Assembly: GCA_024137785.1 (NCBI GenBank) | Contig: JAHRHZ010000267.1 | Coordinates: forward strand, 19,055,664-19,119,663 | Reading direction: 5' to 3' | From: Ginglymostoma cirratum | Taxonomy: Eukaryota | Length of the DNA: 64,000 nucleotides | In this document: positions 1-64,000 of the stretch, one piece after another | Layout of the letters: each line of letters starts with the position of its first letter | Position numbering within the stretch: position 1 is the stretch's first letter | Position numbers and translations under genes: made by a program | The notes under the pieces: model-generated | Told to the model about the DNA's origin: nothing | What the model saw: the letters and a program-made list of their open reading frames with translations, nothing else | Database searches by the model: none

Positions 1-27
1 GATAGGGCAAATAGGTTACTTCTTGTA

Positions 28-140
28 ATCACAAAACACCAGGTTATAGTCCAACAGGTTTATTTGAAAATGCAAGCTTTCAGGGCCTTACTCCTCCAAA
101 AGCTTGTCCATCCCAGTCCAACACTGACACCTTCACATCA
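28..140. mobile_element. Short Penelope-derived terminal repeat relic (collapsed fold-back type)
   Basis: Sequence aacaccaggttatagtccaacaggtttattt...cccagtccaacactgacacc resembles an abundant shark PLE terminal repeat; its centre is deleted. Confidence 0.5.
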
Positions 141-914
141 TGATTTCGTGCAATGCCTGTATTGGAAGCTTTGGTGCACACATTAGAAGATGAGAAGCAT
201 TGAGACAACTGTAGATTTTGTTCATCAGGGCTTATGCCTGTGATGAAGGGAAGAAGACAAGAATATCGCTAAATTCTGAATAGTTGAGGTAAAGAATTGG
301 AAAGGCTGCGTACCTTAGAGAAGAAGTGAAAGGATACAGAACTATCAAATAGAGGGGACAAGGAGAGGGAAAGAAAATAAATAGCTTGTTAAATCCTGAT
401 TAAACCACAATCTGTGTAAACAACACCAGAGAGCTCCTTTCAAATTTGAACAAATACCTCCATTTGTCTGCTGTGAAACCATTACAGCCTCAGCCTGGAG
501 GTATGAAATTTCAAAGTATTATGTGACACTGAGCTCAGCTTTATCTGTCCTAGTAACCAAGGTTGTTACCTGATCAGTCAACAAGTAATCAATTATTTCT
601 GTTTATGCCTCATTCTCCGAAAATAACTCTTTTCCTTTCACAGTTGGTCTTCTCTAATATTTATTGTTCTAATCTTGCACTTTTGTTATTCACTGATTCC
701 AAAAGCTTGATTACTGGGGCTTTAATTGAGCTGAAACAATTGGGTGGAAAAAATAGTGACAAAGTCAAGTGTCCAAACATTTGCCTCTGTTCCTGGGATC
801 AGAAATTTTCCCAAGGGCAGGTGGAATGTGGGCCTGAAAACTCACTGGTATTCCTAAACAGGACAATTAATCTCATTGAGGGTGAAGCAAGTTTTTTTTT
901 TAAAATGAGGGTGG

Positions 915-1525
915 TATGGGGAAACGAAGTGTAGACTTGGCGACTGCTTTGCAGAACATCTATGTTCTGCTCGCAAAAAAGACCCTGAACTACCTGTTGC
1001 CTGCGACTTTAATGCACCGCCCTGCTCCCTGGCCAACATCTCTGTCTCTGGCTTGCTGCAGTGTTCCAGTGAAGCCCAACGCAAGCTGGAGGAACAACAC
1101 CTCATTTTCCACTTGGGGACCCTATAGCCCTCTGGACTCAATATTGAGTTCAATAATTTTAGGGCCTAAACTCTCCCATGTCCTAGCCCCCTACCCCACA
1201 TCCGAGGCCTTGTTACCACATAGCCTGCCATTACACACCCCCTGTTGTTAGTCACTAACAGTCCCCATTAACAACTATTCACCCTCCCAGCCTGATCGTT
1301 AGCAACTCCTTTGTCTGTCCAACTGTCTTTCACTCTCTTTGGGCCCTATCCTATTGTTTACTCCCTACCTCACCCACCTCCCTATTTTCTGCATATAAAT
1401 TGACGTTTTCCCAGCTATCATCAGTTCTGAGGAAGGGTCACCGGACCCAAAATGTTAACTCTGTTTTTTCCTTCACAGATGCTACCAGACCTGCTGAGCT
1501 TTTCCAGCAACTTTGTTTTTGTACC
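915..1525 (+). mobile_element. Penelope-like element 3' fragment (GIY-YIG endonuclease C-terminus plus pLTR)
   Basis: Translates as GETKCRLGDCFAEHLCSARKKDPELPVACDFN...QRKLEEQHLIFHLGTL*PSGLNIEF; followed by a pyrimidine-rich UTR and a hammerhead-like terminus. Confidence 0.85.
1423..1460 (+). ncRNA. Minimal hammerhead ribozyme motif in the PLE terminus (CpG-decayed)
   Basis: AGTT-CTGAGGA-A-GGGTC-accg-GACCC-aaaa-tgtt-AACT: stem I AGTT/AACT and stem II GGGTC/GACCC are intact; the usual CGAAACGTT reads CAAAATGTT. Confidence 0.6.
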
Positions 1526-1527
1526 TA

Positions 1528-1720
1528 AAATGCACTGCCTGGGGAAGCTGGTAGAAGCAGATATAATAGCAGCATTTAAGAGGCATTTAGACAGATATGT
1601 GAGCAGGCAGGCAATAGAGGGATATGGAGTATGTGCAGGCAGTTGGGAATAATATAGAATGGCAACATGGCTAGTGCAGACATGGTGGGCCAAAAGGCCT
1701 GTCCTGTGCAGTTATAGTTC
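1528..1720 (+). mobile_element. CR1 (HER1-type) LINE 3' tail fragment
   Basis: Contains gcatttaagaggcatttagacagatat...gggatatgga...atggtgggccaaaaggcctgt, the CR1 3' end pattern seen repeatedly in this window. Confidence 0.75.
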
Positions 1721-2931
1721 AATATGTGTATAGTTCAACGTCCTATATTAGCCCAGATGTTGATGAATCTGTGACTGCAATATATCAGAAGCTCTAATAA
1801 AGGTCAACCACTGTTGCCTTGAACACCTTCAGTTCCTTCTCATTCTGTTTTTTCCCTTCCAGTCCATCTTTTTCGCTTTATCTGGAACTCTCTGTTACCA
1901 AGTTGGCCTTCACAAATTGAACCCATCTCACCACCACCTTGATTTCTTAAGGCTAACCTTTTTGATTGTGGTTCTGCTTGATTTTAGCTCTTTTTTTTTC
2001 CCCCTTTCATTGACACTTGGTGTCCATTTGCTAGGAATCCACTGCTCTGCAAACTGCTCTGAAATATGCCTTTGAGCATACAAATCCTAAGGCTTTGCTT
2101 TCCGGTAGTTATTATGATTCTGCCTGTACCCATGAAGGAGGAAATTGAACGAATGGAAGTGAAAAAGACAGGATTTATGGTTTTCACCTCGAAAGAAAGA
2201 TGAGGGTTTTGTTCCTTGAAGATGGTTGACACAAGGAAGTAGACATTTATCAAGGCGTTGTTGTCAGTCGCAAACAAATAGTGTTTGCTTTTCATTATTC
2301 TTAACTTTGCTCAAAGAATTGCTCTATGCTTTTATGTTGCTATTTTGGGTGGTTGGACATTCTAAACAGCAGGATGTTTCCACAGGGGATCTGGAACCTA
2401 TAAGAACAAGGCTACAGAGAGAAAAAAAAACTCTTTCACCAAGCAAATTAAGAATCCTTGCTGAAACACAGATTCCAAACCAGAAGATATAATTCAGAAT
2501 ATTTGATTCCATATAAAGGCCTGCACAGAAAGATAAATAAAGAGAAATTGACTAAGAGAGATAAGAAATAAAATAAAGATAATGTATCCACGCGTCAATA
2601 TTTTAACACTCTATAATAAGTCTGAGGGAATGAGAACCCATATTGGTAAAATAATTTTCCAGTACCTGAATTATTTTGTCACTGCTTAAAACTTACAATG
2701 CCAGTAATTGAAACTTGTGGAAAAAAGACAGATTTTGTTGAAGCTTTTTGTCTTGTACTTATAATGGCAATTTTCAAGAGTACCAGGATGAAAGGAAAGA
2801 ACATTTTTATAGTGTATGAGTGGAGAATGCTGATTGATTTGTGAGTGAATTCTGATTGGTAGAAACATTACCATGGAGAACGCACCAGCCCGATGATAAC
2901 TGCCAGTTAAATACCAAGCTTTGTACAAATC

Positions 2932-3894
2932 TGAATTGAATTGTCTTAGCTTTATGCTCACATGTACTCAAATGAGTACAGTGAAAAGTTTACAGTTGCT
3001 GCTTTACAGTGCCATCTTAGGTACAAAGGTAACTAAGTATAGATACTTAAGATCAAATTCTTAGGAAACAAAATAAAATTAGAAATTTAAAGAAATAAAG
3101 AGTCCAGCATTATAGCTTATAGGAATAAATTGGAAAAAAAAGAAATAAAAAGTTCAGACTATCAGTCTTTCCAACCCAGTCCATGCTGGCACCTAGCCTC
3201 AAGAAAGATCTTCACCATTGCACTACCACCTGCGCTGGACTCACCAACAAAGAAGTTGCCCACTTTAGGCGCCACCTGTTTTCCACTGGGCCCATTTTGC
3301 TGATGCCGCTAAACCCACACTACCCTATAACCGAGAGTCCCTGGCTCTGCTGCCAGGCCAGGTGGCTGCCCAGCCACAAGTTGCACTTTGGCTGCAGATA
3401 TCACTCTTCCATTGCCGCCATCTTGAAGATTCCGCTGCCACTGACACTGTCGTCCCTGATCACTGGAAGAGCATTCCTGCCACTGTCACTGACACTGAAT
3501 GCTGGGAGAATGACCTCACTGCCGCTGTCACTGACCCTGAATGCTGGGAGAATGACCTCACTGCTGCTGTCACTGGTCCCGAATGCTGGGAAAATGATCT
3601 CACTGCCGCTGTCAATGGCCCTGAATGCCGGGAGAATGACCTCACTTCCGCTGACACTGTCTCCAATTGTCGGGAGAAGCCACATCTGCCACTCCACATG
3701 CGACCCCCTCCTGCTGCTGGGCCGGTGCTATTGACCAACCCACCACTGAAAAGAAGAATAAAAGACAAAAGAAAGGGGAAAAAAAGTGAAAGAAAAGAGT
3801 GGAAGCAAAAGTAAAACAAAGAGGAAAGCAGATTGGACCGGATGGTCTCTAGGCAAGAGCCTATACATAGTTCTGTTACTCCGCTGCCATCTTG
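2932..3894 (-). mobile_element. Non-autonomous retroelement with a Rex1-type 3' tail and an internal 42-bp minisatellite
   Basis: On the minus strand it starts caagatggcagcgg and ends ttttcactgtactcatttgagtacatgtgagcataaa...(aattc)n, similar to the Rex1 tail at 35305-35350. It is nested inside a PLE. Confidence 0.6.
3435..3680. repeat. 42-bp tandem repeat, about 5-6 units
   Basis: Unit ctgccgctgtcactgaccctgaatgctgggagaatgacctca starts at 3477, 3519, 3561 and 3603, with diverged flanking units. It explains the repetitive ORFs on both strands. Confidence 0.9.
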
Positions 3895-5547
3895 CACCAA
3901 ACATTTATCCAAGCAGGTTGACTCTGATTGGTCAAGACATTGCCCTGAAGTAAGAACTAGAAAATGGTTTTGCCAGTTTAAACAGGCACAATATGTTACA
4001 TCTTCTTTCAGTCTGCAAATAAAAAGGTCTTGTGTATTAATCCATGTAACTGCCAGTATCCACAAGTATACTATGCTGTGACCCCGACTGAAAATCTTAA
4101 ATTGGTTGTCAGCATAATTCTTAGTAAGATTATTTTGTAATTATTATTTAATCATGTAATTTTATGTAATGTTGGACATTGTGTTTAGACTTGTACAAAC
4201 ACAGTCCTGGATGGGGGAAGGTGGAAGCCTGGGCGGTTGGGGAGGTGGGGGTGGGGTTGTGGAGGGTGGTCAGTAACTTGCCTGTTGCAAATATCATAAG
4301 GAACATGTTGCATAACACATTCCAACAGTTTTTGAGATGTTTTGTTGATATACCTAGTATCACACTGACACTGAAATTTACATATCATGTTACTCATTTG
4401 TCTGACAGGTAACTTGGTAGTTAACTGTCAGTCATTAACTAACTGCTGCATTCTCCATAGCAACATTTCTGTTAATCCAAGTCCACCTGCTAACCAATAC
4501 GCATGCTCTGCTCATGCTTTATAAAAATATTGTTCCCCTTACATCGGTATTCTTACGAATTGTCCTGATGAATAAAATAAAAAAAGTCTCAACAGGATTG
4601 TCATTCTTCAGTAATTCTTATAATGCTATTAAAAATCATTTACTGTTGAATGGATAATCCCCAACAATTTTTTTCTGGTATGATAAGCAGATGTTTAATG
4701 AGTAAGCAACATGAATTTCTATATTAGACAGCAAATCTCTGGACTAATTATCAGAAGAGCAAAGTTTCTGAAGAAACCAGACTCAGACAACAGCCTCCTG
4801 ATTTCCATGTTTGATTCTTTGTGTGGACAACAGAAATTAGTGCATGGTTTATTCCTTAAGAAAGATGAGCACTTATGACTTCAACAGTAATTTTACTGCT
4901 GGAGCCAGGCTCATGTCAATGAAAATTCGATGTTCATTTATTTCTGAACAATAAGCAAAACTCTGAAATGCCTCTGTTATTACACTTGCGCTATTTAGTT
5001 CATTTATATTTATGATGTCAAATAAAACAATTGAAAGATCTGGAACAATAGAAAGCTTCTGAGGTATAAAGCAACTGAATTTCCAAATGTTTTTGCTGCA
5101 GCTCATACCTTGAAAAATTAGTTGACTCTTTGACTTGATAATAGGTCCCCCAGCCAGAAGGTTAAGTACATGTTATGTAAACAAATAAAAAAGTCATCCG
5201 GCAGTTAACAAATTTGCAAACACATGGTATTCATTTTGTAGACAGTTCCATTACCATGGCGATTACTGTACAAATTACCCCTTGTGCATTTGCTACATCC
5301 TTTGAGGAGCTCAAAGAACCCAGTAAATCTTGTTGCAAAGGTGATGGTGATGTGGACAAGTTAGGTTTTACTACAAATACTTATACCTCAGCATATATTC
5401 TCTTGTTGCCTCTCAAATATTCTAAAGACACTTTGATTATTTTATTATGGATAGAAAAAATTCCCCAGGTTTTCTTACTCTGTGAGACAAAGGGCAGCAT
5501 TTCAATCTTAGTTTTATTAAAACACTCACAAGTTAAAGAAAACAATT

Positions 5548-6535
5548 TGATATAAAGTGGAGGTTGCACTCGTCCCCCGAGAAGTAAAATGGAATCACCT
5601 CAAGAAGAGTTCCTCGCCCTATAATGTGTAAAAGGAGTGTGAAAAGTAATGGAACCTGCTTTTCACCAACTCCTAGTGGTGAAACAAAATAAATTCCTGA
5701 AACTCACTTTAAAATCAACAAGTTACAATTTATTTATCTAACTGCAACAGTGAACAAATTAACGGAACTATTAACAAACTGAACAAACCCCTTCCAACTA
5801 CTAACTGTTTCTGAATGAAACAAAATTCTAACAGTATGCTGTTCCATTAAAAACAAGTCCCACTAGTATACAGTAAAAAAAAAATCTAGTCTCTCGAAAT
5901 TACAGCCAGGTTATGTGTCTTCTGGAATGGTCTGTGCCTTCTCCATCAATTCTGCTGCCAGGATTACCTTCTCCTTCAATTTTCTGTCAGGAATTTAACT
6001 AGTTACGCCATGGATGACATTATTATTTAGATGGTGCTTTCTTTACGACATAGAGGAGCAATTCTCTTTTGAGAACTGAGGGCTGTTAGGTCTGGCATAT
6101 GGCATTTAGCTCTGGGGCTTTATCCAACTGCCCTCTTCCTCTTATAACCTTGATGACATTTCAATGTTTCTTACAATAGAGTTGGTCCTATGTTGTCAAA
6201 ACCATCAGATTTAAATTTGATAGGTTTTTGATATTTAAGGGCCTTGTTCATATTGATTGGCTAAATTGAAAAACTTGTTGTCTTGTTAAAATCTGCTGGC
6301 TTGGCCTGTTAATTGTACGGCCTTTCGATACACATGTTTCAATTTGGGTGCTTTCCGTGTTCTTGCAAACTTTCAAGCTGCTGCTCACAGACATTCATTT
6401 TAAATCCCTAAGCATAGAAAAAGCACATCATCTTTTAAAGGGACCAGACAATGCTTCCCCACCTAGCATTTAACAGATGCCAAATTCTAACTTCCGGCCT
6501 CCCAATCCAGAAGCATTCTCCCCAGATTTGCAACA
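5548..6535 (-). repeat. 3' LTR of the Gmr1-like element
   Basis: Runs tgatataaagtgg...ttgcaaca, collinear with 10840-11816; minus-strand termini are TG...CA. Confidence 0.9.
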
Positions 6536-6547
6536 CCTCTCCCTTAA
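6536..6547 (-). promoter_or_regulatory. Polypurine tract
   Basis: Minus-strand aagggagagg directly precedes the TGTTGCAA start of the 3' LTR. Confidence 0.8.
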
Positions 6548-6729
6548 GAATAAAATCAAACATCATTGTGAAAAGATAGCATCATTTCTTCTCAACGTTT
6601 TCTTTTTAAAACCATAATTCCATTATCTCATTAATCCAGAGGTACACATTTTATACTAATCCTATTTATATAATATTGAACACTTCTGTTTCTATGTTGT
6701 ATAAGCATTTTTCTTTTAAACTCACTATA

Positions 6730-7990
6730 AAGCATCTACAATAATATTTTCATGACCTGCAACATGTACAATCTGTAAATTAAATGCTTGTAACTTCAGA
6801 CTCCAACAAAATAATCTGGTGTTCTTGTCAGTAAATTTTTCCGCAAATGTCAAAGGATTGTGTTTGGTAATTCTTTTTCAATGGTTGAATACTTTTGCCA
6901 GTGGATATTGAGTTTTTTTTCTGAAAAATTACCAATTGGCCTTTCAATTCCACGACCATCCTCCTGTAATGACACAGCTCTAATACCGATATCACTTGCG
7001 TCGATGGTGATTTTGAAGGTTTCAATAAATTTGGTGCGGCTAAAACTGGTGTGGTGAGTAACACTGCTTTTAAGTTGTCAAATGCCTCCTGGTATTGTTC
7101 TGTCCCCCGAAATTTTGTGTTCTTTTTTAACAAATCCGTCATCAGTGCCATGACACTGTTTGCTACAGATTTCCTGTAGAATCCACTCAATTCTGAAACT
7201 CATAGCAGTTCCTTCTTCGATGATGGTCTTGGAAATTCCTCAATGGCCTTCGCCTTCATGTTCGTCACTGTCATCCGTCCATATCCAACGCTGTGCCCTA
7301 ATAATGTCACTTACACTTGTGCAAATTCTCTCTTTGCCAAGTTTATGACCAACTTTGTCTTTGGTAGTCTCTCAAAGAGCTCTACCAAATGTTACATCTG
7401 ATCTTTCCATGAATGGCTAAAGATCACTAAGTCTTCTATGTAGATGGCACAATTAGTCAATCCTGCAACAATTCTGTTCATAAGCATTTGAAAAGTGGCT
7501 GGTCCATTTTTCATTCCAAAAGATGTTGCTTTAAATTGATATAGCACTTTTGGGGTTCCAAAAGTAGAAACTTCTTTTGCTCTTTCCGGCAAAGATACTT
7601 GCCAGTAACCACAAAGTAAGTTCAAATTTGTGATATAAGTGGCTTGTCCTACTTTTCCCACGCTGTCCTCCAGCCTTGGAATTGGGTATGACTCAGATTT
7701 GGTCACAACATTGACTTTCCAATAATCCACACAGAATCGTTGAGTACCATCAGATTTGGGAATCAACATGGTAGCTGAACTCCACTCACTTTGACTCAGC
7801 TCTATTCTGTCTTCTTGGAGCACCGCTTCCACTTCCTTCTGAACCTGCTCTGCTTTCAGAGGATTAAGCCTGTAAGGGTATTGTTTTATTGCAACAGCAT
7901 TCCCTATGTCAACCTCATGTACTAGGGCATGATATCTCCCCATTCTACTTCTACATAGGTCCTCATAGCACTGCAACAAGTATTTCACTT
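6730..7990 (-). pseudogene. Gypsy pol reverse transcriptase and RNase H, frameshifted
   Basis: ORF 7392-7988 contains KQYPYRLNP...QRFCVDYWKVN...YPIPRLED...GYWQV...FGMKNGPATFQ...IYIEDLVIFS. ORF 6828-7190 contains GFYRK...AFDNLKAVLLTTPVLAAP. Confidence 0.9.
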
Positions 7991-8149
7991 CAGTTCTCTG
8001 TTTCTAGGAGAGATAACTCACTACCCTATCCCATTCCTCAAGGACTTCCTCATTATTCAATTTATTCTGAGGCAATTCAAAATTCAAATCATCTGGATTT
8101 GATTCCTCACTCTGAGTGGCAGTAACTAATACCTGCTTCTTCCATTCCC

Positions 8150-9459
8150 TTTCCCTGTCATAGTAAGATTTCAGCATGTTCACATGACGTGCTCGATCTT
8201 TTTTTTCCTATCTGGCATCTTTACCAGATAATTCTCCTGACTTAACTTCTTCTCAATCTGATAGGAACCAATAAACCTTGCTTTGAAGTGATCTCCTACC
8301 ATTGGTAACAACAATAATACTTTATCCCCACGGGCGAATGTAAGAATTTTAGATTTCTTATCTGCTTCTTGTTTCATTAGGTGCTGTGCCACCCTCAAAT
8401 GTTGCCCAGCTAATTCGCTTACACTGCTTAATCTTTTGATCACCTCAGATACATAATCCAACTATGAGATCTCTGACTTTGGACCTATCAACTTTCCCTT
8501 AATTCATTTTAAAGGCCATGTTACTTTATGCCTGGATATCAACTCAAATGGAGTAAACTGACTCAACTCATTTGGAGCATTTCTAACAGCAAATAATATA
8601 AATGGGGTACCTTTATCCTAATAATTTGAGTAATCCTGGCAATGACCTTTCAGCATGGTCTTTAGGGTCTCAAGCCACCTTTCCAATGCTCACTGGGATT
8701 CAGGATGGTGCAGTCTTGATTTAAAGTGTTTGATGCCTAAACTATCCTGACTTCCTTAAATAATTTGGGAGTAAAATTGGAGCCTTGGTCTCATTGAATC
8801 TCCCTGGGTCATCCATAATGTGTAAAGAAAGCAAGCAACTCCTCCACAACCTTTTTTGCCTTGACATTCTGTAATGGAATTGGCTCCAGAAACCTGGTTG
8901 ACACATCCATTATGATTAGCAAGTATTGGTTCCCACTTCTGCTTTTAGGGAGGGGACCGGTATGTTCAATTATAACATGTGTAAAAGCTTCTTCAAATGT
9001 GGGAATTGGCATCAAAGGCACTGGTTTTATCTCTGCTTGTGGCTTTCCTACCATCTGACAAGTATGAAAGGTACTGCAAAATTCAACCACATCTTTATAT
9101 AATCCAGGCTATTGAAAATGTTTCTGTATCTTAGCCTGAGTCTTCCTCACTCCTAGATGACGTCTTTCAGGTAATTCATGTGCTACCTGCAATACTTCCT
9201 GTCTGTATTCTACCAGCAACACAATCTGGTGAACTTTTGCCCATTTCTCATCTGCACTAACCTGCCAAGGGCTCCAGTTCTGCCTTAAGATTTTATCCTT
9301 AAGGTAGTAACATTCTGAAATACATTCTGATTCATTTTCTGAGTAGGCTGTATGAGATAAATCCTTTATCATCTCATCTTTTTGTTGTAGCTTCATGAGT
9401 CTTTTAGAACTAAACACCTCTGCCTGATTGTCTACCTGCTCGGGTTTCTCGTTTACCAT
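8150..9459 (-). pseudogene. Gypsy pol integrase (zinc-binding region, catalytic core, GPY/F-like motif), upstream of RT
   Basis: Motifs VAHELP..HLGVRKTQAKI, FCSTFHTCQMVGKP, GPLPKSRSGNQYLLIIMDVSTRFLEPIPL and ARFIGSYQIEKKLSQENYLV. Confidence 0.9.
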
Positions 9460-9460
9460 A

Positions 9461-9973
9461 GGTCAGGCTGTCTCCTCTCCCCCTATCTTCTCCTCTATCC
9501 ATCTTCTATCCGCCTCCCCCTCTTTCCCCATTTATTTCAGAACCCCCTTCCCCTCCCCCATTTCTGAAGAAGGGTCTCGGCCTGAAATGTCAGCCTCTCT
9601 ACTTTGAGTGCCTACTAATTGGCACCAGAAGCGTACAGACAATGGTTCAGAAATGTAAGAAAGGAACCAAGTAAGACTTATATCAAGTTTGAAAAAATTA
9701 AACAGAGCAACTTCGATAGATGGGTAAGAGCAATAAAGATAGAAAAGAAAAATGAGAAGTTGGTCTGCTGGAGGAGTTTAAAAGCTTGCTATCCGCCTCC
9801 CCCTCTCTCCCTATTTATTTCAGAACCCCCTTCCCCTCCCCCGTTTCTGAAGAAGGGTCTAGACCCGAAACGTCAGCCTTCCTGCTTCTCTGATGCTGCT
9901 TGGCCTGCTATGTTCATCTAGCTCTACACCTTGTTATCTCAGATTCTCCAGCATCTGCAGTTCCTACTACCTC
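9461..9973 (+). mobile_element. Penelope-derived insertion: two tandem pLTR pieces with hammerhead cores flanking captured gag DNA
   Basis: 91-bp direct repeats at 9506-9596 and 9789-9879. Hammerhead cores at 9564-9591 and 9847-9874. PLE terminus agattctccagcatctgcagttcc ends near 9973. Confidence 0.8.
9603..9790 (+). pseudogene. Inverted gag segment encoding a SCAN-like capsid region
   Basis: Reads LSAY*LAPEAYRQWFRNVRKEPSKTYIKFEKIKQSNFDRWVRA...(frameshift)LLEEFKS, the direct continuation of the minus-strand gag that breaks at VKQAILSA (9975). Confidence 0.8.
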
Positions 9974-9974
9974 A

Positions 9975-10658
9975 GGCACTCAAAATAGCCTGTTTTACTT
10001 CTTCATCTTCTCCATACACCTCCTCTGACAGCACTGCCAACACTTCACTAGCCCTGCCTGCCAACTTGTTCTGAATTAACATAACCCACACACTCCCTGT
10101 CCAGTTCATCTGTTTAGCCAATCTCTCAAAAGAGATGAAAATGGCTTTTACATTCTGTTCGTTAAATTTTGGTAACGTTTAGACAGATTTCTATATATCC
10201 CTACCAGGTCTTTGGCTACAATGGGTTTTCTCATCATCATCATCCTCCTCGCCAAGCCTACCTTCTACCTTCACCTCCACCCTTTGCTGTCTAATTGCCC
10301 ACTTCTGAAGTTCAAACTCTCTCTTTTTCCCTTTCCTCTGTTGTTAACCTTAATTCAAACTATTTCAATTCTGTTTCTTTACTTTTTGACTCCAACCTTT
10401 TAATTGCACTTTTTAACTACAATTGTCTCATTTGCAATTTTTTTTTTTACTCCACTACACTTGACTGTTTCTCTGATATACCTAAATGTTTGACTAGCTC
10501 CGTTACAATTTCAGCTTTCTTATTATCTGTAGTTAAATCCAATTTTAGCCTACTTGCTAATTCTAAAGTGTCACCTTTTCCTGTCTTTATAAACTTTCTT
10601 GGCAAATTTGGGAAGCATTTTCAACCCCCAGAGCCTTGTTAGCAATGTTAAAAGCCAT
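9975..10658 (-). pseudogene. Gmr1-like gag N-terminal part
   Basis: ATG at 10658. Translation includes LPKFNEQNVKAIFISFERLAKQMNWTGSVWVMLIQNKLAGRASEV...EEVKQAILSA, with stops and frameshifts. Confidence 0.8.
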
Positions 10659-10814
10659 TTCCTCACTATTGATTAAACCAACAACAAACAACCGTAATTA
10701 AACAGATTTTTCCACTTCTCACTTAAGTTTCATTTAAAGATTTAGGACACTAGTCCCCAAGTCTGTTAAATTTGCTGGGACGTTCTGCACCCTAAATCTG
10801 TTCAAGTCAGTCCA

Positions 10815-10836
10815 ATTCCTGGATGATGACCTCCCA
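10815..10836 (-). promoter_or_regulatory. Degenerate primer-binding site (tRNA-Pro-like)
   Basis: Minus-strand tgggaggtcatcatccaggaat begins 3 nt after the 5' LTR and resembles tgggggctcgtccgggat. Confidence 0.55.
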
Positions 10837-10839
10837 CTC

Positions 10840-11816
10840 TGTTATAAAGTGGATGTTAACCCATGCTCTGAGAACTAAAAACAAAACACCAAAAGAGGAG
10901 CATCTCACCCTATAATCTATAAAAGGAATGTGAAAAGTGGTGAAACCTGCCTTTCAGCAACTTCTAGTGGTGAAATAAAATAGATCCCAGTCACTCACTT
11001 TAAAATCAACAAGTAACAATTTATTATCTAACTTTAACAGTGAACTAATTAACCAAATTATTAACAAACCAAATAAACCCCTTCTAACTATTATCTATTC
11101 CCGAATAAAACAAGATTCTAATGGTATGCTGTTCCAATAAATAAAAGTCCCACATATATAAAATGAAGAAAGGAATCTAGTCTCTCGAAATTACAGTCAG
11201 TTTTGGTGTCTCCTGGAATGCTCTGTGCTTTCTCCATCGATTCTGCTGTCAGGATTATCATCTCCGTCAATTTTCTGTCAGGAATATTAACTAGCTATGC
11301 CTTGGGTACCATTACTATTTAGATGATGCTTTGTCTATGACACAGAGGAGCAATTCTCTTTTGAGAGCCGAGAGCTGTTAGCTCTGGCGGATAACAGTTA
11401 GGACTGTGGCTTTGTCCAATAGCTCCCTTTCTTTTATACCCTTGAGACCATATCAATATTTCTTACAATATGATTGCTCCTATGTTGTCAAAGCCATCAT
11501 ATTTAAGTTTGATAGGCTTTTGGTGTCTAAGAGCATGATTCAAATTGATTGGCTAAATTTGGAAATGTATTGTCTTGGTAAAAACTACTGGCTTGGCCTG
11601 CTAACTGTATAGCCTTTCGATATCAATATTTAAATTCAGGTGCTGTCTGTATACTTGCAAATTTTAAGCTGCTGCTCACAGACATCCATTTTAAATCCCT
11701 AAGCATAGAAACAGCACATCATCTTTTAAAGGGTCCATGAAACGTCTTCCCCCCTAGCATTTTACATATAACTTCCTGCCTCCCAAGCCACAAGCACTCT
11801 ATGCAACTTTGCAACA
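10840..11816 (-). repeat. 5' LTR of the Gmr1-like element
   Basis: Runs tgttataaagtgg...ttgcaaca with TGTT/AACA inverted termini; homologous to 5548-6535. Confidence 0.9.
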
Positions 11817-13716
11817 AATACTTAAACAAATTACCTTTTCCCAAACTGGGCTGACTGCCTGAAAGATGCATATGCTACCCTCTCTAGCAAACCTGATTGG
11901 GCTGCTTGATCCAATTCATTGAGCTCTGTGGGCGGAGCACTCAGGGTCTTCTTGGTACAAAAGTGGGTCTCACATGGAATTGTCTTTGCTGGCTGCATTG
12001 CTGCCAGGTGTCCCCTCTCATTCACCCATTCTGGAATGTTTTCTGACTTCAGCTAATGGGGTCACAGGGAAAATGTCACCGTGCAGAGGTTAGGCCAGGT
12101 CATCCTAGGTTGACCTATGCCCTTTCCAATATATGATTACTCCATAATGTGAGAGGGTCTGGCCAAAACTGCACAATGCAGAAACATAATGTCTCTCCCC
12201 GTGGTTCTGACTGGGCCATAATGACTCTCCCATTGTTAATGTTAAAATTCTTCTGTTCAATATGCAATACAGATACAGGATTGTCCTTGTTTGCTTTTGA
12301 CCTGTGGTAACCTTAATCTATTTGCATTCCAACAGGCCTTCTTGCAGAAACTGTTTGGCCAACTTTATGTTGGCCCTAGTTGCCTAAGCCATTGACCACA
12401 CCCTACAATATGACACTTCCAAAGTATTTTCTCTAAAATCAGATTAAAATAATTCACAGTTGTTGGTAGGATTTTGGCATCTCAAAGACATAAATAACCT
12501 TTTATAATATAAACCATGTAAAACTGAAATAGTTTGGCTTTACATACTAACGTTGACAATTTGTTAGCATAACTTGACCATCAAAAAACAATTCAAGTGC
12601 TTTGAAAATAACATGGATGGATATTGTTATCTTCTTACCAGATTCCTTATGCCACTTCTCAAACTTTAGGAAGAATCTAATGTTTGCTGCCGAGTCCCCA
12701 GCATGTCCTGGAAAATCAGTGGGAAACCCCATGCAATTGCTGTATGCTGGTCAGGTATTTAAATAGTTAGCACTTGACCTTCCTTCAGATTTAGGACAAC
12801 AGCAGGATGGTAGTCCTGCCACCAAAAGTTGTTGATTGGAGTTGAGCAGCAGTGACGGCTGCCTTTAATGGTGCAAGGTCTGCCACAGGGATCACTGCTA
12901 GGTGCCTGGACTCAGGTTAGTGAGGGCAGACTGGGTCTCATGAAGAGGTGGTCCCTGAGAAATCAAAGGACTGTGAAGAGGAGTGGATTTCAGCTGCTGT
13001 GCTCACGCTCCTGATGTCAGGTCCCTTGAGCAAGCACATATTGCCTGTCAAAGAGGAATCACAAAATTTAGACTGCTGGCAAATCCAACAGGGCTTGGGT
13101 GACCTTCAGGAGGTGTGGATAAGCTACCCAACTTCCATTTACTTTCTTGATCCACCATTAAATTCTGATGAACTCAGGGATAATTGGTTGACATCCTGTT
13201 ATGAGCAGACATGTTTTGTGAATGGGAACTTACCAGCTCTGAATTCATTGTGGAAATGGCCTCTCCCACTGTTAGGTGAGCCCAGTTGACATGTTTCCTA
13301 TCGAATTGATGAACATTAAACTCCATGCATTGACTTCCATGAAGCATGCAATGACTTCTTCCTGGTGTATGTTTCATGCTGTATTAGTTACTGGCCAACA
13401 TCATCAACTGATGTTAGTTATTTGTTAAACTTTTGAGATAGCTCAGAAATGGGTTAACATATATTTGGTGGCATAGCATAAACTTAATTTTATCCTGACC
13501 TGTGTAGTAGCAATTACGCCTGTAAATCTTGGCTGAGTTTCTCTTCCCTAACTCAGAACTGCATTGTTCACTTTTTTGGGAGGATTGTGGACCAAAAAGG
13601 AAATGATGCTGCTTTAAACCAAGGAAACCAGAAAAGAAGAAGTTTTCAGTTTTAAAAACAAGTTACTGTTGCCTCATTTGAACGTTGAGGGAAAATCCTA
13701 AACAAATTGACACTAT

Positions 13717-13719
<3 letters not shown>

Positions 13720-13750
<31 letters not shown>
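13720..13750. repeat. (TG)15 microsatellite
   Basis: Read directly from the sequence. Confidence 0.97.
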
Positions 13751-13751
<1 letters not shown>

Positions 13752-14869
13752 CAGGACAATTCTGCCCAGCCTTTTGACTGACTTTTTAATCAACAACAAT
13801 TGTTAACAGTTCAGGAGACCTCAGGTAATGAGCATTGGGTTGGTTCCTGTATGGGTGGTTACAGCCTTGGGTATAGTCAACTTGGCAGAAACATCCATAA
13901 CTTGAAGAGAAAGCATCTTCCTTATCTCTCTCCCCACCTTCTGTGTGAAAAAGTAAAATAAAATCCCTGGTGGCTATCGATTCTTCCTCACCTTTCTTTC
14001 TGAGCTGTTCTTTCTGCACATCTCCTTTTAAAAGAAAATGAGGAAGATATCACCTTCAGAGGTGAGAGGAAAGTGCAAATTCTCAACCAGTGAATGAAAG
14101 TCTGAGAATCTGCATATCCACAACCTCGCACCATCGTTAAAGAATTGGAAGGAACTAAATAGGAATCAAAAGGAGCTGAAAGAAAACATCACATCAGTAT
14201 TTGTGATATGCACTGGCGCCAGGATTGTGCTTCTCCAGTTTTTTGCTTCCTCACAATTCATAATTTTTTGACTTACTGCTATGCATCCGTTTTGATGTGC
14301 ACAGGAAATTTAAGAAACAGGTAAAGGTTAAGTTATAGAATTATGGATGAGCAATTCAACCTTTTTTTTTGCTTTAGTGTAAAAACTGGTTGATTACTTT
14401 AAGCAGGTATTTTCTTGTTCATGGTGTATGTATTCTCATAGCCTGAGTTAGACAGTTAGGTAGGGTTGGGCAATTTGATGGTTTGATCAAATTTTCATAT
14501 TTGTAATGACTCCAGGAATATAGAGGCTGGAATTCCAATGCACAACTTAATGATTTGTGACAGAACAGTAGGACTAACTATAGTGCCCACTATTTCATTT
14601 GGGATCAACTAACTTAGCATAGACTGAGCGTTGAAGCTGAGATCCTCCTGGGTTGCAAGGTGTGATTCCTCACTGGAAAACCTCCAGAGGTTGTTCATGC
14701 ACATCATTGGGTCTATTTAAAACAGAGTTAATTACTCAGGGCCCCAGATGTGGCAGGAAAATGTAGTTGAGACAGAAGGAAGATCAAATCCTGATTACCC
14801 ACAATGAAAGAGCAGTCTTGAAGGGTTGTACAGTTTCTGTTGCTATTTCTTATGTTCTCAAAAGCGTAC

Positions 14870-15165
14870 TGATTATGTGCCTTAATATATTGGAGACACT
14901 GCAGAAGTGACTTAAATGAATGGTTCTAGAATGAGAAGTTGCAGTTATGAACAGAGATTGAAGCACTTCGACCTATTTTCCTTGGACAGAAGGCGGTCGA
15001 GAGGAGAATTGACAATGATTTTCAAAATCATGAGCAGACTGGACAGAGTAGATAGGGAGAAACTGTTCCTGCTTATAAAAGGTAAAAAAAAGCAAGGGGT
15101 CACAGATTTAAAGTGGTGTACAAAAAAGACAAGGGTGATGTGAGAACAAAAGTATTTTTATCCAG
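14870..15165 (+). mobile_element. CR1 LINE ORF2 C-terminal fragment
   Basis: Translates as SYEQRLKHFDLFSLDRRRSRGELTMIFKIMSRLDRVDREKLF. Confidence 0.85.
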
Positions 15166-15685
15166 CAGGACATCAGGCTTTCATCTTCAACTTGCAAGCT
15201 GGTCAGGGATCTTTCTGTGTCCCCATTTACCCAAGAAGAAGAATTCCAGCATCTATTTTTGGCTTTATCTGCAAAAAAAGGAATGTGCAGAGATACAGGG
15301 AGAAGTCAGGAGAATGGTTTGAGGTGAAATAGACGTTTGCAGTGCTAGTGCTGACATGGTAAGTAAGTGGCCCTCTTCTGCATTGCAACAGTTCTGTGAT
15401 TTTGTGTAGGCTCTAAGGAGGAAATAGCAAATTGCAGATGTCAGAATACAGAGATGGGAAGACAACCACACAATCAAGAGGGAGTTGTGGCTCGATAGTG
15501 ATGGAACTTGATGAAAGTGTTAAGGCATCAGAGGGGCTTTATTCAATGCCCTTAAATTAGGAAACTGTTGGGCTCTATGATGTTACCTCAAAGTTGTTTC
15601 TCCTCTCATTGTTCACTTTTACCTTACCAGGTTGGACAGTGTAATTGTGATCTGTGACCATGGTAGTGGAGTCCTTTATTGGTTG

Positions 15686-15982
15686 TCATAGAATCTCTAC
15701 AGTGCATAAAGAGGCCATTCAGCCCAACAAATCTGAACCAACAGTCCAAAGAGCATTCCACCCAGACCTAGCCCCCAACTTTACCCCTGAAACCCTGCAT
15801 TTAGCATAGGAAATCTACCTAGCCTGCACATCTTTGGATTTTGGAAGGGAACAGGAGCTACCCAGAGGAAACTCACACGGACAAGGGGAGAACATAAAAA
15901 CTCCAGGGAGATTGTCTCCTGAGGTTAAGATCAAACCCAGGCCCCTGGCGTTGTGAGGCAGCTGTGCTAACCACTGAGCCAC
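15686..15982 (-). mobile_element. HE1-type V-SINE
   Basis: Minus-strand tRNA-like head ggctcagtggttagcacagctgcctcaca, V-domain (ccaaagatgtgcaggctaggtagatt) and CR1-type tail. Confidence 0.85.
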
Positions 15983-16019
15983 TCATCATTCAGAGGAGAT
16001 TATTGGAGGAATGTGATCT

Positions 16020-16725
16020 TATTGTAGAGGGTACAGAGGAGATTTACTACAATGTTGCCTGGGTTGGAGGGTTTTGCTCACAAAGAGAGATTGGATAGAC
16101 TGAAGTTGTTTCCTCGGAGCAGAGGAGACTGAGGGAGGGCATGATTGTGATGTATCAAGTTATAAGGGGCATGAATAGGGTAGACTGGAAGGACCTTTAC
16201 CCCTTGGTGGAGGGATCAATGATTAGGGGCATAGATGTAAGGTAAAAGGCAGGAGGTTGAGAGGGGAAGTGAGGAAATTATTTCCACCCAGATAGTGGTG
16301 AGAATCTGCCTGTAAAGGTGATGTAGTCAGAAACCCTCATAACATTGAAGGCGTACTTAGATGTGCACTTGTGATGCCAAAGCATACAAGCCTATGGGCC
16401 AAGTACTAGAAAATGGGATTAGAATAGTTAGGCACTTGCTTTGGCCTGACACAGACTCAATGGTCTAAAAGACTTTTCTCTACGCTGTCAACCTGTATGA
16501 CTGTATGACATGTGAGTAGTTAGGGTGTGGAATGCACTGCCTGGCAATGTGGCGCAGGCAGGTTCAATTGTGGCATTCAAAAGCACATTCGATGATTATT
16601 TGGATAGAAATGGTGTGCAGGGTTACGGGGAAAAGACATGAGACTAGCACTAGGTGATAGAACTGATGCAGACACAATGGACCGATTAGTCTCTTTCTGC
16701 ATTGCAGCAATTCTAGGATTCCATG
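16020..16725 (+). mobile_element. Two adjacent CR1 LINE 3' fragments
   Basis: gagggtacagaggagatttactacaatgttgcc...ctgtatgactgtatgac, followed by a second tail from ~16510. Confidence 0.8.
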
Positions 16726-17129
16726 ATACGTACACTAACAAGGTCAAAATTTGCATTTATTTTTTAAATGCAAAGGAATTTCTTGAATTTTTTTTCAACT
16801 AATTTTATTTTCATTTGAGACAGACATGATGGAAGCTGATACTAGTAAGTCACAGACTAATAAAGTTTACCAACAACTTCACTAAAACAGGTCTCCTTGG
16901 GTCACATACTAATGAGTTCACACCAACGTGGAATCCAATTACAAAATGTGTTTTCTTCAACTTATTACCACATGATGCCAAAGGATGAGCTGAAGGGGAG
17001 TTCTCCATCTGGCTTCACAAGAGAAATTGAAACTCTTTGCTTTTTAATTCATGAAATATGCAAGGTGGGCAAAAAAGAAAATAAAATGGGGGAAGATGCT
17101 TTTATGGATTAAATGAAGCACCCTGGATT

Positions 17130-17283
17130 CGAGATAAAAGGTACTGCAGATGCTGGAGAATCCGAGATAACAAGGTGTGGGGCTGGATGAACACAGCAGG
17201 CCAAGCAGCATCATAGGAGCAGGAAAGCTGATGAAGGGTCTAGGCCTGAAACGTCAAGCTTTCCTGCTCCTATGATGTTCGTT
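17130..17283. mobile_element. Fold-back PLE mini-element with a hammerhead core and 11-bp TSD
   Basis: TSD caccctggatt at 17119-17129 and 17284-17294. Inverted arms 17209-17229 and 17257-17277 surround CTGATGAAGGGTCTAGGCCTGAAACGTC. Confidence 0.85.
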
Positions 17284-17549
17284 CACCCTGGATTAGAAAT
17301 TAGTTTAATTCAAACCATCCAAAAGCAATTGACCTTAAAATCAGAACTCCATCTTGCTGTAAGCACTTTCTTGTATATAATCAAAAACAAAAAACGGGGA
17401 CAGAAGCAGTATTGTGAAATTGTAAATAAATATGGTCTGTTTATTGTAAAAAAAACAGAAAATATGGGAACAATAAGCAGGTCTTCCCAGTTCTAAAGAA
17501 AGAAGACTGTTTATTGTTCTCGAGGTCCTTTTGTATTGACATAATGTAA

Positions 17550-20500
17550 GGTAGAATTTTTTGGGGGACTGACCCAGAATTCTCTGTAGTCTTTTTTTCT
17601 GGTTGTGTGATCTTCCAAGATCTGTGCACAGCAGCGGCTTTTGGAAATGGTAGTCAATGCCGTGGTCAGAGTGCTCTTCACTGATTACCCTGTGCAGAAT
17701 CAAAGGGGGTGCACAGTACGAGAACGCTGGTGAGGCCTATCTCAATGTCAGGAGCATCTCACTTCATCTGTTCTACTTTTGACAAGTGGTAAGGTGAACT
17801 TCTCATTCGGCAGCGGTGAGTTGCCAATTACGGGGGTTATTACTTGTTAAATGCTTGTTCACAGCCTACTTTGCCCCAATAGTATTTAGTATTCCATCTT
17901 ATTAAATGTGTCAAACAAGCTAGACTTTGAGAAGACTCAATATGGAAATCAGAGCAGATACCTGGTGACTTTAGCTTGTCACTTGCTCAGAGGAGCTTAG
18001 GACCAAACCCAATCTCGAGGCATGATCCATGGGAACCAGCCACATGCACCCCTCGTCCAAGGACTTTGGCTTCCAGCATTTGCCAACCCCTGGTAAACTG
18101 GCAGGTGGTGCTGGAAATATTGACTTGCTCCAGCAACTATCATTGAAAGGCTGCAGCAGGATCACTTTAAAAGCATGGACAGACACCAAGCTCATTCTTT
18201 GGACCATGCTGCATCTCAGGGCTCATCACTTGCTCTCTTAACACTCACTCGGTTAGCGTCTACCTATATGCTCAGAGCATCAATGCCTTGCATTGCAATG
18301 TTGTGCCATGCCTTTTAACATGTTAGAGGTTCAGCCAGAGTCAAAAGCTCTCACTGCTGCCGTATTAACAAGTACTTTGGCTCAGACACACATCGACAGG
18401 CTGCTTGTCATGTGTGTCAGCAGGGATTCGTCAGGCGGAGTGATGGAGGATGTGGGTACATCCTGCTGGTGTATAGTGCACCAAAACATCAACCTAACAC
18501 TTACAGCATGTGCCAGCTGTCTGCACATCAAACAAACTGCACATTTTTTTAACCAATGGCCATGTCAGAAACGGTGAAGGTTAGTCTTCCATCCAGCCAA
18601 GCAGGGGCTTATTAGTGAAGGGGGGAAGGTCCTGATGCTGTCAATCATACACACAGTTCACCCACAGACCAGGGGCTTGGCCACTGTCAGTCGTCTGCTT
18701 GGGCTGCTGATGGTCAGTTGATCTGTACAGTCTGGGAAGCTATCAGTAGTCAATCCTGTAGGATTGTCATGTTCAGTCAGAGGAATTGTGTACCATCAGT
18801 CAGGGAGCCGCAACACTTTAATGTATTGTTCTCATTAAGTCAGCCAGTGTGGTGCCTTCACCAAGTTGGTACACATACTGAGGCCGTAGCTAACTAGATG
18901 ATGGAGACATGGCCCTCATTATCGGGATAAGGAGGAGTGTGTGCAGCCCTTATTTGCAGGGTCTAACACCGATTCCATTTCTAAGACCTAAGAACTTCTT
19001 TTCCTTCCTTGTGATCGCAATGTAGGTGATTTCCGCTGACAGTGTTACGTCCTGCCATTGGTCGTCAATGTGTACCTGCCTTCCTGACGAGACGAAGGCA
19101 GATACAGGGTGATCAGGGCTGACTACAGGCTCACGAACCGCAGCAGGAAGCCTCTGCAGAGGATGAATAGCATCCTCCTCAGGCAGAGATCATTGCCACA
19201 GATGGTGGATTCCGCCAAGATGTTTGGCCCAGTTTCCATAACCTGGGACGGTGTGAAGTGTAGTGCCGACACATGCTCCATATGTCCTGGGACACTAGGA
19301 AGGAGCTGTTTGGGAGTGGGACATGAGGGCTGCAGAAGTGGCAGCTCATCACCTTCTGATGGCTGTGAAGATGACAGCTGCTTTCAACTTCCACATGACT
19401 TGTTCCTTCCAGGGGATGATCTGGAGCGAAAAGCAAAACAAAAATGCAGCACAGGAACAGGCCCTTCGGCCCACCAAGCCTGTCTAATCTAATGACAGTT
19501 TTCTAATCTAAAGAGCTTTAGCCTCCATGCGGTCCATATTCCTCTGTTCCCTGCTCATTTATGAATCTGTCCAGACGCCTCTTAAATGTTGCTATTGTAT
19601 CCGCCTCCATGGCCTCCTCTCAGCTCATGCCAGGCACTTACCCCACTCTGTGTCAACAACATGCCTCTCACATCTCCTTTACACTTTCCCCCTTTTACCT
19701 TAAACCTATGTTCCCTAGTAATTGACAGTTCTGTGCTGGGAAATAGACTCCAACTATCTATTCTCTCCACACTTCTCATAATTCTGTAAACTTCTAACAA
19801 GTCACCCCTCAACCTCCAGTCTTCAAGTGAAAGCAAATCAAGTTTGTCCAATGTCTTCTCGCAGCTAAAACCCTCCCAACCAGGCAACATCCTGGTAAAC
19901 CTTTTCTGCAACCTTTCCAAAGCCTCCACATCCTTCTGGTAGTGTGGTGTCTAGAACTGTACATGATATTCCAAATGTGGCCAAACTAATGTTCTGTACA
20001 GCTGCAACGTGACCTGCCAATTTTAATGCTCTATGCCCTGACCAATGAAGGTAAGCATGCCATATTCCTTCTTGAATGCCTTAATCACTTGGTTTGTCAC
20101 TGTCAGGGAACTGTGGACCTGTACACTAAGATCCCTTTGTATGTTAAAGCTTCTAAGGGTTCTGCCATTGACTACTTGCCTCCTGCATTAAACCTTCCAA
20201 AATACGTCATCTCACATTTGTTCAGATTAAATTCCGTCTGCCATTTCTCCGCCCAAATTTCCAGACTATCAATATCCGGTCACATTCTCTGACAATTCTC
20301 CTTGCTACCCGCAGCTGTCCCAATCTGACTACCTACACTCTTCTCCAAATCATTTAAAAATATATTACAAACATTACGGGTCCCAGCACTAATTCCTGTG
20401 GAACACCACTGGTCAAAGATCTCCAGTCAGAAACATACCCTTCCATTGCTACCGTCTGTTTTCTATGACCAAGCCAGTTCTTTATCCATCTTACCGGCTC

Positions 20501-21531
20501 ACCATGGATCCCATGTGACTTCACCTCCTGGAGGTGTGTGCATGGCAATTGCCATGGAGTACTGTCATGGAGTACTCGCATGTACTGACTGCAATTGATA
20601 TCCCAGGTGCCTTACAAGGGTGGTTGGAGGGTAAGGGGGCAAGAGCTATACCCTGCAATCATAGCTCATGGCACCAATGCACAATATCTGACTACACGGT
20701 GCAGTTTTAATGCTGCCCATACTTTTACCAGGGCTGTGGTGGTTCATAGTATAAGGTTCTTGAAGTTGTGATTCCACTGCTTGGAATAGCCTGGGGGCTC
20801 CTCCTGTATAGTCTGGACAGAATGTGCTGCATCACCCTGTCATGCTGAGCTCTACACAATCGTAGCAGATAATGAGGTGATTTGCTTGGTGCTGAGGAAA
20901 ACAGAAATGGGACCAGTCTTCCAAGGATAAAGGTGAGGGAACTGGGGAAAAAGGAAGTTACTCCCTAATGTCCTCATCTTCCTCCTCGAAAAGCTGGCGC
21001 TACAAGCCTGACAAACCCTCACTGACACCCACTTTCAATAGGTAGGAGCTGGGTGTAGCAGGCAATCATGGATCGTTAAATATTCATTGGTCACAGTATC
21101 GAAATCTGGTTTGCACAGTGGGTATGAACTTCAGCCTCAACTGTTTTTGCTGTCTGAAAATAGAATTTCATGTTTAAATTGTCTGAGCACTTGCCTGTGT
21201 ATGATGTTCCCGTGTTGGTCTACAGAGGGCTTTGCGAACAACTGAGTTGCCAATGCTTATTCGGGTACACAGCAACCTTTCAAAGATACCGCAAATGCGA
21301 TATTCCAAGTCTCTTGGCAGATAAATGCTGAGTGGTTGAGTTGTTCTGAGAAAGCCCCATGTTAATGCGGCGCCAGAATCAGACTTAAGGGATGCCGTTG
21401 GAGTCAGGCAGATTATTACTCCAGTGAGTTTGGTAAATTAAAACAAGAGAAACTGCTAGGCTGCCTGGCAGAAATCCCTCCAGAAAACCCAACGCTACTC
21501 AGAGTTAGCAAAAAAAAACAAGATTCAGCCC
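17550..21531 (+). mobile_element. PIF/Harbinger DNA transposon relic; transposase at ~19250-19430 and 20530-20870, split by a CR1
   Basis: Reads EVQCRHMLHMS...LLMAVKMTAAFNFHMTCSFQG before the CR1, and G.SYTLQS*LMAP..FNAAHTFTRAVV..LKL*FHCLE*PGGS..ALHN after it (HARBI1-like). The ends are inferred from weak ggtagaatt/agattcagccc termini. Confidence 0.65.
19430..20527 (-). mobile_element. CR1 LINE 3' part
   Basis: ORFs contain MEALERLQKRFTRMLPG...RLRGDLLEVYRIMR and HGIHGEPVRWIKNWL...SGVPQELVLGP. Confidence 0.9.
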
Positions 21532-21994
21532 ATTAACTCCCATCTAAAAATTAGTTAGTTCCAGAATAGTGACTCACATAGACAATCACGTAAGAGAATA
21601 TTTAGAATATATAAGTCATATGAAACAAACACAAACATGTACAAACATGATTCATATACCAAGCAAGAAAAATCACAGCTAGCAGTTTATATCCATTCCT
21701 ACTGCAGTTGTTCACATATTTCTGAACTGCATCTGTTACCCTGCCACTACTTATGTGTTCTGGAGCTGGTTACTTGGGTACAAGGGCTACCTGCTGTCAC
21801 CATTGCTCATGACACCATTGCACAACCCCTGAATAACATGGAGGACAGGTTAAAAGCAGGCCATGCTTTGGTCAGAACCAGAAGAGTGGGGTTAGGGGGT
21901 TGAAGGGAAGGTGGAGCTGAGTATAGGGATCTGTAGGGAAGATGTAATTGTGTTGCTTGGACTGGTCTTGGGGGAGCCCTCAAGTTTCGCCCAA

Positions 21995-22165
21995 CAGAGT
22001 GTGCTGCCTCATCCTAGTGCACTCTCTTCTGCCTGAGAGTCAGCAAGGGGAGAGGTTGAGAAGGACAGTTCTTCATGGTAATCTCAGCTGGTACAAGAAT
22101 TGAACTCATATTCTTGGTATCACTCTGCATTGAAAACCAGCCAGCCAACTAAGCTAACCTACCCC
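21995..22165 (-). mobile_element. Short tRNA-derived SINE
   Basis: Minus-strand ggttagcttagttggc (A-box-like) and gagttcaattc (B-box-like). Confidence 0.55.
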
Positions 22166-22341
22166 ACTCACAAAAAACAGCTTCTGTTTCTGCTGTATTT
22201 AAAAATTTGCTCAGAAAGGTAAAAGATCACACAGAACCAGCCTGATTGAAGGACAGTCATATTTGGGGACTGGAACTATGACAGATTTCAGGGCAAAGAT
22301 TCTCGCAGGCAGACACTTTAACTGGCTGATGTAGCTGGCAA

Positions 22342-22673
22342 GGGAGGCAATGGCCTAGTGGTATTATCGCTGGACTGTTCATCCAGAAACCCAGGTAATG
22401 TTCTGGGGATCCAGGTTTGAATCCTGCCACAACAGATAATAGAATCTGAATTCAATTTTTAAAAATTCTGGAATTAAAAGTCTAATGATGACCATGAGTC
22501 GATTGTTGGAAAAAAAACATCTGGTTCAATGATATCCTTCAGGGAAGGAAACTGCCATCCTTACTTGGTCTGATATACATGTAATTCCAGACCCATGTGG
22601 TTGACTCTTAGCTGCTCTCTGGGCAATTAGGATCAGGCAATAAATGATGCCCTCATCCCATGGATGAATAAAA
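22342..22673 (+). mobile_element. tRNA-derived SINE sharing its ggcaataaatg tail with a local LINE family
   Basis: A box tggcctagtgg, B box ggtttgaatcc, core catctggttca..tccttcagggaagg. Other copies at 58050-58358 and 25180-25375. Confidence 0.85.
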
Positions 22674-22759
22674 GTGGATAGGTCAGACATTTCATTGTGA
22701 AACTGTTCAAGAACTTTGAAAATGTTTTACTCTCATGTGTCTAGCTTACAGGTGTAGTT

Positions 22760-25170
22760 TCAATATTTATTTGTGGGATGCAGGCATTTCAGGCTGATCC
22801 CTAGTTGTTCTTGAAAAGATGATTGTGAGATGTCTTCTTGAACCACAGCAGTCTATTTGGTGTAGGTATATTTACAATTGGAGAGTGAGTTCATACTGGA
22901 TTTGTGACCCAGTGACTCTAAAGGAACAGTGATATTTTCCAAGTCATAGAGCCATTGAGCCATACAGCATGGAAACAGACCCTTCAGCCCAAGCCGTCCA
23001 TGCTGACCAGGTTTCTGAAAACTATTTGAATTTTCCTGCACATGGTCCATATCCCTCTAAACCTTTCCTATTCATGTACCTATCCATATGTTTTTTAAAT
23101 TTTATAACTGTACCAGCCTCACCAATTCCTCTGGCTGTTCATTCTATAAATGTGCGATCCTTTGTGTGAAGAACTTGTCCCTCAGGTCCATATTAAATCT
23201 TTCCCCTCTCACTTTAAGCCAATGCCCTCTAGTCTTGAACTCGCCTACCCTATGGAAAAGACCTTTACTGTTCATCTTACCTATGCCCCTCGTGATTCTA
23301 TACACCTCTGTAAGGTCACCCCTCAACTGCCTACATTCCAGTTATGATGTTGAGTGGCTTGAATGGAAACATCATGTTGGTGGCATTCTCATGTTGTTCA
23401 AATCCTTCAAAATAGTAGTGGCTATGGGTCTGAAAGGTGTTGTCTGAGGCCCATTGGTGAATTTCTGCGGTCTATCTTGTAGATTGTGCATACCATCAGA
23501 GCATCAGTTGTCAGAAGACTGAATGTTTATGGATATGATACTTATGAAGTGGGCTGCTTTGTCCTGGATGGTGTAAAACTTCTTGAATATTGTTGGAACT
23601 GCACTCACTCAGGCATATGGGGAGTATTCCATCGCACTCTTGACATGTGACTTGTAGATTGTGGACAGGGTTTGAAGAGTCAGGAGATGAGTTATTCATT
23701 GCAGGATTCCTAGCTTCTGACTTGCTCTTCTAGCCATAGCATTTATATGGCTAGTCCAGTCAGTTTCTAGTCAATGGTAAACTCCAGGATGTTGATAGTT
23801 GGGAATTCAATAAAGAAAATGGCATTGAATATCAAAGGTCTGTGATAGATTCTCTCATAATAGAGATGACTGTTGCCTGGCATTTGTATGGCACAAATAT
23901 TACTTGTTACTGCCCAGCCCAACCTTGGATAATGTCCAAGTCTTCTTGAATTTGGACATAAACTGCTTAGGTATCTGAGGAGTTGCGAATGGTGCTGAAG
24001 TTTGTGCAATCATCAGCAAACATTTCCAGTTCTGACCTTATAATGGAAAGACATTCAATGAAGTAGCTGAAGATGGTTGGGTCTAAAGCTGTATTCTTAG
24101 GAGCACCTACAGCAATGTCCTGAACCTGAGGTGACTAAGCACAAGTATCTTTCTTTGTGCCAGATATGACTTCAACCAACACAGAGTATTCCCCTTGATT
24201 CCTATTGATTCTAATTTTGCTGGGGCTCCTTGATACCACACTCAGACAAATGTGGCCTTGATGTCAAGAGCTGTAACTGTTCTGTCACCTCTGTAGATCA
24301 GCTCATTTGTCCGTGTTTGAATCAAGGCTGTAATGAGGAGCTGAGTGGCCCTGGCAGAACCCAAACTGGGCATCTCTGAGCAGGTTATTGCTGAACAGGT
24401 GCTGCTTGATAGCACTGTTGATGGCAGCTTCCATCACTTTATGAATGATTGAGAGTATACTGATCAGGCGGTGATTAGTTGGGTTGATTTGGCCTGCTCT
24501 TAATGTACAGGACACACCTTGGTATTGTTCATCTTCTCCCATTGACACCAGGGTTATAGCTTTACTGGAACTGCTTGGGTAAGGGTGCTGCAAGTTCTGG
24601 ATCACAAGCCACAGTCCCACAGGGTACTCCTGCTGAAAATATTACTGTGACCCATCGCCTTTGCAATATCGTGTGCCTCCAACTGTTCCATGTTATCACA
24701 TGGAGTCAATCAAATTGGCTGAAGACCTTACAGGAGGCCAAGATGGATGCTTCTGGATGAAGGGGTTGGTTTAATTCAGCTGGTTAAATGGCTTCTGAAT
24801 GAAGATTGCTGCAAATACTTTGACCTTATATTTTGCACTGATATGTTGGAAGTTAGAAGTTTTTTGGGGATACGGTCGAGAAGCACGGCACATAGTAATC
24901 GGCAGGAGGTTTACTTGTCTATGTTTGGCCTGATGCCATAAGACTTTGTGGGGTTTAAAGTTAATGATGAGGAGTACTGGGGATCTCCCTCCTGACTGCA
25001 TATCACAGTGCAGCTACCTCAGCTGGTTCTATCCTGCCTGTGGGACAGGACATACACAGGGATGATGATGGTGTTGTCCTGTACTTTATCCTACTCACGG
25101 AATTATACCTTATAACAATATCAGTCTGTTGCTTGACTTATCTTTGAAACAGTTCTTCCAAATTTGCTCT
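22760..25170 (-). mobile_element. CR1/L2-group LINE (second family) 3' part, interrupted by the CR1 at 22945-23335
   Basis: Minus ORF contains NPTNHRLISILSIIHKVMEAAINSAIKQHLFSNNLLRDAQFGFCQGHSAP (RT domain). Homologous pieces at 25790-26290, 41280-42115 and 46560-48100. Confidence 0.8.
22945..23335 (-). mobile_element. CR1 (HER1-type) LINE 3' fragment
   Basis: Translates as RGDLTEVYRITRGIGKMNSKGLF...KTRGHWLKVRGERF. Confidence 0.9.
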
Positions 25171-25179
25171 GGTTCTGAA

Positions 25180-25375
25180 GTCTCATGCAGGCCAGACCAG
25201 GTGAGTAAGGAAAATTTCCTTCCTTAAAGTGAATCAGATGTGTATTTTTTGCAAAAAACGGATTCACTGTTATTAAAATTCAAATTCAAAATCCATCATT
25301 TCCTGAGGCGAGAAAGCATTACCCGGGTGTCTGGATTACTACTTCAGAGACAGCACCAATGTGCTATCACTTCTG
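25180..25375 (-). mobile_element. Partial tRNA-derived SINE (family of 22342-22673)
   Basis: ggccagaccaggtgagtaaggaaaatttccttcc...aaattcaaattc matches the reverse complement of the 22342 copy. Confidence 0.6.
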
Positions 25376-25789
25376 CAGTGGGAACACAACCCAAGAAATC
25401 CCAGAAATTACTCAGTAAAAAGCAATCCCAATGTAAACCTTGCAGAATCTAGACATCGCTTGTTACAGTGAGTGCAGGTTGTACTGTCATGTTTTTGTTC
25501 TTTGACGTTTGTCTTATATAACATGTTCCTCCATTCACAACTTGGGATTGCCTAGTTATGTTGAGAATACAGTAGATGAGGCTAACTGTTGCTAAGCTGA
25601 AAAGATCTTGTGATACAGGAGTGCAGTCAACTACTGATGCATTGTTCTGCATCCACTGGCTATGCTCCAAGCAGTAAATCAGGTACAAAATAGCCCTTTA
25701 TAAAGAAGCATGCATTTGTGAATGAACAATGCCATTATACTCACAGTTTTAAATAATTTTAATGCCCAATATTTACAATAATACACAAG

Positions 25790-26290
25790 TCAGTCATGTG
25801 GTAGGGTAGCCACCATTTGGATGAGTAATCTTTCAATAACATTTCAGCAGTTGGACATAACCACAGCAAAGCAGCCTCCACTATTGGTGCCTCATCCACA
25901 ACCTTAAGTATTCACTCCCTCCTTTACTGGTGGACAGCGGCAGGAGTTTGTACATCCACAAGAAGCAACTCACAAAGAGAACCTCTGGAAAAGAAAACCT
26001 TCCACCCCCTTAATCTCCAACACCTAAATGGGCATGGACCGCCCAGAGCTGGGAATACCAACAGCTACAAGTTCCCCTCCAAATCACACACCATTCTGAC
26101 TTGGAACTATATCGCTGTTCTTTCACTGCTTCTGTTACAGAATCCTGCAGCTCCCTCTCTACCAGCACTGTGGGTGAACCAATTCTACACCACCTGCTGT
26201 GGGTAAATAAGGCAGTTCACCACATTCTCAAGGGCATTTAAGGATGGGAACAAGTTTTGCCAGTGATATCCACATCCCTTGAATAAATAA
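25790..26290 (+). mobile_element. CR1/L2-group LINE 3' end
   Basis: ttcactccctcc...caagttcccctccaaatcacacaccattctgacttggaactatatcgctgttc...cacatcccttgaataaataaaa. Confidence 0.75.
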
Positions 26291-27849
26291 AATTCAAAAT
26301 GCAAGGTTTGAAAGTTGTGAGCCCTACACAAGTCTCAGAATTTTGCCAGAGTCCAGCATCTGGCTTCCTAACGCAGATTACGAAAAGGGGGAAGAAAGCA
26401 ATGGACAAATATGGGAAAATTTAAAAAAGAGTTTGGATTTGAACGGACTGTTTATACTAGAGCTGCATTTTGAGCAATTCAGGAAGAATTGCGTTAGTAT
26501 GCGTCATTCTCAAATTTTATTTTTTTCCCCTTGATTTTCTGAAATAGGTTAAAACATCAAAATCAGAAGATGAATCCACCTTTGGATTCACAGTGTGAGA
26601 GTTTTCATTTCCATTTCTGCTGGCTTAATTCAGATTGTGCTATCTATGATCTAGCTGCCAGTCCTTACACTGGGAATCTGTCTGTGTTGAGGACAGACTT
26701 TCGAATTCTTGTGCGTCTGAACTTGAGTAATGGATCCAGAATTAGGAGCTCACTGGTGCTACTCTCTTGGAATCCGAATCAAAATTAGTGGCAATATGAA
26801 AGCAGTTTTATCTCACTGGCTTTTGGAATCCCTGCAAAAAAAGTCTGCCGTATTTCTCTCAATTCATTTATAAGCTGTTTCATTATTTTATATCTCATAA
26901 AATATATTTGGTGGCAATGTTCTGACTTGATATCATGCTATTACTTGAGCAATTCTACACTAGAAAATTAATACAATACAAATAGATTTCACCATTGAGT
27001 GAATGGCTGTAAATTGCACTGCCATGCATTTTCTCAAAGCCTCCTTGTCATCAGATTCCATCTGCAAGTGCTGTACTGTCGTTTACATGTGCAAAGAGCT
27101 TTTTTGCATTCACAACACTCACTCTGCATATTGCCAATGCTCATTCAACAATGCAGAAAAGAGGGAACAATTGAAATCATCAGGTTAGCAAAATGCAACA
27201 CGTTAGTTCTTCATCCTGCACAGATTGGTTTGGTAAAAATGCCCAGTGGTCCGCATTAACTTATACTGTAGTTACGTTTGGTCTGCTGTCTTCCTTTATT
27301 GTGTAATTGATACAATTAATTTCACAGTTACTTGGGAATCTGTGACTAAAGAATAGATGAGACAATCCCACATCTACACAATTGCTCATTTAATTCAAGC
27401 TGTTGAAAATTATGTTTTTTAGACTGTTACTGGGACAAGAGAGCAATGTTTAGCAAGGTAATTACAGGGAGTTGGTTTAGATATCGAACTCAAACAAACT
27501 AGTATCAGTATATTAAAGAAACCTGCATTCCCAATTGGTACAAATAGTGTGTTTGTACTACTGGTTCTTGACTGTGGGACTCAGGCATTCACAATTGGCA
27601 ATTTACTACAGGGAACCTATTGCATTCACTAAATTCACCTGGCAAGAAGATCTACTAAAAACAACATTGACAGAAAATCTTAAGCTGACCTTCACTTGCA
27701 ATTTCTTCATATTCATCTTGTTTGCATAGAACTCTTCTGGGTGTGTTGAAATATCTCATTAAATGTTGTATGTATACATATGGTAAAATATATATATATC
27801 ATACATTCTTATCAAAACAGTTCTTAATAATTTATAAAACACTTTTAAT

Positions 27850-28100
27850 AATTCAATCTCAGGATAAAGATTGCTAGCACGGTCAGCACTGATTACATCT
27901 TTCTCAATGAGAAGTTAGTGATGAGCCATATTCTTGAACTACTGTGATGTCTGCAGTTCAACACAGTTGTTAGGTAGGGAGCTCCAGGTAATTGGCCCAA
28001 AGGCAATGAAAAAGCAGTGATATATTTCCAAGTCAGGATGACAAACTGGAGGAGACTGTGTTTTCATACATTTGCTGTCCTTGCCTTTCTTTGAAGAGAA
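27850..28100 (-). mobile_element. Degenerate LINE 3' tail of the same family
   Basis: gcagtgatatatttccaagtcaggatg, the reverse complement of the motif at ~26095-26120. Confidence 0.55.
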
Positions 28101-28795
28101 GGAACTACATCAAGGTTACAACATATACAAGGGAAACAGTTGCAGGATCATTGGGTTTGTAGACCATTAAGGTGATGGAGCAATAGCAGTGAAGGTAAAC
28201 TCTCTGTCAAGTTGGTTTCAGACTATCCAATGCTCCAGTGACTGGTGGTTGTCAATCTCAGTGCGCACAGCTATTCGGTAATTTTCTCTGTCCCATTCCA
28301 TTGATGTCCTTATCTCAGTCGTCTGCAACAGAATCTTCCCCTCCATTAAACTGGCAAATAACCTGTCAGATACTTCAACCAGGTAGCAGCTCACAGTTGC
28401 CAAGTACTCACCATACGCTAATCTCAACTTCAAGGTGAATGCAGTGTCAGGGCCTGAGTTGATGGATGAGTGTCAGATCAAATAAGACAATCTCTTTGTC
28501 AGGGTTGTAGCGTGGTTCTCTTTTCATGAAATAGTTGCCATATCATCAGCAGCTTATTCAGCATGGTAGATAGCAGGATTAGATTGAGTTGGGATTTGAG
28601 AAGAGACATAAAGCAGGAATAAACCATAATCCTGAATGTCTTGAATAATGCAAGTTACTATAATCCAAACTGAAGCTAGATCTATGATACAGGAAACCAC
28701 ATCTCCTCTATGCTCTGCTGCTTGCTATGGTGTGCCACCTTGTTCTGCAAGATAAACAGAGAGAGGGGAGAACACTGGTGGTTTTGCCATACCGC

Positions 28796-29670
28796 TGTTA
28801 TGAAATTGGATAGAGTGTTCATGAATTGGAAGGCAGGAAGTTAGAAGTTGTTTATGAGGTTGCTGTGGTCCCTTTAAGAGCTTGTGCTTTGTCTGTGCTT
28901 GGAAGTTTATAAATACAGAGTGTCCAAATGGAAACAATTTGTATAGAATAGCCAAGCAGCATTTTGTCCAAGACAACAAGTTTGAATTCAGCTAATTAAC
29001 TTAAACGAAGCACTAGATACAGAAAGCCAATTGAATTTAAAACTGGTGGTGTTGAAACCAATCATATTATAAGAACTTGATTATGTCATTATGGGTATAT
29101 ATTGGAAAATTGGGGAGAGCCAACTACCATCTGAAAGAGAGTGTGGCTCCACCATCTGTCAGAGTTAGCACCATTCAGCTCCCAGAGAAAGCCCATCTAA
29201 TTAATCAAAGGTATCACTGCATTTTAGCTCAAAGTCCTCATTGAAAAAATTATAGAGATAAAACATCCCTGACACCAGAATCAGTAGAAGAAAGGTGTTT
29301 GTGAAAAGAGCAGAGACAACAGGATATTCCAGAAGGCAGTCTGTGTGAACTTGGAGAGATTAAGTTATAATTTATTGTTTCTTATTAATTTGGTTTATAT
29401 TAGTGGAACTTGTCTTTATTTAAACAGCATTCCTGTAGAAATTAGACCAGCTAGGGATTAGTTAATTGTATCGGGGGGAATTGTCAGTTTGTTAGTAATT
29501 TTGTTAATTTGTTCATTGTTGGGTTAAATGAATAAATTGTTTCTTGTTACTTATAAAGTGGAAATCGGGGATTTTCTTTCTTTTAACCTCTTGTAATAGA
29601 TTATGAGGGGAACAATGAGCTTATTTGGGTGTTTCAGGGGTAATGATTAGATGGGAACCTTGTTGTTACA
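28796..29670 (+). mobile_element. Isolated Gypsy-type LTR followed by a PBS-like remnant
   Basis: TGTTA...TTACA termini. aataaattgtttcttgttacttataaagtg resembles the Gmr1-like LTR (aataaattgtaacttgttgattttaaagtg). Followed by gattggggct. Confidence 0.6.
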
Positions 29671-30440
29671 GATTGGGGCTTGTGTTTTGTTTTTAATTAT
29701 CAGAGGATTTTGGCCATTTCCCTGTCATAATGCTGTGTTCGGATGATGTGCCTGCCATAACTGTAAAGCTGGAAATACATGGAGGCAGCAAGAGATGGTA
29801 TGGGCTTGGTAGTGTAATAGCAGCTGCGTGAGGATGAAACAAAATATGGGGATGTTGTGTATGAGTACTGAATGTCATAGGATGCTGCTGGGTGAATAAT
29901 GATGTTGATGTATGTGAACTAGTCTGAGAGGGAGATGGTGGTAAGAGATGTCCTGAGGAGATATACTCACTGATCTTGAGCACAAGTGTGGTCTTGGTCT
30001 TTGTCTTTCTGTGGCTGTTACTGTCTGGTCCTTGGGTTGAGTTTCTGGGCATTCATTGGCTTCTGGTCTGCTGTATATTTCCCCATCTGAGGCTGACTGT
30101 TGAAGATCTCCTGGCTCCAGCAAAACAGTAGCATTTCTTATCCTGCACACATGCACAACTAATTGCTCCAGTACTGCATCCAACCCTCTGTTCAACTTAC
30201 AATAAATTGCTTTTTGGAAATATTACTAAGTACACCACCTTCTTGAGATATAGCTTGACTTTAGGCTAGCAGAACTGTAAATATTGATTTCAAATCCTCA
30301 CTGCTATGTACAAAGGCAACAGGGAGTACTCAGCAGTAAAAAGTAACACAAGAATTTTTCAACCAATGTTACAAACATTCAATTTTCTGTGTTCTCCAAA
30401 TCAATCTGAATGGATATGGGTAAACTGAGAATTGCAATCT

Positions 30441-30772
30441 TCATAGAATCCTTGTAGTTTGGAAACAGGCTATTTGGCCGATCAAGTCCACTCTGACCCC
30501 CTGAAGAGCATCCCACCTAGACCCCACCCCATCCCTGTAACCTTGCATTTTCCATGGCACATACATGGATAATATGGGCAATTTAGCATGGTCAATCCAC
30601 CTAACCTGCACATCTTTGTGACTGTGGGGGGGGAAACTGGAGCACCCAGAGGAAACCCATACAGACATGGGGAGAATGTACAAACTCCACACAGCTATCT
30701 GAGGCAAGAATCAAACCTGGGCCCCTAGCATTGTGAGGCAGCAGTGCTAATCACTGAGCCACCCTGTGCCGC
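30441..30772 (-). mobile_element. HE1-type V-SINE
   Basis: Full head, V-domain and tail; homologous to the copies at 15686, 40885 and 61719. Confidence 0.9.
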
Positions 30773-31914
30773 ACCACCCCACCCCCCCCGACAAAAAAGA
30801 ATTTTTTAGCCCAATCTACCTATTTAGAGAAGCTGAGTTAACAACAGTTGAGGCAGTGCCTTTATTTTCATGCAAGCAACTCTTTCAATATGAAATTGAA
30901 GTCAAGAACGTTCTTTTGATAAATGAAAAGACCAACTTCTATTCACTTTCAGAGTAACAGCCAAATTAACTTCAAAATTGTTTTTACTGGTATGGTGGGA
31001 GGGTGTATTGTCAATCTGCAGCATGTTTTAACTTTTTGCAGGTGTCATTGTTTGCAATTGTACAGCTGCCTTTTCATTTCCTCCATTAATTGGCTCAAAT
31101 CTTCCAATCTCCAGTCCTAACATGTGCAGCAGGACCATATAGAAATCCAAACATGTCGACAAATGTGGGCATACTGGAAAGTTCACATTTCCATTGGGCA
31201 ATTCCCAGTTGTGCGGGACTCATGACAGAAGTCTCTGGACTGTGTTTGTGTGCTTTATCTGGATATCCAACCAATGTGATGGACAGATTGAAACCTGGGC
31301 TAACAGCTGGGAATTCTGTTAACAACCAAAACATCCTTCCCCTTTACCCACTCAGCCCCCAACTACTCATCTATAACTTTCATCTTGGCCAAATTCAACT
31401 AGCCCCAACCCAAAGAGATGTGATAGACCTGACTTCACCCAACCCATCCACTTCCTGACCCCTGACCTGACTAATCCTGACTAGACTCGACTACTCCATA
31501 ATCCAACTCAACTATCCTCTTCACTGGACTTGACTCCCCTCCACCCCACCGACCCAAGCTGACTACCCACTCACCACCCTACTGTTTGCCCACTTTGCCC
31601 TCCTCATGAACCAACCTACCTCACCCACCTCACCATTCATTGACCACTTCATTCACTACCTCTCCACTTAAACAACCTACTGATTTATCCACTTACCCAC
31701 TGACCCACTCAAGCATCTATCCACTTACCTGTCCTCTCAATTATTCAATTAGTCCTGCTCATTCGTCGAAGGATTCAAATATTCGCCAGAATTCGATGGC
31801 CAGTGACTTAAAGAAAAAGCTCAGTCCTCTACATCTAATCCCAATGGATTTTTCCTGTAGATAATGTGCACTGCATTTGTTCTTCAGCTGGGAACAAAAT
31901 ATTTTTGAAGAAAT

Positions 31915-32050
31915 GCACAATGTTGAGCTGGAGAAACAAAGCAGGCCAGGCAGCATCAGAAGAGTAGCAAAGCTAACATTTCAGCTTGGGTCCCTGTCTC
32001 TTTCTGAAGAATCTCTGACTCCACCATCGGCAGTTCTTACCATCTCCTGG
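31915..32050. mobile_element. Degenerate PLE fold-back mini-element
   Basis: gagctggagaaacaaagcaggccaggcagcatc...ctgaagaa...ccatcggcagttc resembles 17130-17283 and 9880-9973. Confidence 0.55.
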
Positions 32051-32734
32051 AAGAAATGCACAGTAGTGTTTCTGTTGACCAAAAAAATTCAGGTCATTAT
32101 ATGCTGTTGAAATCTTTTGTGTATTGTTGGCATACAGCTTCAGTGGATGACAAATCCGTGCATGTAGATTTATTGGAGCCAGCCAGCCACAACCTCAGTA
32201 TATACTTGATGGGCAGTGGACTTGCTGTGGAGTTGTGGCCAGCATTTATCTACTAGGATCACCATTCAAGCACTATTCTAGGCCTAATATGGGAGTCATT
32301 CCTGTGTGATTGTTTTTCTTTTTCTCACGTCTTTACAACAACTTGTTTCATTTTTGTTTGTCCCTTACTTTTTCGGATATGCTTTAATGCCTTGTTGCTT
32401 TATAAACATGAATTTCATATGCTAATTATTTTATATTTGACATCAAGCTTTTCAAAAAAAAACTAATGAACAGTCAGTCCTTATCTCCTCTCTAACAGAA
32501 GTCGATATTCCTGATTCATGACTGTACATTGTTGTTCGCTCCTCCTATACTTGTGTTTTACGCAGCCTAAAACAGGGACCTGCTCATCTTCCAATTGTCA
32601 GTTTTGACAAAGAATTTCATTTGATAATTTAGCCTGTTTTATCTCTTTGTAATTGTTGACCGGCTGGCTGAGTGTCGCTGGGACCTTCAGATATCCCTTT
32701 TCTACAGTCGCCCTCCCCTTTCAATTCAGAATAC

Positions 32735-33680
32735 AACTTATCTATGTAACACCTTTAACATAGTGAAATATCACACCGGCATTTTCAGACAGAATTTGAC
32801 TCTAAGCCACATAAGGGGATATTAGGGCGGCCAAATAAAAGCTAGAGATTGAGAAATATTTCATGCAGCATCTTAATGGAAGAGAAGCGGTAAAGATAGT
32901 TTTAGGGAGGGAATTCCATTGGTTAGGCTCTAGGCAGCTGAAGTCAGGGCTGTCAATGGTGGAATGATTCTAAGGAAAGATGTTCAGGAAGCCAATATTG
33001 AATTGGCACGGATATCCTGGAGGAACGTAGAACAGGAAGAGATTTCAGAGGCATAGAGTGGTGAGATGTTCAGGAAGGTGTAAAATCAATTCAATAGATT
33101 TGTTGCCGCCGTCTCTTTCCTGCATGCAGTCTACAGGGCTTACTTGATCTTGTGTGGCAGAGGACAACACCTATTAAATGGCTAACAAATGTATCTTCCT
33201 CCTGAGCTCTTCAACCATAATGACCACCTTCGAAGTAGTAAAATATCCCAAGATGATCCACAGGAATGAAATCAACTGCATTTGGACACTAATTATAGGG
33301 AAGTAATAGGGCAGATGACTGAAGCCTAGGGAAAGAAACAGATTTTAGGGAGTATCTTAAAGGAGGAAAATGAGGAGGGGGAGCGGTCACTGAGATTTAG
33401 GGACAGAATTCCAAAGCTTAAGGTCTTGAAACTTTAAAGTATGGTTACTAGCGGGGGAGTAATTCTAATCTCTATGCTCAAGTTGCCAGCATTGAAGACA
33501 TACAGGTATCTCAGATTGTTAGGCTGGAACAGATGACAGAATAGGAGGGGTGAGGCTATGGACAGATTTTAAAACAAGGGTAGAAATTAAAATTCAAGAT
33601 TTCTTTAATCAAGAGCCCCTATGAGTTAAAACAAAACACAAAGAGTTATAGGTGAATAGGACTTGGTGCAAGTTAGAGCA
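32735..33680 (-). mobile_element. Two tandem L2-type LINE 3' fragments
   Basis: The pattern tttagggagggaattcca...ggcagctgaa occurs at 32900-32945 and in diverged form at 33395-33440. The second copy resumes after the Rex1 insertion (agcagagtttt at 35351). Confidence 0.65.
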
Positions 33681-35350
33681 AGTAGAGCAAGACAGCGGAC
33701 AAAGACACAAGTGTCTCTGATGCTTTCTGTGCTTGGTTCGAATGTTACCTGTCCCAACAGCCCTGGATGCGCCTGTGCCCACTGTCACTGCTGCAGACAT
33801 CAGGTCAGTCTTTCTGGGAGCAAACCCAAGGAAACCAGCCCAGATAGAGTGTCCGGCCAAGTACTTAGTTCCTGTGCAGACCAGCTGGTGGAGGTATTCA
33901 CTGACATCTTCAACCTTTCCCTTCTACAAGCTGAAGTCCCCACCTACTTCAAAAAGACTACTATCTTCCCATACCTAAGAAAGCACATGCAACGTGCCTT
34001 AATGACTACCACCCAGTGGCTCTCACCTCGATAATCATGAAGTGTTTCGAGATGCTGGTCATGACCCACATCAACTCTAGTCTCCCAGCCTGCCTCAATC
34101 CCCTCCAATTTGCCTACTGATGTTACAGGTCCACAGTGGACACCATTTCCCTAGCTCTGCACTCATCCCTGGAACATCTGGACAACAAGGACACCTACAT
34201 CAGACTTCTGCTGATCAACTACAGCTCCACCTTCAAATCACCTCCAGACTGATCTCAAAATTCTGAAACCTTGGTCTTGGCTCCGCCATCTGCAATTGGA
34301 TCCTCAGCTTTGTGACCCATAGGCTGCAATCAGTGAAGATAGGAAACAGCACCTCCTCCACAATAACACTCAACACTGGAACCCCCAAAGGATGCATTCT
34401 CAGCCCCCTACTGTACTCCACATGCACCCACGACTGTGTTGCCAAATTCCAAACAGGCGTCATTTATAAGTTTGCTGATGACGCCACTGTGATAGGATGG
34501 ATATCTAACAATGATGAATCAGAATCCAGAAAGGAGACAGAGAGCCTGGTGATGTGGTACAATGATAACAACCTCTCTCTCATCATCGGCATAAATGAAG
34601 AACTGATCATTGACTTCAGAAAGAAAGGAGGAGAACACACCCCCATCTACATGAATGGAGCGGAGGTTGAGAGGGTTGAGGCAGTCAAGTTCCTAGGAGT
34701 GACAATAACCGACAACCTGTCCTGGGCCTCGCACTTAGATGCGACTGTCAAGAAGGCACAACAACGCCTCTGCTTCCTCAGATGGCTCAGGGCATTCAAT
34801 ATGCCCATAAGGACCTTCACCAACTTCTACAGATGCGCCATAGAAAGCATACTGTTCGGTTGCGTAATGGCCTGGTATGGCAACTGCTGTGCCGAGGACT
34901 GTAAGAAATTACAGAAGGTTGTTTGTACAGCCCCGACTATCATGGAAGCCAATCTTCTATTCATGGGCTCCATTTACATGGCTCATTTCTGAGGAAAGAC
35001 TGCCAACATCATCAAACCCATCCCACCCCAGTAATGCTCTCCTACAGCCTCTTCAATTAGGCAAAAGATACAGAAGCTTGAACAGGCGCATTGATAGATT
35101 CAAGAACAGCATGTTCACCACCGTTATTAGACTGATGAATGGACCCTCTAACTTCAAATATTGCTGAGCTTGTTAATATTGATCATGCCTAGTGCATGCC
35201 CTATGTGGTTGAACATGTATGCCTCTGTCCAAGTTCTTTTTTTTCACCCTAAGATCCATATGTCCTTACTTACTATGATCAGCCTCTACTGCTCATAAGC
35301 AAAGCTTTTGACTGTAATTAGGTACATGTGACAATAAATCAAATCAAATC
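33680..35350 (+). mobile_element. Rex1/Babar LINE, 5'-truncated, nested in an L2
   Basis: ORF 34312-34992 reads [26 protein letters not shown]...[10 protein letters not shown]...ELIIDFRK...[11 protein letters not shown]...[10 protein letters not shown]. Tail is gtacatgtgacaataaatcaaatcaaatc. Confidence 0.92.
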
Positions 35351-37074
35351 AGCAGAGTTTTAGATTTCTTTTTGTCAAATGGTGCAATGGTCTGAAAGGG
35401 TTAATATTGAGGAATGCATTAAGAACACTTTGAGTAGGGAAACAGTTTTGGATCTTAGAATAAGTAAGACCTAAATCTGGAACATATTGCTAGCTGCTAA
35501 AATGCATTAAACTGCATCTTGTTTAAGAATAAAGCATTTTCCTGTTAGATTACCAGGTGGTTTTCCTCTATCATATCAGACTAAGAAGACTCTGTGGAAC
35601 CCAACCAGCAAAGAGGATGGTGACTGCAAATCAATAAGACAGACCTTACGCTATGATGATCTATGGTGAGAATCCATCCTATAGCATTAAGTTTCAATTT
35701 ATATCTTTTCAAATGCAATGACTATCAAGGCTCAACACAATTACTCATAGTGTTTATTTTTGTGCATGTTAAAGCTCAAACAGGGTTATCAACTCAGTTT
35801 GACTCAAGTGTGCATGACAACATTTGAATTGTACACCAGACTATGGGTAAGAACAGTGAGCCTCTAGACTGCCTGAATATGTGAAGTCAGAGACTTGTGG
35901 GGAATAGGGTAGTCCAGAAGTAAATATATGCACAAATGTATGATGTTAACAATGAGAGAAAGACTTGAAATGTTGTAGAATGGTACAAGTGTCTGAAAGG
36001 TTTAATGTTGAAGGGTGCATTTAGATCTGCTTAATAAAATAATATCTTATGCTCTCAGTGGGGAAGAAGTTTTGGACCTTGAAGAAATGAGATCAAACAT
36101 TAAGATCTCCCTCATAGTTTTAGTAATGATCTCTATTATTCCAATGTAACTTGTACCTAGTTGCTATCAGCAATAGATTACATTTTGCTGAAGACAACAG
36201 GCTCTTCTCATTAGGCTACCAGGTGGCTTTCTTCTACTACTTTGGACCAGAGGACCCTGTAAAAATCTATCAAGAAAGAAGATGGTGGCAGTAATTCTAC
36301 CATGTGGATCTTCCACAATGATGAGTTGTGATGAGGATTCACCTGACAACATGTTGACAATTGCTATAGATTCCATTTAGCCATAGCCCACAAAACGCTG
36401 TCTACTGCAGAGACCTGAAGATTCTTCAGACGCAGCTTAAAGATGGCTGCTCAAGCAGACAAACAGAAGCAGAAAAAGCTAAAAATTCAAATAACCTGCA
36501 GAAGAGAACCTCAGAGCAAGGTTCTACAGGATAGAGTTTAATTTGGTGGTAAAAAAAATTTCAAACCTGGCAAGAAAAGTGCAGCAGATAGCATAATCTA
36601 GAAACTCCAAACAGCTGGCATACTAGCCACACCTAAACAGCGACTGATTGCATTAGTTTCTGATAATCACTAAGAGTGGTTCCAGGTTATGGTGAAAGTT
36701 TGAAAATATATTTTACAGACTGGGAAAATTAGAATTAACCAAACTATTGACAAGACAGATTGAGTGTCGCCACCATGGTAAGAGAGAAAAGAAAGGTATG
36801 GCTACAGTAATGGAAATCAAGAGACGCAGAAACAGTTTAAAATGATGTCATTGATCTTGGTATGTCAGTAAGGCAAATTTAAATGATAAATAAACAAATT
36901 AGAAGCCTAACCAGACCAGGTTTAATAGAAGAAGAAGAAAACTAGGAGACTATTACAGCTAAAGGAAAAACAGGAGGTTTATGACTTAAACCGCAATAAA
37001 AGTGCCGTTTAAATATCTGCATTTATTCAAATCACAGACAGTGAGGAATCTCCAAGACAATATAGCGACACAAT

Positions 37075-39375
37075 GAGTGGAATCTTATCCGGCTCTGAGG
37101 AACACAGGCCATGGCTAGATTCATGGCAGAACTGAATGAGAGTTTCAGTGAGGCCTATATCATTGGGAGCATCTTGTTCCATCTTTAATGCTTTTGCAGA
37201 GCGGTGAAGTGAGATTCTTGCTAGGCAGCAGCAAGTTGCCGATTGACAGGGATTAATACTCGTTAACAACCTCTTAAGAGCCCCAACTCACCTCATTGAT
37301 AATCAGCTTCCCATCTGGCTGAGATAGACGTTGACAACTCTCGACATGGAGGTCAGAGTGGATAGTTGGTGAATTCAGCTTACAACTTGAGTCAAAGGAT
37401 CTCCATGTTGGGCGCCAGGCAGCAACATCTGAAGGTATCTTCCATGGGCACTGACCACACGCACCCGACAACTATGGCCAATGGCATGCAATATGTGCCA
37501 GCATCTAAGAAGCCTCATGGCACATTTCTGATTCCCTTAAGGTTGCTTCACTCCTTCAATGTTTTGGAGCGATTTGCTCCCTCAGCCAGAGATACTGGGC
37601 TCATATTATGCCTTTGATTTGATGTTTTTATTGTCATGTGTATCTTGTTGCGAAATACAGTGAGAAGTGTTGTGTTGCGAAGTGTCATTACTCTACAGCA
37701 CCAGCTTAAAACACAGAAAAATAAACCAAAACATAGGTAGAAAAAAAAAAGAATTTAAAAAAAAAACATTCAATATTACAATCCTTCCTGTTAAATGCTC
37801 TGCCATGGGCCATAGGCCTGGTGGCCAGGCATGAGTCCTCTTTGCTGTACTATTGCTTCTGGAATGAAAGTGGCCACTCTTCAGCACTATCTCACCTCCA
37901 CCGATACCGTCACCACTATGAGCCCGCGCCGTTGCAGACACCACCGCTGCTGCTGGGTACCCCACCAGCCCAAAATCGACATCGCTGCTGCCACATGTCT
38001 GCTTCCGGCCTGTCTCATTGATTCAGCCGCTGCTATTGCTGCCCCGTGTTGTACCGCGTTGGAACATGCCTCCACCATCACCTCCAGGAATCTGCGCTGG
38101 ACGCAGACACCGCTGGGAGCCCAAACTCACCTCCGCCTCAGCAGCCGTGTGTCGGTGCTAAGACCGCCTCAACGATGCAGAGGCTGCTGGATACACAAAC
38201 CTACCTCCGATGCTGCAGCCATAAGTCTGTGTTTCTGCGCCCACTTGAGTCTCTGTTGCTGGGCGTACGCGCTGCCGCCAATGTTGTCATCGTGACCGAA
38301 GTTTTCAGCAAGAGGTAAGTAAAATAAAACATAGAAAAAAAAAGAAAAGAAACGAAAAGGAAAAAACAGATGAAGTGGACAAGCCCTGGGCTCAGAAGCC
38401 CAACTCCACCACCATCTTACTGGAAGGAATCTGAAAGTGTACCTGCTTTCACTGTTAAGTGTAGACCCAAAGCCAGTAAGCATGTCATGGCTGTCAGCAG
38501 CGCTCAGTCTAGGCAATGGAGATAGCCTTCAGTCAGGGAGTCCTGACACAATAAGTCAAAGGGAGCCTCCTAAATCAATCCTTGATCTTGGACATGGCCA
38601 GTCAACTGTGCAAGGCAGTCAGAGTCCCGGTACTTTCCACATAAAGGCGTGAAAAACTGAATGTTAGGCAGCCCCACCAGCTGTCTGACCTATTGTGGGC
38701 TGTTTTCCTTGTGGAACGAGTGAGAGGCAGGTATGAAAGGGTGTGAAAGCTATTACTGTTGGTACAGATGACGAGGTACCCTGAGCATTGAATTAGGCAG
38801 CGAAGATGCAGGGTAAGTAGTGTCAGTAGGGTTTGGGTGGGTGACGGTGAGTGAGAGAAGATGTTACAGGTGTTAGTGAGTGTGATAAAGCATCACCATT
38901 ATTGGGGAGGCAGGGAAGATTGGTGCATTAGCAGAGTTACAGTAAATATAAAGAATCACCAGCGTTTATGCTGGTGGAGTGGATGAGGCTGCAATGAACT
39001 TGGATAGCATCCTTGAATGAGGCTGGAATGGCCTAGTTTTCATGGTCTCCACTGCTGGCCCTGGTGGACGGGAAAATCCTGCATCTGCATCATTCCATCC
39101 AGCAGGCTATCCGGGCCCCTGCCACAAATTGGGGCATTCCCATGGTTTGGGAAAATATTAGGGACCAGGCAGGGCATCTGTGGACTGATAGTGCCTCTCC
39201 AGGTGCATAATGGGCCTTTAAAGCTGCTCTGTGCTGAGTTGTTCTGGTGATGGCGTGCAGTAAATCGGGTTAGAATCAGATGTGAGGCATACCAGCGGGA
39301 TATGGTGTGTAGTCAATGTGTCATTTTGTTAAGACACGGCAAGAAATTATACTGGGCCTTGTGGCAAGATTCCCT
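37075..39375. mobile_element. Harbinger relic with convergent transposase (+, ~37400-37610) and Myb/SANT gene (-, ~38430-39145) pieces
   Basis: ggcactgaccacacgcac and cttcactccttcaatgtt resemble the GAIDCTH and GFHSLNV motifs. The minus strand is homologous to 58930-59540. Possible ggaatctt inverted termini. Confidence 0.5.
37613..38426 (-). mobile_element. Non-autonomous retroelement with a Rex1-type tail and CpG-rich body
   Basis: On the minus strand it starts cttccagtaagatggtggtgg and ends ttctcactgtatttcg..gatacacatgacaataaaaacatcaaatcaaa. Confidence 0.6.
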
Positions 39376-40084
39376 CCAAAAAGCGCGCGGCAACTTGCAA
39401 AGTTTTCAAAACAAAAATGTCAGGCAATCCAATGTTCTGCAGAGTACAGCCAATGAAACAGAGTGGGGAGACCAAGCGCTGTTGCTGCAGTGGGAAATTG
39501 GAACTGTGAAATCTTGCAGCAGCTCCCTGGAGATCAATGTCCTATTCTGTGAGCCTCCCAGATAATTTGGAAGCATCAGCACCTTAACTTCAGGGACCTA
39601 GGTCAATCCTGTAGATATATGGTTTAACAAATAGTCAGATGAGCCTGTGAGATATGTAGTGTTATAACCATGACCTCAGTAGTCAGTTGAGGGAGTCTGT
39701 GAGCAGGACAGAGCTAGAATAGCTCAAAGCAGAGAGGTATATCATTTATATATAATTAATAAATGCAATTTAAAGAAATACCTTGAGATCGGGTGACCTC
39801 ATCTAAAAACACAAACCTGTACTAAAACATTTCCAGGCCACGCACAAATCAAAGTAACAAATACCATTTTTGCAACACAGCTGCGAGTCAAGTAAAGACA
39901 TGCCTGAATCTGTGCCAACCTTGTACTTCAGAATCCTATCTTATTTCCATTAACCGTAGCAAGTTTTTGCAAGCTATTGAATAATGGGAAGAGTATTTGA
40001 TTGCTATCCTTTCCCCTTGAATTTGCATGTTGTTTCAAACTGTTAACAGTTCTATTTTACTGTCAATTTACAGCAACTGTAACT

Positions 40085-40480
40085 TACATGAATACATTTA
40101 CATTTATATGTCGCCTTTACATGGAAGACTGTCTCGGAGAGTTTCACAAAGGCAAAGGAAAACATTGTACAAGAGATAGTAAAGCTGGGCTGGAGGAACG
40201 GTAGTTAACAGTTGCTGAAATGATTTTTAAGGAGAATTTTAAAGGATGAGAAGGTGAATGAAACAGTTTTGAGAGGTTTTAAAAAATGTGTGATTACTCA
40301 TTCAAAGATCAAACCACTCCAGTAGAAGGACTTGATGACTTGGACAATGCAGCCTGAGATTTTCTGTCAGACAGATCGTGAGGGGATGTGCTGCAGGCCT
40401 GAAAGAGTTTTGCAAATGAGGAGACGATCCTTGAGGTTGACATACTGAGGGATGGAAGTTTGATCTGGATATAATTACAG
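40085..40480 (-). mobile_element. Degenerate L2-type LINE 3' fragment
   Basis: ttacatttatatgtcgccttt...ttttaaggagaattttaaagg is similar to 32735-33680. Confidence 0.5.
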
Positions 40481-40884
40481 AAGACTTCTGCCCGCAATGA
40501 CTCTTCAAATGAGCATCCTTACCTATTGACAATCTCCTGCTTTTCCCCTATACTCTTGCATTTTATTTTTATCCAGATAATCAATAGGATAGGGGCATGA
40601 GTGCATTGGTCTCAACAAGAGGAGGTTGGTGTATCAGCATCCTAGATTGATTGGAGACTGAAAGATGTAGGAAGTGTATGAGCCAATGATGAAATCAAAT
40701 TGAGAAATGTACTTTGTCACATCAGTGCATTAAAAAAAATGTAAATAAAGTATTTAATATAATTGAAATGATTAAATAAACTATGCTGAATTTAGGGGAC
40801 ACTAATCAAAAATTCTGCTTCAGAAATAAAAGTGGTTGAAGCAGGGGGCAGGATGAATCTCTAGAAACAGCTGTGAGTCCAGAA

Positions 40885-41182
40885 TTCATAGGATTCCTAC
40901 CGAGCAGAAAAGAGGCCTATTGAGTCTGCACTGATCCTCTGAAGAACATCCCATCCAGACCCAGCCCTTCACTCTACCTCCCTCACCCCAAATTTACCAT
41001 GGTCAGTGCACTTAATCTGCATATCTTGGGACTTTGGGAGGAAATCAGAGCACCTGGAGGAAACCCACCCAGATACGGGGAGAATGTGCACATTCTACAC
41101 AGACAGTCACCCGAGGGTGGAATTGAACCCTGACCCTGGTGCTGAAAAGATAGCAGTGCTAACCACTGAACCACTGCGCTGC
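40885..41182 (-). mobile_element. HE1-type V-SINE
   Basis: Homologous to 30441-30772. Confidence 0.88.
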
Positions 41183-41279
41183 CTTAAACGCCAAGAACAT
41201 TTTCTGTAACTGATTACATTATAACGATGAAATTTATAAGGTTATCATCTCTTGGGATTGGATCTTCCATTCATGATGA

Positions 41280-42115
41280 AATATAGGTGGTCACGTGACC
41301 TATTTTGAAATGCTCTTGATAGCAAACATGGGTTGTTTGATTGTTATAGAGTAAAGGGGGTCAAGATTACCAGACTGAGAAGGTCCACATAGGTCTACCT
41401 GCTGCAAATGAATCTGTCAATGACCTTATTGGTTGGACTGGCCACAGTGTGGTAAAGTCCTATCTTCAAATTGAGAATCCCCTCCATCCTGCCACGTGGC
41501 ACTACCACTGTGCTAAATTGGACAAATTTAAAACAGATCTAGCAACTCAAAAAACTATGCATCCATGAGGCATGGTGGGGTGTCAGCAATTGCATTATAA
41601 TCAACTACAATTTGTAACGTCATGACCTGGCATAACCCCACTCTGCAATTACCATCAAGCTAAGAGTCTGACTAAATGAAGAGTGCAGGAGGGCGTACCT
41701 CAAGCGTACCTCAAAGTATGCTGAAGCTACAACACAGGACTACTGCATATCAAATGACAGAAGCAGCAAATGATATAGAGAGGGCTAAGTGATTCCACAA
41801 GCAATGAATCAGACCTAGGCAGGCTTGCCACTTCTTGTCATCAACAGTGGTGGGCAACTAAACAACTGGAGCATAGACTCCACACACAACTCCCTCGTCA
41901 ATGAAATGGAGTCACAATACATCCACGGAAAAGACAAAGATGAAACATTTGCAATCCTCTTCAGCCATTAGTGACGAGTACACCATCTCAGCCTTCGCCT
42001 GTGGTGCCCAGTCTTCAGCCAATTCAGTTTGCACCACATGATATCAAGAAACAGCTGAAAACACAGGATACCACAAAGGCCGTGGACCTTGACAATCCTC
42101 CAGTGATGGTGTTGA
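41280..42115 (+). mobile_element. CR1/L2-group LINE ORF2 internal fragment
   Basis: tggcactaccactgtgctaaattggac...cagatctagcaactcaa...tttgcaatcctcttcagcc...cagccaattcagtttgcaccacatgatatcaag matches the reverse complement of parts of 24690-24830. Confidence 0.7.
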
Positions 42116-42120
42116 TTTAG

Positions 42121-42775
42121 CATCCTTCTTAAAATAAGAAAACAATAACGGCATTGTGGAAGTTGGGAGGTAGTGCATCTTCTTTCCTGATTTTTATAAA
42201 TTCTGAAGGTTTGAGCAAGTGTCCATGTCTACCAGCTTTATTGATCTTTGCAGAAACATTGTCCAGACTATACATCTTGTTGTACTTCATCTCTCGGATA
42301 GTCTTCTGTCTCTGAGCAAGTGCTGGCACATACCCAAATGTAATCTATCAAACTGCTGGAGGCTTGTCTCAAACTGGTACTGCTCTTTCCAAAAATCTTG
42401 GGTGGCTATGTCATCTTTGAGGAGTGTAATACTGTCTTCAAGATTGTTTTTTTTTGAACCATAGATAGTCTAAGGTGGCCTGGAAATAGTTGAGCATGTT
42501 GGAGAGGTGTGCATTCATTGGTTTTCTCTACCCACCACTCGTTCTTGTTGACAGATATTTTCAGAACTTTGTATTTAAGTCATAAATATTCTTCATGTTT
42601 CTTCTGTGATGTAGGGTAATTGCTTTAAAGCCAGCTGGTAAACCATTCTGCCTCCTGTCTCTGGACTCCATATTCTCTGATGTTATCATTCTTAACAAAC
42701 ACCTTCGGACAATTCAGTTCACATGCATCTATGACTGCGTCAATTTTATCTGGTCCCACCTCCAAAAACAAAATC
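42121..42775 (-). mobile_element. RTE-clade LINE ORF fragment
   Basis: Minus translation includes NKNEWWVEK...QAT*TIYG and KTIREMKYNK...IRKEDALPPNFHNAVIVFLF*EG, typical of the RTE linker and RT start. Confidence 0.65.
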
Positions 42776-43694
42776 AACATGGTTAGCGAAACGCTAGACT
42801 CTCCGAGAGAACATATGTTGTGAAATTAATTTCAGGGTAAGTGGTTGGGGCACAAACAATGACAACATTTATGATAAAATTGAATGAAGAAAAAATCTAT
42901 TGTGGAGATAATGGGAACAGGATGGGTAAATGTGGTTAAGACAATGTTTGTTTACATGAAAGGCAAATAATGATATGAATAACCTGGAGTGAATGGAATG
43001 AATAGACTGAATGGACTGTCATTGTGGTATAAATTCGATAACTTTTATTTTATCAAGCCAGGAAACAATGAAAAGAAAGGCAATAATGTTTGGAAATGAG
43101 TGGTATTTGTCATACCCTGTATTCAAGTTGGACCTGGATATGTCATTTCTGAGACTTAATGTTGTGTTTTCCCTTCTGGATAGCTTGGAAACTCTCAAAG
43201 CACTAAAATACACGTGAGTTTCTGTAGGTGAGGTAATATCACAAAATACTGGCACAATTCAACGGGTCAGGCAGCGGAGAGAAACAAAGTTCATCTTTCA
43301 TTAGGAAGCTGATGAAAAATCATTTACCTGGCATTAAATCTGTTTCTTTTTACTGCCCAAGCTGCTGAGGTTTTGCAGCTTTTCTTGTTGTTATTACATG
43401 CAACATCCACAATGTTTTGCTTCTGCAGTGGAGGATTAAGTTATCAGCATTAGAGAAGTAGTGGCATAAGCGAGCAGTTTTATAGTGATGCAAAATTGTT
43501 GTTCTGGTGACTGACCAAGCATAGAATTGCAGAAAGATGCAGTGTCCAAGGAGACCTTTCAACTTCTTACAATTCCAGCTCCTTGGTAGAACTATTCAAT
43601 TAATTCCACTCGCCTAATTTTCCCCATTGTCCTGTAAATTTTTATTCAAATACTCAATCCTTTCGTTTTGAAATTTTCCTATTTGTTTTTGTTA

Positions 43695-43940
43695 TGTTGA
43701 TTAAGGGATAATGATTGGCCAGGGACAACTTCCCTATGCTTTTTTTGAAGTAGTTACACGAAATTTGTTTTTTCACCCATCTGAGACAGTAGAGGAGTTC
43801 TGAAAGATGGCACCTCTGACAATACAGCACTCCATCAATACTGCAAGTGTGTAAGCCTTAAGTTTTTTGCGTAAAACTCTACTGTTTGACATGAGCCTAC
43901 AACTTTCTAATTCAGAGGAAAGAGTGAACAATGACCAAGT
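43695..43940 (-). mobile_element. DeuSINE (SacSINE1-like) fragment
   Basis: gttgattaagggataatgattggccaggga...tgaaagatggcacctctgacaatacagcactcc resembles the reverse of the Deu domain and head. Confidence 0.65.
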
Positions 43941-44357
43941 GCTGACATTGTTCTGACCATTCCAGCTTCTCTAGTCTCCCCATACATCAGTAGGAAAGGT
44001 AACCATGGCACCTCAAGTAATACATTGTTATTTTGTTAAAACATTTAATAGACTGGCAAGAATGTAATAAATGACAACTTTACTGAATTCTCCATTTCTT
44101 GATACCTTATTAAAACAGCATTTTCCATATAAAAATACTTAATTCACTGAAATAATAGAATTTTTTGTTCGACTAGGTTCATTGAACACTTAATTGCCAA
44201 TCTAAGGATTGTGGACATAACACCGATGTGCTTTTAATATCTGTTTTGCATAAGTGGAATTATTTGAGTTAATTTCTACCCAAGCATAAGGTGGCAGCAT
44301 ATAGTAACCAATTGTCTATAAATTCAAAGCAGATACAGCTTCCTGCTCACATACCCA

Positions 44358-44975
44358 TAGAATTATTTGGGCACTAAAGGAGGCCATTTAGCCCATCATG
44401 TCGGTACTTGCTGTCAAAGTGATCATATCACTCCATACCACTCTCCTGCCTTCTCCCTATAATTCTACACGCCCTACCTTTTTGAATAACAGCCTGACCT
44501 CTTTTAAGTGTTAAAGTCCACCATCTTTCACTACAATGTTATGCATTGCATTCCAGACCTTATCCACTCACCATGTGAGAAACCTTTGCTCTTATCGCTG
44601 TTTCTTCTCTCTTCTTTAAATCAGTGCCCACTTGTTCTCTATCCTTTCACATCTTCTCCCGGCTTTCTCTTCTCTAAACAAAGCAGTCCCAACTTCTCCA
44701 ATCTACTTTGTAGCTGAAATTCTCATCCCTGGAGGAATTCTGACAAACCCCTTCTGCACTCTCTCCAATACCTTTACATCCTTGCTGAGGTGCCCCCTAG
44801 AGCTGGATACAATACTCCAGCTAAGGCTGAAATAGTGTTCTTTACCAATTCAACATAACTTGATTGATTTTGTTGTCTATATTGCTATTAATAAAGCCTG
44901 CAAAGCCATATTCTTTAGTAAGTGCTTTCTCAACATCTCCTGCCTCCCTTAATAACTTATGCACTTATGCACATC
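44358..44975 (-). mobile_element. Old CR1 LINE 3' fragment
   Basis: ggaggccatttagcccatc...cccttctgcactctctcca...ctggatacaatactccag. Confidence 0.75.
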
Positions 44976-46559
44976 CACCTTTCATTCCTCCTTTAAGGCT
45001 CTTGTTAAAACTTCAGTCCAAGCTTTTTTCACTCATTTATTTATCTTCTTACATGATTTGTTGTCAGATTTTACCTTGTGATATGCTTTGGGAAATTCCA
45101 ATATGTTATCTCAATGCAAGCTGATGTTAAACTCCTGTTAAAAATTGGTAGTTACGGTGGCAGCTTATCAGATGTCCTTCTGCCAGTGCAGGATGCCTCA
45201 GTATGAGTGACCACAAAAAAAAAGCACCTTTTTTTAACAAAAAGAAATGCAAGTACACAATTTCTCTATTTACTAATAGTTTCCATTTCTCCTGTGTTTT
45301 TCACATATAAAAATGTTACAGTTCTTTACAGGAGGAGAGAGAAAAAGGTAGACAGCAAGCCGAAACAAACAAAAATGAAAATGAACAATGGAGGAGGTGA
45401 AAGCATGCACAAAGCAGAAGGTTTTAAAAATAATTTTGAAACCGGAGGAGGAGATGGTGAAATAGAAGATCTGGCATAGAGGCAATGTTAGGTGGTTGAA
45501 AATATTGATCCTAGTAACTGAGGGGTTGGGAGGGTGGTTCAAAGGGTAATTCAATGGAAGGTGGTAGAAGACATGTGACGGAGGAACAGTTTCTGCCAAA
45601 GTGTTAGCATTGCTCAGCAATCCAGTTTCGAAAAAAAGAACAGCTGTTTTACATGCGGTCAATTGTCCACAAATCTGATAAGAGAGGTTTCATTTTTATT
45701 CTGGTCTGAAGACAGTTATGATGTGGAGGGTTTACTCATAAATGCCATTAGATTTAACAGTGCTCTGTCCCGATCCTGCCCCACCCAGCCTTTTGCAAAA
45801 TGTGGAGACCTAACCTATCCGTCTAGGATTTGTAGGGAACCAGTAATTCTCCCAGTGAGAAGCAGCTGCTTGTGGATTGGTCACTAAATCTTGCATTTCG
45901 TTATGAAATAATGCATTCAAAAGTGTGAACATGGAAATGAACAACACAAATTCCAGATCAATACTAACTCTGGATTTAATTTGAAAAGAAAATGCTGTCA
46001 GTTTAACAAAGCCTGGCGAGGAGTGTTTTGCAGCAGGTGAGGTACAACTGCTTAGACAAGGCTGCCCTCTAGAGGGTGTACATTTACTACCACGTTATTT
46101 CACAGTCTGATTAACCCTGAGCTGTTTCAGCAGCAGCGTGCGGTTTTGGAGTTTTGTTTTCAGTGGGAACACTGTGAATTAAATTTGCTGCACACGTTTG
46201 CTGACATGACGACAGTCAATACGCTTCACAAGTAATCACTGTATGAAGTAATTTGAAAGGCTTTAATGTGTCAAAAGGTAACTCAAATGGATATTACTGT
46301 GGTATCATTTAAAAAAAAATTCTAATTTTAGCACAGTTAAAAGTAATTTGTATTAGAGATCATTGAACTACAGTACTGAAAACTCGATTTATCTGAATTT
46401 TAGATTTTATGAACCAATATAGATGTGAAAAATGTTAAGTTAATTTTGTCTGTAATTCTGACTTGCAGGTTTTGATAGACTGTGAAGCATTGCTAAACAC
46501 CTGCAACTCATGAATGGTACTGTAGAAATGTGAGTTTTTTTCTCCATTTGTCTTCTTAG

Positions 46560-48100
46560 GATGTTGTGATGTAGGTCCTTGGCTGCCAACAGTGCTTGGC
46601 TATCTTCCATAAGTGGTGCTAATTATGAGCAACCCATGTGTTTTCAGTGAGTCTTGGTAGGTTTTGTTTCTATTCATTGGTGGGAAGTGGGTGTGCCTTT
46701 GCCCGTGCCTGGTTTCCTGGAGAAGATGGCTGTTAGCTGTCTCTTGGAAATCAGTGAGGTGTAGGGATCCAGCGCTGATAACAAGGGTGTTCAAGGATTT
46801 TGATCCAGTGACAATGATGGGCCAATGGTGCAGCTCCAAGTCAGGATGATCTGTGGTTGGGTGGGGAACTTGCAAGTGGTGGTATTGACATGCACCTGCT
46901 GCCCTTGTCCTTCTAGGTGGTTGATTGCTGCCTTGAAATGTGCTGCGGAAGGAGGTTTAGTGATTGGTTCGTTGCATTTTTTTAGATGGTATACGCTGAT
47001 TCTACTATGTGTCGGAGGTGGAAGGACTGAATGTTGAAGGTGGTGATTGGTGGTACCAATCATAAGACCATAAGACATAGAAGCAGAAATTAGGCCATTC
47101 AACCCATTGAATCTGCTCCACCATTCAATCATGGCTAATAAGTTTTTCAATCCCATTCTCCTGCCTTTTCCCGGTAATGTTTGATTCTCTTAACAATCAG
47201 GAACCTAGCCATCTCTGTCTTAAATATACTCAATGACCTGGTCTCCGCAGCTGTCTGTGGCAGCGAATTCCATAGATTCACCAATCTCTAGCTGAAGAAG
47301 TTTCTCCTCAATTCCATTCTGAAAGGTCTTTACTTTACTCTAATGTTATGCCCTTGGGTCCTAGTCTCTCCTACCAATGGAAACATCTTCCCAACATCCA
47401 CTCTGTCTAGGCCTTTCAGTATTCTATAAGTTTCAATTAGATCCCTCCTCATCCTTCTAACCTCCATTGAGTATAGACCCAAAGTTCTCAATTGTTCCAT
47501 GTATGTTAGGACTTTCATTCCTGGGATCATTCTTGTGAACCTCCTCTGGACCCACTCCAGGGCCAGTGCTTTCCTCCTGAGATATGGGGTCCAGTAGCGC
47601 TCTCACTATTCTAAATATGGTCAGACCAGAGCCTTATAAAGCCTCAGAACTATATCCCTGCTTTTATATTCTAGTCCTCTCGAAATAAATGCCAACATTG
47701 TATTTGCTTTCCAAACTACCTACTCAACTCCCAAGTCCCTTTGCACTTCAGATTTCTCAATTCTCTCTCCATTTAGAAAAAATGTCTATGTCTCTATTCT
47801 TCCTACTAAAGTGCATGACCTCACACTTTCCCACATTGTATTCCATCTGCCAAATGAGTTGTTCTGTCCTGAATGGCGAAAAACATGTTGCTTGCTGTTG
47901 CATCTGCGCCAATCCAGGAGAGTATCCTGTTACATTCCTGATTAATGCCTTGTAGAGGTGGGCAGGCATTTTGGAGACAGAAGATGCTTTACTCATTAGA
48001 ATTCTCAGTGTTTGACTTGCTCTTATCGCCACAGATTTTATATGCCTGGTCCTGTTCGAATGTTGTTGTCCCAGTTTAAGTTGTGAGTGAGGCAGGGGCC
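46560..48100 (-). mobile_element. CR1/L2-group LINE 3' part, interrupted by the CR1 at 47060-47852
   Basis: ccaagtcaggatgatctgtggttgggtggggaacttgca...gactgaatgttgaagg, resuming at 47853. Confidence 0.75.
47060..47852 (-). mobile_element. CR1 LINE 3' fragment
   Basis: Translates as MIPGMKVLTYMEQLRTLGLYSMEVRRMRRDLIETYRILKGLDRVD; cataagac tail repeats. Confidence 0.9.
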
Positions 48101-48611
48101 AGGGTGGTGTGTGTGGGTGGGTAGTTTGAATCTGACCATGTCCTCGTTGTAGGTATCACTGTGCAATGTTAGATGATCATTGAAAAGAGAACTTTAATGT
48201 GTACCATGAGCCTCCCAATGTTGAAACATTGAACTTACAGATATTTTACCAACAATTGGTTAACAGGGGATGGATTAGCCAGTGACCTTGCAGGTCTGTA
48301 TGATTCATAAAGCTCATAACTGGGAATACAAAGAAATTATACAATATTAAATCTGAAGTAAAGGTTAATGTACCTGCATAGACAATTGGATAAATGGTCA
48401 CACAGAAATAGTAATAATTCCTTATGTTGTTGAAAAGATTTGGTGTAAGTGGAGAAGTCATTCGTTAGTTTGCATGCATTCAGTACTGGTAGCCTGGGTT
48501 ACAGCACAAGAGCTCAACATAAATAAAGCAATATGGATATTCATATTAGCTGGACTGGTGCTAGGTTGCATCAATGAAAAGAAAACATTTTCTTCATAAG
48601 TGAAGCAAAGA

Positions 48612-50065
48612 TGCAGAAATATTTGTATAATCTGTAAACATGGATGAAGTACCAGAGGACTACAGGGTGGCTAATGTCATGCCATTGTTTAAGAAATGCT
48701 GTAAGGAGAAGCCTGAAAACTATAAACCTGCAAGTCTGACATCTGCATCGGTAAGTTGCTGGAGGTGATTCTGAAAGATAGGATTTACATGCATTTGGAG
48801 AGGCAAGTCTTGATTAGAGATAGTCAGCATAGATTTGTGCAAGGAAAATCATGTCTCACAAACTTGATTGAGTTTTTTTAATGAAGTAACCAAAAAGATT
48901 GATGAGGGCAGAGCAGCAGATGTTGTTGACATGGACTTTAGTAAAGCCTTTGACATTGGTAGACTAATTAGAAAAGTTAGATCGCATAGGATTCAGGGTG
49001 AGCTTTCTAATTGGATCTAAATTGGCTTAACGGCAGGAGAGGGAGGGTGCTGGTGGAAAGTAGTTTTGTGAAATGGAGGCCTGGGACCCGGGGTGTTCCA
49101 TAGGGATTGGTACTGGGTCCACTTTCATTTGTCACTTGTATAAATGATTTGGATGAGAATACAGGAGACATGGCTAGTAAGCTTACAGATGGCACCGAAA
49201 TTGGTGGTATAGTGGGCAGTGAAGAAGTTATCTAAGATTACAAAGAGATCATGATCAGTTGGGTCAGTGGGCTGAGGAATGGTAGGTGGAATTTAGTTTT
49301 AATAAATGTGAGGGTTATTTAATGTGCATTTTGGTAATTCAAACAAGGACAGTCTTATACAATTAATGTTAGGGCCCTGGGTAGTGTTGTAGAACATAGA
49401 AACCCCAGGCGTTCAGTTGCATAATTCTTTGAAGTTTGCATCACGTGGTTAAGAAGTCGTTTAGCACATTTGCCTTCATTGCTCAGACCTTTGAGTATAG
49501 GAGTTGGGACATGATGTTGAGGTTGTATAGGATGTTGGTGAGACCTCTTCTGGAGTACTATATGCAATTCTGGTCATCCTGCTATGGCAAGGACATTATT
49601 AAACTGAAGAGGGTTCAGAAGAGATTTATCAAGATATTGCCCAGAATGGAGGATTTAAGATATAAAAATAGACTGAAAAGGCTGGGACATTTTCCCTGGA
49701 GTGTAGAAGGTTGAGAGGTGACCTTATCTGGGTTTATAAAATCATGAGGGGCAGAGATAAGTTGAGTGACAAGTATCTTTTCCCTAGAGTGGGGAAGTTC
49801 AAAACTAAGGGATAAACTTTTAAGGTGAGAGGAGGAAGGTTTAAAAAGGACACGAGGGGCAACTTCTTTACTCAGAGAGTGATTTCATGTGTGGAATAAA
49901 TTGCCAGAGATTGATGCAGGTACAGTTTAAAAGACACTTGAATAAGTTCATGAATAGGAAACATTTGGAGGGATATGGGTTCAGTGCAGGCAGGTTGGGA
50001 ACATGGTCGGAGTAGACTAGTTGGACCAGAGGGTCTGTTTCCATGCTGTATAACTCTGACTCTAT
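48612..50065 (+). mobile_element. CR1 (HER1-type) LINE RT region and 3' end
   Basis: Motifs VPEDYRVANVMPLFKKCCKEKPENYKP, SCLTNLIEFF, DMDFSKAFD, GVP*GLVLGP and LYRMLVRPLLEY. Confidence 0.92.
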
Positions 50066-51239
50066 CTGCAGAATGAAAGGTATTTCTCACCCTCCAACAA
50101 ATATAACAGTGTCCAAAAAGCCAATGACGAGAAATTAATAGGACCGTATCTATTTTTCCTACAGTTTGCTTCTTCTGTCAGGCTCATCCACAATTTCAGG
50201 AGGTTGAACAAAATGCTGATTGCAGGTTTCCAGACTGCAAGTATGCCAGGACACGTGGGCACTAGTTCTACAGAAAAGGCAATTGATATTTGGCTGGTAT
50301 CTCTGTAACAAATGGTGCAAATGTGGCGTGAACATTTTAGAGTAGAGCTGTGAACAGAATGTCAAATCTGAATCAATTCTGCCTGCTCATTTGAGAAAGT
50401 AATATTGCACACATGTTGTGGATATTTTTCCCATCTTTGCATGCAGTTGGCTGGTGATGAACATTTCCATGTACGTCCTTCACAGGCTTCGATGCCTTTA
50501 TTTGCAGATGCCAGGGAAGACTAGCATGTTTCATATTTAATTCCTTTAGAGAGAGATGAAGGTAGATATGTTTTCTTCGTCCATCTGATTCATCCAGTTT
50601 CCCTACCCTTCTCATGGTTGCACATCAATGTGTCCTCGAGGACTCTAATGCTTTCTTTGTGATTGGGATGATGAGGTTGGGAGCTGCTTTTGCCTCATTG
50701 TACTCATCTCTCTAAGGTATTTGTTCAATGTTAAAATTCAATTTCAAATATTGTATTGTGTGCATCTGAAGTTTGAATACTTCAAGCCTCAACCCGGGGT
50801 TAACTGTAACTGAATAGTGACTTGCAAAGTGTCCCATTGCTGTGTATTTGGAGATTACTAGAGTGTGGACAGGAGACTATGGTCTTCTTTCCATTGTCTC
50901 ACAATGCAGCATTTCTGATCTCTTCCTCTTCATCTGGTTCATAGGCTCGTAGCTGAATGATAGAGTTCAGGCACTTTCTATCATGATGCATTAAGAAAAC
51001 AGCAGGACAGACCCTGAGATCTAGTTAAAAATGGTCAATGTTAAACTGAAACAAAGGAATATGGCTGAGTCAAACAATTCAATGTGGCAAAGATCGCTGA
51101 AATTATGGGCGACTTGCAGAGAAAAGGGTTAAAATTGAAACAGTTGTGGAGACGTTCCTTTTCTTACATTGCCAGTCATCGCTCTTCAAATATTATCCTT
51201 AATTTAGTGGCTCTAAGTCTAATGTTGTGTGTCCAGATT

Positions 51240-52465
51240 CTGTGGAGTGTTAAAGAAATGGAATCCGCTTTTGAATGTAGCGATGGTCAATTACTCTGCC
51301 ACACAAATGTGAGACCGTTTTGTCCAGCACTTGCTTCATTTTCAACACCCGTCTGCCCATTCCTCCAAGGAGAGGTACCTATGGATAGTTGAACAATTAT
51401 CCATGGGTCTCTCCTACTGTTTACCATATGTTAGATTCTTGCAGTTTTACACACTAGGTTACTGGAGTTATTGAAAGCCTTGTAATTAGGTCATTTCACT
51501 GTGCAACCATGGAAGCTCAAATAGGGCGCCTCTAGAGGTATCATGTGGGATAACAGTTTCCCTGATAAGATCACGTTTTGCTGCATATGACATAAGCTCA
51601 TAAACAACATGTAGACAGTCATTTTGGTGAACGCTGCAAAGTTTTCCTCAGAAGATTAAAATATTTCAAGTTTGAGCAGCAGAGGAAGTTACTATGCAAT
51701 GCCAACAGGCAGTACCAGGCCATATCCTTCTAATTTAACAAGGTGCTGCCGGCAAGCCACCAGGATATTCTGTGTATCACATAAATGAGTAATGTGGTAT
51801 GTGAAGTTCAGTACTGATGTGATGCCAGGTATGTCCTAAGGACTGGTGAAACATATTAAAATTCATATTTATTTTTGGTTATTCGAAAAAGCAAAGAACT
51901 TACCATTCAAAGCGTGCCCATTCTTGCAAAACTCATGGCACAGCATGCAGCATTAGATTTGAATTTATGAGTCTATGACTCTATAACATCTACTGATTAA
52001 TCCTGAGTGTGCAATAAATTATGCTGACAACCAATTAAGAATGTCAATCAGGCTGACAATGTGGCGTGCTTGGATGTACTGGAATCTACATATATTAATA
52101 CACACAAAGCACTGCTTTATGAAGACAGAAAGATCATGTACATATATTGTTCCTGTTTCAACTCAACAAAAGACATGATACCATTTTGGGGTTTGTTTCT
52201 CAGAACAATGCCTTGATCAATCAGACTCAGCCTGCCTGGTTTCAAAATTCACACAGAGTTGGTTGTCTATTTTCAATCATCATTAACTAGTGCGTAGATC
52301 AGGGCAACATGTCTACCAATCAGAGTCTACTTGCCGAACATTCAGCATTCTCCTCTTGTCTAGATGTCATTTTTTCCCCTATTAAATAGTTACATTTGTG
52401 AACTGTGCTCATGCGTGAAAGACAATCAGTTTAACCAAATGTGCCTTTTTTTCAGCAATACTCAA
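51240..52465 (+). mobile_element. Degenerate Penelope-like element (RT thumb, GIY-YIG, pLTR)
   Basis: NVVCEVQY*CDARYV at ~51790 and LINPECAINYADNQ...VLESTYINT at ~51990-52100. The terminal region is homologous to 4400-4600. Confidence 0.65.
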
Positions 52466-52494
52466 AAAAACCCAGCAAATTATTTCTGCGTATC

Positions 52495-52900
52495 CTCATC
52501 AGCTTGGCATGGTAGTAGCACTCTCACCAGAATCAGGAGATTGTGTTCTCAAGACCCAGTGCAGTACTTGAATACACAATAGTAGATGGCACTTCCATGT
52601 TGTGCTTAGGCAGGACTGTTCTGTTAGGTTTAGCACATTGGAATGATGCTTTAAAAAAAGCTTTTGAAAAGGCCTTGTCTGTCAGATTTGGTGAATGTAA
52701 AAAACATCATGACATTATTTAAGTACGTGTAGAAGAGTTCTGCCGCTGGCAACATTTATATATTAACCAAAGACACCAAAACAGATCACTTGATGATTTA
52801 CACCATTGCTGATTCCTGCAACTTTTCTGTGCATACATTGGCATTGGATTTGTCTACACAATAACAGTAACTGAACATTAAAACAAAATAATTTATTTAA
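52495..52900 (+). mobile_element. DeuSINE (SacSINE1-like), degenerate
   Basis: Head ggtagtagcactctcacc; Deu-like gtaaaaaacatcatgacattattt...aaaacagatcacttgatgatttacaccattgctg...aacagtaac. Confidence 0.6.
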
Positions 52901-53811
52901 GGTCTTAGAGCTCGCAACAACTTGATTGCAAATGATACTTTGAGTTGGAGTAGTTCAGCCCGAAACTTTAACTTTCCTAGGATGCTGTCTGAACTGCTGT
53001 GCTTTTCCAGCCTCACACCTGTGTACTTGAGTTGGCTTGATCCTTACCTTACTCAACATCTCAAGAACAGTGAAATAAACACATTGGTTGCTTTCGTTCA
53101 GGATGGTGAAAGTTATCTTGGTCATTGTTTTAAAAATTTGTGTCTTTCAATGAATTGTGAAGGAAAGCTTAAATTATTTAAAGCATTCAGGTTGCACCTA
53201 GCTAGCCCTTTGAAAGATGTTTCCTAACTACTCTGTTTGAGCATTATCTTGTCTGCTTGTTAAGTACACTACCCTCTTAAGTAGGAGACAGACAATTGAC
53301 TCATTATTCAGCATTTCTTGCCAACAACACACCTTTCTTTACTGACAAAGCATTTTCCTGCTAAAGGTCACCAAACTCCAATGATTTCTCGGAATGAACA
53401 ACTTGAGCATTTATTATTTGTAGGTACAGAATAAAATAATAAAAAATAAATTATTTGATATGTAAGGAAAGCAAACAATTCAATTATATGAGGGTAAACC
53501 AAATCCTATGTATTTAAGTATAGAAACAGAGATAACTTAAACCTAGCTGTAGAGAAATAAAAGATATCCTGATTTCATCAAACTGCTAAATCATGGCAAG
53601 TTCTTTCTATCTTGCAAATAACCTACAATAAGCATGGGGATTTCTCGCAGTCTGAGAGAACAGTGGAACATCTGCTTGAAGGACACTTGCAGCAACCGCC
53701 AAGGATTAGTCAGACACCAGTCAGTGTGGCCTAAAACTTTGCTTCATAATTATTCAAGAATGCAGAATTCTGAGGGGCAGCAGCGGAAGGACAGACAGAT
53801 CAACCCTTCAG

Positions 53812-53950
53812 AACTTCCTGAAGAAGGGTCACTGGACCTGAAATGTTAACTCTGTTTTGTCTTCACAGATACTGCCGGACCTGCTGAGTTTCTCCAGCAA
53901 TTTCTATTTTTGTTTCTCCTTTCTGGCATCTGCATTTTTTTAGTTCTTTT
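53812..53950 (+). mobile_element. PLE terminal fragment with hammerhead core (53818-53847)
   Basis: ctgaagaagggtcactggacctgaaatgttaactctg...cacagatactgcc, the same family as 1427-1520. Confidence 0.75.
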
Positions 53951-54683
53951 GCCCCCATAAGTTGTTATATCTAGTTTAGCAGCTAAAAAACATGGTTGGA
54001 GAGACGGTGGATCAGATGTAGAATTCTGTCACTTTCCTTCAAACAGCTCTTTATATTTACTTTCCCTTCATTTTTGCCCATCTCTTGTGAGCATGCTGTT
54101 TCTTCAGCCCTCGTCAAATGTTGATAATGATTTGAGACTCATTTGAAACTGTCAAAAGACTTTTGGAACTTTTAATATCCTTTTGTTATTTTCCGCCATT
54201 TCTTTACAATGCAGTTCTCTGTGGTCTTCATGACTGTGCTCTCAGCACCCTTGCAGCTGCTCAGTCAGAGATACTAATGACGCAGCAGCAGAATATTGGA
54301 TTCAAATTGCAAGGATTTTAGTCACATCTAGCAAATCTGACCATGTAATGTTCTGAATATAGTCTATTACTTTTATCATCATTATCATTTGTTTATTCAT
54401 GTAAAATTCAACTTCCCTCATGGCCAAGGGCCAAATCAAGGGCTTAAAATTAATCATGCCAAGTAAAATATTAAAATGTAAATAATGACAAATGGAACAT
54501 TCTGATTTTAAGCTGGAGCTTTGCATTATCAGAGACAAGAATTTAATTCATTAGAGTTTGTTTACTTTGCAGATGAGGTATGGCATTTGTCATTTTACTT
54601 CTTAATTCATTTAGTTATTTTGAAGCCATAGCTGGTGGTCATTGAGAAAACTGTCAGCAGGAAGCAAGTAATGAAGTTTGGAG

Positions 54684-54884
54684 ATAACAAGCATGGGGCT
54701 GGATGAACACAGCAGGTCAAGCAGCATCATAGGAGCAGGAAAACTTGACGTTTCGGGCCTAAACCCACGAAACATCAAGTTTTCCTGCTCCTATGATGCT
54801 GCTTGACCTGCTGTGTTCATCCAGCCCCATGCTTGTTATCTCGGATTCTCCAGCATCTGCAGTACCTTTTATCTCTGATACTAT
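54684..54884. mobile_element. Palindromic PLE mini-element with 15-bp TSD
   Basis: TSD taatgaagtttggag at 54669-54683 and 54885-54899. Inverted arms 54681-54755 and 54768-54842. Confidence 0.9.
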
Positions 54885-56394
54885 TAATGAAGTTTGGAGC
54901 TTGGCAGTGATCTTGTGAAAGAACAACGATGTTAATTGTGCCTGTTCTTGAATGCCTCCAGACCACAATCATGTAAGACATCTGAGTAACTATGATAATC
55001 AATACCAAGATGATTTTACATATCTTTTTGTGAACACTTTCAATGGCTTTATGTTTCTGCCTTGGGATTCTAGTTAACTACACACATGCCACATAATTCA
55101 ATAAAGGTGACCAAAAGATGTGAACAGGATTACAAGGTCATTAGTTGAGATGAAATGGTATTTCAGCTTCAGAAGCCTGTGCATTTGGCTGTTAGCTCAT
55201 TTGACAGTAGAATCGACAGATACATCCCATAAATATGTACAAGAGTTGCACAATGTTGAAATGTTTTATTGTGACACCATTCATAGGTTGATTTGGAGTT
55301 GTCAATTTATAAGAATGAGCCAGATGAAAACAGTAATGCCTAAATCTACACCAAACATTGAAAATCTAGATGAGGAAGCCTGAGTAAATTTATCCAGAAC
55401 ACCTCTGGTTAATACCTCTTCTACAGTGAATTAGCTGAAATGAGCAAGGTCACGTGTAGGGCTGTTGAGAATAGATTAAGTTTCCTGGGTTAGAAACAGG
55501 GAAATTTGCTAAAGTTTATGTTTTGAATTGCCATCCAGTAAGCCTTGTTGGAAGTGAAGATGTGCAATCATCAGCTGGAGATAGGCTTAGATATAGGTAT
55601 GATGCTGCCTACAATTAATTGTCACTCTTAAGATTCATATGTACCTCAATACCAGTTGTGTGAAGTAACAGAGGGAAAGACTACAATAAAGAAAAGGAGG
55701 CAAAGGGAGACAAAGTTTGAAGGAAACGAAGGAGGGTAATTGGTAAGAAAAAAAACACATTCATAAAAATTCACAGATATTTAGTTCTAAATAGTAAAAA
55801 TAACATTTTTATTTTTGTGTTTTCTTGCGGCTTTATAAGAATATACATACATTAAATGATATTGCGATAGAGAAAGGTATACATTCATTTATATTTTAAA
55901 AAGCTATTGTAAGATTAAAGTTGCAGATATAGATATTTTATGAGGTCATTGTATCTTTAGGTGTATAATCACACATACATTTTATGAGAGTGTACATTCT
56001 CATACATAGTGTATGAAGGCAGAGCGTACTCTGTCTGCATGATGGCTGCAACAGAAACATATTGTTAGATTAGGCTACTTCTAGTTAAAGAATGCTGATT
56101 GAGAGACCAAAAGAAACAATCCAGTAACACACAATATAGAAATTGTATCACAAAAAAGAGGTGAGCACAATAAAAGGGCTTAAATATGCTTGAACTTAAT
56201 CCCATCAAAAATAATGCTGATCATATTCAAACACAGCTGCTAGCTCTCTCTCTTGGTCAGGACCAACAAATATGTTTGTTTTTTACAATTCAGCTATTAC
56301 CCTACGATTAAAAACGTAGTCAACTAGATCAAAATGAAGGAGCATATTATAGGTTTTTTTTTGCTTATTACCTATTAATGCAACGAAAATACAA

Positions 56395-56490
56395 TAAGAC
56401 AGACAGGAGGCTGGAAGAACACAGCAAGCCAGGCAACAGCTGAAGGAAAGGGGAAGTCAATGTTTCAGGTATTACCCATCATCAGGACTC
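56395..56490 (-). mobile_element. PLE terminal fragment with hammerhead-like core
   Basis: Minus strand reads gtc-CTGATGA-tgggtaatacct-GAAA-catt-gac. Confidence 0.6.
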
Positions 56491-57469
56491 AATACGAATA
56501 AAATAGCACCCTTCTTCAAACACACATACAAACATTGACAATATGTTTAATACAAGTGTGTTGGGCACACAATTATGGATGTGCTCCAGAATGGAACCTA
56601 TTCTCAACCTGAGGACTGACTGTAAATTGTTGCTATACAACACAGGAAGACGAAAAAAAACCTGAATAGTACAGCACAGTAACCATGCTGAGCAGAAAGA
56701 GAAGGCAACAAAATGAAAGCATATAAAACACGTAAAGGTGTCATTTTGTGCTTCCTTGAACATTGTCAACAATGGTGCATAAATCAGGAAAATACAGTGA
56801 AAGTGGAAAATATCACATAATCAACATCATGAAAAGAATTTCCAATTTTCCAAACGGTGTGTAATTAGAATCTTGTTAATGAGCAGTGGCTACCTTTTCC
56901 CCATGCATTTGCACCTCATTATAAGCTAAACTTGTTTCATTTCTATGACGCTTCCAATTCTCCTCTCATCCAAGAAACTAGGCAGCACCAATTATCAACA
57001 TGGAAATGAAAGTGGTAACTTGGCAGTAGCAGCTCACTGCTTGTTTCTCTGGGCCTTCTTCCACTCTGTTTTCACCACAACATCACTGCATGCTCCATGG
57101 GCATTGTTTTCTTCTACCTTACATCCAAAGAAGCTGGCAACAGCAAACTACCAGCCTCATCAGATCATTATGCCTACTCTTGGATCAACACACATCCCAC
57201 TTCAGCTGTTCAGGACTTCACTGAGATGATGGCAATTACCCTTGCAGAGGGCTGAATGTCAGTAACTTTAGCCCTGCAATGTTGGACATGGTGTTTCATT
57301 CAGCACACTTCATTCAGGGCACTATCTCACTCCAGACAGACGGAGACTAATGGTTGTAGCCACCATAGTCAGTCAGGAAGGAAAAAAGAAAACATTGAAC
57401 CCCTTTCCTCCACTCCATCCATCGGCATCTCCATGACCTTGTTGGTCAACTAAAGAGCTAACTTGCCTT

Positions 57470-57575
57470 CAGAACATAGAACATAGAACAGTACAGCACA
57501 GTACAGGCCCTTCGGCCCATGATGTTGTGCCGATGTATTATCCTACCCTAAGATCAAACTACCATGCATACCCTA
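57470..57575 (-). mobile_element. CR1 LINE extreme 3' tail
   Basis: (agaacat)n followed by gtacagcacagtacaggcccttcggccc. Confidence 0.8.
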
Positions 57576-58049
57576 CAGATAACAATCATGGGCCTTCAGG
57601 GCCAATTCCTCGGGGATAACACTGGGGTATCAGATGCGAAGGCCATTTCTTGGCTCGCAGTGTTGGAAATGCTATAGCATTTAGGTTTCAATACTGCTCC
57701 ACCATTGTGGACTTCACAAAATCGTGGCAGAAGAGAACACTTCCACCTCTCGGGCTGCAATAAAATTCATCCCTGTGTGTCACAGAGAGGGAGAGGGGGA
57801 GGACAAAAGTATAAGACAGTGCACAGGGAGATAATGAAAGTTTAGATGAAGGGGAGTGAGTAAGACCAGCCTGTGTGTATAATAAACATGGGGCAGAATC
57901 TTTCAGGGGTCTGAGTGATGTGGGCAATGGTGGAAGTCATTGCAGAATCATAGCCTCTTTCATGCTTTTGACAAGTGTAGAAGCACGTTTCTCACTAGGC
58001 TGAAGTGGGTTCCAATTAATGAAGATAATTGCTTGTTATTTTTAAAACT

Positions 58050-58358
58050 TAATTCATTCACAGGATGAGGGTTTTGTTATCCATCCCTAATTGCCCAGAG
58101 GTCAGTTAAGAGTCAATCACATTGCTGTGGGTCTGCAGTCACTTGTAGGCCCAGAGTAAGTAAGGACATTGGTGAACCAGATGCTTCTGGCAATCAGCAG
58201 TGGTTTCATGGTCATCATTAGACTCTTAATTCCAGATTTTTTATTGAATTCAAATTCCACCATCTGCCATGGCGGGATTCAAACCTGTGTCCCCAGAACA
58301 TTGCCTCAGTCTCTCGATTAACAGTCGAGTGATTATACCACTAGGCCATCGCCTCCCC
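58050..58358 (-). mobile_element. tRNA-derived SINE (family of 22342-22673)
   Basis: The reverse complement starts gggaggcgatggcctagtggtat. Confidence 0.85.
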
Positions 58359-58929
58359 CATAAACAACTTGCTAAGGGCCCAACTCATCTCATTAACGTT
58401 CAATTTCCTACCTTATCAAATGCACCAAACAAACTAGATGTTGCGGATTCTCAACGTGGAAGGGTCAGGGTGGGTACCTAGTGATTTCGTTCACTGCTTG
58501 CTGTGCACAAGTTGGACACTGGGTACTAATATGTCAAGGCCTGCTCTGTAGGCATCAGTGACACAACTCCACATTCATAGAAATTGGCAGTCGACATCTT
58601 CCAGCCTCAAGGAATCCTCATGGCACATCTTCAATCCACTTACAGTATACTTCTGCACTTCAGTGTTGCTCCTCAGTCTACACCGGTAACATCGTTCTAT
58701 ACAATGCTGCAGAAAGGATACTGTGCATTTAGGGTCACACACCTAGCTCAGGGATTGGACCAGGTTGCAATGTTAGTATCTTCACTCACCATCATCTCGC
58801 TCACACACTCTGAGACTGCCTGGATCTTCACGCATCCCTACCTTGGATTACCTTGTCTCACCTTTCTGTGCTTTGATCTCTCATCCAGAGACACCATCTC
58901 ATATTTTTTTCTGTCTTGCCTGACCATTA

Positions 58930-59651
58930 GGTGCAGACACAAAGGAAGGAGTGTTGACATATTTGTCAGCAGTCCTCAGTCAAGTCAAGGAGGATAGCCA
59001 TTGCTGAATTGTTGGGGGACACAGTAAGGCAAGGGTAACCTCAGATACCAGCCCAGGGACTGAGGCATGGTAAGGCAGCCATTCATCATGGTCACAGTCA
59101 GGCTACTGTCCACATAAGGAGTGAGGCGCCAAATGTCAGGCAGCCCACCACTGTCTTGAGACTTTTTGCTGTATTGTGGGCTGTTTTCCCGCTGGAATGA
59201 AAGACAGCCAGGTGTGAAGTGAGATGAAAGTGTGTGGTACAGTTATTACTTCTGGTACAAGTGGAGAGCTGTCCTGATTAAGTGATTAGGCAGCACAGAG
59301 GTCATGCAGACTTCATACCATTGACGGCTGGTTCGGGTGACAGTGAGTGAAGAAATATATTGCTGACAATAGCGGCAGTGGTAGAGCATGAGCCTTGGTG
59401 AACGACAGGTAGTGGAGATAGAATGACGATGAGTTATCAGAGGGACTATAATGGCACTTATGCTGGTGGACATCCACTGAGTGATAAGTTGTTCTGGGCA
59501 TGGTATATGAGGCCAGAATCAGGGCAGTGTAAGTCATTAAGGGGCTGAGTTTGGTAAAATACATTAAGACTGATTCAGCCTCTCAGCAGAAATCCTTCCA
59601 GAGATCTCAATACAATTCGAACTTCACCAGCAAGAACTGTAAGATTCAGCC
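58930..59651 (-). mobile_element. Harbinger Myb/SANT accessory-gene relic
   Basis: Minus-strand ttccag acceptor followed by KTAHN...GLPDIWRLTPY; homologous to 38450-38770; gattcagcc termini at ~59580 and ~59650. Confidence 0.5.
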
Positions 59652-59699
59652 TGTGGAAAGGAGCTAACAGTAAAAGCAAACCTGGATAGGAGGAGAGAG

Positions 59700-60300
59700 A
59701 GGGTAGCAGATTATGATAACTATAGATAATGGAATAAGAGAGTCGTACAGGAAAAGTCTATACAATAAGAATGTAAAGCAGTGGCTTGACAGCAAGAGAA
59801 CTGCATAATACGTTTGCCAGGTAAAACAGCTCACAAAGCGGAGTAGCTATGTGAAGCAGAATGACAGGTAACAAAGTAAAAAGGCAATGGCAACCATGTA
59901 AAACAGGAAAAGGAGATGGGAGCCCTGCAAAGGAGCATTCAGCACTATGGAAAGAGGACAGCACAATAAAAGGTCATGTATTTACTCTAGGCAACAGGGA
60001 TGGAGAATAGTACAGTAACCGTGCAACAGATATATTGACCTGAAATGAGACATTGGTGTAAAATGATAATTGTACATAACAGAATGGATATCATGAAGAA
60101 GTGACAAAGTGAAGAATGTGGTGAATGAGAGGATAGTGCACTGAAGAGTTGTGCAGTGATCCACAGTAAAAGAAGAAGTAAATAAGAATGATCAGAAATA
60201 AAAGGCGAGTTGAGTCTGCAAAACAAGAGTGTGTCAGAGACTGCAGTTCTGCTTTAGATGACATTATCTTCAATGGCAAACAGCTGATCTGTCAAGACAG
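59700..60300 (+). mobile_element. Possible highly degenerate Gypsy gag/pol remnant
   Basis: Purine-rich; PAKE..YGKR (zinc-knuckle-like) at ~59925 and LDDIIFNG (RT-like) at ~60255. Confidence 0.3.
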
Positions 60301-61718
60301 GGCAAGGAAATCAATGACAAGCTTAAAAGAAAGCAGCCAGCCTATAACAAGCCCTCCTGAACAGACATTTGATGTGTGACATCACTCTAGTTGATTTCAG
60401 GCATCTTGTCAAAAGGGATCTCGGAGATTCCTTGTCTGACTCTTCACTGACATCTGTAACAAATTGTTGAAAATCACCCCCTGTGATTCTGTCACCATGA
60501 AGGTAATCACATTCTGTTGCAATACTCAAATTGGAGGACTGTAGTTAAATCCCGTTAACTAAATAGATTGATACTTGCTAATTATTTCTTGATATTTGTC
60601 TGCAGGCCGTTGCTATTGTGACAGAATTTTAATGTTGTGACACAACATTAAAAGGACAAAAGTGTGATGTCTGTGAAATGTGCCCAATGATCGATGTTTT
60701 AAACCCAAGGGTGGGGGAGGCTAGGTGGTTCCGGCAATAGTTGGGATGGTGGGGTGGAGATTTGAGAGGGCTGGGTGTTTCCTGCCACTACTAGTCCTTT
60801 GCCGGTGGCAGCGGTGGGTAGTTTTCCCTCTGGGGTGGCTGCCGAGTAAAACCTTGTAACCTCCCCATTGGGATCTGCAGGGTCAGGGGACACCTATATT
60901 GGCATCCAATCTCCCCCATCAGCGTGGTCTGCCCCATGGAAAGATGGTGTCAAAGTCTTCTCATCCCTCCCTTCTCTGGATCCCAACGTGGCTGAACTCT
61001 GGACTTGTCAAGGGTCACTGGTCTGGGACAGCTGCAGTCTGAGCAGTGACCACCATTCCAAGTGACTGTGCTGGGACTGAGGAGCTACAGGCTCTCTGAT
61101 TGGTGAATTGACAGCTCTTAGAAGTGGGATATCCTTCAGGCAACCACAACTTCAGACAACTGTTTGTCTGTATCACGTACAATGGAAATGTGCTTTACAG
61201 GCAGGCAGAAGAGGATCACCCGCAAATGCACAGATAATGGGTGTGGCCTCGATGACCAGTATCTTCAAGAGTCTAGATACAAATTAATATTAAATCTGAT
61301 ATGGTTCCATTGTTCTATCCTGTTCCATCAACTGTTGTGTTATAGACAGAGGATTTTCAGAATATAGCAGAACTGTCCATGTCCTGTGTATTCAGTTAAG
61401 TATTCCTGTATTCACTGGTTAGAGAGCTGTGGCATTCTATTTCGTGGGAGGATATGCATACTGTCAAAATTGACTGAAGGAACAACAAAAGGGAAACAGA
61501 GTGCTTGCTTCCTTAAATCTTACGCTATATTATATACTCATTTAAAACCGAGTGTAGGTTTCTAATGCAGTGAGAGAGAAGGGCTGAAGATAATTAGAGC
61601 AGGGCACACGAGTCAGCATTTATTAAAAAAACTCACATTCTCTAGATTTTTTTCTACACTTCGATTGTATAATTTTATAAGTTAAATAGGACGACTTCTT
61701 GAAAACTGGGAATCAAAG

Positions 61719-62027
61719 ATCATAGCTCACAGAAGCCCTACAGTGTGGAAACAGGCCCTTTGGCCCAACAAGCTCAGACCGACCCTCAGAGCATCCCAAC
61801 CGGACCCATTCCCCTGTAACTCACCTAATCCCCTGAACGATTGGGGCAATTTAGCATGGCCCATCCACCTAACCTGTACATCTTTGGACTGTGGAAGGAA
61901 ACCGGAGCACCCAGAGGAAACCCACACAGACACGGGAAGAACGTGCAAACTCCACACAGACAGTTGCCCAAGGGTGGAACCGAACCCGGAGCCCTGGCAC
62001 TGTGAGGCAGCAGTGCTAACCACTGAG
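61719..62027 (-). mobile_element. HE1-type V-SINE
   Basis: Well-preserved copy: ggaaggaaaccggagcacccagaggaaacccac...gtgaggcagcagtgctaaccactgag. Confidence 0.9.
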
Positions 62028-62169
62028 GAAAGATCTAGAGTTATTTGAATCATTGGACTTCCTTTACTGTTTTAGGAATTGGGAGATGCAGTGCTGGTGA
62101 ACTGTAATTACATCATGCCAAGTTTGCCAGAACAGTTTCCATTATGAATGTGGACGTCGTGGTGATGTT

Positions 62170-62975
62170 TTATAATACAATGTGGATAAATGTGAAGTTG
62201 TCTACTAAAGTAGGAAAAACAAGATGGCACAGTATTGTTTAAATGGAGATAGATTTGGAAAGGTTGATGTACAAAGAGATCTGTGTGTCCTTGTACACCA
62301 GTCACTGAAAACAAGTATATAGAAGTAGAAACATTTAGAAGGCAAATGGTATGGTTGGCCTTAACTGCAAGATGTTTGAGTATAGGAACAAGGAAATCTC
62401 AGTGCAGCTCTACCAGGCCTTGGTGAGACAATACCTGGAGTATTATATGTAGTTTTAGTCTCCTTGCCTAAGAAAAGAAAGACACTTGCCATTTGAGGAA
62501 GAGCAGAGAAGATTCAGTTGAATGACTCCTGGGTTGTTTGGCTTGTTATGTGAGGAGATATTGGGTTGAGTGGGCCGGTATTCATTGGAATTTTAAAGAA
62601 AAAGTGGAGTCTGGTTGAATGATATAAAATTATTGGCAGAGCTGGACAGAACTGCCCCATCTCCCACTCCCGCCAATGGCTGGGGTGCCCAGAATGAGAG
62701 ATCATAGTCACAAGATACCTGATTAATGATTTTGGACAGAGATGAGGAAAATTTCTTTACTCAAACAGTAGTGAACTTGTGGAATTCTCTACCGCAGAAG
62801 GCTGTGAAGACCAGTCACTGAATATACTTAAGAAAGAAAAAGATACATTTCTAGAAGGTAAAGGTGTAATGGGATATGAGGAGAGAGCAGGAGTATAACA
62901 TTGAAATAAAGAATCACCTATGACCCTGTAGGATAGCAAAGTGTGCTTGAAGGGCTGCATGGCCTACTCCCATTT
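62170..62975 (+). mobile_element. CR1 LINE 3' fragment
   Basis: aatgtggataaatgtgaagtt...gccttggtgagacaatacctggagta...tggaattctctaccgcagaaggctgtg...ggcctactcc. Confidence 0.85.
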
Positions 62976-64000
62976 TTCTTTTCGTCTGGGGATTTCAAGT
63001 TGCTGTGGCAACGGAGACATTTATGTATGTGTTGTAGTCAAGGGAGGCTACTCACTGTACCACAAGGCTTCCTACAAATGTGGAAACTCAGAATGGAACA
63101 GAACTGTGACAACACGAAATAAAGCTTTTTAGACAAGAAGTCTAACATATCTAAAATAATTCAAAAACTGGTAAGAAAGTGCAGGACAATGATATAGCAA
63201 CAAGTGCATCTCTGGACAGACAAAAATGATCTAAACATACATAAGGAGATGGACCACACTAAAACTATATAATCAAGAATGAAAAACAAAAAACATTGAA
63301 GGGACTAGATCTTATATTCTCTTAACTTTTTTGAGTTATTATTTGTACTCTTCAGTCTGATAGTAGGTACAGTAAGATGCTTGAAATAAATACAATAAAA
63401 TTACACCATTTTGTGTACATTGTCATACAAGGGGAAAAGTTATTAGACTGTCAATATCTTTTCTGAGTCACTCCCCCCCCCTTTGAAACAATAAAACAAT
63501 AATAGTTTGATTTTCTACAGTTGGTCTGGTGATTGTCAATTGAAGCAACTCAAGAGAAAACATTGTTCACCTAGATAATGTGGTTCCAAAGAAGTTTGAA
63601 GGACAGAGATTACAGGAGCTTTTAGAACAGAAAGGAAACAAAAGGATAAAAGATCAATACGGAAGGCAACGACTAGATAAAACTTAGTGTGTCATCGAAA
63701 TTGACTGAACTGTTCACCTTTCCAGCTAATGTACGATACATGAAAGAGGTGTCTTTGGTGAATTGAAAAACAAAATTACGTGAAAATTCACCTTGGACTG
63801 TGAGCTCTGCCAGGACAACACTTGGAAATTAAATATAACTTTTGCAGTATCACATAAAATTTAGTTAATGCTAAGATATTGTAATCATATTTGTTATTGT
63901 GCTAATTAAGATTTTTGATCCTGTTTATTTAATCCAAAAGGCTAATTCCACAAGTCCAGCACCCACTGTGGAAGCTTAGTTCAAAAGGGGCACAGATTGA

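Follow-up and report, generated by a model that had tools for sequence, protein, structure and literature searches.

Inverted, truncated copies carrying tails are typical of Penelope-like elements (PLEs), and their cause was called undefined in 2021 (PMC8557442); the purified protein of a PLE has been described to cleave and extend both strands of its target, beginning at two sites by which the tail is defined (PMC11167929). The hammerhead motifs of these elements are of a minimal kind, marked by a conserved core, an extra base between positions 9 and 10.1, a G10.1-C11.1 pair and a palindromic 15.2-16.2 segment; in the minimal motifs of Schistosoma helix I measures 4-5 bp and helix II 7-8 bp, and a variant with a 2-bp helix I is described in Drosophila virilis (PMC4209133). 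Minimal PLE hammerheads are reported to cleave poorly even as dimers (PMC4209133), and for an anole PLE hammerhead neither cleavage without protein nor RNA reads ending at its site are reported (PMC11167929). Animal retrozymes, the second group of elements relevant here, are tandem units of 150-450 bp that carry canonical type I hammerheads and are expressed as circles (PMC7229834), active ones being defined in a preprint as two or more units in a row whose motifs are complete (10.64898/2026.07.22.740005).

For insertion-linked rearrangements, accounts of L1 serve here for comparison. An inversion of genomic DNA on the reciprocal end of the insertion, accompanied by an overlap resembling a target-site duplication (TSD) and by an adjacent deletion, is explained there by resection, self-annealing of the overhang, cleavage of the loop and ligation; in one case the insertion lies inside the inverted part, and end-joining is favoured over template switching (10.1101/2024.12.14.628481). 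The ends of twin-primed L1 cDNA can also join other breaks, and an internal duplication between the two cDNAs, with a median of 22 bp, is given for 17% of inverted insertions (10.1101/2024.08.27.596794). Finally, the SCAN domain is said in a review to resemble the gag of Gmr1-like retrotransposons (PMC4592553).

The window analysed here, that is the whole stretch of 64,000 nt from Ginglymostoma cirratum (contig JAHRHZ010000267.1, assembly GCA_024137785.1), contains no N. The locus of interest is placed inside an LTR retrotransposon, whose recognisable parts are the following:

5548-6535, minus strand: 3' LTR of the host element (80.7% identity to 10840-11816 over 991 columns)
6728-8204, minus strand: host pol, reverse transcriptase and RNase H, with stops and frameshifts (Pfam; tblastn of relatives)
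8180-9465, minus strand: host pol, integrase region upstream of the reverse transcriptase (Integrase_H2C2, Integrase_p58_C; tblastn)
9975-10640, minus strand: 5' part of host gag, with stops and one frameshift (reading of the open frame; tblastn)
10840-11816, minus strand: 5' LTR of the host element (80.7% identity to 5548-6535)

A purine tract adjoins the 3' LTR, the 4-bp flanks of the element agree at three of four bases, and pol is matched by the Pfam families RVT_1 (E 1.2e-15) and RT_RNaseH_2 (E 0.0078). On the minus strand the order is gag, integrase, reverse transcriptase, RNase H, the upstream end of the integrase region being the deletion junction (9460-9467). An integrase preceding the reverse transcriptase is the arrangement that we take to be that of Gmr1-like Ty3/Gypsy elements, and the family name is assumed on the same ground. 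Judged by its direct LTRs, its gene order and its SCAN-like gag, the host is a decayed Gmr1-type LTR retrotransposon; the same class had been proposed in an earlier note on this DNA, and the LTRs with their short flanking duplication, the integrase upstream of the RT-RNase H region and the SCAN-like gag all agree with it. Diverged matches (71-73%) to the host LTR are present on the opposite strand at 28951-29583, which may be a related family's solo LTR. Elsewhere in the window, a short tandem array with a period of 42 bases (3435-3678) lies inside overlapping open frames of 181-226 codons, two of which gave no Pfam match; an open frame of 241 codons at 34267-34992 matches RVT_1 and ALKBH8_N, a domain pairing that we take to indicate the end of a LINE-type reverse transcriptase; and the open frame of 159 codons at 37816-38295 has no Pfam match.

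The gag of the host is interrupted, and part of it is found on the other strand. Three features describe the inversion:

9599-9613, plus strand: target-site duplication, inverted copy (11 nt perfect, 14 of 15 identical)
9614-9788, plus strand: gag piece in inverted orientation, covering roughly positions 1-54 of a SCAN-like capsid domain of 90 positions (Pfam; mapping of relatives)
9974-9988, minus strand: target-site duplication, first copy, at the end of the uninverted gag (inverted-repeat comparison; end of the gag open frame)

Relatives of the host were collected with its reverse transcriptase protein as query (120 of 238 matches listed), and the 48 listed ones of at least 1300 aa were compared with the locus. 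Of these full-length relatives 47 match the plus strand within 9560-9830, none of the 48 has a plus-strand match elsewhere in the host element, and 44 match both sides of the break; in all 41 that are mappable (three are not), the last minus-strand gag codon and the plus-strand codon at 9610 correspond to the same residue. Since the piece is in line with gag in intact relatives, the inversion is real in the sequence, and by this protein-level alignment 9599-9788 is host gag on the wrong strand. It had been stated before that the minus-strand gag stops and is continued on the plus strand, with about 190 bp of target DNA inverted, and a comparison of its orientation with intact copies had been proposed as a check; the comparison upholds the statement (47 of 48 relatives match the plus strand), and the end is placed at 9975, the resumption at 9604 and the inverted DNA at 9599-9788.

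The junction is duplicated, as had also been noticed, but its length needed revision: rather than a 10-mer, the inverted repeat 9599-9613 / 9974-9988 is identical at 14 of 15 positions and perfect over 11 nt (9603-9613 / 9974-9984), and an inverted match of at least 11 nt was obtained in only 10 of 20,000 random pairs from the window. A median of 322 aa (198-545 in 47 relatives), or about 1 kb, has been lost from the stretch that separated the flipped piece from pol; of the 47 relatives, 42 have a protease motif and 45 a CCHC zinc knuckle in the part corresponding to this gap, and neither motif occurs in any frame of 5548-11816, so that the rest of gag and the protease are indeed missing, as claimed.

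Pfam recognises SCAN in the gag of all four relatives scanned, starting five residues past the break, and in the same four the flipped piece maps onto the SCAN region (about 54 of 90 positions). At the locus itself, the search with the SCAN model suggested in the earlier note did return a match on 9604-9771 (E 0.02), but its 15.1 bits lie under the cut-off of 27. The inverted piece has a stop at 9616 and changes frame near 9762-9770, and none of the four ATGs of the 283-nt interval described below is in frame with it. What had been called a SCAN-encoding segment thus retains a real SCAN match, but only over about 54 of 90 positions, with a stop and with no in-frame ATG; as read from its frames, it is a partial match and not an open gene. 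A protein search with the 68-aa gag piece gave 21 candidates, none at E 0.001, and there is no second copy of the piece within the 64-kb window. The locus shares with the Gmr1-like elements of PMC4592553 the integrase placed before the reverse transcriptase and the SCAN domain in the gag of the relatives; in contrast to what is described there, the SCAN region is here split, inverted, about 60% long and untranslatable, with no sign of co-option.

The inverted gag piece is bracketed by two arms of a repeat, both in the same orientation:

9468-9604, plus strand: arm A of the Penelope-type repeat, which stops at an internal site (repeat comparison; loose ends before 9468)
9564-9591, plus strand: minimal hammerhead core 1, CpG-decayed (core motif)
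9789-9973, plus strand: arm B of the Penelope-type repeat, which stops at 9973, the usual 3' end of the family (repeat comparison; loose ends)
9847-9874, plus strand: minimal hammerhead core 2, with its core intact, a helix II of 4 bp and a helix I of 2 bp (core motif; folding)

The arms contain a direct repeat of 99 nt with 90% identity (9506-9604 / 9789-9887, spacing 283), the first 91 nt of which show seven differences; the bases 9599-9604 agree with both the repeat and gag at five of six positions. The first copy had been taken to begin at 9461, and the loose ends in public runs place its start instead at about 9468. At the left junction (9459-9467), a word of six bases matches in reverse orientation the continuation of the repeat in other copies, which may be chance or a small fold-back. 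The two hammerhead cores were found 283 nt apart at the positions first reported, 9564-9591 and 9847-9874, and the CpG decay ascribed to the first is equally evident, three of the four CpGs of arm B being decayed in arm A; in core 1 the decay has hit position 9583, at the base of helix II, and position 9588, in the palindromic helix III. Core 2 carries all the marks of the minimal PLE hammerhead (PMC4209133), in keeping with the type assigned to the cores before, and core 1 has lost G10.1-C11.1 and the palindromic 15.2-16.2 segment to CpG decay. In either pairing helix I consists of two pairs, and helix II of four, so that both fall short of the helix lengths of the Schistosoma minimal motifs (PMC4209133). 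At the gathering score Rfam has no match in the window, as expected for minimal cores, and no PLE reading frame (reverse transcriptase with GIY-YIG) is present among the six open frames of at least 150 aa in the window (five were scanned, the sixth overlapping two of these). The repeat is likely of Penelope type, a label that rests on motifs and structure. Another repeat family, which is related to this one and whose hammerhead-type core is decayed, is represented at 1427-1522 and 53818-53913, the two copies being 85.6% alike over 97 nt.

Three other copies of the repeat were found by blastn within the window:

17119-17294, no strand assigned: head-to-head arms in an 11-bp direct duplication (blastn; repeat comparison)
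31907-32062, no strand assigned: head-to-head arms in a 13-bp direct duplication (blastn; repeat comparison)
54669-54899, no strand assigned: head-to-head arms in a 15-bp direct duplication (ends of the arms 33 nt apart, the tail)

Direct matches of at least 11 nt arose by chance in 18 of 20,000 random pairs. In all three copies both copies of the duplication sit 3' of an arm, at a distance of 0-9 nt, and in all four copies of the window, the present one included, one arm stops at the equivalent of 9973 and the other further in (at the equivalents of about 9895, 9928 and 9940 in the three others). At the rearranged locus, too, each copy of the duplication touches the 3' side of an arm, B at 9973 and A at its internal site. 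On account of these arm ends and of a size of 11-15 nt as in the three other copies, the duplicated junction is best read as the target-site duplication of the repeat family; accordingly the part of the earlier interpretation that tied the event to a PLE insertion is sustained, both duplication copies touching the 3' sides of arms as they do in the three ordinary insertions. With the PLEs having an inverted pLTR and a tail (PMC8557442, PMC11167929) the family shares the inverted 5'-truncated copy and the minimal hammerhead core, and the 30-40-bp tail of those elements has its counterpart in the distance of about 33 nt between the arm ends of the 54.7-kb copy and in the loose ends at 9973 and 9938-9941; the differences are that no reading frame was found in the window and that at the rearranged locus the arms are direct and surround host DNA. 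The head-to-head copies turn round at the hammerhead core or close to it, and two of them form strong hairpins when folded (z of -3.9 and -9.7). For the 17-kb copy, the stretch following the core, at the place of the would-be helix I, is paired with the inverted arm.

Twenty-four public runs are listed, none of them RNA; the best share of the window's words in any of them is 0.37, and they may represent relatives or lack the locus. Four were aligned at 85% likeness, and the multi-copy repeat dominated the lists both of joints and of pieces. The commonest loose end in the four runs lies behind 9973, with a second group at 9938-9941, and other repeat copies extend upstream of 9468. Among the joints listed (15 of 373) there is an opposite-strand joint at the core and no repeat-to-gag joint, and no piece spanning the junctions is among the pieces listed (32 of 259,487). 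In three DNA runs the summed contig depth, a rough measure and not a copy number, was about 4,200-12,100 over 9612-9764, about 4,000-16,900 over host pol and 1-17 million over the arms; the depth of the gag piece, being at the level of host pol, argues only against large amplification.

The arrangement is probably, on our reading, the product of an insertion of the repeat that was primed from both cut ends of the target, one of which was flipped, with about 1 kb of the host lost in repair. The enzyme of the element would cut the two strands 11-15 bases apart, and its RNA would be copied from both cut ends, one end priming arm B from 9973, the usual 3' end, and the other priming arm A at an internal site, aided by the match at five of six bases. 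Ordinarily the two cDNA ends would then join, leaving head-to-head arms; here the second end would have been resected by more than 1.1 kb, its free cDNA end would have been rejoined to pol (junction near 9465), and the loop would have been opened 175 bases from the cut, the end so produced being ligated to arm B (junction 9788/9789). The flipped block would then consist of arm A, a copy of the duplication and 175 bp of gag, which would yield the order gag, duplication, arm B, inverted gag, inverted duplication, arm A, pol. Arms that were inverted would have become direct because the second end was flipped, and the flip would have left, as a side effect, the direct pair of hammerhead cores at a spacing of 283 nt.

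Three features given for the L1 inversions, namely a TSD-like breakpoint overlap, a local inversion and an adjacent deletion, are all present at the locus, and the position of the element within the inverted part has its counterpart in one L1 case (10.1101/2024.12.14.628481). The locus differs from the cases described there in being old and of germline type, in belonging to a Penelope-type element and in having no poly(A), and further in carrying cDNA on both ends, with an overlap of 91-99 nt that results in two direct cores. Among the marks of the L1-type reciprocal-end inversion are microhomology at the fold-back junction and none at the junction where the cDNA was end-joined. L1 twin priming (10.1101/2024.08.27.596794) has in common with the present case the priming of cDNA by both target ends, the internal duplication and the joining of free ends to other breaks; priming from both ends, however, looks like the rule in this family (four of the four copies in the window), whereas it is a minority outcome in L1. 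The seven differences in 91 positions between the arms, against 19% between the LTRs, fit an insertion into an already ageing host. Two observations count against this reading: all three CpG changes between the arms are in arm A, a mild asymmetry to be expected by chance about one time in four, and the overlap of the arms, 91-99 nt, exceeds the median of 22 bp given for L1 internal duplications (10.1101/2024.08.27.596794).

The same final order would result if the process had taken two steps, in which priming from both ends first left a usual head-to-head insertion, with a 38-nt spacer between arms of 91-99 bp, and a later break at the centre of the palindrome led to a repair in which arm A and 190 bp of gag were inverted and about 1 kb was deleted. 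Palindromes are fragile, and the window's copies are ordinarily head-to-head, two of them with strong folded hairpins (z of -3.9 and -9.7); yet this course requires another event at a later time and another break, the three other palindromic copies have stayed unrearranged, and a one-step outcome is documented for L1 (10.1101/2024.12.14.628481), and we consider it unlikely. Taken together, priming from both ends and this two-step variant of it account for the locus with high probability. The earlier note had instead proposed that reverse transcription switched onto the target DNA and back, the cDNA leaving the PLE RNA, copying 190 nt of target DNA backwards, re-entering the RNA further 3' and finally being joined to pol. 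The minus strand can be read as one such continuous synthesis, 9599-9604 fits both templates at five of six bases, and templated insertions and switching variants are known with L1 (10.1101/2024.08.27.596794); nevertheless the switch would have to cross a nick, carrying the new cDNA, exactly between the duplication and the remaining gag, so that a second intact molecule would be needed, its return after one family-sized duplication (11, 13 and 15 bp elsewhere) would be a coincidence, the deletion needs a separate cause, and for the similar L1 case the authors preferred end-joining (10.1101/2024.12.14.628481). Priming from both cut ends is preferred to it because it explains the position of the nick and the duplication-sized return and because the three other copies show the pattern; we regard the switching proposal as the less likely account and as a rather doubtful one in absolute terms.

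That the arrangement is an artefact of assembly in a repeat-rich region might be suspected from the lack of a repeat-gag joint among the joints listed (15 of 373) and from the trouble that tandem and inverted PLE structures cause in short-read assemblies (PMC8557442). Misassembly is nonetheless very improbable, given that the arms differ at seven of 91 sites, three of which are CpG decays, and that the duplication is family-sized with one mismatch, in a window free of N. Two independent insertions followed by recombination were considered and rejected on geometry: the arms would stay inverted and the second duplication would lie on the 5' side of an arm.

The earlier note had further called the 283-nt interval a retrozyme-like unit that could self-cleave into an RNA of about that length. 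In its full form this reading would have the interval, now or in the past, pass through transcription, cleavage by a double hammerhead, circularisation and reinsertion. The two cores have the same orientation, they can be drawn paired as a nested double hammerhead with four helix-III pairs including one wobble, the length of 283 nt and the GC content of 0.43 are compatible with animal retrozymes (PMC7229834), and a preprint derives retrozymes from the pLTRs of PLEs (10.64898/2026.07.22.740005). With the non-LTR retrozymes of these two sources the locus has in common two direct type I hammerhead cores about 300 nt apart and a GC content under 45%; it departs from them in that its cores are minimal and not canonical, one of them being decayed, and in that neither a tandem repeat nor amplification is seen. 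Indeed, the interval is not itself repeated, only 91-99 of its 283 nt belonging to the repeat, so that there is no tandem unit and the whole unit, complete hammerhead included, is not repeated; within the window the gag piece occurs once, and its depth (roughly measured) is at the level of host pol in three DNA runs. In place of the canonical type I hammerhead, with its helix I of 6 bp and its loop contacts, there is a helix I of two pairs and no Rfam match, core 1 is decayed, and minimal PLE hammerheads are in any case described as weak (PMC4209133, PMC11167929). When folded, the double-hammerhead form came out 35.8 kcal/mol higher than the ensemble, compared with 35.2 kcal/mol when core 1 was given the letters of core 2 and with 31.5-43.7 kcal/mol in 20 shuffles of the spacer; since the controls gave like values and no active positive control was included, these energies are not used on activity. 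The retrozyme-like unit is thus scarcely credible, and the interval is probably not a working self-cleaving RNA element.

With priming from both cut ends as the preferred reading, the locus is probably a one-off accident, unique of its kind, and likely inert. Each of its parts is of a known kind, and the combination was not found in the literature searched; in particular, the titles and abstracts covered (most subscription papers and all supplements lying outside them) report no L1-type reciprocal-end inversion caused by a PLE with two direct cores around host DNA. There is a slender chance that the locus is a frozen example of the birth of a retrozyme, the flip having made a direct hammerhead pair around captured host DNA. 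If so, a double hammerhead assisted by protein could, before the CpG decay, have released the new 283-nt unit as RNA, and flips of this sort would be a source of the unrelated spacers found in animal retrozymes, an origin that a survey of genomes could test.

The value of the locus is mechanistic. Together with the three ordinary copies of the window, it provides genomic support for the priming of PLE insertion from both ends, with a stagger of 11-15 nt. Such priming, seen in vitro with purified protein (PMC11167929), would explain the PLE inverted repeats of undefined origin (PMC8557442), and the class of insertion-linked inversions described for L1 would be extended to a PLE.
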